Virus record (IMG/VR): IMGVR_UViG_2671180669_000005
Location: 1 to 5,121 of that record
Length of the DNA stretch: 5,121 nucleotides
Source: a virus
Lineage: Duplodnaviria > Heunggongvirae > Uroviricota > Caudoviricetes
Direction: 5' to 3' (one strand)
The notes under the pieces were generated by a model. It had not been told where the DNA came from. It did no database searches and saw only the letters and a program-made list of their open reading frames with translations. This document shows positions 1 to 5,121 of the stretch, piece by piece (within the stretch, counting starts at the first letter, position 1; each line of letters begins with the position of its first letter). The translations under genes and the position numbers were made by a program.

Positions 1-130
1 TCAGGGTATAAGGGGTTATGGCCACCGGACTACCAAACGGCTGCCAGCCCTCTTTCAGTTTATGTGTCAGCTTTTCCGCAAGATCTGACGGCGACGCCGC
101 CCTGACAACATCATAGTGTTTAAATGCCAT
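1..130 (-). CDS. Small hypothetical phage protein, 5' part only (ORF continues past the left edge of the window)
   Basis: ATG at 130..128 opens a frame that stays open to position 2 (MAFKHYDVVRAASPSDLAEKLTHKLKEGWQPFGSPVAITPYTL...). A purine-rich GGTGGAAAG sits 4-12 nt upstream. It lies downstream, in the late direction, of the Q / methylase / tRNA block, where lambdoid phages carry small ORFs ahead of the lysis cassette. Not in the supplied ORF track because no stop lies in the window. Family not assigned. Confidence 0.4.
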   Translation of the reverse strand, partial: MAFKHYDVVRAASPSDLAEKLTHKLKEGWQPFGSPVAITPYTL

Positions 131-390
131 GGTTCTTTCCACCATCTGAAAAATGATTCTTTAAAATACCTGACATGTAATACAGAAAAAACACAAAACC
201 ATACCTTAAATAAAAACCTCATCATCAAGCAGATATGCATGGATAAACTACAAGACGAGATATAAACCACCCTGCATTTAAATAAACAATAAACAACATC
301 AGAAAAATAATTCTGCTCTATGGTTTACATTCAAAAATATCATTTATACTTTTCAGAACATCACCAGCAAGGCATAAACAAGGAAACTAA

Positions 391-726
391 ATGAAGTGGA
401 TTGTGATTGATACAGTTATCCAGCCATCATGCGGAATATCTTTTTCAGTCATATGGAGTAAAATAAAATTAATAATCTGGTATCAATCGGATGCTTTCTT
501 ACCTCCTGAAAGTATATTTACACTGACTCACACAGGCATCATGCTCAATAACAAAGTGCTACCTGTAACCATTTACAACGTAGTACCATTCAATAAAACA
601 TTCTGGAATTTAATCAAAAACAGCCAGGAATGCCCTACAAATACAGATAACGTATTGAATGAATGCTTTAATAACCGTTGCACTCTGCAAATATGTCCTT
701 ATGGGCTAAAACAACAAAGTCCATAA
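391..726 (+). CDS. Hypothetical protein, AT-rich moron-like ORF (111 aa, 7 Cys, rich in I/N/K)
   Basis: Complete ORF with AGGA 6 nt upstream of the ATG (381-384). GC content is visibly lower than the flanking phage genes. It is opposite in orientation to the late operon and lies between the tRNA block and the downstream late genes, the slot where lambdoid phages carry morons. No recognisable motif; could still be a chance ORF in AT-rich DNA. Confidence 0.35.
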
Positions 727-746
727 GGAGTTTACTCACATCTGAC

Positions 747-782
747 AAAATCAATATAAACAGCCCCTCCGGAGAGGGGCTG
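747..782 (-). terminator. Rho-independent terminator candidate (9-bp perfect stem CAGCCCCTC / GAGGGGCTG, 4-nt loop)
   Basis: Perfect inverted repeat at 761-769 / 774-782 with loop CGGA. On the minus strand the hairpin is followed by TTTATATTGATTTTG (U-rich). On the plus strand the hairpin is followed by GAGAGTGG, so it is oriented for minus-strand transcripts, i.e. the tRNA cluster. Confidence 0.5.
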
Positions 783-1017
783 GAGAGTGGCGCTATGTGC
801 CATTGCATGGTGCCGGGTGCCTCCCGGTGAATTCAGTACCAGCACCTGAATCCGCGATTATCCCATATACCTACTCGCTGATTGCCCCTCCGCACAGGGG
901 GATTCACCATGCCAGTTTCTTTTAACAAACTCCCCGCAAACCAGACAACAGTCAACCGCCTGAATTGTGAGACATTTAAAAAAAAGGCCCACAAAAGCGA
1001 GCCAGGGAAAATAAGTG

Positions 1018-1094
1018 TGGCGCGTTGTACTGGATTCGAACCAGTGACCGATTGCTTAGAAGGCAATTGCTCTGTCCGGCTGAGCTAACAACGC
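1018..1094 (-). tRNA. tRNA-Arg (anticodon TCT, reads AGA/AGG)
   Basis: Reverse complement folds as a cloverleaf: acceptor GCGTTGT/ACAACGC, D-stem GCTC/GAGC, anticodon stem ATTGC/GCAAT with loop CTTCTAA, T-arm ACTGG-TTCGAAT-CCAGT, discriminator G, encoded CCA. 77 nt. Comparable to the rare-codon tRNA triplet (ileZ-argN-argO) between Q and stx in 933W-type phages (from memory). Confidence 0.85.
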
Positions 1095-1107
1095 ATGATG
1101 CAGATAA

Positions 1108-1184
1108 TGGACCGCCATCGGGGACTTGAACCCCGCGCAACCAGCTTCGAAGGCTGGCGCTCTTTCCTGATGAGCTAATGGCGG
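1108..1184 (-). tRNA. tRNA-Arg (anticodon TCG, reads CGA)
   Basis: Reverse complement: acceptor CCGCCAT/ATGGCGG (7 perfect pairs), D-stem GCTC/GAGC, anticodon stem CCAGC/GCTGG with loop CTTCGAA, T-arm CGGGG-TTCAAGT-CCCCG, discriminator T, encoded CCA. 77 nt. C1 at the 5' end is unusual but all four stems are perfect. Confidence 0.75.
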
Positions 1185-1191
1185 TATGTGA

Positions 1192-1267
1192 TGGTGGCCC
1201 TTGCTGGATTTGAACCAGCGACCTGGCGATTATGAGTCGCTCGCTCTCACCACTGAGCTAAAGGGCC
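1192..1267 (-). tRNA. tRNA with CAT anticodon (Ile2-lysidine type or Met; ileZ-like)
   Basis: Reverse complement: acceptor GGCCCTT/AAGGGCC, D-arm TAGCTCAGTGGTGAGAGC, anticodon loop CTCATAA, T-arm GCTGG-TTCAAAT-CCAGC, discriminator A, encoded CCA. 76 nt. Ile versus Met cannot be decided from sequence alone. Confidence 0.8.
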
Positions 1268-1316
1268 GGGAGCAGAATAATAATGGTGCGTAATTAATTC
1301 TGCAATCTCATCCGTT

Positions 1317-2366
1317 TCAAACGATTAAATCCTGAACTTCCCTGACTGTCTGCTCAAAACGTCCGGTCTCCAGTTCAACGCCAATCGCACGACGCCCGAG
1401 CGCCAGTGCCGCTTTTACCGTTGAACCTGAGCCCATAAAAAAATCTGCAACCAGGTCTCCCGGACGACTGCTTGCGCTGATTATCTGCTGCAGCATTTCT
1501 GCCGGTTTTTCGCACGGATGTTTCCCGGGATAGAACTGCACCGGTTTATGTGTCCACACATCCGTGTACGGCACCTGCGCCGTCACACCAAAATACCGCC
1601 GCAGATGCTTATATTCACTCTGCAGCTCCACATACTGCCGGTTCAGTGACGTATACGTATCCACCAGCTGGTGGTGGGGCTTTTCCAGTTCACCGCGCTG
1701 ATGTTTCTCTTCTGCCACCCGGGCAAACAGCGACTGTAATTTCAGATAATCGCTTTCGTTCGGTAGCTGCCACTGACTGGCACTGAACCAGTGCGACACC
1801 ATGTTTTTCTTTCCTGTGGCATCTGCAATCTGTTTTGCCGTTATCCCCAGGGCAGCTCGCGCATCACGAAAGTAAGAAATCAGCGGGGCCATCACATGCT
1901 GTTTCAGTGCACTGCCCTTCGCCGCATACCCGGCATCTTTCGGACGATACGGCCCCTGATAATGTTCCGCGAACAGAATGCGCTCTGTGGCGGGGAAATA
2001 CGCCCGCAGGCTTTCCTTGTTGCATCCGTTCCAGCGTCCGGACGGCTTCGCCCAGATAATATGGTTCAGCACACTGAAGCGTTCACGCATCATGATTTCG
2101 ATATCAGATGCCAGGCGATGACCACAGAACAGGTAAAGACTTCCGGCAGGTTTCAGCACCCGCCAGAACTGCGCCAGACACTGGTCCAGCCACTTCAGGT
2201 AATCATCGTCGCCCTTCCACTGGTTATCCCAGCCCTCAGGCTTCACTTTAAAGTACGGCGGGTCCGTGACTATCAGGTCAACAGAATTTTCGGGTAACGA
2301 CCGGATAAATTCCAGGCAGTCGGCGTTGATTAACTCACAACTGGATATTTTTACAGTATTAAGCAT
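1317..2366 (-). CDS. Beta-class N6-adenine (possibly N4-cytosine) DNA methyltransferase, CcrM-like fold, no cognate restriction gene in the window (apparent orphan)
   Basis: 349-aa ORF. N-terminal motif IV SVDLIVTDPPY with the preceding LINADCLEFIRSLPENSVDL closely resembling the CcrM N-terminus (from memory). HPCEKP is the beta-class HPxxKP motif. C-terminal AdoMet motif I DLVADFFMGSGST. Motif order IV then I defines the beta class. The central segment LGITAKQIADATGKKNMVSHW looks like a helix-turn-helix insertion. No Shine-Dalgarno is evident upstream of the ATG. Confidence 0.9.
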   Translation of the reverse strand: MLNTVKISSCELINADCLEFIRSLPENSVDLIVTDPPYFKVKPEGWDNQWKGDDDYLKWLDQCLAQFWRVLKPAGSLYLFCGHRLASDIEIMMRERFSVLNHIIWAKPSGRWNGCNKESLRAYFPATERILFAEHYQGPYRPKDAGYAAKGSALKQHVMAPLISYFRDARAALGITAKQIADATGKKNMVSHWFSASQWQLPNESDYLKLQSLFARVAEEKHQRGELEKPHHQLVDTYTSLNRQYVELQSEYKHLRRYFGVTAQVPYTDVWTHKPVQFYPGKHPCEKPAEMLQQIISASSRPGDLVADFFMGSGSTVKAALALGRRAIGVELETGRFEQTVREVQDLIV

Positions 2367-2458
2367 GGATCATTAAGCCTGTCTCTGATAGGCTCATTCT
2401 GCTTTTGCGCAAAGCAGTGGGCCTGAGGTTTGCTTGTGAACCCAACGCATGAGCAGAT

Positions 2459-2489
2459 GGCTGGTGGGTGCCCCTAACACCCACCAGCC
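2459..2489 (-). other. 12-bp perfect inverted repeat / stem-loop in the methyltransferase leader (copy 1)
   Basis: GGCTGGTGGGTG (2459-2470), 7-nt spacer, CACCCACCAGCC (2478-2489). No U-tract on either strand, so it is not an intrinsic terminator. Candidate RNA structure or a dimeric-protein operator. Confidence 0.5.
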
Positions 2490-2502
2490 GCCCATTTACC
2501 AC

Positions 2503-2530
2503 AAATAAAAAAGCCTTCACTGCGGAAGGC
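2503..2530 (-). terminator. Rho-independent terminator at the 3' end of the winged-helix gene (copy 1)
   Basis: Minus strand reads GCCTTC-CGCAGT-GAAGGC followed by TTTTTTATTTG. The gene's TGA stop lies inside the hairpin. Confidence 0.6.
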
Positions 2531-2714
2531 GTCTGTAACAACCGAACTGATAGTCTGCCAGACCCGCCATAACCAGCTGGGTCAGTATTAACTGGCAGCG
2601 TTCGCGTGAAAGGTAAGTATTCTGCGCTATCTCCCCGACTGTCGCCGGTTCGGTAACGCTTAATTCATTAAACACCACTCTGGCGGTTTCTGTCATATCC
2701 TGCTGTTTTAGCAT
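2517..2714 (-). CDS. Small winged-helix / HTH protein (65 aa), PapI/FaeA-like architecture (tentative), copy 1
   Basis: Encodes the same 65 aa as copy 2 (MLKQQDMTETARVVFNELSVTEPATVGEIAQNTYLSRERCQLILTQLVMAGLADYQFGCYRRLPQ). Start placed at ATG 2714..2712, which has AGGGA about 8 nt upstream. The supplied 94-aa ORF (2517..2801) is an upstream frame extension created by a 2-nt indel and is probably not translated. Confidence 0.55.
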   Translation of the reverse strand: MLKQQDMTETARVVFNELSVTEPATVGEIAQNTYLSRERCQLILTQLVMAGLADYQFGCYRRLPQ

Positions 2715-2836
2715 GTCTTTTTCCCTTTTCCGGTTAACGTGACACACCAATAACTCTTGTCGAAAAAGCCAGCAAGCTGAAAGACAGGTATTCACCGCCA
2801 CCAGCGCGTTTACTGTACTGACGCGATTTCAGTCAT

Positions 2837-2860
2837 AAAAAACCCGCCAGGCGGCGGGGT
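2837..2860 (-). terminator. tR'-like intrinsic terminator (copy 1)
   Basis: Minus strand reads CCCGCC-GCCT-GGCGGG followed by TTTTTT. About 40 nt downstream of the AACGAT pause element of PR' copy 1. Confidence 0.6.
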
Positions 2861-2895
2861 GTAAAAAATCTTCTAACGTCAGGCATAAAACGCCC

Positions 2896-2935
2896 ATCGT
2901 TAGAGCAAATTTACCACAGATTCGGGAAAAATCAA
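2896..2935 (-). promoter_or_regulatory. PR'-like late promoter with qut-type pause element (copy 1)
   Basis: Minus strand: -35 TTGATT (2935..2930), 16-nt spacer, extended -10 TGgTAAATT (-10 at 2913..2908), then tgctct AACGATGGGCG (AACGAT at 2901..2896). The -10 TAAATT and downstream AACGATGGG match the lambda PR'/qut arrangement as I recall it. Confidence 0.55.
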
Positions 2936-2940
2936 CAACA

Positions 2941-3359
2941 CTATCGCGTTACCCTCTTTAACTGCCGCTCCGCCCATGCCTCTTCAATGTCAAACCGAAC
3001 CACCAACGTATCGTAAAAGCGTTTCACTGATTTTTTCCACGTATCAAGCGTGATAGCACTCGTCACTTTGCATATGGCATTAAATGCCTCCGTTGATGGC
3101 AGCCTTTCACAGCCACGACCACCACAACGCTGGCAGTCTCTGATAACAGGCATACCACGTTTTACCGACTCTTCACGATGAATGGCGACACCACGCCCAC
3201 GGCAATCCTTACAGGCGGTGGAAACCTCACCCTTTCCGCCACACTCCGGACAGGCAACTTTTACCACCTCCCGATTTTTTTTCCATTCTTCCCAGTAAGA
3301 CGGATACACACCTTTCGTACACTTTGCCCATACCGGCGGCTTACCATCCGGATACTGGA
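2941..3359 (-). pseudogene. Q' : 3' fragment of an antiterminator Q gene (about 139 codons), lacking the N-terminal half
   Basis: Frame ends at TAG 2943..2941 and aligns to Q residues from QYPDGKPPVW to the C-terminal VTR, with about 14 aa substitutions concentrated in the last ~50 residues. It begins at the duplication junction with no ATG (the supplied ORF starts at a TTG at 3363). The duplicated methyltransferase ATG (3389..3387) reads into it out of frame, giving a 42-aa chimeric ORF (3261..3389). Confidence 0.65.
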
Positions 3360-3481
3360 ACAACTGGATATTTTTACAGTATTAAGCATGGATCATTAAG
3401 CCTGTCTCTGATAGGCTCATTCTGCTTTTGCGCAAAGCAGTGGGCCTGAGGTTTGCTTGTGAACCCAACGCATGAGCAGAT

Positions 3482-3512
3482 GGCTGGTGGGTGCCCCTAA
3501 CACCCACCAGCC
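3482..3512 (-). other. 12-bp perfect inverted repeat / stem-loop (copy 2)
   Basis: Identical to 2459-2489: GGCTGGTGGGTG, 7-nt spacer, CACCCACCAGCC. Confidence 0.5.
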
Positions 3513-3525
3513 GCCCATTTACCAC

Positions 3526-3553
3526 AAATAAAAAAGCCTTCACTGCGGAAGGC
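3526..3553 (-). terminator. Rho-independent terminator at the 3' end of the winged-helix gene (copy 2)
   Basis: Same hairpin GCCTTC-CGCAGT-GAAGGC plus TTTTTTATTTG on the minus strand; the stop codon is in the loop. Confidence 0.6.
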
Positions 3554-3737
3554 GTCTGTAACAACCGAACTGATAGTCTGCCAGACCCGCCATAACCAGC
3601 TGGGTCAGTATTAACTGGCAGCGTTCGCGTGAAAGGTAAGTATTCTGCGCTATCTCCCCGACTGTCGCCGGTTCGGTAACGCTTAATTCATTAAACACCA
3701 CTCTGGCGGTTTCTGTCATATCCTGCTGTTTTAGCAT
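3540..3737 (-). CDS. Small winged-helix / HTH protein (65 aa), PapI/FaeA-like architecture (tentative), copy 2
   Basis: ORF with AAGGA 6 nt upstream of the ATG. Predicted helix - turn (EPATVGEIAQNT) - recognition helix (RERCQLILTQLVMAGL), consistent with a small winged-helix regulator. The EPxT...IA...LS...LLT...G spacing resembles PapI/FaeA as I recall it. Protein is identical in both copies while the upstream non-coding DNA carries an indel. Confidence 0.6.
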   Translation of the reverse strand: MLKQQDMTETARVVFNELSVTEPATVGEIAQNTYLSRERCQLILTQLVMAGLADYQFGCYRRLPQ

Positions 3738-3857
3738 GTCTTTTCCTTTTCCGGTTAACGTGACACACCAATAACTCTTGTCGAAAAAGCCAGCAAGCTG
3801 AAAGACAGGTATTCACCGCCACCAGCGCGTTTACTGTACTGACGCGATTTCAGTCAT

Positions 3858-3880
3858 AAAAAACCCGCTCGGCGGCGGGT
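3858..3880 (-). terminator. tR'-like intrinsic terminator (copy 2)
   Basis: Minus strand reads CCCGC-CGCCGA-GCGGG followed by TTTTTT. Shorter stem than copy 1. Confidence 0.55.
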
Positions 3881-3916
3881 TGTAGAAACTCTTCTAACGT
3901 CAGGCATAAAACGCCC

Positions 3917-3956
3917 ATCGTTATGACGAATTTACCACAGATTCCGGAAAAATCAA
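3917..3956 (-). promoter_or_regulatory. PR'-like late promoter with qut-type pause element, immediately downstream of Q (copy 2)
   Basis: Minus strand: -35 TTGATT (3956..3951), 16-nt spacer, TGgTAAATT (-10 at 3934..3929), cgtcat AACGATGGGCG (AACGAT at 3922..3917). Starts 6 nt after the Q stop codon. Confidence 0.6.
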
Positions 3957-3961
3957 CCTTG

Positions 3962-4783
3962 TTACCTAGTTACCTTTTTTAACTGCCGCTCAGCCCATGC
4001 TTCTTCAATATCAAACCGGGTCACCAGCGCATCATAAAATTTCTTAACTGTTTTTTCCCATGACGCGCGTGTTATCTGGTTTGTCACCTCGCATATAGCA
4101 TTAAATGCCTCCGTTGATGGTAGTCTTTCATAGCCACGACCACCACAACGCTGGCAGTCTCTGATAACAGGCATACCACGTTTTACCGACTCTTCACGAT
4201 GAATGGCGACACCACGCCCACGGCAATCCTTACAGGCGGTGGAAACCTCACCCTTTCCGCCACACTCCGGACAGGCAACTTTTACCACCTCCCTGACTTT
4301 TTTCCATTCTTCCCAGTAAGACGGATACACACCTTTCGTACACTTTGCCCATACCGGCGGCTTACCATCCGGATACTGGATCTTGTTTGTAAAAACCTCG
4401 CTTTCAATAAATTTTTTTCCGTGACAGCAGGGGCACTGTTTTTTGCTCGCCGCGCTACGGGCATAATCTTCAAACGCATACGAAGCCATAATACGCATCA
4501 CTGCCGGTTTTATTTCTGCCGGGAGTTTTCTTAACGCCGCCACGCGATCACACCGACTGAGTGCATATTCTGTCAGCAATTCTGTTGCCCGCTCTCTGTC
4601 ATTCATACTAATGCCCATTTTCCCAAGGAACGCAGAAAACCCCATCTCAGCCCGATTCTGTGTCATGCCCTGCGCGGCCATCACATCAGTGATACTCAGC
4701 GCATCTTTCGACGTTGAGGCCGATGCATCAGTCAGGCCGGGGGATTTTGGGGAGTAGTATTTCGGTAAATCTTCCAGTTTCAT
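3962..4783 (-). CDS. Q: Late-gene antiterminator Q, lambda-Q family, with an enlarged zinc-binding region (four CxxCxGxG-type motifs)
   Basis: 273 aa. Shares with lambda Q (recalled sequence) SPKSP near the N-terminus, DVMAA.GM, YA..DY.RSAA, CxxCHG, C.RCxGxGY.R.PS, W..TVK..YDALV and a C-terminal VTR. Contains CPCCHGKK, CPECGGKG, CKDCRGRG and CQRCGGRG. Start ATG overlaps the rusA stop (ATGA). Followed directly by a PR'/qut-like promoter. Confidence 0.85.
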   Translation of the reverse strand: MKLEDLPKYYSPKSPGLTDASASTSKDALSITDVMAAQGMTQNRAEMGFSAFLGKMGISMNDRERATELLTEYALSRCDRVAALRKLPAEIKPAVMRIMASYAFEDYARSAASKKQCPCCHGKKFIESEVFTNKIQYPDGKPPVWAKCTKGVYPSYWEEWKKVREVVKVACPECGGKGEVSTACKDCRGRGVAIHREESVKRGMPVIRDCQRCGGRGYERLPSTEAFNAICEVTNQITRASWEKTVKKFYDALVTRFDIEEAWAERQLKKVTR

Positions 4784-5121
4784 TTTTTGACCTGCCCTTC
4801 AAGCATTATGGGGTAAATCTTCACCCCCAGACGTCCACCAGATACTGGCTGAGCACGAACGATATTGATTTCATCAAACTGCTCATCGTCCATTAGCAAC
4901 CCCGCATGCGTCAGCGCATCCAGCGGCGCTTTCAGAATATTGTCCAGGTCACGGCGGCGCTTATCCGGTGGTTCTGCAATAATTTTTATTGCCAACCTTC
5001 CGGACAGGCTTAATTTCAGCCGCTGCTGGCGAACAATAAGCGCCACTGCCCGGCGATAACGCTCCCCGGCTTTTGATACAAAATATGTGCTGCCACGACG
5101 ACGCCAGTAAGTGTTCACCGT
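4780..5121 (-). CDS. rusA: Holliday-junction resolvase RusA (N-terminal ~12-15 aa lie beyond the right edge)
   Basis: Frame is open to the window edge; the supplied start at 5118 is an internal GTG. Matches the recalled RusA sequence: YxxxRGxxxVSxxG near the N-terminus, catalytic-region DKRRRDLDN (RusA DRRRRDLDN), and GGRL near the C-terminus. Sits immediately upstream of Q as in lambdoid nin regions. Confidence 0.85.
   Translation of the reverse strand, partial: TVNTYWRRRGSTYFVSKAGERYRRAVALIVRQQRLKLSLSGRLAIKIIAEPPDKRRRDLDNILKAPLDALTHAGLLMDDEQFDEINIVRAQPVSGGRLGVKIYPIMLEGQVKK

Follow-up and report, generated by a model that had tools for sequence, protein, structure and literature searches.

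Does the AT-rich island downstream of the tRNA genes in this prophage carry a functional gene, and if so, what would its product do in the host? A preliminary description, made from the letters alone, had pointed to a 111-aa ORF on the plus strand there as possible unannotated cargo, with no obvious family, in the slot where toxin phages carry stx, while granting that the island could equally be noncoding spacer. We consider it very probable that the island is a prophage moron carrying iraL, whose product would block RssB and stabilise RpoS. The gene, the function of its product, its promoter and its distribution have been known since 2014 and are not new; the locus is a known gene in a prophage background slightly unlike that of CFT073.

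Layout of the window

The window (the whole stretch of 5,121 nucleotides that was analysed) contains the late-regulatory region of a lambdoid prophage, with every long gene on the minus strand. The module runs in the order Q, three tRNAs, STnc100 sRNA, AT-rich island and nanS-p, and the features of the window around and including the island are as follows:

4780-5118, minus strand: RusA
3962-4783, minus strand: Q-type antiterminator (Pfam Antiterm)
1317-2366, minus strand: N6/N4 DNA methyltransferase
1018-1267, minus strand: phage tRNA cluster (ARAGORN and Rfam tRNA)
1192-1267, minus strand: tRNA Met/Ile2(CAT)
1108-1184, minus strand: tRNA Arg(TCG)
1018-1094, minus strand: tRNA Arg(TCT)
986-1003, minus strand: terminator-like hairpin after the tRNA cluster (terminator scan)
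752-941, minus strand: STnc100-family prophage sRNA element, convergent with iraL (Rfam RF02076)
761-782, minus strand (782-761): STnc100 intrinsic terminator, a GC-rich 9-bp hairpin (terminator scan)
132-761, no strand assigned: AT-rich iraL cassette, with the boundaries of the putative moron (33% GC; gap in the phi296 alignment)
2-130, minus strand: 5′ end of a nanS-p-type esterase (DUF1737 N-terminus), the first late gene past the cassette (Pfam DUF1737, E=1.6e-15)

The STnc100 match at 752-941 covers the full length of the Rfam model and reaches 132 bits (gathering score 47), and the esterase at 2-130 carries the RefSeq name "SASA family carbohydrate esterase". The window also contains a tandem duplication of 1,021-1,023 bp that comprises the 3′ end of Q and a PR′-like region; this duplication is absent from the best-matching complete genomes.

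The island is indeed AT-rich, with a GC fraction of 0.30 in 131-390, 0.35 in the coding sequence and 0.33 over 132-761, as compared to 0.51 in the remaining window. The preliminary description had placed the start of this AT-rich DNA directly after a tRNA terminator. A terminator-like hairpin was found at the expected position (1003-986, minus strand), but the AT-rich DNA begins only at ~761: the sequence immediately past the hairpin is not part of it, since 752-1017 is about 55% GC and holds the STnc100 match.

Identity of the 111-residue product

The ORF list contains the 111-aa plus-strand ORF that had been described, with an ATG start, and the ribosome-binding site said to be good is in place with suitable spacing:

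380-385, plus strand: ribosome-binding site AAGGAA, read from the sequence, 5 nt from ATG 391
391-726, plus strand: iraL coding sequence, 111 aa plus stop, IraM-family RssB anti-adaptor (NCBIfam NF007393, PDB 8twd_A, CFT073 identity)

The product scores 162 bits against the NCBIfam model NF007393, "anti-adapter protein IraM" (cutoff 121), over model positions 1-113 of 114, and in a phmmer search its residues 1-78 align without gaps to PDB entry 8twd_A (IraM; E=9e-32). The product thus has a family after all, that of the IraM-type RssB anti-adaptors. The earlier failure to see one is explained by Pfam-A, which returns no family for this protein even at E<=10 and which, taken alone, would have suggested an orphan ORF. 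The cargo is not unannotated either: RefSeq calls IraM in every close match listed (WP_000871291.1), and the UniProt name is also IraM.

The name can be made more specific. The product is identical at 111 of 111 positions to CFT073 WP_000871291.1, whose gene is the sole IraM-family gene on the potB-island prophage of CFT073. IraL has been described as the CFT073 homologue of IraM, with iraL located on the potB island (Hryckowian et al., 2014, mBio, PMC4045071), and the locus tag of iraL in CFT073 is c1429 (PMC12890032). Based on the full-length identity, the published island location and the c1429 tag, we take the ORF at 391-726 to be iraL. For this assignment we required a nucleotide identity of 95% or more, the level used in the published survey; in addition to the 111 identical residues, we find a single difference from CFT073 in the coding sequence alignment, which is synonymous. 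The published IraL–IraM identity of 58.9% agrees with the 66 identical residues that we count here.

Promoter and transcription start

The sequence upstream of the gene yields two further features:

324-352, plus strand: sigma-70-type promoter region of iraL, with -35 TTTACA at 324-329 and -10 TATACT at 345-350 or TACTTT at 347-352
358, plus strand: putative transcription start of iraL, from the match to a published 5′RACE end

[quoted passage not shown] The window contains ACATCACCAGCAAGGCATAAACAAGGAAACCA a single time, at 358-389, where 31 of 32 bases match, and no match arises in shuffled sequence. Because of this match, the start should correspond to A358. The hexamers proposed in the preliminary description, TTTACA at 324-329 and TACTTT at 347-352, are present and sit just upstream of the matched start, so that what was a guess appears to coincide with the position where the real promoter fires. 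TATACT (345-350), which overlaps TACTTT, is a better or equally good candidate for the -10 element. These hexamers are weak or oddly spaced: the TTTACA/TACTTT pair scores 8/12, and TATACT leaves a spacer of 15 nt. The iraL promoter was not called by a generic sigma-70 scan of positions 1-1400, which is consistent with a weak promoter; that scan found two other sites, at 283-311 and 442-469, where 2.9 would be expected by chance.

A fragment extending from -100 to +33 sufficed for single-copy complementation of iraL in CFT073 (PMC4045071). The corresponding region of the window is nearly identical to that of CFT073, and two promoter-proximal bases are unlike it (A357 for G and T388 for C). Later work found iraL expression to be higher in a fur mutant and to increase on a shift to 37 °C, and the effect of the fur mutation was attributed in that paper to indirect routes.

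Given the names in RefSeq and UniProt and the 62% identity to K-12 IraM, one could instead suppose that the gene is a second IraM proper, whose expression would respond to Mg2+ starvation via PhoP/PhoQ and whose product would engage both domains of RssB. A PhoP-box-like sequence, TGTTTATTGTTTATTTA with 1 mismatch, does lie on the minus strand at 279-295, 63-79 bp upstream of the start. However, PhoP-like matches are easy to find in AT-rich DNA, and the total across the window at up to 3 mismatches (21, with 14.7 expected) is not above chance; we therefore regard this putative site as a weak lead. The same search upstream of K-12 iraM gives sites with 2 mismatches only. The regulatory DNA itself points away from an IraM proper, in that the 260 bp upstream of iraL and the DNA upstream of K-12 iraM do not align and have no recognisable similarity, whereas the coding regions align at ~71%. 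[quoted passage not shown] With the pattern of interface substitutions described below, these points make a second IraM proper improbable and favour iraL.

Predicted fold and RssB interface

[quoted passage not shown] The residues of IraM that lie at its interface with RssB form three clusters (8TWD paper, PMC10844676). In the window protein, all five residues of cluster I (I4, I6, W22, K26 and I42), which contact the receiver/N-terminal domain of RssB, are identical to those of IraM. For cluster II, which contacts the C-terminal domain, three of five are identical (the others being T13S and L75I), and for cluster III, which contacts the linker and helix alpha8, two of four (the others being H63N and I64V). 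That the substitutions fall in clusters II and III, facing the C-terminal domain and the linker of RssB, argues against an IraM proper that engages both domains. The pattern fits the published contact of IraL with the N-terminal domain alone, a link that we infer and that does not by itself prove the binding mode.

We also built a structural model with AlphaFold2 from an alignment of 16 sequences, which is of low confidence overall (pLDDT 54.8) and falls below 50 in the tail (residues 76-111), so that it is uninformative about the tail cysteines. This low-confidence model (pLDDT 54.8) contains seven strands and a helix at 69-77, in an order that fits IraM, and a Foldseek search with it, subject to the same low confidence, returns 8twd_A (IraM) first (E=1e-6, TM 0.67) and PmrD second.

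Taken together, these observations suggest the following scheme. iraL would be transcribed from its own weak sigma-70-type promoter, starting at 358, to give a 111-aa cytoplasmic protein of the IraM family, predicted to consist of a PmrD-like beta-barrel plus a helix. IraL would bind the response-regulator-like adaptor RssB, and RssB held in this way would not hand over sigma-S (RpoS) to the ClpXP protease; RpoS would then be more stable, and the general stress response would be elevated even in exponentially growing cells. The RssB binding and RpoS stabilisation in this scheme are taken from the literature on the identical protein. The direction of iraL opposes the Q-dependent late operon, so its expression in the lysogen would probably be independent of phage induction; at induction, late transcription converging on iraL would be expected to interfere with its expression.

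The preliminary description had also remarked on a Cys-rich product with a hydrophobic N-terminus. The protein does contain 5 Cys in 111 aa (4.5%), and the N-terminal hydrophobicity is real, but it amounts to neither a signal peptide nor a transmembrane segment. The highest mean Kyte-Doolittle hydropathy over 19 residues is 1.44, and the N-terminal hydrophobic stretch is broken by Asp7. Rather than marking the protein for export, Ile4 and Ile6 align to IraM residues that contact RssB. The hydrophobic first residues, the five cysteines and a position within the Q/tRNA-to-lysis interval could otherwise have suggested a secreted or membrane virulence factor like Stx, Bor or Lom, but there is nothing resembling the h-region of a signal peptide, the alignment with cytoplasmic IraM spans residues 1-78 from end to end, and neither Pfam nor NCBIfam detects similarity to a toxin or outer-membrane family. 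We consider it extremely unlikely that the protein is cargo of that kind, and continue to treat it as a cytoplasmic anti-adaptor.

Constraint and distribution

The reading frame of iraL has been conserved through heavy synonymous divergence, as judged from dN/dS values of 0.17 relative to iraM (dS 1.5) and 0.13 relative to the paralogue in Stx2 phages (dS 1.1). The gene is thus under purifying selection. The preliminary description had named loss of the frame in relatives as grounds for abandoning the idea of a gene; instead, the frame is kept, with dN/dS of 0.13-0.17 relative to the paralogues.

Relatives are numerous. A family member is found in 4,758 of 5,426 complete E. coli genomes, and about 1,415 E. 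coli records contain an iraL-type copy whose nucleotide identity is 95% or higher; among the matches listed, all iraL-type copies are annotated as intact IraM. At least 1000 contigs encode the exact 111-aa protein. When a library clustered at 50% identity was searched exhaustively, 71 related clusters emerged, and each of the 31 diverse relatives tested matches NCBIfam NF007393.

Within 131-761, the ORF at 391-726 is the longest, and when that interval is shuffled with its dinucleotides preserved, an ORF of this length arises in only 17 of 2000 cases, a result that is suggestive of coding but on its own not decisive. The reading of the island as a noncoding AT-rich spacer (an H-NS-bound region or a recombination scar) with an ORF by chance, which could appeal to the spurious ORFs that AT-rich DNA can hold, to those same shuffles that reach 111 codons and to the lack of a Pfam-A match, is refuted by the NCBIfam match above its curated cutoff, the match to a crystallised protein (8TWD, E=9e-32), the 111/111 identity to a CFT073 protein of published function, the dN/dS of 0.13-0.17 at dS above 1 and the 71 clusters of relatives, and we give it virtually no weight.

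A discrete cassette beside the stx insertion point

The moron-like character of the island can be seen by comparison with related prophages, which the preliminary description had proposed as a check and which reveals a unit that is present or absent as a whole. In phi296, window positions 23-131 and 762-1400 align, but in place of 132-761 it has 231 bp of unrelated DNA (49% GC) without similarity to IraL; the AT-rich island is therefore a discrete 630-bp cassette. PhiR49_2 is also without the cassette, as well as without nanS-p, and tblastn detects no remnant of ira in phi296 or PhiR49_2. The limits of the cassette are the esterase start codon at one end and the STnc100 terminator hairpin at the other. 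It has an apparent promoter of its own and a deviant GC content (33% vs 51%), and the moron-type terminator is there in part, as a hairpin with no U-tract on the plus strand. This hairpin (761-782) sits 35 nt past the iraL stop codon, and folding the plus-strand RNA of 720-800 recovers the same hairpin. The idea of a moron or cargo gene, put forward from the sequence alone, is thus borne out by the promoter, the opposed orientation, the discrete cassette and the purifying selection.

The relationship to stx is less direct than had been supposed. The ORF does run against the late operon, but "the slot where stx sits" describes its position only approximately. The equivalent of the stx2AB insertion is at window ~975/976, between the tRNA region and STnc100 and just beyond the hairpin at 986-1003, with BLASTN breakpoints relative to Stx2 phage sequences at 974 and 977. 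In Stx2a_WGPS8 and in an O157:H7 Stx2c prophage, window positions 977-1400 align at ~91% and 1-974 at ~70%, with stx2A and stx2B between the two blocks, and an ira homologue is retained next to stx2B in these phages. Because of this breakpoint and the retained ira gene, iraL lies next to the place where stx inserts and is not an alternative occupant of it. The STnc100 element is found at the equivalent place in Stx2 phages (158 bits), phi296 and PhiR49_2.

Since iraL points against the Q-dependent late transcript, read-through from the late operon cannot express it, and during induction the gene would presumably be transcribed antisense.

The Cys4 tail and the ira gene beside stx2

A C-terminal motif, C81-P-x9-C92-x4-C97-x4-C102-P, shows little or no variation among 31 family representatives whose identity to the window protein is only 24-63%. 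Across these 31, M1, W72, C81, C97, C102 and P103 are invariant, and W3, P12, W30, P82 and C92 are conserved in 90% or more; the four tail cysteines are therefore among the most conserved residues. The tail of IraM, described as less conserved and flexible, was cut off for crystallisation and is absent from 8TWD (PMC10844676). The ira paralogue directly beside stx2B is intact and selectively constrained. In the searchable literature, we found no functional study or discussion of this paralogue and no relevant paper on an anti-adaptor in Stx phages.

These observations can be combined into a joint reading that we offer as speculation and think rather unlikely to hold in full: the Cys4 tail, and not the crystallised core that binds RssB, would be the best-conserved feature of the family and might be a zinc- or redox-sensing module, or a stability module, that gates activity, and lambdoid and Stx phages might use RssB anti-adaptors as a general form of lysogenic conversion, switched off by convergent late transcription at induction.

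The main outcome for the window is a settled annotation, in that the "unannotated cargo" corresponds to iraL, the product of which would raise RpoS in exponential phase. A connection has been drawn between iraL and the adaptation of uropathogenic E. coli and Shigella to their niches, and the Q/tRNA-to-lysis interval of lambdoid prophages evidently holds regulatory cargo besides toxins. The Cys4 tail and the stx2-linked ira variant may be of interest to those who work on RpoS proteolysis or on Stx phages.

Comparison with known systems

The closest known system is IraL of CFT073 (c1429). Beyond the identical protein (111/111), the promoter, 5′UTR and flanks are 98.8% identical over window positions 1-982, and the two prophages share Q, tRNA Ile/Arg/Arg, an STnc100-like element, an opposed iraL, DUF1737/nanS-p and then holin. 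They differ in that CFT073 has an IS200 element between Q and the tRNAs and an insert of ~620 bp, carrying a DUF3927 ORF, that separates the tRNAs from STnc100, both of which the window lacks, and in that nanS-p is truncated in CFT073; the window instead has the DNA methyltransferase and the ~1-kb tandem Q/PR′ duplication.

K-12 IraM (YcgW, b1160), the anti-adaptor induced by Mg2+ starvation whose structure with RssB is 8TWD (PMC10844676), shares family and fold with the window protein and can be aligned to it without gaps over 107 residues at 62% aa identity. The five contacts to the RssB N-terminal domain and the four tail cysteines are identical. The upstream regulatory DNA is unrelated, T13S, L75I, H63N and I64V change residues that face the C-terminal domain and linker of RssB, and the window protein is longer by four C-terminal residues. 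The K-12 gene adjoins e14 and has no STnc100 neighbour; an Rfam scan around it for an STnc100 remnant found none. The induction conditions of IraL and IraM and their patterns of interaction with RssB have been reported to differ (PMC4045071).

In Stx2c and some Stx2a phages (2851, 1717 and Stx2a_WGPS8; WP_001303568.1), an ira ORF occupies the same place and orientation relative to STnc100 and nanS-p. It is 73.6% identical to IraL at the aa level, within a module (window 1-974) of ~70% nucleotide identity, but it encodes 107 aa with two extra cysteines (C23 and C41), lies directly downstream of stx2B and is mostly unannotated in phage records. Of the 46 phage records in which tblastn finds the IraM family, 32 are Stx2-type, again mostly unannotated.

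PmrD (PDB 4HN7 and 2JSO) gives the second and third best fold matches to our low-confidence model, and a PmrD-like fold has been reported for IraM (PMC10844676). Both PmrD and the IraM-type protein bind the receiver domain of a response regulator. The sequence identity is 15%, however, the target of PmrD is PmrA (phospho-PmrA being protected) rather than RssB, and PmrD has no Cys4 tail. The Pfam PmrD model does not match the window protein and matches 4 of 31 family members, weakly.

Finally, the iraL cassette resembles bor and lom of lambda, and stx, in being an autonomously transcribed, compositionally distinct cassette among the late genes that is dispensable for the phage and would act on host physiology in the lysogen. 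It differs from all three in that IraL would be neither a surface protein nor a toxin but would regulate host proteolysis from within the cytoplasm, and from stx in that iraL is oriented against late transcription.

An IraM-family gene beside stx2

Intact IraM-family ORFs of 107 codons are found in two of the Stx2 phage records compared with iraL, the 111-aa ORF at 391-726 (+) that encodes an IraM-family RssB anti-adaptor:

L004:2586-2909 (+), phage Stx2a_WGPS8 (AP012540.1), intact IraM-family ORF, 107 aa
L005:4001-4324 (+), O157:H7 Stx2c prophage, intact IraM-family ORF, 107 aa

The ORF is flanked by stx2B and nanS-p and runs on the opposite strand; it is present in 32 Stx2-type phage records, in most of which it is not annotated. 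Its product is 73.6% identical to IraL, with a dN/dS of 0.13 for the pair; no functional study of this stx2-adjacent ORF was found in the literature searched.

The family also shares a cysteine-containing C-terminal segment:

631-699 (+), Cys4 tail, codons 81-103 of iraL (alignment A4)

Across the 31 representatives in alignment A4, which are just 24-63% identical to the window protein, C81, C97, C102 and P103 never vary, and at least 90% keep C92 and P82. The IraM–RssB crystal structure (8TWD) covers residues 1-78 and does not include this tail.

Sequences upstream of iraL and around Q

Using the pattern (T/G)GTTTA-N5-(T/G)GTTTA, we found one PhoP-box-like site with a single mismatch:

279-295 (-), TGTTTATTGTTTATTTA

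It sits upstream of the iraL start, at a distance of 63-79 bp, and is the only such site in the window, but the DNA there is AT-rich and yields such matches easily.

Further along, the Q region is duplicated, and each copy of Q is followed downstream by a PR'-like region:

2337-3360 and 3360-4380, tandem direct duplication of ~1,021-1,023 bp
3855-3961 and 2835-2940 (-), PR'-like promoter region, then a GC hairpin and T-run

The duplication takes in the 3′ part of Q, whose truncated copy is at 2941-3363, together with the PR'/tR'-like region and, at 2517-2714 and 3540-3737, a small winged-helix-like ORF. It also includes the opening ~30 bases of the methyltransferase gene. The copies are 100% identical over the first 300 bases and ~90% over the Q part. 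The best complete-genome matches lack the extra copy, since they span just ~4,098 bp in two pieces; the duplication may have arisen when two prophage alleles recombined, or it may be an assembly issue. The PR'-like regions, each with its hairpin and T-run (such as AACCCGCCGCCGAGCGGGTTTTTT, minus strand, near 3860-3885), look like the early-terminated qut/tR' transcript region; over them, Rfam returned only a chance-level Trp_leader match.

Comparison with other prophages

L002:5681-6004, K-12 iraM (MG1655 record)

Although the literature places iraM "on e14," in the MG1655 record it lies ~270 bp beyond the annotated right end of that cryptic prophage, past the icdC pseudogene. Because it is outside e14 and the adjoining ycgX encodes a DUF1398 protein, as does ydfO in the CFT073 potB prophage, there are hints that this region is a leftover of another prophage.

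Convergent with iraL, and overlapping the end of the 270-790 interval, is an sRNA element of a family linked to PasD sRNAs in a 2026 preprint:

752-941 (-), prophage sRNA element of the STnc100 family, full length (Rfam RF02076, 132 bits)
782-761 (-), its terminator

The partial "hypothetical protein" that PGAP annotates over it, at the equivalent of 797-922 (+), is probably spurious. The STnc100 element occupies the equivalent position in Stx2 phages, immediately after stx2B, and also in phi296 and PhiR49_2, related phages without the iraL cassette.

Follow-up and report, generated by a model that had tools for sequence, protein, structure and literature searches.

A conserved structured element upstream of a phage M.EcoGII-type methyltransferase gene, most likely a small RNA of the opposite strand

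In this study, we report a conserved nucleic-acid structure located in front of a phage DNA methyltransferase gene, which, judged from comparative sequence analysis, is most likely a structured RNA of about 100 nt on the strand opposite the gene. The element was analysed in a window of 5,121 nucleotides (positions 1 to 5,121 of IMG/VR virus record IMGVR_UViG_2671180669_000005, Caudoviricetes) and has conserved counterparts at about 200 loci in phages and prophages of Enterobacterales, Vibrio and Gilliamella. It is unannotated and absent from Rfam 15. Its helices covary, its strand bias is consistent across the family, and promoter-like and LexA-like motifs precede it. We propose, at about even confidence, that it is a cis-antisense small RNA of the + strand which locks a toxic late gene, here the M.EcoGII-type methyltransferase; such an RNA would probably keep the methyltransferase silent until phage induction.

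Methods

A covariance model (R1) and an alignment (A2) of the element were first built on the methyltransferase strand. A structure-blind alignment of 32 diverse representatives was made with MAFFT in + strand orientation and folded using RNAalifold. Coordinates refer to the window and are collected in Table 1.

Table 1. Location of the features discussed in the text
Feature	Position	Strand	Basis or remark
349-aa beta-class N6-adenine DNA methyltransferase, M.EcoGII/M.EcoGI type	1317..2366	-	PF01555, E 2e-44
LexA-box-like palindrome TACTGTAAAAATATCCAGTT (CTG-N10-CAG)	2339..2358	.	Motif count, family conservation
Supplied 60-aa ORF, not a gene	2359..2541	-	Frame not conserved; no Pfam match
Predicted promoter of the + strand RNA	2366..2394	+	Conserved motif at fixed distance
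Methyltransferase translation-initiation region with hairpin P5	2367..2398	-	Fold of variants
5' hairpin P3' (CUGCUUU/AAAGCAG)	2399..2417	+	At or just after the predicted start (about 2401)
Closing helix P0' (UGGGC with GCCCA)	2418-2422 with 2490-2494; RG/UU extension to 2416-2417 and 2495-2496	+	
Helix P2'	2428-2438 with 2448-2458, loop 2439-2447	+	Fold; decides strand
Helix P1' (inverted repeat)	2459..2489, loop 2471-2477	+	Fold and covariation
Intrinsic terminator of the upstream winged-helix gene	2513..2530	-	Terminator scan
Second identical unit, shifted +1023	3362..3519 (LexA-like box 3362-3381, promoter 3389-3417, P3' 3422-3440, junction 3441-3519, repeat 3482-3512)	+	Repeat analysis, motif matches

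Results

The inverted repeat and its duplicate

A preliminary description of this DNA had reported a perfect 12-bp inverted repeat ahead of the methyltransferase gene. The repeat is real: its arms, GGCTGGTGGGTG (2459-2470) and CACCCACCAGCC (2478-2489), are 100% complementary across a 7-nt spacer, and when the window was shuffled 100 times with dinucleotides preserved, perfect hairpin repeats (spacer 3-12) had maximum lengths of 6-11 bp, never 12. As also described, the identical arm pair recurs, at 3482-3493/3501-3512. Both copies belong to direct repeats that are 100% identical (2337-2636 = 3360-3659, spacing 1023), and the second is opposite a methyltransferase start that is joined to a truncated Q gene. 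Two shorter hairpins of the same description were found as well, CTGCTTT/AAAGCAG at 2399-2417 and GCCT/AGGC, present as AGCCT/AGGCT, at 2376-2394.

The view that the repeat is not a terminator holds. On the minus strand it is followed by AUCUGCUC in place of a T-run, on the + strand it is separated by GCCCA from a run of only 2-4 U, and an intrinsic terminator scan of the window did not list the repeat on either strand. On the late-gene strand, the module is bounded upstream by the terminator of the winged-helix gene, whose product matches TrmB weakly (E 0.003). A terminator-like hairpin stands ahead of the element in most loci read by eye, regardless of the upstream gene. The 60-aa ORF crossing the region, previously taken for a by-product of the structure, is rejected as a gene because only 5 of 113 unique homologous leaders keep its frame open; leader lengths among homologues differ by non-multiples of 3.

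The methyltransferase and its start region

The enzyme carries DPPY at residues 35-38 and FFMGSG at 309-314, which is the beta-class order. It is 95% identical to the enzyme of phage 1720a-02, which has been called very similar to M.EcoGII (PMC5778455); the assignment to the M.EcoGII type thus runs through the phage 1720a-02 enzyme. M.EcoGII is silent in the lysogen and harmful if constitutively expressed (PMC5778455).

No purine-rich stretch was found within about 12 nt of the ATG (2364-2366), in agreement with the earlier remark that the gene lacks a Shine-Dalgarno sequence, nor ahead of the ATG in any of the 61 sequences of alignment A2. The GATC noted 1 nt from the ATG lies at 2368-2371. 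Next to the start codon the sense strand can form hairpin P5 (AGCCU/AGGCU in the window, 2376-2394), which folds better on the methyltransferase strand in most of 51 unique variants, with arms that co-change. A split Shine-Dalgarno brought near the AUG by P5 was considered and rejected, since the GAG/GGAG is itself within the stem. Translational coupling or an upstream start was likewise discarded: one codon ahead of the ATG there is an in-frame TGA, and inspection by eye revealed no conserved upstream ORF.

A four-helix element supported by covariation

The repeat had been presented as an operator-like palindrome that could also form a stable RNA hairpin. That it forms a real, selected nucleic-acid structure was borne out, but it is no stand-alone hairpin and makes up only one of four helices, namely P1' of an element of about 100 nt which consists of a 5' hairpin (P3') and a three-way junction. 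In the junction P0' (span 2418..2496) encloses P2' and P1', and a short U-run follows.

RNAalifold recovered P0', P2' and P1' from the structure-blind 32-sequence alignment. In this alignment 96.3% of the cells were paired and 13 of 27 pairs had changed on both sides; none of 500 shuffles matched any pairing measure, and slid controls were 37-57% paired. Covariation across homologous prophages, earlier proposed as a check, therefore supports the structure through compensatory changes. Both sides of P1' had changed in 8/12 and 8/10 pairs in two analyses, and P0' shows two independent double changes, one in locus L017 (G>A with C>U) and one in Gilliamella locus L075 (C>G with G>C). The P3' position is occupied by a palindromic hairpin in all lineages, with differing sequences (GCTTTnGCGCnAAAGC, GCTGTGTGCACATCAGC, GCTTGTACAAGC, GCCGATCGGC). 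Conservation also extends to two single-stranded segments: CCUUGGUU, which separates P0' from P2', and CACA, which follows the U-run. A possible pseudoknot of the UGUGA flank with UCACA in P2 is backed by one compensatory event only (Vibrio). As the U-run has 2-4 U and is absent in Gilliamella, no convincing intrinsic terminator was recognised for the + strand RNA.

Distribution and facing genes

Covariance model R1 matched both window copies with 140.9 bits, and also homologues outside its seed (Vibrio, E 1e-7 to 1e-9; Gilliamella, E 3e-5). The element was found in 1816 of 5426 complete E. coli genomes, with up to seven copies per genome. The repeat and the methyltransferase belong to one conserved module. 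Among viral matches 104/120 face an M.EcoGII-like gene. Elsewhere the element faces Mom (PF25680, E 7e-71), a C5 methyltransferase (PF00145), a ParB_N protein, Com plus a methyltransferase, or a holin. Both mom and the methyltransferases that replace it are harmful and kept under strict control (PMC3299994). Roughly one in five of the divergent loci lacks a modification gene and has a holin facing the element, so that late transcripts in general may be the target.

No family of Rfam 15 reached its gathering score at the element; the only real Rfam matches in the window were three tRNAs and STnc100, all elsewhere. The known prophage sRNAs AgvB, AsxR, Pas, STnc100 and StxS were dismissed as counterparts on account of their different locations, and the AgvB and AsxR models gave no match. 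A full-text literature search for the arm sequences and methyltransferase peptides returned nothing relevant.

The structure most likely belongs to the + strand

The preliminary description had read the structure as a minus-strand leader of the methyltransferase. Wobble pairs and folding energies do not support that assignment and favour the + strand. In the structure-blind alignment the wobble cells amount to 161 G.U on the + strand against 11 A.C. P2 is paired to 99.1-99.2% on the + strand, compared with 69.7-74.7% on the methyltransferase strand, where its mismatches are all of the A.C type; for P1 alone, the model-fitted alignment gives a slight advantage to the methyltransferase strand (93.7% vs 89.8% paired). 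The minimum-energy fold of the + strand is a closed three-way junction in all 97 unique cores, and it is the stabler one in 83 of them, the strands differing by -4.4 kcal/mol on average. For divergent variants the folding energies are -32 to -43 kcal/mol on the + strand and -16 to -35 kcal/mol on the other, and among the GAC-type loci the + strand is stabler in 65/66.

In the window itself, a folding energy of -49.8 kcal/mol (z -4.85, ensemble frequency 0.33) was obtained for the + strand, and the minus-strand folding advised earlier gave a nearly equal -49.1. Because the two strands of the window fold almost equally, the strand call rests on the family and not on the window sequence. The same strand bias is expected from G.T-tolerant single-stranded DNA.

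A predicted promoter and a LexA-like box

A conserved extended -10 (TGnTAnnnT), which emerged only from the + strand alignment, lies 7 nt upstream of the element on the + strand. TAnnnT occurs at a fixed distance from the element in 135 of 137 unique sequences (TAGGCT 106, TAAGCT 12, others); TG is found at -15/-14 in 120/135, T[AG]GATC occupies the -35 position in 120, and all members of the 32-sequence alignment have A at hexamer position 2. The window thus has the sigma-70 extended -10 pattern (TGn plus TAnnnT at the fixed distance), with TG at 2386-2387 and TAGGCT at 2389-2394. TGGATC (2366-2371), at the -35 position, includes the conserved GATC and shares bases with the methyltransferase start codon; its -35 match is weak (3/6). 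A stricter sigma-70 scan of both strands around the ATG gave no conserved promoter, and a window-wide promoter scan gave nothing at this site. Promoter activity, a start near 2401 and the 3' end of the RNA are predictions, and we infer its transcription, its end and its action.

The LexA-like box lies within methyltransferase codons 3-10, about 8 nt upstream of the + strand -35 position. Two matches to this motif were found in the window, with 0.01 expected, and CTG-N10-CAG was found in 167/195 loci. The box is conserved at the DNA and not the protein level, as ACT (110/110) and AGT (106/110) are kept and the intervening amino acids vary. It agrees with TACTG(TA)5CAGTA at 16/20 positions when counted by eye, and with its A/T-rich centre and coding-independent conservation it has the sequence of a LexA box. 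In the common type it is situated at about -43 to -62 of the predicted promoter, which is unusual for a repressor; in locus L091, of the C5-methyltransferase type, it overlaps the -35 and spacer of the + strand promoter as read by eye.

Discussion

Proposed function of a putative + strand RNA

In our proposal the RNA gene would lie within, and antisense to, the 5' untranslated region of a phage late transcript that carries a toxic modification gene, and the inverted repeat would be the 3'-proximal hairpin (P1') of a small structured RNA. The unit on the + strand would read LexA-type box (2339-2358), promoter, start near 2401, hairpin (2399-2417), junction (2418-2494) and U-run. In the lysogen, the RNA would be made continuously. 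Because its gene lies opposite the leader, it would be perfectly complementary to the methyltransferase message and could pair at about -30 to -135 of stray methyltransferase or late transcripts. Since that message has no Shine-Dalgarno and has a hairpin next to the AUG, such pairing may leave it untranslated, cut by RNase III, or both. Upon induction, massive Q-antiterminated late transcription would run head-on through the small promoter and outnumber the RNA, and the enzyme would thus be made only in a cell that is already doomed.

Alternative explanations

Alternatively, the RNA might act mainly in trans, its position opposite the leader being incidental or serving only to couple expression. 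We consider this unlikely, though it has several points in its favour: the promoter-like element of its own, the compact and stable fold with a 5' hairpin, the conserved single-stranded CCUUGGUU and CACA, and the presence of the element beside holins without a modification gene. There is also a precedent, as lambdoid prophages carry trans-acting sRNAs in the region after PR' (PMC4104026). An RNA of this kind does not account for the fact that the position and direction of the element with respect to the first codon of the toxic late gene are always the same, even between unrelated enzyme families.

That the element is instead a minus-strand cis-regulatory leader of the methyltransferase, acting through translational control, as an RNase III site or as a two-fold switch (P0+P2+P5 against AAUGGGCG/CGCUCAU plus GGCCCAC/GUGAGCC pairings), appears improbable. 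Such a leader would fit the fixed distance upstream of the first start codon, be it of a methyltransferase, com, Mom or C5 methyltransferase gene, as well as the missing Shine-Dalgarno and the behaviour of P5 by the AUG. Moreover, AAUGGGCG/CGCUCAU is 93% paired through wobble changes, GGCCCAC/GUGAGCC shows G-C to A-U changes at one pair, and the sense core is also a closed junction in 88/97. The wobble count, the A.C mismatches of P2 and the lower stability in 83/97 cores and 65/66 divergent loci all point to the other strand, and the alternative pairings lack two-sided changes and match shuffle expectation. On the wobble and energy tests we rejected a riboswitch-like two-state sense leader as the main reading. 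As P5 and the alternative sense-strand pairing exist, the mRNA leader may also be structured.

A role at the DNA level is very unlikely. The + strand could fold while single-stranded, in priming or recombination, or the octamer GCTGGTGG, identical to Chi, could shield the late region from RecBCD. The octamer is present exactly at 2460-2467 (+), within arm GGCTGGTGGGTG, at 2481-2488 (-) and in their copies, as a putative Chi hotspot. The window has 8 Chi octamers where 0.18 are expected, Chi lies on the late-gene strand in 47/66 unique elements, and by per-column entropy the Chi arm of Enterobacteriaceae is nearly invariant while its partner varies; folded DNA also tolerates G.T wobbles. Nevertheless, Chi is absent in many members (Providencia, Proteus, Serratia, Vibrio, Gilliamella, and the Mom and C5 types), which keep the hairpin by compensatory changes, and it was rejected for that reason as the cause of conservation despite its enrichment in the window. 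Nor does Chi call for a three-way junction, four covarying helices or a promoter-like element, and we know of no single-stranded stage of lambdoid phages that requires such a signal.

The suggestion that the palindrome is an operator for a dimeric protein (the winged-helix protein, the methyltransferase HTH insert or LexA), prompted by the perfect symmetry with a 7-bp spacer in the window and by the winged-helix gene upstream, is scarcely credible, because that symmetry is derived and most copies are asymmetric with a bulge or G.U, many pairing only through G.U wobbles that break DNA symmetry; the arms are replaced wholesale elsewhere with pairing kept (GACTGTAAAGGTG/CACCCTTACAGTC, GGTGTGCATGATG/CATCATGCACACC), the element occurs without a winged-helix gene (mEp460, LLS and many others), and the LexA-like motif is found at another site, at a distance of 100 nt.

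Implications of the proposed antisense lock

Should the RNA exist, a regulatory RNA gene has gone unannotated in about one third of the sequenced E. coli genomes and in many Stx-converting phages. The silence in lysogens of the widely used M.EcoGII and its relatives, which are lethal when expressed, would then be explained, and one control module would tie together unrelated modification families (N6-adenine, C5-cytosine, Mom) and connect them to the SOS response and Dam methylation. The broader idea of a widespread phage RNA class, a portable antisense lock on toxic hypermodification and lysis genes wired through the LexA box and GATC, is a speculation that we hold to be rather unlikely. A feedback loop could also operate, in which the methyltransferase methylates the RNA promoter (A-11 of TAGGCT and the -35 GATC) and turns the RNA off, which could commit the cell to full modification. 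[quoted passage not shown] The case also cautions that a "leader hairpin" can belong to the opposite strand.

Comparison with known systems

The sole near match in Rfam was Pseudomonas sRNA P26 (RF00630, + strand 2426-2490), whose second hairpin, AUGGCuGGUGgCU...GcCACCgGCC, is close to P1'. It was rejected, having 24.2 bits against a gathering score of 36 and a first hairpin that does not align; P26 also belongs to another host group and context. Lambda OOP, anti-Q (PaQ), P22 sar and P1/P7 C4 are phage cis-antisense RNAs, which resemble the proposed RNA in being short, structured, placed opposite or beside a regulatory or lethal phage gene and acting by pairing. They differ in location, sequence and fold, and the Rfam C4 model, like all other Rfam models, gave no match.

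With the com-mom system of phage Mu the element would share its purpose, to hold back a host-harming modification gene until late lytic growth under layered post-transcriptional control (PMC3299994), and a connection to GATC and Dam; in some phages it precedes Mom-family genes and com-methyltransferase operons. In Mu, however, the zinc-ribbon protein Com opens an mRNA hairpin, in addition to control by OxyR/Dam and the C activator, and no antisense RNA is known, whereas the conserved structure described here most likely lies opposite the gene.

SymR/symE and IstR-1/tisB of E. coli are SOS-linked type I toxin-antitoxin pairs. Type I toxins are small, usually hydrophobic proteins, whereas the gene faced here encodes a methyltransferase of 349 aa (elsewhere Mom, a C5 methyltransferase or a holin), so that the likeness is one of logic only. 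The RNA here has a three-way junction and no sequence relation to SymR or IstR-1, its target would be a Q-antiterminated phage late transcript, and the system is predicted from sequence. What they would have in common is an SOS-tied harmful gene silenced by a small antisense RNA with its own promoter, which pairs in the 5' untranslated region of the toxin message. The predicted promoter lies at the start of the harmful gene as that of SymR does, and the proposed pairing site, like that of IstR-1, is well upstream of the start codon.

Organisation of the locus

The window covers the region for late regulation in a lambdoid Stx-type prophage, and all the window's genes lie on the minus strand. 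Its methyltransferase is 95% identical to the counterpart in phage 1720a-02, an enzyme very similar to M.EcoGII; the latter is described as a non-specific adenine methyltransferase, silent in the lysogen and damaging under constitutive expression (Murray et al., PMC5778455). A 1023-bp tandem duplication (2337-3359 repeated as 3360-4382) starts within the Q gene and reaches the first methyltransferase codons, its junction lying at an ACTGGA microhomology that Q and the methyltransferase share. It yields a truncated Q and a second complete RNA unit, and the inverted repeat ahead of the methyltransferase is therefore present twice; an E. albertii homolog (L010) has a single copy of the duplicated segment. 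The two PR'/tR'-like regions are 90% identical to each other. In other phages, unrelated genes replace the winged-helix ORF that precedes the repeat-containing element in the window. STnc100 has been related, in a 2026 preprint, to the PasD prophage sRNAs, located near Q and LpxR.

Features of the window
Feature	Position	Strand	Remarks
111-aa ORF	391-726	+	no Pfam match; sole sizeable + strand ORF
STnc100	752-941	-	strong Rfam match, 132 bits, E 6e-30; downstream of tRNA genes
Three tRNAs	1018-1267	-	
N6-adenine methyltransferase	1317-2366	-	349 aa
Chi octamers	1661-1674, 2460-2488, 2798-2805, 3483-3511, 3819-3826		exact match
Winged-helix ORF, two copies	2517-2717, 3540-3737	-	65-66 aa; weak TrmB-like match, E 0.003
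Layout like that of PR'/tR' and its short transcript, after each Q copy	2843-2940, 3862-3960	-	promoter-like TTGATT-N16-TAAATT (by eye), then strong terminator (2843-2858, 3862-3881)
Truncated Q	2941-3363		
Q antiterminator	3962-4783	-	
RusA	4780-5118	-	

The 12-bp perfect inverted repeat with its 7-nt spacer, noted in the preliminary description, is real and above chance, 100 dinucleotide shuffles having reached at most 11 bp. That description also holds for the minor hairpins, the terminator upstream, the GATC next to the ATG and the lack of a Shine-Dalgarno sequence. As had been suspected, the 60-aa ORF is no gene: of 113 unique homologous leaders just 5 keep its frame open, and leader lengths vary by non-multiples of three.

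Structure and strand of the conserved element

Four helices make up the element: a closing stem (UGGGC/GCCCA), two hairpins enclosed by it, one being the repeat, and another hairpin outside. The closing stem is backed by two independent double changes, in the homologous loci L017 and L075 (Gilliamella). The initial structure model was built on the methyltransferase strand. Pairing of helix P2 (P2' on the + strand) was 74.7% on that strand versus 99.2% on the opposite strand, and each of the 150 mismatched cells was an A.C, which becomes G.U on the opposite strand. The strand opposite the methyltransferase folded more stably in 59 of 66 sequences (z -4.08 versus -2.70), in 83 of 97 unique cores and in 65 of 66 divergent loci, the strand difference for divergent variants being 10-19 kcal/mol; on this strand, the closed three-way junction was the minimum-energy fold in all 97 unique cores. 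When 32 diverse representatives were aligned in the opposite orientation using MAFFT, without structural guidance, the junction was recovered by RNAalifold, with 96.3% of cells paired and two-sided changes in 13 of 27 pairs. None of 500 shuffles attained these values, slid controls were paired at 37-57%, and the + strand had 161 G.U versus 11 A.C cells in this alignment. Pairing, folding energies and the G.U excess thus identify the structured strand as the + strand of the window, antisense to the methyltransferase. This assignment rests on the family and not on the window copy, the strands of which fold near-equally (-49.8 versus -49.1 kcal/mol) because its repeat is perfect.

A conserved CACA after the U-run (+ strand 2412-2417 and 2495-2505; columns 139-146 of A5, the alignment of the element) is complementary to UGUG in P2', with one compensatory change, in Vibrio; this may represent a tertiary or alternative pairing.

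Predicted promoter and LexA-type box

In the + strand alignment, a TGnTAnnnT block, with an invariant A at hexamer position 2, lies seven nt upstream of the first hairpin. Among 137 unique sequences the hexamer reads TAGGCT (106), TAAGCT (12), or TAGACT, TAGTAT, TAAAAT and others. Its distance is fixed in 135 sequences, 120 of which have TG at -15/-14, and T[AG]GATC occupies the -35 position in 120, its GATC being the conserved one beside the ATG. The block fits the pattern of an extended -10 element and is taken as a predicted promoter; a scan with a stricter promoter consensus gave no match at the element. The closing stem leads into a U-run of just 2-4 residues.

A LexA-type box, TACTGT-N9-CAGT, lies within methyltransferase codons 3-10 (two matches in the window versus 0.01 expected), and the form CTG-N10-CAG is found in 167 of 195 loci. 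The box is conserved at the DNA level: codon 4 is ACT in 110/110, codon 9 is AGT in 106/110 and codon 8 ends in C in 109/110, whereas the amino acids between the box codons vary and the codons nearby have the usual level of synonymous change. The common type has the box ~8 nt past the -35 of the predicted + strand promoter; in the type facing a C5-methyltransferase it overlaps the -35 and spacer.

Distribution and genes facing the element

BLAST matched the region in 59 phage records. It is also present, at up to 7 copies per genome, in 1816 of the 5426 complete genomes of E. coli, which have no RNA annotated there; RefSeq has no annotation at this place. A protein-guided scan using one genome per species gave 80 loci, and ~135 nt upstream of the methyltransferase are conserved across Enterobacterales. 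A covariance model seeded with 61 sequences recovered members outside the seed in Vibrio, where the element is followed by a Com-like zinc-ribbon ORF and then the methyltransferase, plus one in Gilliamella; DNA-pattern scans of viral contigs added ~190 loci.

An M.EcoGII-like gene is faced in 104 of 120 viral hits. The divergent type comprised 66 loci, with the leading position taken by a Mom-family protein in 16 (PF25680, E 7e-71), a holin-like protein in roughly a dozen (N-terminal sequence by eye, without Pfam check), a Com-like ORF in about 10 (PF10122), an N6 methyltransferase in 7, a C5 methyltransferase in 4 to 6 (PF00145) and a ParB_N protein in about 4. Mom, like the non-specific methyltransferases found in its place, harms the host and is kept under strict control (PMC3299994). 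What the faced genes share is a late function toxic to the host, located where the late gene cluster begins.

A Com-like zinc-ribbon ORF (PF10122) lies directly upstream of an M.EcoGII-like methyltransferase in L069, L070, L072, L083, L085, L086 and about 10 viral loci (e.g. L233, L248), an arrangement like that of Mu com-mom. Where the junction element was found in this group, it lies ahead of com; L085 and L086 gave no hit.

Another conserved methyltransferase leader occurs in Vibrio, Aliivibrio and Psychromonas (L074, L076-L080, L082, L084, L088, L089), ~150 nt upstream of position 1501. Its order is GATGCCTTGAGTACCTGAGACCCA, TGGAGAGGAAGCA, a G+C hairpin and GTATTCAAGGCTCT, then GGAG and ATG, and a LexA box (ACTGTATAAATACACAGTT) often precedes it. 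This leader may represent a further RNA motif with no relation to the first.

Proposed function

Beyond the structure, strand bias, motif conservation and gene association, we infer that a small RNA would be made from its own predicted promoter as a perfect complement of the late message from about -30 to -135. The target would be a message without a Shine-Dalgarno sequence, in which hairpin P5 (2376-2394) adjoins the AUG. In the lysogen, pairing would block translation of stray transcripts or trigger their cleavage, and after induction, head-on Q-antiterminated late transcription would overwhelm the small RNA.

A sense-strand leader, as the preliminary description had proposed, is possible as a second layer, given wobble-compatible alternative pairings and P5, a hairpin that folds more stably on the mRNA strand and has arms that change together, but it leaves the strand bias unexplained. 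A trans-acting role for the small RNA is conceivable. Chi (GCTGGTGG) is exact within the conserved arm, is enriched in the 5.1-kb window (8 versus 0.18 expected) and occurs on both strands at two palindromic sites, CCACCAGCTGGTGG (1661-1674) and the inverted repeat itself; many members lack it, however, so that it can be no more than an addition specific to some lineages. A fold in single-stranded DNA would show the G.T bias too, with no other sign in its favour. The earlier suggestion of a helix-turn-helix operator is not supported, since across many lineages the arms are wholly different yet complementary (GACTGTAAAGGTG/CACCCTTACAGTC, GGTGTGCATGATG/CATCATGCACACC, GACCGCCAGTAG/CTACTGACGGCC), so that the repeat is maintained for pairing and not for sequence, which by itself argues against an operator.

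No Rfam 15 family matches the element, the best being P26 at 24.2 bits (threshold 36) with one hairpin alone aligning; the RNAs in the literature on EHEC/EPEC prophage sRNAs are located elsewhere, and a full-text literature search for the element sequence gave no match. The proposed antisense RNA would follow the same logic as SymR/symE and IstR-1/tisB, in which a small RNA opposes a toxic gene, and would serve the same purpose as com-mom. On this reading the element would belong with known cis-antisense regulators of toxic genes, set apart by its three-way-junction fold and unusual clientele.

Follow-up and report, generated by a model that had tools for sequence, protein, structure and literature searches.

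The analysed DNA, hereafter the window, is a stretch of 5,121 nucleotides that carries an intact gene for a 349-amino-acid β-class N6/N4 DNA methyltransferase (MTase) with a central helix-turn-helix (HTH) domain. Taken as a whole, it is very probably best explained as a phage late unit in which a non-specific adenine MTase of the M.EcoGII family is governed by the antiterminator Q and the late promoter PR′, provides anti-restriction methylation and is further controlled through an RNA leader.

The window is the whole of a short-read draft contig (CXEX01000233.1, assembly GCA_001261655.1) and probably represents the remnant of a Shigella sonnei prophage that may have lost its inducibility. All of its phage genes lie on the minus strand and an iraM-like gene lies on the plus strand. 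Outside the late control region, the following features were located.

4780-5118, minus strand: RusA.
1317-2366, minus strand: M.EcoGII-family β-class adenine MTase gene, 349 aa, ATG start, intact open reading frame (ORF).
1018-1267, minus strand: three tRNA genes with anticodons CAT, TCG and TCT, downstream of the MTase gene and co-directional with it.
752-941, minus strand: STnc100-type RNA, full-length match to Rfam RF02076 (132 bits against a gathering score of 47).
391-726, plus strand: iraM-like gene (NF007393, 162 bits against a cut-off of 121; phrog_4407).
2-130, minus strand: start of a DUF1737/NanS-p esterase gene.

The first tRNA gene (1192-1267, minus strand) was called Met (CAT) by ARAGORN, and the same gene in E. 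coli TUM10008 is annotated as tRNA-Ile in RefSeq, a call that presumably fits an ileZ-argN-argO-type cluster of Stx-like phages. The STnc100-type RNA is located downstream of the tRNA genes and ends at a terminator-like hairpin (761-782), and the IraM-type anti-adapter gene is AT-rich, moron-like cargo at the place where Stx phages carry stx.

An earlier note on this DNA had stated that the MTase has no restriction partner in the window, and we found no restriction endonuclease gene there or in five related loci. An adjacent cognate endonuclease, as in a type II restriction-modification system, was absent, the neighbours being Q, a 65-aa winged-HTH ORF, tRNA genes and lysis genes, and only methyltransferase models were matched when the window was run through PADLOC. 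In the five related loci, from E. coli, phage 1720a-02, Salmonella, Klebsiella and Erwinia, the MTase gene has Q on one side and, on the other, the lysis genes or else tRNA genes and, in 1720a-02, stx2 remains; the Q genes of these loci belong to three different Pfam families, and cargo genes on the opposite strand are sometimes inserted after Q in related loci. The nearest complete E. coli genomes matched at 98-98.6% over only ~4.1 kb, because they lack the internal repeat of the window. The late control region, including this repeat, is composed of the following features.

3962-4783, minus strand: intact lambda-type antiterminator Q, 273 aa, with an inserted zinc-finger segment.
3862-3956, minus strand: block with the Q-proximal copy of PR′ (motif at 3914-3934, −35 at 3951-3956).
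3862-3881, minus strand: tR′ terminator, Q-proximal copy.
3540-3737, minus strand: 65-aa winged-helix ORF, Q-proximal copy.
3536-3553, minus strand: terminator after the Q-proximal 65-aa ORF.
3360-3523, minus strand: duplicate of the leader (3390-3523) and of the first 30 nt of the MTase gene (3360-3389), orphaned and out of frame with Q′.
2941-3359, minus strand: truncated remnant Q′, comprising the last 139 codons of a second Q allele that has diverged (PF03589, E 5.9e-28).
2893-2935, minus strand: MTase-proximal copy of PR′, with −35 TTGATT at 2930-2935, extended −10 TGgTAAATT ending at 2908 and the −10-like pause element AACGAT at 2896-2901.
2843-2858, minus strand: tR′-like intrinsic terminator CCCGCCGCCTGGCGGG followed by T6, ~45-65 nt downstream of the predicted PR′ start.
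2517-2714, minus strand: 65-aa winged-helix ORF, MTase-proximal copy ('TrmB family' in NCBI names, phrog_331).
2513-2530, minus strand: intrinsic terminator-like hairpin GCCTTCCGCAGTGAAGGC followed by T6, at the end of the 65-aa ORF and just upstream of the leader.
2367-2500, minus strand: structured 5′ leader RNA, ~135 nt, up to the MTase start codon.

The Q protein of the window matched the lambda Q structures 7ubm (E 4.9e-41) and 4mo1. The layout TTGATT-16 nt-TG-G-TAAATT-6 nt-AACGATGGG was found twice, once just downstream of Q and once after the truncated Q′; at the corresponding place after its own Q, phage lambda has TTGACT-17 nt-TAAATT-6 nt-AACGATGGG, which is PR′ with its sigma-dependent pause element. 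The chance expectation of TAAATT-N6-AACGATGGG in the window, estimated from shuffles, was 0.00. A generic consensus promoter scan of the window returned no sigma-70 site and did not flag PR′; the PR′ of the window was recognized through its similarity to lambda. Placement of the MTase downstream of PR′, as the earlier note had it, was thereby confirmed, the upstream region holding two PR′ copies with the motif common to lambda, which result from a local duplication. Since a strong intrinsic terminator follows PR′ and another one the 65-aa ORF, PR′ transcripts would need to read through at least two terminators to reach the MTase gene. This arrangement supports a Q-dependent late expression of the MTase, and the read-through requirement would fit both the Q dependence and the silence of M.EcoGII in lysogens.

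The two PR′-tR′ units (2836-2901 and 3860-3922, minus strand) should each also yield a terminated short transcript of ~66 nt, comparable to StxS, the PR′-terminated small RNA of Stx phages (PMC7547250). Another prophage sRNA, HnrS, is 66 nt long (PMC13502914); we do not claim that the RNA of the window is HnrS, because CUUCU for pairing with the AGAAG site of hha is absent from its PR′-tR′ RNA.

The 65-aa ORF gave a weak TrmB match (E 0.0026), and in STEC papers the pair is named 'TrmB family regulator and DNA methylase' and lies between Q and stx. A homologue sits 90-200 nt upstream of the MTase gene in 54 of 78 genome loci (~70%) and in 109 of 120 viral contigs (~90%). In the window, two nucleotides (2722-2723) are inserted just before the ATG of the MTase-proximal copy. 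Kinship of this ORF with lambda orf-64 was also considered and discarded, as the two showed no similarity.

The internal repeat consists of two tandem copies (2337-3359 and 3360-4380) at a spacing of 1,023 bp. At the junction (3359/3360), the two genes meet out of frame, nucleotide 30 of the MTase gene against Q codon 135. Over 385 nt, which comprise the 65-aa ORF, the leader and the 5′ end of the MTase gene, the copies are identical; beyond this stretch they differ at 59 positions clustered in 2848-3110 (terminator loop, PR′ and Q 3′ end). This divergence is patchy, which argues that two related prophages recombined and against a recent duplication; the duplication may also be a short-read assembly path through two loci. 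The junction was absent from 5,426 complete E. coli genomes, and in a sister assembly just one copy of the block comes after this same Q. An independent tandem duplication of ~3 kb was observed in a viral contig (IMGVR_UViG_2698536677_000006, 183-732 versus 3168-3717), where the 65-aa ORF and the leader are each present in a second copy, together with a 53-aa fragment of the MTase 5′ end, suggesting that the region is prone to such rearrangements. Moreover, 'partial' Q proteins of 134 aa in the database, from 18 contigs, stop exactly at the residue from which Q′ is preserved (Q codon 134/135, near window position 4380), which may be a mosaic or repeat boundary where assemblies break.

Such rearrangement bears on the reading that the MTase gene in this genome is an unexpressed relic of a decayed prophage and no longer serves phage or host. 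Defective prophages are frequent in Shigella, and, besides the truncated Q′ and the duplicated promoter block upstream of the gene, this exact Q protein turned up in no records other than those of Shigella sonnei and short contigs. We nevertheless regard this reading as unlikely, considering that the MTase ORF is intact, that at least 1000 public contigs, as well as Escherichia albertii, carry the identical protein, and that the window retains an intact Q along with the leader and the two copies of PR′.

Within the MTase gene, the catalytic motifs could be read in the sequence, and the target-recognition domain (TRD) was delimited as follows.

2253-2264, minus strand (residues 35-38): DPPY.
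About 1656-1889, minus strand: TRD.
1788-1850, minus strand: HTH.
1503-1520, minus strand (residues 283-288): HPCEKP.
1425-1439, minus strand (residues 310-314): FxGxG, here F-M-G-S-G.

Residues 29-340 matched Pfam PF01555 (N6_N4_Mtase, E 2.3e-44), and the motif order is that of the β-class, with DPPY N-terminal, the TRD central and HPxxKP and FxGxG C-terminal. The catalytic and SAM motifs, among them DPPY, HPCEKP and FMGSG, did not vary at all in a family alignment of 32 members. The assignment as an orphan β-class adenine MTase, proposed in the earlier note, is supported by this Pfam match, with the presence of the three motifs and with the lack of an endonuclease gene in the window. Its description of the catalytic core as 'CcrM-like' was valid at the level of the β-class fold only: the protein scored 72.3 bits against a cut-off of 830 with the NCBIfam CcrM equivalog NF050803, aligning well only at the SAM-binding end, and the C-terminal domain of CcrM is absent. 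Membership of the YhdJ type was rejected as well (NF008572, 112.8 bits against a cut-off of 292).

In sequence alignments, solved β-class enzymes matched residues 8-141 and 270-343 only, leaving roughly 130-165 central residues unmatched depending on the enzyme, ~90 more than the corresponding segment of M.BceJIV. A full-length AlphaFold2 model, built from a shallow alignment, had a pLDDT of 68, a moderate confidence at which we used it for secondary structure and core fold only. The top Foldseek matches of this model were all β-class enzymes (CcrM, M.BceJIV, a rotifer N4 cytosine methyltransferase, MboIIA and RsrI), and a model of the TRD matched XRE/C-protein HTH folds. M.EcoGII has been described from AlphaFold2 as a Rossmann domain (1-134 and 260-349) with a four-helix HTH TRD (160-237) and a charged linker (PMC11551740), and the model of the window MTase likewise has a helical HTH TRD (about residues 160-237) and a charged helical linker. 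Since the model reproduces the published M.EcoGII fold, the central segment is the TRD of the family plus its charged linker and not an extra insertion. The notion of a roughly 100-aa insertion with an HTH-like segment (LGITAKQIADATGKKNMVSHW, residues 173-193) was therefore fair as to size and as to the HTH fold, but the segment belongs to the family TRD.

The MTase and M.EcoGII are both 349 aa long and shared 331 of 350 aligned positions (~95%), a figure that is approximate because our copy of M.EcoGII was machine-read from the supplement of PMC11551740 and contains evident reading errors (NHHIWA, GRRRAIG); the true identity is probably slightly higher. About 15 substitutions are real, mostly at residues 148-263 (TRD and linker). 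One of them lies in the HTH at residue 191, which is Ser in the window MTase and Pro in M.EcoGII; Ser191 is the family consensus and is also found in the reconstructed ancestor Anc291, which is largely non-site-specific on RNA (PMC11551740). For comparison, M.EcoGI and M.EcoGII are identical at 333 of 349 positions, so that the window MTase is about equally distant from M.EcoGII, and the MTase gene of phage 1720a-02 is 95.4% identical to the window gene at the DNA level. The family has thousands of members across Enterobacterales, and the representatives of its 90% clusters are more distant from M.EcoGII than is the window protein; its very large size, with phage 1720a-02 among the members, has been reported (PMC5778455). 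Given this identity and the occurrence of the identical protein on so many contigs, the window MTase is, as judged by sequence, a member of the M.EcoGII family and an enzyme already known. The suggestion of a relaxed-specificity, M.EcoGII-type enzyme in the earlier note thus proved a good lead.

M.EcoGII, from a prophage of E. coli O104:H4 C227-11 (GenBank EGT69837.1), is a β-class enzyme that methylates adenine in any context (PMC5778455). Its nearest relative with proven site specificity, M.PflMI (CCANNNNNTGG), is only 27% identical to it (PMC11551740). Because the window MTase is so close to M.EcoGII and the site-specific relative so far from it, we strongly infer that the window allele would methylate adenines non-specifically, and the statement that specificity cannot be read from the sequence was too cautious. 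One could instead suppose that the substitutions in the HTH domain restore the recognition of a motif, making the enzyme sequence-specific or only partly relaxed; the differences from M.EcoGII do cluster in the TRD and linker, and M.PflMI is site-specific with a similar, HTH-type predicted TRD (PMC11551740). We consider this very unlikely, however, since M.PflMI lacks the charged linker that the window protein keeps (PMC11551740), since reconstructed ancestors more distant than the window protein are still largely non-site-specific on RNA (PMC11551740), and since homologues of 92-93% identity are entered as 'nonspecific' in REBASE-based tables (PMC6602927).

[quoted passage not shown]

The leader RNA was detected in 51 of ~78 species-level loci, including loci without the 65-aa ORF. 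Its nhmmer and covariance-model matches always adjoined the ATG of the MTase gene; the conserved stretch runs up to this start codon, and the structure always ends 9 nt before it. In a reverse search starting from the core motif of the leader, an MTase start was located 52-53 nt downstream in 117 of 120 viral contigs; two of the remaining contigs were cut and one had the gene deleted. The covariance model, comprising five helices with 34 pairs (a closing helix P0 around hairpins P1 and P2, followed by hairpins P3 and P4), gave 58 confident matches in genome, phage and window loci, including both copies of the window, and 102 when viral contigs were included. In Xenorhabdus, Photorhabdus and Erwinia loci it did not detect the leader, two marginal matches apart. 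A hairpin upstream of the leader is conserved in other genera, often without a T-run.

RNAalifold on a plain MAFFT alignment of the leader showed compensatory changes in 11 of 21 predicted pairs. In alignments fitted to the covariance model, where the counts lean towards the model because of that fitting, 96-97% of cells were paired versus 30-43% in slid controls, and 13-16 pairs had changed on both sides versus about 5 in shuffles. Most of this support is carried by P1 and P2, with one to three covarying pairs each in P0, P3 and P4, and the frequent G-U pairs in the alignments point to a sense-strand RNA. The minimum-free-energy fold of the single window sequence was unlike the comparative structure and far more stable than shuffles (z −4.35). 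A pseudoknot pairing the AUCA loop of P4 with UGAU (−9 to −6) was considered and rejected, as the loop often shows U-to-C changes and UGAU varies as well, in neither case with compensation. No recognizable Shine-Dalgarno sequence precedes the MTase ATG, and a conserved GATC occupies −8 to −5 of the start.

The sense strand of the leader had no Rfam match at E ≤ 0.1 in the window, nor at E ≤ 1 in three diverse loci, and together with the compensatory base changes this makes the leader a candidate new cis-regulatory RNA. A literature search for an RNA motif described upstream of these MTase genes found nothing. As to function, the most economical guess is that the leader controls how a harmful enzyme is translated or its stability. 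We give even chances to the idea that this undescribed leader of ~135 nt is a dedicated cis-regulatory gate, holding back the synthesis of a toxic genome-wide methylase until late infection; it might act by switching translation, by binding the RNA-binding enzyme for autoregulation or by sensing a ligand.

We propose the following course of events for the late unit. Enzymes of the M.EcoGII family are SAM-dependent, β-class and probably dimeric DNA adenine-N6 methyltransferases, whose central four-helix HTH domain and charged linker bind nucleic acid without reading its sequence, so that most adenines become m6A. In the lysogen, PR′ transcripts would stop at tR′ and at the second terminator after the 65-aa ORF, and the MTase, harmful if constitutive, would consequently stay off. 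Upon induction, Q would modify RNA polymerase at PR′, both terminators would be read through and the MTase would be made late. The structured leader before the Shine-Dalgarno-less start codon would probably add translational or RNA-stability control. Replicating phage DNA would then be heavily methylated before packaging, blunting restriction in the next host; such anti-restriction methylation of progeny DNA is plausible and was also proposed by the authors who described M.EcoGII (PMC5778455).

The enzyme itself adds nothing new, as M.EcoGII has been characterized, is sold as a reagent and is common in enterobacterial prophages. What is gained is a firm annotation of the MTase gene and of the elements that control it (lambda-type Q, PR′, tR′ and a second terminator), along with a conserved two-gene module, the 65-aa winged-helix ORF and the MTase gene, that opens the late operon in several genera. 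Only the candidate leader is potentially new; it is linked exclusively to M.EcoGII-type MTase genes across Enterobacterales and viral contigs. It could explain how phages control a harmful non-specific methylase, and it may matter for anyone expressing the enzyme.

Compared with known systems, the window MTase shares the Rossmann core with N-terminal DPPY and C-terminal FxGxG with CcrM (PDB 6PBD), M.BceJIV (8URK), M.RsrI (1EG2) and MboIIA (1G60), with Foldseek E values of 1e-14 to 1e-12, whereas its central domain is unrelated to those of these enzymes, which are sequence-specific. M.PflMI has a similar predicted overall structure including the HTH TRD, the charged linker being kept, of the two, only in the window protein. 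With M.EcoGII the window MTase has in common the motif order, the HTH TRD, the charged linker, the prophage location and the lack of a restriction partner, and differs in the substitutions described above and in the duplicated region upstream. The late control region resembles lambda Q/PR′/tR′ and StxS in its homologous Q, TAAATT, the AACGATGGG pause element and an intrinsic terminator that would give an RNA of ~66 nt; in contrast to lambda, Q has the inserted zinc-finger segment, and the 65-aa ORF, second terminator, leader and MTase gene lie between tR′ and the lysis genes. In phage 1720a-02, the MTase gene follows Q and a small ORF and precedes the stx2 remains (Stx2 A-subunit gene); unlike this phage and STEC prophages, the window has no stx downstream and carries there the tRNA genes, the STnc100-type RNA, the iraM-like gene and nanS-p.

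Follow-up and report, generated by a model that had tools for sequence, protein, structure and literature searches.

C proteins of restriction–modification (R–M) systems are Xre-type, all-helical helix-turn-helix (HTH) dimers; their binding sites are palindromic C-boxes, and the endonuclease is their main object of control. Phages of the kind considered here can place the gene for a small predicted winged-HTH protein right in front of an adenine methyltransferase gene, and of such pairs only PNB-2 (EcoPA8orf6775P)/M.EcoPA8orf6770P is known to have been studied by experiment: PNB-2 binds the MT-A70 methyltransferase of phiPA8 in a 1:1 complex and targets the enzyme to 16S rRNA (Gong, Chakraborty and Koudelka 2023, PMC10810198). 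The M.EcoGI/GII family of enzymes is reported as sequence-non-specific, and constitutive expression of M.EcoGII is deleterious and the enzyme is silent in lysogens (PMC5778455). How phages control M.EcoGII-type enzymes has not been described. Here we show that in Enterobacterales phages the gene for such an enzyme is normally preceded by a small gene with a predicted winged-helix product and always by a covarying leader RNA, and that the small gene and the leader are separable, raising the questions of how a dangerous enzyme is controlled and whether it is truly non-specific in its native setting.

The locus lies in a stretch of phage DNA of 5,121 nucleotides (the window; IMG/VR record IMGVR_UViG_2671180669_000005), in which a first-pass annotation had singled out a 65-codon open reading frame, here ORF65, with its own ribosome-binding site, a terminator at its stop codon and a duplicate of identical sequence, all of which are present in the sequence (Table 1). 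The placing of the stop codon in the terminator loop is nearly exact: TGA takes its T from the last position of the loop and its GA from the start of the 3′ arm, in a hairpin of 6 bp with a 6-nt loop (−8.9 kcal/mol). This hairpin has covarying stems in Enterobacteriaceae loci and is absent in the Proteus/Providencia group, and positions 2300-4000 hold 7 terminator-like sites, compared with 2.1 ± 1.6 in shuffled sequences. The two copies reflect an apparent 1023-bp partial tandem duplication, whose joint lies at 3360-3362 and leads into an internal piece of Q; after the flagged ORF65 copy the methyltransferase gene runs for its first 27 nt only, and the intact gene follows the other copy. The joint was not found in 5,426 complete E. 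coli genomes or in 80 viral loci. Only its two copies make the window unusual among known ORF65 loci. From tR′ to the joint the copies match over 513 nt, the sole difference being an indel of 2 nt located 6-12 nt before the ATG. Selection on the protein had been argued from the identity of the two copies; this argument is invalid, since the flanking non-coding DNA, ~125 nt on the upstream and 150 nt on the downstream side, matches between copies just as fully as ORF65 itself, which points to recent duplication rather than to protein selection.

Table 1 Features of the window and their coordinates.
Feature	Position	Strand	Second copy	Remarks
ORF65, flagged copy	3540-3737	minus		ATG start, 65 aa, from ORF list
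ORF65, second identical copy	2517-2714	minus		Upstream of intact leader and methyltransferase
Shine-Dalgarno AAGGA of flagged ORF65	3744-3748	minus		6 nt before ATG; inter-copy 2-nt indel here
Hairpin-terminator over ORF65 stop	3526-3553	minus	2503-2530	GCCTTC-CGCAGT-GAAGGC + T6
37-bp motif	3761-3797	minus	2740-2776	CTTGCTG-N11-AAGAGTTATTGGTGTGTCA; upstream of ORF65
tR′-like intrinsic terminator	3858-3881	minus	2837-2859	Hairpin and T run; 5 substitutions in second copy
PR′-like late promoter + AACGATGGG	3914-3956	minus	2893-2935	
Q antiterminator, 273 aa	3962-4783	minus		PF03589 at 2.5e-53; phrog_127
Structured leader, ~140 nt	2367-2504	minus	3390-3527	Between ORF65 and methyltransferase ATG; copies identical
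N6-adenine methyltransferase, predicted beta-class, 349 aa	1317-2366	minus		PF01555 at 2.3e-44; DPPY...FxGxG order
Duplication joint	2941-3389	minus		Methyltransferase first 27 nt (3363-3389) fused to Q′ C-terminal fragment (2941-3362)

ORF65 is a real gene, subject to purifying selection. Selection on its protein is real, as the first-pass annotation supposed, but the evidence comes from cross-species dN/dS and not from the copies in the window. In 32 of 34 species loci, ranging from Escherichia to Proteus, Providencia and Plesiomonas, ORF65 keeps 62-67 codons and the same start; both features persist at identities as low as 41%, and dN/dS is 0.03-0.32 across the pairs with estimable dS, with dS saturated in the most distant pairs. 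Annotated starts are inconsistent, giving products of 65 to 106 aa, and many gene callers extend the ORF to an in-frame upstream GTG (94 aa in copy 1). The 65-aa model is supported because the inter-copy indel breaks this extension and because other species carry in-frame stops just upstream of the ORF65 start. A chance ORF or annotation artefact in a non-coding late-leader region might be suspected from the short length, the inconsistent starts and the lack of a Pfam match above threshold, and is a negligible prospect beside a length and start conserved over such distances, dN/dS far below 1 with saturated dS, a confident AF2 fold and a family of 338 clusters at 90% identity.

On its own ORF65 is an ordinary object, a hypothetical phage gene already catalogued. 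Its product matches PHROG 331 (E=1.4e-37, 128.7 bits; residues 1-64 on profile positions 35-98 of 111), which is catalogued as function unknown and includes phiP27 L23 and SfV orf47; the extra N-terminal positions of the profile are attributable to over-long gene calls. RefSeq names for the family are 'hypothetical protein' or 'TrmB family transcriptional regulator'. SfV orf47 and phiP27 L23 belong to this gene family and sit at the corresponding position, with 94-100% identity and no difference in kind, and the mEp460_052 subfamily, at 53% identity, occupies the same genomic place. Clustered at 50% identity, all detectable relatives (E ≤ 0.001) form only 84 groups in a set of 1.84 billion representative proteins; the family is narrow, uncharacterised and one of Enterobacterales phages. 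A literature search found no paper on ORF65, and a peptide search of the literature was also empty. No domain fusions were seen in the family, its two long hits (P0175 and P0181) being repeat proteins, and defence-system models gave no match for ORF65.

Structure prediction upholds the winged-helix fold that had been proposed for this protein. An AF2 model with pLDDT 82.4 and pTM 0.65 (the other four AF2 models reached only 54-65) has the topology H1-H2-H3-β-hairpin (H4-21, H26-33, H37-49 and β-hairpin 53-62), and Foldseek against the PDB returned winged-helix domains of IclR, SelB, Z-alpha and an O-methyltransferase with probability 1.00 and TM 0.70-0.78. At the superfamily level, the ORF65 product is thus predicted to be a stand-alone winged-helix protein. 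A sequence search of solved structures gave only a chance match, YraP (E=0.63). Among 21 diverse members, sub-threshold Pfam similarity was detected to TrmB (16/21), DprA_WH (14/21, best member E=5e-6) and MarR_2 (12/21). For TrmB (PF01978), the window protein scores 18 bits (E=0.0026), below the 25.6-bit gathering score, and the best member reaches E=3.7e-4; judged by these scores, the TrmB link is a resemblance and not membership. TrmB, MarR and DprA_WH are the best sequence similarities though sub-threshold, and ORF65 is without their dimerisation or effector parts. Conserved in the family are the N-terminal peptide MLKQxDMT and helix 3, and the recognition-helix motif C-Q-L-I-L-T-Q-L-x-M-A-G-L is nearly invariant, including in hits from an unbiased HMM search; clades differ in the wing and in the N-terminal half of helix 3, which are the regions that usually contact DNA. 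Net charge across the family ranges between −5 and +3 (median near −1), values unusual in a small DNA-binding protein.

A closer kinship with PapI/FaeA regulators had also been suggested from HTH spacing, with the expectation that a profile search would return that family. ORF65 has no PF04703 match at E ≤ 1, showing weak TrmB, DprA_WH and MarR_2 similarity instead, and no more than one of the 21 diverse members matches PF04703; we rejected membership. With a PF04703 cut-off of 20.7 bits, the positive control PapI scored 110.1 bits (E=6.5e-32), a match that also validated the PapI sequence used. Alignment of the ORF65 family against PapI with hhalign gave a probability of 1.2% over 28 columns. 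The two proteins are alike in size and generic winged-helix fold, and their HTHs align in register over those columns, but the context of ORF65 is a phage late operon rather than a fimbrial one, and no GATC/Lrp switch is apparent. The site-specific epigenetic switch envisaged by the first-pass annotation is likewise a poor fit: the partner enzyme belongs to a family reported as sequence-non-specific, which would leave no defined methylation site to read (PMC5778455).

Comparison with the C proteins C.PvuII and C.AhdI leads to a similar position. Like them, ORF65 is a small HTH-type protein encoded upstream in a methyltransferase unit, with a conserved sequence upstream of its own gene and a presumed purpose of timing a dangerous enzyme. 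Unlike them, it has no HTH_3/Xre match and is predicted to be a winged helix with a β-hairpin wing rather than the all-helical C-protein fold; it is without a restriction partner, its neighbours being Q, the methyltransferase, tRNAs and lysis genes, and its upstream motif has no dyad and offers no palindromic C-box. That ORF65 is a strict R–M C-protein controller, or a PapI/FaeA-type methylation-sensitive switch protein, seems to us very improbable. By analogy, a C-protein-like controller is conceivable as a mechanism, not as family membership, and this role is weakened by relatives that have lost ORF65 with the methyltransferase locus intact.

ORF65 is tightly syntenic with an adenine methyltransferase, beside which the first-pass annotation had placed it. 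In a synteny survey, 74 of 75 viral loci and 32 of 34 species loci have ORF65 in front of the methyltransferase at a distance of ~150 nt; the same order recurs in SfV and mEp460, the loci number >100 in all, and the arrangement holds for different Q types. Gene order in relatives is Q, terminator, small ORF and DNA methylase, followed by lysis genes or by tRNAs and stx. Just 57 of 50,697 phage records carry ORF65, and neither lambda nor 933W is among them, in agreement with the absence noted in the first-pass annotation. Throughout these 57 phage records and the 34 species loci, ORF65 stands beside this methyltransferase family and nowhere else.

The link is nevertheless not obligatory, and ORF65 is dispensable for the methyltransferase. 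Leader and methyltransferase occur without ORF65 in four loci (L124, L126, L169 and L180), and methyltransferase homologues at 55-71% identity are found without it; in two further loci ORF65 is deleted (L178) or truncated by a stop (L029) and the methyltransferase is intact. Loss of the ORF in relatives with the methyltransferase locus unchanged, named at the outset as an outcome that would count against a regulatory pair, was therefore observed in part, in L178, L029, L124, L169 and L180, and the two genes decayed together in L019. Another apparent methyltransferase locus without ORF65, L094, was rejected as a contig with N at the join. Any regulation by ORF65 would be an optional extra layer, since leader and methyltransferase occur without it.

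The methyltransferase of the window is 95% identical to that of phage 1720a-02, an enzyme called very similar to M.EcoGII, itself of 349 aa (PMC5778455), and through that relative it is assigned to the M.EcoGI/GII type. Its ATG has no Shine-Dalgarno sequence and is abutted by a conserved helix (AGGUCA:UGAUCU), features from which a poorly accessible start is predicted. The leader is conserved in length and sequence in 31 species loci, also precedes the methyltransferase homologues that are without ORF65, and shows covariation that fits two mutually exclusive folds. Among its predicted helices are P5, the AGGUCA:UGAUCU helix, P2′ (UUCGCU:AGCGAA) and PL (UGGGC:GCCCA). No Rfam family was found for it, the best hit being P26 on the opposite strand at 24 bits against a gathering score of 36. 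The 12-bp inverted repeat that had been put forward as a target of the small protein is hairpin P1 of this leader (2459-2489). Its arms change compensatorily between species, for example GGCTGGTGGGTG/CACCCACCAGCC versus GACTGTAAAAGTG/CACCTTTACAGTC, whereas the recognition helix of the protein stays invariant, which argues for an RNA hairpin, and we rejected the repeat as an ORF65 operator.

A more plausible site lies on the other side of ORF65. PR′-like elements there comprise TTGATT...TGgTAAATT (extended −10) at 3929-3956 and AACGATGGG at 3914-3922, which together resemble lambda PR′. A consensus promoter scan found no promoter at its threshold, either at this element or at the 37-bp motif. 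Every locus with ORF65 carries the motif and the loci without ORF65 do not, and it occurs in one copy per phage; a search of phiP27 and of a 16-kb stretch of E. coli prophage for further copies that might form a regulon came up empty. The motif lacks dyad symmetry and does not correspond to a canonical σ70 promoter, its −10-like hexamer ending in G, and no RNA structure was found in the ORF65 5′ region. From these properties it is a candidate promoter/operator or 5′-UTR site, and it would be the likeliest ORF65 target because no other sequence accompanies the gene in every case.

These observations lead us to favour, tentatively, the possibility that ORF65 encodes an accessory nucleic-acid-binding regulator of a toxic-methyltransferase cassette; what it would bind, and that it would regulate, we infer. 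The cassette would run from the 37-bp motif through ORF65, the hairpin-terminator at its stop and the ~140-nt leader to the putative M.EcoGII-type methyltransferase without a Shine-Dalgarno sequence. ORF65 would be the first cistron of a Q-dependent late transcript and, having a normal Shine-Dalgarno sequence, would be made first and in excess. Binding at the 37-bp motif could then bring about autoregulation at a promoter/operator or 5′-UTR site, through which ORF65 would help to gate the cassette, and the terminator and leader would each put up another barrier, so that a deleterious methyltransferase stays silent except in late lytic growth. Consistent with such a regulator are the conserved length and start, low dN/dS, predicted winged-helix fold and near-invariant recognition helix, weak Pfam similarity to DNA-binding winged-helix families, a single-copy accompanying motif unstructured as RNA, synteny with the methyltransferase whatever the Q type, and the danger posed by the enzyme (PMC5778455) together with its poorly accessible predicted start. 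Less easily accommodated are the lack of a dyad or canonical σ70 promoter in the motif, the net charge, the variability of the wing and N-terminal half of helix 3, and the loci that keep leader and methyltransferase without ORF65; the synteny itself could be linkage inherited from one old insertion.

The main rival to the regulator interpretation is that ORF65 is a PNB-2-like partner subunit of the methyltransferase, altering what the enzyme methylates or restraining it, as a targeting factor or antitoxin. We consider this rather unlikely. It has a precedent in an Stx phage, where the small winged-helix protein is encoded directly upstream of the methyltransferase, is co-transcribed with it and co-purifies with it (PMC10810198), and it would suit the tight synteny over >100 loci, a near-neutral or acidic protein, and a pattern in which MLKQxDMT and helix 3 are conserved and the wing is variable. 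M.EcoGII was moreover characterised from the methyltransferase gene alone, so that its non-specificity was measured without ORF65. Set against this, M.EcoGII is fully active alone (PMC5778455), and the methyltransferase homologues at 55-71% identity do without ORF65 altogether. ORF65 was rejected as a PNB-2 homologue (BLASTP E=0.14 over 25 residues), and the two pairs differ in build: PNB-2 has 143 aa and overlaps the start of its methyltransferase, whereas ORF65 has 65 aa and is separated from the next gene by a terminator and 150-nt leader, with no translational coupling. The enzymes differ likewise, that of PNB-2 being an MT-A70 protein (DPPW, 208 aa, early region) and that of ORF65 a predicted beta-class PF01555 protein (DPPY, 349 aa, late operon). 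A bolder combination, which we think improbable, would make ORF65 the missing native partner of M.EcoGII-type enzymes, binding the enzyme or the leader RNA and either restricting methylation or neutralising the enzyme until packaging; the leader would be a new two-state RNA switch for translation of a toxic methyltransferase, and the non-specificity of M.EcoGII would stem partly from characterisation without its upstream gene, as has been argued for M.EcoGV and PNB-2.

Patterns of gain and loss bear on a third possibility, that ORF65 is an independent 'moron'-type accessory gene, inserted once between tR′ and the leader, with another target and with its synteny simply inherited. The gene has a conserved motif upstream and a terminator downstream, in ORF65-less loci the terminator directly abuts the leader, and in L178 the 3′ hairpin is the only relic. 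A distant 78-aa homologue lies on the other side of the late promoter in L129 and L155 and is absent from the related L126, and ORF65 has been lost with the methyltransferase intact. Of the features expected of a moron, a terminator is present and the gene is missing in related phages, but the upstream motif contains no recognisable σ70 promoter. The gene is also always found beside this methyltransferase family (57 phage records, 34 species loci), it decayed together with the methyltransferase in L019, and the phage has no other copy of the motif and no other evident target. On balance we regard an independent gene as unlikely and retain the accessory regulator as our working interpretation. 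In many Stx2 phages, including phiP27 and Stx2a, Stx2c, Stx2d and Stx2k phages, the cassette lies directly upstream of the tRNAs and stx, a position that would place its terminator and leader on the path of the toxin transcript.

Comparison across species indicates that ORF65, the 65-aa reading frame between the PR′/tR′ module and the adenine methyltransferase, is a real gene. The first-pass annotation had correctly described this frame, its AAGGA Shine–Dalgarno sequence, the terminator overlapping its stop codon and a second, identical copy that differs upstream by a 2-nt indel. It had also read selection on the protein into the identity of the two copies, an argument that does not hold: between tR′ and the duplication joint, 513 nt match exactly save at that indel, non-coding DNA included. 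Related loci, one from each of 34 species, come from Escherichia, Salmonella, Klebsiella, Citrobacter, Enterobacter, Kluyvera, Buttiauxella, Mangrovibacter, Mixta, Proteus, Providencia and Plesiomonas and diverge to 41% identity; 32 of them share the start and a length of 62–67 codons, and dN/dS is 0.03–0.32, with dS at or near saturation. The 94-aa GTG-started model common in annotations is broken by the 2-nt indel, and in-frame stops lie just upstream of the ATG in other species, both in favour of the 65-aa ATG model. Clustering yields 338 clusters at 90% identity, but at 50% no more than 84 are found in a set of 1.84 billion representatives, marking the family as narrow and orphan. It corresponds to PHROG 331, listed as function unknown, and occurs in 57 of 50,697 phage records, including SfV (orf47), phiP27 (L23), mEp460, phage cdtI and many Stx2a/c/d/k phages; lambda and 933W are not among the 57. 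The region is present in at least 973 of 5,426 complete E. coli genomes. ORF65 has been catalogued ever since SfV and phiP27 were sequenced.

Structure prediction bears out the proposed winged-helix fold. The best AF2 model (pLDDT 82) places helices at residues 4–21, 26–33 and 37–49 and a β-hairpin at 53–62, and Foldseek matches are generic winged-helix domains only (TM 0.70–0.78). Pfam searches with 21 diverse members returned winged-helix matches below threshold only (TrmB, DprA_WH and MarR_2). The family conserves an N-terminal MLKQxDMT and helix 3 (C-Q-L-I-L-T-Q-L-x-M-A-G-L), a pattern that recurs among matches of an HMM search made without word patterns; variation is seen in the wing and at the beginning of helix 3, and net charge ranges from −5 to +3. 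The suggested likeness to PapI/FaeA was mistaken: ORF65 has no match to PF04703, on which PapI scores 110 bits as positive control, and hhalign against PapI gives a probability of 1.2%. The window methyltransferase shares 95% identity with the phage 1720a-02 enzyme, described as very similar to the 349-aa M.EcoGII (PMC5778455), which acts non-specifically on adenine in DNA and RNA, is deleterious if constitutive and is silent in lysogens (PMC5778455; PMC7544214; PMC6602927). Such non-specificity leaves a PapI-style site-specific switch without an obvious substrate. That ORF65 is, strictly speaking, a C-protein or a PapI is highly improbable.

Synteny supports the proposed functional pairing of ORF65 with the methyltransferase, but relatives dispense with the smaller gene. 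ORF65 precedes the methyltransferase by about 150 nt in 32 of the 34 species loci and in 74 of the 75 viral contigs that a search with the methyltransferase retrieved, and SfV and mEp460 share this arrangement. The Q type upstream varies: phiP27 carries a different Q and a GIY-YIG gene, and some 50% of the viral loci from the methyltransferase query have no match to the window's 273-aa Q. The Plesiomonas methyltransferase as query recovers 69 further, more diverse viral loci; the spacer profile directly precedes the methyltransferase in most, and a clear ORF65 is found in only 5. An intrinsic terminator directly abuts the spacer in loci L124, L126, L169 and L180, a relic of the 3′ hairpin is all that is left of ORF65 in L178, and L029 has an ORF65 stop at codon 23 beside an intact methyltransferase; both genes are degraded in L019. 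ORF65-bearing and ORF65-less loci interleave in the methyltransferase tree. Because the leader and methyltransferase are kept where ORF65 is lost or absent, they form the core unit, to which ORF65, bringing a motif before it and a hairpin after it, is an add-on cassette. The analysis newly defines a three-part cassette, shows that the parts can be separated and adds the leader RNA. A moron unrelated to the methyltransferase would suit the optional nature of ORF65 and sits poorly with the synteny; we consider it unlikely.

Two conserved non-coding elements flank ORF65. The 37-bp motif occurs in one copy per phage, is found in all ORF65 loci and is absent from ORF65-less loci; a search for RNA structure within it found none. 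Its spacing resembles a −35/−10 pair, yet the non-canonical −10-like hexamer ends in G. The stems of the terminator hairpin covary in Enterobacteriaceae, always with the stop codon in the loop; Proteus and Providencia lack the hairpin. A ribosome completing ORF65 would melt this hairpin, and translation could in this way oppose termination. We tentatively favour ORF65 as an accessory nucleic-acid-binding regulator of the cassette. The closest precedent for ORF65 and its neighbour, by analogy and not by membership, is PNB-2 of Stx phage phiPA8, an upstream co-transcribed winged-HTH protein that an MT-A70 methyltransferase requires, with which it forms a 1:1 complex and whose methylation it directs to 16S rRNA (PMC10810198). 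That ORF65 is likewise a direct partner of its methyltransferase ranks second and is rather doubtful: PNB-2 has 143 aa and is not homologous to ORF65, and the two pairs differ in enzyme family and genome position.

Two viral contigs, L129 (2006–2242) and L155 (2004–2240), encode a distant 78-aa ORF65 homologue (HMM E ~1e-4; ...ESAEFILEQMIYFGVV...) upstream of a promoter-like element, terminator, leader and methyltransferase, so that the late promoter separates it from the methyltransferase; L126, a related contig, is without it. In the viral contig L164 (2237–2487) a 41-aa Cys-rich (CxxC...CxxC) ORF stands between the leader and the methyltransferase.

The leader of about 140 nt directly upstream of the methyltransferase ATG is a strong candidate for an RNA switch, not a proven one. 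It is conserved in related loci L005–L036 and L119–L184, phages without ORF65 included, and no Shine–Dalgarno sequence precedes the ATG. P1, the 12-bp inverted repeat of the first-pass annotation, covaries freely. Two mutually exclusive helix sets are both conserved, both with compensatory changes. Fold 1 comprises P2, P3-outer (GC 22, AU 8) and P5/P6, where P5 (AGGUCA:UGAUCU) ends at the AUG and P6 pairs are AU, GC or GU; Fold 2 comprises PL (UGGGC:GCCCA; double change in L033) and P2′ (pair 84–110: CG 11, AU 5, UA 4, UG 4). Pairing is 92% overall for Fold 1 versus 24–44% in slid controls, and 88% for Fold 2 versus 21–43%, in counts from related sequences that also served, in part, to derive the structures. 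When 65 distinct leaders were aligned by sequence only, the picture was the same, and the G–U pairs are compatible with the sense strand only. One pairing scheme sequesters the 6 nt before the AUG. An Rfam search of the leader found no family match. A Dam site (GATC) just before the ATG is nearly invariant across nearly all loci, which its pairing with AGGUCA/AGAUCA in the leader would account for.

Features of the window in the direction of transcription; those of interest are all on the minus strand
Feature	Position	Strand	Remarks
RusA	4780–5118	minus	first in order
Q antiterminator	3962–4783	minus	273 aa; PF03589
PR′-like promoter	3929–3956	minus	extended −10
AACGATGGG element	3914–3922	minus	beside PR′-like promoter
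tR′-like terminator	3858–3881	minus	
37-bp motif	3761–3797	minus	CTTGCTG-N11-(A/C)AGAGTTAyyTGTrTGTCA; 23 nt before ORF65 ATG
ORF65, flagged copy	3540–3737	minus	
Hairpin-terminator	3526–3553	minus	3′ of flagged ORF65
Leader (spacer)	3390–3527	minus	140 nt; then methyltransferase stub (first 27 nt)
Second Q allele fragment	2941–3362	minus	C-terminal 140 codons; joined to stub at 3360–3362
Second PR′, tR′		minus	
37-bp motif, second copy	2740–2776	minus	
ORF65, second copy	2517–2714	minus	
Second terminator		minus	
Second leader (spacer)	2367–2504	minus	
Dam site	2366–2376	minus	CTGATCTATG
Methyltransferase, intact	1317–2366	minus	349 aa; PF01555
Three tRNAs	1018–1267	minus	directly after methyltransferase
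STnc100 sRNA match	752–941	minus	RF02076; 132 bits, gathering score 47 (Rfam)
IraM-like anti-adapter gene	391–726	plus	111 aa; NF007393, 162 bits; phrog_4407

The repeated series reflects a 1023-bp partial tandem duplication (2337–3359 versus 3360–4382), at whose joint, which lacks homology, methyltransferase codon 9 is fused to Q codon ~134; the leader nearer the promoter thereby runs out of frame into the Q fragment. The methyltransferase-proximal copy matches the upstream sequence of an E. albertii locus (L004); the Q-proximal copy has a different Q C-terminus (~90% identity) and a PR′ likewise at ~90%. No such duplication was found in 5,426 complete E. coli genomes and 80 viral loci, and the best E. 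coli genome matches span 4,098 nt, not 5,121. The duplication is either illegitimate recombination of two prophages or an assembly chimera.

Beyond the methyltransferase, the tRNA trio is an ileZ-argN-argO-type cluster of Stx phages. The tRNA with anticodon CAT is Met by ARAGORN but Ile in the annotation of RefSeq relatives, and the other two are Arg-TCG and Arg-TCT. The STnc100 match, downstream of this cluster, occupies the position of the stx genes in Stx phages, and the IraM-like gene, encoded on the opposite strand, is flanked by the tRNAs and the prophage's SASA/NanS-p esterase gene.

What the first reader, a model, noticed from the sequence alone, without database searches (positions are those of the whole stretch)
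3858..3956. Lambda-like PR' promoter with AACGATGGG pause element and short tR'-terminated transcript, present twice
Immediately after the Q stop the minus strand reads TTGATT-N16-TGgTAAATT-cgtcat-AACGATGGGCG, then an intrinsic terminator about 40 nt further on. The -10 TAAATT and the AACGAT -10-like pause inducer match the lambda PR'/qut layout as I recall it, so this is the expected Q engagement site. It would produce a ~65-nt 6S-like RNA without Q and read through into the winged-helix gene, methyltransferase and tRNAs with Q. The second copy (2837-2935) differs between -10 and AACGAT (tgctct versus cgtcat) and in the terminator stem, so the two modules may differ in pause or termination efficiency.
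Basis: partly seen in the sequence, partly recalled or inferred. Interest (0 to 1): 0.4.

Follow-up and report, generated by a model that had tools for sequence, protein, structure and literature searches.

The report
Lambda-type late promoter, present twice
This is the ordinary late-gene switch of a lambda-like prophage (a promoter, a built-in polymerase pause signal and a terminator right after the Q antiterminator gene), and it appears twice only because two natural variants of the module were joined head to tail in this one sequence.

Summary
On the minus strand, 5 nt after the Q stop codon, lie TTGATT (3956-3951), a 16-nt spacer ending in TGG, TAAATT (3934-3929), 6 nt, then AACGATGGG (3922-3914). 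A GC-rich hairpin plus T-run follows (3881-3858), which predicts a 65-nt RNA. A second copy lies at 2935-2837.

The -10 hexamer, the 6-nt spacing and AACGATGGG are identical to real lambda PR'. The upstream gene belongs to the Q-lambda family (PF03589, 32% identity to lambda Q).

In 336 related loci the element AA-N-N-AT-GGG sits about 6 nt after the -10 in nearly every subfamily, although the promoters differ. Short terminated RNAs of 52-68 nt are the rule.

Among 50 close haplotypes, the -35, most of the spacer, A-11/T-7, +2, +5 to +9 and the terminator stem are invariant or nearly so. The discriminator, +3/+4 and the terminator loop vary.

The "second copy" is part of a 1021/1023-bp tandem hybrid. 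It carries a 3' Q fragment and a second small ORF. The two units match two natural single-copy alleles, and the junction was found nowhere else.

Verdict: an ordinary lambda-type Q-loading cassette, and a new member of a known kind. Function is inferred, not measured.

The parts
3962..4783 (-). Q antiterminator gene, 273 aa, Q-lambda family, with an enlarged zinc-ribbon 'arm'
   Evidence: PF03589 E 2.5e-53. 32% identity to lambda Q, E 4e-41, with a 60-70 aa insertion (68 gap columns) rich in CxxC motifs. PDB 7ubm Q-lambda E 4.9e-41.
3951..3956 (-). PR' copy 1, -35 hexamer TTGATT
   Evidence: Sequence. No substitution in 50 haplotypes; the only differences are 2-3 deletion rows.
3935..3950 (-). 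16-nt spacer, candidate Q-binding element. Its last three nt are TGG (extended -10 TG at 3937-3936).
   Evidence: Nearly invariant apart from a G/C polymorphism at -23. In lambda the QBE lies partly between -35 and -10 (PMC6266700). Binding was not tested.
3929..3934 (-). PR' copy 1, -10 hexamer TAAATT
   Evidence: Identical to the lambda PR' -10. A-11 and T-7 are invariant.
3914..3922 (-). Predicted +1 (A3922) and sigma70-dependent pause element AACGAT plus GGG
   Evidence: Identical to lambda +1 to +9. Across 54 unique sequences A2, A5, T6 and G8 are invariant.
3905..3908 (-). TATG at +15 to +18. It matches the scrunched-pause consensus T-N-Y-G, so the predicted paused RNA is 17 nt.
   Evidence: The consensus is T+14 N+15 Y+16 G+17 in lambda (PMC9191641). 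Here it is offset by 1 nt. T15 and T17 are invariant.
3858..3922 (-). Predicted 65-nt PR'-tR' transcript, copy 1: 5' hairpin, A/U-rich linker, terminator hairpin
   Evidence: Fold -21.4 kcal/mol, z -2.5. Length distribution in the family.
3858..3881 (-). tR' copy 1: stem AACCCGC/GCGGGTT, 6-nt loop, T6
   Evidence: Terminator scan. Stem conserved and loop variable.
3540..3737 (-). 65-aa ORF, copy 1 (possible HTH protein), followed by its own terminator at 3553-3536
   Evidence: ORF list. TrmB weak hit. phrog_331, unknown function. Terminator.
3360..4380 (-). Tandem unit 1 (1021 nt): 3' two-thirds of Q, PR'-tR', 65-aa ORF, structured spacer, first ~30 nt of the methylase gene
   Evidence: Repeat families D1 and D2. 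Alignment. The overlapping block 4783-3371 is 99.9% identical to single-copy locus L021.
2337..3359 (-). Tandem unit 2 (1023 nt). The junction at 3360/3359 joins methylase codon ~10 to mid-Q.
   Evidence: 99.3% identical to single-copy L004 and L097. Junction absent elsewhere.
2941..3359 (-). Q' fragment: the C-terminal ~139 codons of a different Q allele, with no credible start. Probably a remnant.
   Evidence: ORF 2941-3363 starts at TTG. PF03589 partial hit. [quoted passage not shown]
2930..2935 (-). PR' copy 2, -35 hexamer TTGATT
2908..2916 (-). PR' copy 2, TGG plus -10 TAAATT
2893..2901 (-). Copy 2 predicted +1 (A2901) and AACGATGGG
   Evidence: +1 to +33 are identical to copy 1.
2837..2858 (-). 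tR' copy 2: stem CCCGCC/GGCGGG, 4-nt loop, T6
2517..2714 (-). 65-aa ORF, copy 2
   Evidence: Identical to copy 1.
1317..2366 (-). N6/N4 DNA methyltransferase gene, in the read-through unit
   Evidence: PF01555 E 2.3e-44.
1018..1267 (-). tRNA cluster (CAT, TCG and TCT anticodons), in the read-through unit
   Evidence: Annotated Ile/Arg/Arg in a RefSeq relative.

Best explanation
Each copy is a lambda-type Q-dependent late regulatory cassette.

How it most likely works:
1. A constitutive sigma70 promoter (TTGATT, 16 nt, TGg-TAAATT) starts transcription at the first A of AACGAT.
2. Sigma70 region 2 re-binds the non-template AACGAT-GGG as a -10-like element. RNA polymerase scrunches and pauses with a roughly 17-nt RNA at TATG.
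3. Without Q, the polymerase escapes and stops at the hairpin plus T6, giving a 65-nt RNA.
4. With Q, the 273-aa Q-lambda-family protein binds a site in or near the -35/-10 spacer and loads onto the paused complex. The polymerase becomes termination-resistant.
5. It then reads through tR' and five further intrinsic terminators. This takes it into the 65-aa ORF, the methylase, the tRNAs and, presumably, the lysis genes beyond the window's left end.

What is shown: sequence identity to lambda, Q homology, family-wide conservation and the terminator structures.

What is inferred: the start site, the pause, Q binding and read-through.

The duplication is a private tandem join of two natural alleles, most likely from illegitimate recombination between two related prophages. 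The downstream Q' fragment is probably inert. PR'-2 probably still works, because its -35, spacer (one change), -10 and +1 to +33 are intact.
For: - Identity with lambda PR' at the -10, the 6-nt spacing and +1 to +9. The published role of AACGAT and GGG is in PMC4005639, and the cassette logic is in PMC9388147.
- Q is PF03589, the Q-lambda family. The N-terminal 113 aa and C-terminal 92 aa align to Q-lambda structures.
- The motif is far above chance.
- In loci whose Q is only 39-47% identical to the window's Q, the -35 and -10 differ, but N6-AACGATGGG and a short terminator persist. The same holds for lambda-Q phages.
- A2, A5, T6 and G8 are invariant in 54 unique initial transcribed regions.
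- The within-type variation pattern fits function.
- TNYG lies at +15 to +18.
- Predicted RNA lengths are 62-66 nt in the window type and 52-68 nt in the QuuQ type.
- Six co-oriented intrinsic terminators lie downstream of PR'-1.
- The same cassette heads the late or stx2 operon in Stx2_EH1910, and the lysis operon in E. coli 203740.
Against: - There are no transcript, pause or Q-binding data for this Q type in anything I could search.
- The core hexamers match only 8 of 12 positions, and the scan did not call a promoter.
- The spacer sequence is unrelated to lambda's, so the Q-binding site is unknown.
- This Q has a 60-70 aa extra zinc-ribbon segment, so the geometry of DNA binding may differ from lambda Q.
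- Many relatives are cryptic prophages. Some have PR' deleted, so a given copy need not be active.
Confidence: 0.85

Rival explanations
1. The 65-nt terminated transcript is itself a functional trans-acting small RNA, an analogue of StxS or lambda 6S RNA. On this view the conservation of +10 to +40 reflects RNA function, not only Q loading. This would add to the cassette role, not replace it.
For: - +12 to +33 are almost invariant within the type, beyond what the pause element needs.
- A 5' hairpin (nt 2-4 with 24-26, and 7-12 with 16-21), an A/U-rich linker and a terminator with a U-tail resemble typical sRNA architecture.
- 90.9% of cells are paired across 38 sequences, against 32-46% when the partners are slid.
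- StxS sets a precedent for a PR'-derived sRNA (PMC7547250).
Against: - There are zero compensatory changes in the 5' hairpin. The shuffle control is no better than chance, and variants at +3/+4 break pairs without compensation.
- Conservation through about +28 could instead reflect DNA-level scrunching and escape. Lambda shows Q-dependent arrest at +24 to +28.
- No Rfam family matches. The only hit is a sub-threshold Trp_leader match at 21.8 bits.
- No target-like complementarity of 9 nt or more was found in the window.
Confidence: 0.2
2. The duplication, and hence the 'present twice', is an assembly or chimeric-read artefact. The real genome would carry two separate prophages, each with one cassette.
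For: - The junction is unique. It is absent from 5,426 complete E. coli genomes, from 97 related loci, from IMG/VR and from metagenome contigs.
- The two units are 99.9% and 99.3% identical to two different natural single-copy alleles. That is what a chimera of two co-resident prophages would look like.
Against: - The join is non-homologous (methylase codon ~10 to mid-Q), with only 1 nt of overlap and a nearby TCCAGT near-repeat. Graph assemblers switch paths at long shared k-mers, not at such a site.
- Illegitimate recombination between lambdoid prophages is common.
- I cannot see reads or coverage.
Confidence: 0.25
3. The elements are relics in a decaying prophage. The promoter and Q are no longer functional, and the hairpin simply terminates transcription of the Q gene.
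For: - The locus is rearranged and carries a truncated Q'.
- Relatives exist in which PR' has been deleted between TAAC repeats.
- The same cassette sits in the cryptic Qin prophage of K-12.
Against: - The full-length Q ORF is intact and about 100% identical to Q in other loci.
- Functionally critical positions are invariant while neighbouring positions vary freely. This indicates purifying selection across the population.
- The same cassette drives stx2 in a complete Stx2a phage genome.
Confidence: 0.1

Closest known systems
Bacteriophage lambda PR'-qut-tR' (Q-lambda loading site and 6S RNA)
   Same: - The Q gene belongs to the same protein family and lies immediately upstream.
- The -10 TAAATT is identical.
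- The 6-nt discriminator has the same length.
- AACGAT at +1 to +6 and GGG at +7 to +9 are identical.
- A T-N-Y-G pause motif follows.
- An intrinsic terminator precedes the late genes.
   Different: - The -35 is TTGATT with a 16-nt spacer and a true extended -10 TG. Lambda has TTGACT with a 17-nt spacer.
- The spacer, where the QBE would lie, is unrelated in sequence.
- The T-N-Y-G motif is 1 nt further downstream (+15 to +18).
- The terminated RNA is 65 nt, not 194 nt.
- Q is 273 aa with a 60-70 aa extra zinc-ribbon segment in the arm.
- The first downstream genes are a 65-aa ORF, a methylase and tRNAs.
QuuQ (YdfT) cassette of the cryptic Qin prophage, E. coli K-12
   Same: - Q is of the same family and also has the enlarged arm (about 40% identity).
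- N6-AACGATGGGC is followed by TTTGTATAC, where the window has GTTTTATGC.
- CGTT lies at +24 to +27.
- A roughly 63-nt terminated RNA is predicted, at NC_000913.3 1,642,422 to 1,642,360 on the minus strand.
   Different: - The promoter differs: TTGCAT, 17 nt, TAAAAT.
- The spacer and the region upstream differ.
- The terminator sequence differs.
- No RNA feature is annotated there in the K-12 RefSeq record.
StxS (EcOnc15), the PR'-derived sRNA of Stx1/Stx2a phages Sp15 and Sp5
   Same: A short RNA made by constitutive PR' transcription ending at tR' in the lysogen, upstream of the late and toxin genes.
   Different: - StxS is a 258-nt transcript processed by RNase E to 74 nt. It binds Hfq, and in the StxS paper its presence tracks only some Q lineages (PMC7547250).
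- I found no evidence of homology and no functional evidence here.

Membership tests
Q-lambda-type late regulatory cassette (Q, PR', QBE, SDPE, tR') | [quoted passage not shown] | tested here: met
   PF03589 E 2.5e-53. BLASTP to lambda Q gives 32% identity, E 4e-41. PDB 7ubm E 4.9e-41. The family definition is from PMC9388147.
Q-lambda-type late regulatory cassette (Q, PR', QBE, SDPE, tR') | A sigma70 promoter directly downstream of Q | tested here: inconclusive
   TTGATT-16-TAAATT with an extended -10 TG. The -10 is identical to lambda's, and the -35 and -10 key bases are invariant. However, only 8 of 12 hexamer positions match, and the scan did not call a promoter. Promoter activity cannot be tested here.
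Q-lambda-type late regulatory cassette (Q, PR', QBE, SDPE, tR') | A sigma-dependent pause element: a -10-like hexamer at +1 to +6 with A2 and T6, followed by a GGG discriminator-like sequence | tested here: met
   AACGATGGG is identical to lambda. Two exact hits against 0.01 expected. A2, A5, T6 and G8 are invariant across 54 unique sequences.
Q-lambda-type late regulatory cassette (Q, PR', QBE, SDPE, tR') | The scrunched-pause consensus T-N-Y-G at about +14 to +17 | tested here: met
   TATG at +15 to +18, offset by 1 nt from lambda. The consensus is from PMC9191641. T15 and T17 are invariant.
Q-lambda-type late regulatory cassette (Q, PR', QBE, SDPE, tR') | A Q-binding element in the promoter that is bound by the cognate Q | not testable with these tools
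   The spacer from -28 to -13 is nearly invariant, which is consistent with a binding site. Its sequence is unrelated to lambda's, and no binding data exist.
Q-lambda-type late regulatory cassette (Q, PR', QBE, SDPE, tR') | An intrinsic terminator between the pause site and the late genes | tested here: met
   Hairpins plus T6 at 3881-3858 and 2858-2837. An equivalent terminator 52-68 nt from +1 is present in nearly all of the non-lambda-type loci (5 of 104 lacked a call) and in about half of the lambda-Q loci; in the rest of those it lies beyond the range scanned.
Q-lambda-type late regulatory cassette (Q, PR', QBE, SDPE, tR') | Q-dependent, processive read-through of terminators | not testable with these tools
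   Inferred only. Six co-oriented terminators lie downstream of PR'-1, and lysis genes lie downstream in a single-copy relative.
PR'-derived regulatory sRNA (StxS or 6S-like) | A stable, abundant short RNA in lysogens that binds a chaperone and has targets | not testable with these tools
   No Rfam match above threshold. The 5' hairpin has pairing potential but no covariation. No local complementarity was found.

The most novel reading that the evidence does not exclude
The roughly 65-nt RNAs are members of a very widespread, unrecognised family of prophage PR'-derived small RNAs. The family would be defined by a 5' hairpin whose 5' arm is the pause element itself, an A/U-rich linker and the tR' hairpin. 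It would be made constitutively by lysogens from Q-lambda-family cassettes, which are present in more than half of complete E. coli genomes and include Qin in K-12. These RNAs would have a regulatory role of their own, and the tandem arrangement here would give two isoforms.
Probability: 0.15. Interest if true: 0.5.

Novelty: new member of a known kind. Interest (0 to 1): 0.2.

Why it matters
The practical value is for annotation. The motif '-10, N6, AA-N-N-AT-GGG, then a terminator within about 65 nt, right after a PF03589 gene' marks the late promoter in a very common class of E. coli and enterobacterial prophages. That class includes some Stx2a phages, where this promoter controls toxin output.

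Natural variation at +3/+4 of the pause element (AATGAT, AATAAT, AACAAT and others) and promoter-deletion variants could contribute to differences in late-gene or toxin expression between strains.

Mechanistically nothing here is unexpected. The tandem copy is a single-sequence curiosity.

Tried and rejected
- **Rfam scan of the window.** Nothing matched the short RNA except a sub-threshold Trp_leader hit (21.8 bits, E 0.53). I take this as generic attenuator-like similarity.
- **RNAalifold on 38 diverse short RNAs.** MAFFT misaligned the terminators and the result was meaningless.
- **Named 5' hairpin on the same alignment.** Pairing potential is high but there are 0 compensatory changes, so the structure is not demonstrated. 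The shuffle test gave 83% against 43%, which is weak and not phylogenetically independent.
- **Literature searches.** I searched for quuQ, ydfT and the motif string, and checked the RNET-seq sigma70-pausing paper and its supplements. None gave data on this cassette. PMC415771 (Q DNA-binding regions) is not held.
- **Search for the duplication junction.** It was found in none of the complete E. coli genomes, IMG/VR, metagenome contigs or the related loci.
- **Loose scan for other tandem PR' modules in 340 loci.** The hits were mostly chance matches. Only L260 looks real.
- **Search for antisense targets of the 65-nt RNA within the window.** Nothing of 9 nt or more was found.
- **Structure prediction of Q.** Considered and not run. 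It would not test the promoter claim.

Full report
**Context**

The minus strand of the window encodes the head of a lambdoid late operon:
- rusA at 5118-4780.
- A 273-aa Q gene at 4783-3962.
- A 65-aa ORF.
- An N6/N4 DNA methyltransferase at 2366-1317.
- Three tRNAs at 1267-1018.
- An STnc100-like RNA.

A single-copy version of the same arrangement continues into holin and endolysin genes in E. coli 203740. In phage Stx2_EH1910 it continues into stx2AB.

**Observation**

Copy 1 reads TAA(stop)-caagg-TTGATT-tttccggaatctgTGG-TAAATT-cgtcat-AACGATGGG. The -35 lies at 3956-3951, the -10 at 3934-3929, and the first A of AACGAT at 3922. The hairpin AACCCGC-cgccga-GCGGGTT plus T-run lies at 3881-3858.

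Copy 2 has the same layout at 2935-2837.

TAAATT-N6-AACGATGGG occurs twice, against 0.01 expected.

The generic promoter scan missed both sites, because the hexamers match only 8 of 12 positions. The case for a promoter therefore rests on homology and conservation, not on consensus score.

**Comparison with lambda**

I fetched lambda. Its PR' reads TTGACT-17-TAAATT-tgactc-AACGATGGG. The -10, the 6-nt gap and +1 to +9 are therefore identical.

The literature places AACGAT at +1 to +6, with a GGG discriminator-like sequence (PMC4005639). It defines a scrunched-pause consensus T+14 N+15 Y+16 G+17 (PMC9191641). The window has TATG at +15 to +18, a perfect match shifted by one base. This predicts a 17-nt paused RNA.

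**The Q protein**

The Q protein is PF03589, which Yin et al. define as the Q-lambda family. It is 32% identical to lambda Q (E 4e-41).

Its residues 1-113 and 182-273 align to Q-lambda residues 1-113 and 116-207. Between them lies a 60-70 aa insertion (68 gap columns) with extra CxxC pairs. The insertion sits at the position of Q-lambda's zinc-ribbon "arm" (residues 114-152).

**Family survey**

I collected 336 loci encoding Q proteins of four subfamilies: window-type, QuuQ/Qin-type, lambda-type and an Entomohabitans-type. I then compared the 170 nt after each Q stop codon, which gave 152 unique sequences.

- Promoter hexamers and spacers differ between subfamilies. For example, the QuuQ type has TTGCAT-17-TAAAAT.
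- Even so, a 6-nt gap (occasionally 7) followed by [A/G]A-N-N-AT-GGG is present in essentially all loci.
- In 54 unique initial transcribed regions, A2, A5, T6 and G8 are invariant. A1, G7 and G9 are at least 90% conserved.
- A GC-rich hairpin plus T-run follows. It predicts RNAs of 62-66 nt (window type), 52-68 nt (QuuQ type) and 55-59 nt (many phages with lambda's own Q). Lambda's 194-nt 6S RNA is the outlier.
- Terminator sequences differ between lineages but keep the hairpin form.

**Variation within the window type**

Among 50 haplotypes, these positions are invariant or nearly so:
- The -35 hexamer.
- The spacer, except -23.
- A-11 and T-7.
- +2 and +5 to +9.
- +12 to +33.
- The terminator stem.

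These positions vary freely:
- The 5 nt upstream of the -35.
- The discriminator (-6 to -2).
- +3, +4 and +11.
- The terminator loop.

Retaining A2 and T6 while +3 and +4 vary (AATGAT, AATAAT, AACAAT, AAAGAT, AACTAT) is exactly what a -10-like element recognised by sigma region 2 predicts.

**Mechanism**

Each copy is a Q-loading site made of a constitutive promoter, a sigma70-dependent pause and tR'. Q-modified polymerase would read through six co-oriented intrinsic terminators into the downstream genes.

No experimental data for this Q type were found. The start site, the pause, Q binding and read-through therefore remain inferences.

**The second copy**

It is part of a tandem repeat:
- Unit 1 is 3360-4380 (1021 nt).
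- Unit 2 is 2337-3359 (1023 nt).

Each unit carries the 3' part of Q, the PR'-tR' module, the 65-aa ORF with its terminator, a structured 156-nt spacer and the first ~30 nt of the methylase gene.

The junction at 3360/3359 fuses methylase codon ~10 to mid-Q. There is at most 1 nt of overlap, and a TCCAGT near-repeat lies close by.

The units are identical except for a roughly 260-bp patch and two small differences outside it (a 4-nt cluster in the Q part and a 2-bp indel before the 65-aa ORF start). The patch covers the last ~45 Q codons (the helix-turn-helix region), the sequence upstream of the -35, the discriminator and the terminator. Within that patch, the -35, the spacer (one change), the -10 and +1 to +33 are conserved.

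Copy 1's block is 99.9% identical to the single-copy locus L021. Copy 2's block is 99.3% identical to single-copy loci L004 (E. albertii) and L097. Both divergent patches are 100% identical to those alleles. So this is a join of two natural alleles, not a duplication followed by divergence.

The junction is absent from 5,426 complete E. coli genomes, from IMG/VR, from metagenome contigs and from all related loci. It is either a private recombination event or a chimera, and I cannot tell which without reads.

The Q' fragment lacks the N-terminal nozzle-forming region and half of the helical body. It has no credible start codon, so it is probably inert.

**Side issue: a 5' hairpin**

The predicted RNA folds so that ACG (+2 to +4) pairs with CGU (+24 to +26), around an inner stem. 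A CGTT 3' arm is present in all subfamilies, at +20 to +23 in lambda.

On 38 sequences, 90.9% of cells pair, against 32-46% for slid partners. However, no pair shows a compensatory change, and the shuffle control gives no signal. Sequence conservation at the DNA level explains this equally well, because Q-dependent scrunching extends to +24 to +28 in lambda.

The idea that the RNA is a regulatory sRNA like StxS (PMC7547250) is open but unsupported.

**Verdict**

This is a correct reading of an ordinary element. It is a new, experimentally uncharacterised member of the lambda-type Q cassette family. The tandem copy is unique to this sequence and of uncertain reality.

Noticed in passing
window 752-941 (-): Strong Rfam match to the sRNA STnc100 (132 bits, E 5.6e-30). 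It lies just downstream of the tRNA cluster and ends in its own intrinsic terminator at 782-761.
   Followed up: no
window 3385-3540 (-) and its duplicate 2362-2517 (-): A 156-nt non-coding spacer between the 65-aa ORF and the methylase start. It folds to -63 kcal/mol (z -3.2) with a 14-bp perfect hairpin. Its 5' motif TGTGGnAAATGGGCGGCTGGTGGGTGTT follows tR' directly in the distant loci L263 and L014. Weak sub-threshold P26 hits lie on the opposite strand.
   Followed up: partly
loci L020, L055, L063, L066 (just after the Q stop): Natural variants in which the whole PR' (-35 to -1) is missing. The deletion runs between two TAAC repeats (the Q stop TAAC and the TAAC of ca-TAAC-gatggg). It leaves Q fused directly to the pause-element remnant and tR'.
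   Followed up: partly
related loci, +3/+4 and +11 of the initial transcribed region: Among otherwise 95-100% identical cassettes, the pause element varies at its two non-critical positions (AATGAT, AATAAT, AACAAT, AAAGAT, AACTAT, GATGAT), and +11 is G, T or C. This could tune pause strength and late or Stx expression.
   Followed up: partly
lambda-Q loci L179-L258, downstream of AACGATGG: Phages with essentially identical lambda Q and promoter carry at least four unrelated sequences immediately after AACGATGG. Most have 55-59-nt terminators in place of lambda's 194-nt 6S region, so the pause element is a mosaic recombination boundary.
   Followed up: partly
L260 2225-2335 (+): An independent case of two tandem PR'-like modules. 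198 nt after the first, a second one reads TTGCCT-17-TAGCTT-6-AAGTATGGGG followed by a terminator. There is no Q fragment between them, and the spacer resembles lambda's (aaattttggg).
   Followed up: partly
window 3962-4783 (-), residues ~114-181: The Q protein carries a 60-70 aa insertion with additional CxxC pairs, at the position of Q-lambda's single zinc-ribbon arm. Pfam matches PF03589 in two stretches. QuuQ-type proteins share this, so most E. coli Q-lambda-family proteins may have a double zinc-ribbon arm.
   Followed up: no
window 1192-1267 (-): ARAGORN calls this tRNA-Met (CAT). The homologous gene is annotated tRNA-Ile in a RefSeq relative, which suggests a lysidine-type tRNA-Ile2.
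   Followed up: no
window 391-726 (+): An AT-rich 111-aa ORF on the opposite strand, at the position where Stx phages carry stx. It has no Pfam hit and matches phrog_4407 of unknown function. It is probably a moron.
   Followed up: no
NC_000913.3 about 1,642,360-1,642,460 (-) (L340 4361-4460): E. coli K-12's cryptic Qin prophage has the same type of cassette after ydfT/quuQ: TTGCAT-17-TAAAAT-6-AACGATGGGC followed by a terminator. The predicted RNA is 63 nt, and no RNA feature is annotated there in RefSeq.
   Followed up: partly

Follow-up and report, generated by a model that had tools for sequence, protein, structure and literature searches.

A long-arm lambda-family Q antiterminator with a predicted second zinc ribbon, in a prophage contig whose apparent Q duplication reads most simply as a scaffold join

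Late-regulatory region of the prophage

The stretch of DNA analyzed here, 5,121 nucleotides in length and referred to below as the window, corresponds to the entire 5121-nt contig CXEX01000233.1 of the draft Shigella sonnei assembly GCA_001261655.1. It is the late-regulatory region of a lambdoid prophage, and contains the following features:

5118..4780, minus strand: rusA, overlapping the start of Q
3962..4783, minus strand: Q antiterminator gene of the lambda Q family (PF03589), a 273-aa ORF
3917..3956, minus strand: PR'-like late promoter, found by alignment with lambda PR'; -35 TTGATT at 3951-3956, spacer TTTCCGGAATCTGTGG in the place of the Q-binding element (QBE), -10 TAAATT at 3929-3934
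3917-3922, minus strand: sigma-dependent pause element AACGAT
3854..3881, minus strand: tR'-like intrinsic terminator, called at 3881..3862 by a terminator scan, the presumed target of Q
3737..3540, minus strand: 65-aa ORF, following Q and a short intergenic region
3360, single base: scaffold join, N in the public record, separating an L010-type contig (3361-5121) from a TUM10008-type one (1-3359)
Next to the join, minus strand: methylase fragment of ten codons, joined to the last 139 codons of a second Q copy, Q' (3359..2941)
2941..3359, minus strand: Q', a second Q allele of which only the 3' part, starting at codon 135, is present; its C-terminal allele is that of the Q of E. coli TUM10008
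2835..2935, minus strand: second PR'-terminator region, with -35 at 2930-2935, -10 at 2908-2913, AACGAT at 2896-2901 and, from the terminator scan, a second terminator copy at 2843-2858 plus T tract
2366..1317, minus strand: complete N6/N4 DNA methylase gene
1267..1018, minus strand: three tRNAs
391-726, plus strand: iraM-like gene

The intergenic region and the small ORF recur after Q'. In the best-matching complete genomes, such as that of E. coli TUM10008, the same gene order is found without the repeat, and is followed by genes for a nanS-type esterase, a holin and a lysozyme.

The context of Q is that of the lambda Q family: the gene comes after the nin/rusA region and lies upstream of a late promoter, a pause element and a terminator. 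The arrangement TTGATT-N16-TAAATT-N6-AACGATGGG begins five bases past the Q stop codon, and its TAAATT-N6-AACGATGGG part is conserved with lambda PR'. A consensus promoter scan did not call this promoter, which has 8 of 12 matches and is below the threshold of the scan. In both this locus and that of lambda, the Q gene is followed by a promoter of the PR' type with its AACGAT pause element, and then by a terminator; the two differ in the sequence of the promoter spacer, the QBE region, and in that PR' begins 5 nt past the Q stop codon here instead of about 44 nt.

A lambda-family Q with four cysteine motifs

The first-pass annotation of this DNA took the ORF for a Q antiterminator internally longer than lambda Q and carrying four DnaJ-type cysteine motifs, and on these points our analyses agree with it. 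Firstly, the protein scores 178.6 bits against PF03589 (cut-off 26.7, E 2.5e-53), and in a phmmer search of all PDB sequences lambda Q was the sole significant match (E 4.9e-41); the three other, weak matches, with E values of 0.033-0.33, were to anti-TRAP and ribosomal protein L32. Secondly, Q has 273 aa, 66 more than the 207 aa of lambda Q (PDB 4MO1, 7UBJ-7UBN), and the two share 40% identity over the whole length. Thirdly, an AlphaFold2 (AF2) model of Q, with a mean pLDDT of 78.6, matched lambda Q chain 7ubn_Q in Foldseek with an E value of 1.7e-13 and a target TM-score of 0.74. Homology to lambda Q extends over the N-terminal region, the body with its helix-turn-helix (HTH) and the arm, and the fold is the same. 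The exact protein is present at NCBI as antitermination protein Q of Shigella sonnei.

The C..C motifs of Q start at residues 117 (CPCCHGKK), 171 (CPECGGKG), 184 (CKDCRGRG) and 210 (CQRCGGRG). Three of the four are perfect CxxCxGxG motifs, and the remaining one, motif 1, reads CxxCxGxK. Across 109 aligned homologues, none of the eight cysteines is conserved at less than 90% and some do not vary at all, which means that the four-motif pattern is real and under selection and did not arise by chance. Aligned to lambda Q, the protein and its gene divide as follows:

4601..4783, minus strand: Q residues 1-61, counterpart of the N-terminal segment of lambda Q (alignment to lambda 1-61, many invariant positions)
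4445..4600, minus strand: Q residues 62-113, first half of the helical body (alignment to lambda 62-113)
4241..4444, minus strand: Q residues 114-181, insert that lambda Q lacks (gap when the two are aligned) and predicted second zinc ribbon
4412..4435, minus strand: motif 1 CPCCHGKK (C117, C120), at least 90% conserved
4298..4381, minus strand: hypervariable hairpin tip, residues 135-162, class IQYPDGKPPVWAKCTKGVYPSYWEEWKK, delimited by pairwise identity
4250..4273, minus strand: motif 2 CPECGGKG (C171, C174), invariant
4130..4240, minus strand: Q residues 182-218, lambda-type zinc ribbon or "arm" (HMMER alignment to lambda 116-152)
4211-4234, minus strand: motif 3 CKDCRGRG, equivalent to lambda C118/C121
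4133-4156, minus strand: motif 4 CQRCGGRG, equivalent to lambda C144/C147
3965..4129, minus strand: Q residues 219-273, second half of the body including the HTH region (alignment to lambda 153-207)

The last of these segments, residues 219-273, is where the two Q alleles of the window differ. In lambda Q, the body consists of residues 61-113 plus 153-207, the arm is the zinc ribbon of residues 114-152, and the N-terminal segment refolds into a nozzle at the RNA exit channel (PMC9388147). The AF2 model has high pLDDT values (92-95) in the helices of residues 62-113 and low ones at residues 13-26, which is to be expected because this segment is disordered in free Q. The two proteins thus have in common the nozzle-forming N-terminus, a helical body with HTH and a CxxCxGxG zinc ribbon.

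Since the promoter and terminator context is present and the nozzle-forming N-terminal region is well conserved, Q most likely works, by analogy, as lambda Q does. From its homology to lambda Q, its binding site would be in the late promoter that directly follows its stop codon, and it would load onto RNA polymerase halted by the sigma-dependent pause element AACGAT, after which the Q-loaded polymerase would read through the tR'-like terminator.

An insert at the boundary between body and arm

HMMER aligned residues 1-113 of lambda Q to the same residues of Q, and lambda residues 116-207 to Q residues 182-273, in agreement with MAFFT. In these alignments the lambda motif CRDCHGTG pairs with CKDCRGRG of Q, and CGRCKGVG pairs with CQRCGGRG; the C-to-C spacing is 26 in both proteins, and the sequence between motifs 3 and 4 is related. 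Residues C184, C187, C210 and C213, all of them invariant, align to the lambda zinc ligands C118, C121, C144 and C147. Judging from the alignments, then, the insert supplies motifs 1 and 2, and motifs 3 and 4 are the counterparts of the lambda ligands; the first-pass annotation, according to which the extra block added motifs 2 and 3, has to be corrected accordingly. The 68 aa of the insert stand in place of lambda residues 114-115 and confer two extra cysteine knuckles and a long hairpin on Q. Residues 110-112, 117 and 122-126 of lambda Q contact the zinc-binding domain of the beta' subunit of RNA polymerase (PMC9388147). By alignment, the insert is placed exactly at the body/arm boundary of lambda Q, between polymerase-contacting residues.

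Several lines of evidence bear on how the insert is folded. In both full-length and arm-only AF2 models, each motif forms a knuckle between short strands, and two strands of 12 residues each (125-136 and 159-170) enclose a small helical tip; within the insert, pLDDT values reach only about 65-80. The motifs are at distances of 3 and 7 residues from the ends of the insert, and since the insert replaces a two-residue linker, its two ends must meet. According to the MAFFT alignments, a homologue has either both motifs 1 and 2 or neither of them, and both are retained when the linker between them changes in length, from about 50 aa in Q to 13 aa in phage mEp010. The segment of motifs 3 and 4, for its part, keeps the spacing and secondary structure of lambda Q and superposes together with the body on 4mo1 (133 of 145 residues). 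Because the ends must meet, the motifs co-occur, the linker varies and the 3-4 segment is lambda-like, motifs 1 and 2 most likely form a zinc site of their own, within a predicted second ribbon with a long beta-hairpin. The earlier proposal that the extra part is a second zinc ribbon is thus most likely correct as far as the predicted strands and knuckles are concerned.

As to the origin of the insert, hhalign matched it to the lambda-type ribbon with a probability of 87.9%, a match that leans largely on Cys and Gly columns, placing motif 1 on motif 3 and motif 2 on motif 4. This suggests that the insert is probably a diverged tandem duplicate of the lambda-type ribbon. A separate candidate, an internal repeat indicated by a Pfam model that matched both halves of Q, was rejected, as BLASTP found zero similarity between the halves.

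We picture the arm as follows. Motif 1 (C117/C120) and motif 2 (C171/C174) would jointly bind a second zinc and so staple the ends of the insert together, and the stapled insert would display a long beta-hairpin whose tip varies. The lambda zinc site would be retained in motifs 3 and 4, so that the arm would consist of two tandem CxxCxGxG zinc ribbons. Because the insert emerges beside the equivalents of lambda residues that touch the beta' zinc-binding domain, it may add or modify a protein or backbone contact in the loading complex, without reading the promoter sequence.

Resemblance to DnaJ and anti-TRAP

The pairing just described is sequential (1+2, 3+4), and differs from that of DnaJ-type zinc modules, which is nested (1+4, 2+3) and, in the Cys-rich domain of DnaJ, set in a V-shaped hairpin. 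If the topology of Q were DnaJ-like, motifs 2 and 3 would bind one zinc, in the manner of anti-TRAP or of the Zn2 site of DnaJ, and motifs 1 and 4 the other, and the lambda 3+4 site would have been rewired. Such a topology could account for the spacing of 13 residues between motifs 2 and 3, which equals that of the single zinc site of anti-TRAP, for the phmmer match of Q residues 167-195 to anti-TRAP 2bx9 (E 0.033), for the match of NCBIfam RtpA (E 4.7e-05), and for a Foldseek match of the Q model to DnaJA2 (E 0.5, probability 0.98). It could likewise account for the match of PF00684 (DnaJ_CXXCXGXG), which covers residues 171-218; at 30.1 bits, however, this match is below the gathering score of 32.7, and the DnaJ and anti-TRAP scores of Q are all under the thresholds of their families. 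Moreover, lambda Q binds its zinc with motifs 3 and 4 alone (PMC9388147), the corresponding segment of Q has the lambda-like spacing, secondary structure and superposition mentioned above, and motifs 1 and 2 are gained and lost together, with a linker as short as 13 aa. We consequently regard the nested topology as quite unlikely, and sequential pairing as the likely arrangement.

The DnaJ resemblance, which is real as regards motifs and fold class, is also found in relatives of Q: PF00684 scores 35.4 bits for QuuQ of E. coli K-12, which passes the threshold, and 23.1 bits for lambda Q. As lambda Q gives the same weak match, the resemblance belongs to the whole lambda Q family. An assignment of Q to DnaJ itself was discarded, the TIGR02349 model scoring 27.9 bits (cut-off 377) over residues 163-218 only, and a J domain was sought among the Pfam matches of Q with zero hits. 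The name "chaperone protein DnaJ" given to homologue P0032 is a mis-annotation. Compared with the other holders of CxxCxGxG zinc modules, namely DnaJ/Hsp40, anti-TRAP and BSD2, Q has no J domain, G/F region or client-binding domains. AlpA of Pseudomonas, a Q-like antiterminator (PDB 7XYB), is 9% identical to Q and matches it in the helical body, not in the double ribbon.

Exchange of the hairpin tip

The most variable part of Q is the tip of the hairpin. In the 109 homologues, mean pairwise identity is 31% at residues 135-162 versus 61-79% in the other segments of Q. The tips fall into five discrete classes of 15-32 residues, and different classes are found on backbones that are up to 94% identical. 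The class present in the window (class 3) is conserved across genera, and better so than the backbone: the tip of Serratia homologue P0026 is about 75% identical by a hand count on the alignment, against 58% for the protein overall.

It could be imagined that the extra ribbon uses its variable tip to recognize DNA in a sequence-specific manner, and in this way extends or changes the QBE. The lambda arm does touch positions 11-13 of the QBE (PMC9388147), the insert is basic (13 K/R against 8 D/E) and has 8 aromatic residues, and, as P0026 illustrates, the tip is better conserved within its class than the backbone. However, a comparison of tip class with the Q-binding region of the promoter showed zero co-variation among classes 0, 1, 2 and 4 and class 3 of the window, all of which have the spacer TTTCCGGAA(T/A)(C/T)TGTG in common. 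In classes 2 and 4 the DNA upstream of the -35 is identical too, and in the window the Q stop codon abuts the -35, hence the upstream DNA is coding sequence. The same spacer across tip classes implies that the tip is not the determinant of the QBE, and we hold a DNA-reading role to be highly improbable.

On the other hand, the insert might be functionally neutral, an addition that the arm tolerates; the ribbon would then have been duplicated selfishly or by drift, and its loop would be free. The Q proteins of lambda, P22 and HK97 work without it, and tip length and sequence vary freely between classes without co-varying with the promoter. Against neutrality, the four added cysteines, together with the strands beside them, are kept in genera ranging from Escherichia to Edwardsiella and Providencia, the conservation of the tip within a class exceeds that of the rest of the protein, and the insert is found in about half of the lambda Q-family genes of sequenced phages (131 of 249 records). 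All in all, we find neutrality rather unlikely.

A further possibility is that the second ribbon serves as a scaffold for a swappable "head", the tip of 15-32 aa, which would make a class-specific protein contact during or after the loading of Q. This is speculative, and we give it a small chance of being correct. If it were, candidates for the partner would be a phage or host factor, or else the Q or the defence system of a competing prophage; long-arm Q would load with a geometry absent from the lambda Q structures; and the tip would be a target of conflict between phages or between phage and host. The reading that we prefer for the insert as a whole is still that of a second zinc ribbon at the body/arm boundary, which may contribute a contact in the loading complex.

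Apparent duplication of Q

The window contains two 1023-bp units, which are identical at 2337-2721, have about 55 differences at 2722-3110 and are nearly identical at 3111-3359. Codon 10 of the methylase is joined to nt 404/405 of Q (codon 135), without microhomology and with an out-of-frame fusion. The first-pass annotation had the junction fall at the edge of the inserted block, and proposed that the block may act as a recombination-prone cassette. In fact, the junction lies at codon 135, that is, 21-22 codons inside the 68-codon insert and between motifs 1 and 2.

The window differs from CXEX01000233.1 at one base only, position 3360, and this base is both the junction and the sole N of the record. 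Because the base is an N, the join was not sequenced through. A single N proves that a join is unsequenced, not that the two pieces are non-adjacent in the genome. In gene order, window positions 3361-5121 precede the N and match S. sonnei contig L010, which has the normal order Q-orf65-methylase, with 99.9% identity; positions 1-3359 follow the N and match E. coli TUM10008 with 99.6% identity. The simplest reading is that the apparent duplication results from scaffolding, which joined contigs of two related prophage copies that had their common stretches collapsed; rather than a duplicated pseudogene, Q' is then most likely the end of a contig of its own, derived from another copy of the prophage.

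We also considered whether the contig ends are branch points between alleles, an idea for which the reference alleles (TUM10008 Q and L010 methylase) gave no support: nt 1-626 of the full Q of the window are identical to those of the Q of TUM10008, and over its first 400 nt the methylase of contig L010 is identical to the copy in the window. Within the window, Q' differs from the full Q at 3272-3276.

Could the tandem duplication nevertheless be real, with the inserted block as a recombination-prone cassette and its edge as the breakpoint? Both units are present in the contig, which is listed for two samples, the join at codon 135 coincides with the start of the hypervariable tip, and other rearranged Q ORFs are found in draft data (P0001, P0008, P0012). 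However, the one N in the record falls on the junction, the breakpoint lies well within the insert, the join has neither microhomology nor a preserved frame, and the roughly 55 substitutions are clustered in 390 bp, with each side matching a different known prophage at 99.6-99.9%. In addition, the junction was not reproduced elsewhere. By megablast it was absent from 5426 complete E. coli genomes, which is weak evidence since that collection is without Shigella; exact-pattern scans using the base that the window has at the N found it neither in IMG/VR nor in GTDB representative genomes nor in JGI metagenomes; and patterns allowing a gap of 0-12 nt did not retrieve it from genomes and metagenomes either. 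A genuine duplication is, in our judgment, quite improbable, and the cassette as first proposed falls with it, given the position of the junction inside the block and the single-N join. A weaker form of the cassette idea does hold as judged from the aligned sequences, in which the 28-aa tip (135-162) is exchanged between backbones up to 94% identical.

Taking the evidence on gene and contig together, we consider it probable that the long-arm Q of this locus is a functional late-gene antiterminator of the lambda family and that the apparent duplication is a scaffold join. The case also calls for caution: what looks like a striking "duplication breakpoint" can turn out to be a scaffold join over a single N that an ordinary base has replaced.

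Long-arm Q proteins among phages and prophages

The first-pass annotation implied that a four-motif Q is unusual, an impression that did not survive a survey of homologues. DNA encoding the insert is present in 2482 of 5426 complete E. coli genomes. Of the best 120 database homologues, 108 are 260-277 aa long, nearly all with four C..C motifs, and most of the 120 carry a precomputed PF00684 hit; their hosts include Escherichia, Shigella, Salmonella, Klebsiella, Enterobacter, Citrobacter and Serratia. In the phage collection, where the long form was defined as a single hit covering at least 80% of the 273-aa query, it occurs in 131 of the 249 records with a lambda Q-family gene. Phages SfV, ES18, ST104, mEp460 and phiEt88 and Stx2c phages, among others, have the long form, and lambda, P22 and HK97 have the short one.

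E. coli K-12 itself harbors a protein of long-arm architecture, QuuQ/YdfT of the Qin prophage (250 aa). This protein, SfV Q, ES18 gp73 and ST104 gp23 are 42-47% identical to Q and have, as Q does, motif 1, a hairpin, motif 2 and a lambda-type ribbon. Their hairpins differ from that of Q in being 15-20 aa shorter and in the unrelated sequence of the tip, and ES18 gp73 has CxC at motif 3.

The PDB sequence search shows that the solved structures are of the short form only. A search of the literature for a second zinc ribbon or DnaJ-like motif in Q, or for QuuQ/YdfT, returned nothing relevant, and the searchable papers included no experimental work on a long-arm Q. It had been noted at the outset that the extra motifs would be valid but not novel if they were common to a well-characterised Q subfamily with a known structure. 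They do belong to a common and very large subfamily, but one whose structure is unsolved.

Implications

The Q of the window is an ordinary lambda-family antiterminator of a very common subtype with two zinc ribbons, the second of them predicted, which we refer to as "long-arm". It is ordinary because it is identical to named Q entries and because its subtype is found in nearly half of E. coli genomes; the remaining value of the finding lies at the level of the long-arm subfamily. Everything known about structure and mechanism in the lambda Q family derives from lambda's short form. Among sequenced phages, about half of the family members, including those of Shigella, Salmonella and Stx-related phages, carry a conserved, predicted second ribbon, as does QuuQ of K-12. 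This ribbon would be positioned at the hinge that touches the zinc-binding domain of the polymerase, and its presence bears on how far the lambda model of Q loading may be transferred to these proteins.

Variation in the Q antiterminator

The two Q alleles in the window, the 273-aa full Q and the partial Q', differ almost exclusively in two places: the last 56 residues, which make up the body half that carries the HTH, and one base of the promoter spacer. The corresponding positions, with the full-Q copy first, are as follows.

3965-4131 and 2944-3110, minus strand: divergent C-terminal stretch of the Q alleles
3940 and 2919: promoter-spacer difference, CCGGAAT in the first copy versus CCCGAAT in the second

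The last 56 residues of Q and the promoter-spacer base may co-vary, as a protein would with its binding site.

The hairpin tip of the arm (amino acids 135-162 of the query) falls into five discrete classes among the Q homologues. These classes are swapped between backbones that are 92-94% identical, while the promoter spacer remains unchanged (homologue pairs P0034/P0048 and P0028/P0118; loci L017-L023). Furthermore, motif 3 is CxC (CQC or CRC), not CxxC, in the long-arm Qs, i.e., those with the 68-aa insert, of ES18 (L005), PSTCR3 (L007) and Edno5 (L008), so that in these three loci the spacing is changed at the counterpart of lambda C118/C121.

Both halves of Q are matched by the same 87-position Pfam model, PF03589.

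4445-4783, minus strand: match to the N-terminal half (residues 24-111, E 4.7e-23)
3965-4237, minus strand: match to the C-terminal half (residues 178-265, E 2e-30)

A BLASTP comparison of the two halves found no similarity between them. The double match is either an oddity of the model or the trace of a very old repeat.

Neighboring genes

Directly downstream of the tR'-like terminator lies a conserved ORF of 65 aa, present in two copies, whose sole match is a weak one to a TrmB winged-helix (E 0.0026). The second copy differs by 2 bp at 2722-2723, which lengthens its open frame to 94 aa, starting from a GTG at 2801.

3540-3737 and 2517-2714, minus strand: 65-aa ORF

Three further features are located at lower coordinates.

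1018-1267, minus strand: tRNA cluster (CAT anticodon, Arg-TCG, Arg-TCT)
752-941, minus strand: STnc100 sRNA (Rfam, 132.4 bits; gathering score 47)
391-726, plus strand: 111-aa iraM-like ORF, annotated in related genomes as anti-adapter protein IraM

The tRNA cluster is of the ileZ-argN-argO type; its CAT-anticodon tRNA is called Met by ARAGORN, but tRNA-Ile in the RefSeq annotation of the E. coli genome TUM10008. In Stx phages, a cluster of this type stands before stx. In the window the tRNAs are followed by iraM in place of toxin genes, with the STnc100 sRNA flanked by the two. A precomputed table assigns the IraM-like ORF to the PmrD Pfam family; our own Pfam scan returned no match for it.

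Rearranged Q ORFs and the scaffold join

Three singleton Q ORFs, P0001 (337 aa), P0008 (243 aa) and P0012 (213 aa), carry an internal duplication or deletions, with breakpoints at about residues 178, 83/113 and 61/122, respectively. All three originate from short contigs or MAGs, and they may represent further assembly artefacts or real rearrangements. At the scaffold join in the window, position 3360, the public record CXEX01000233.1 has an N where the sequence as given reads A (plus strand). It appears that ordinary bases were substituted for ambiguous ones during preparation of the window, which conceals scaffold joins from anyone reading the raw sequence.
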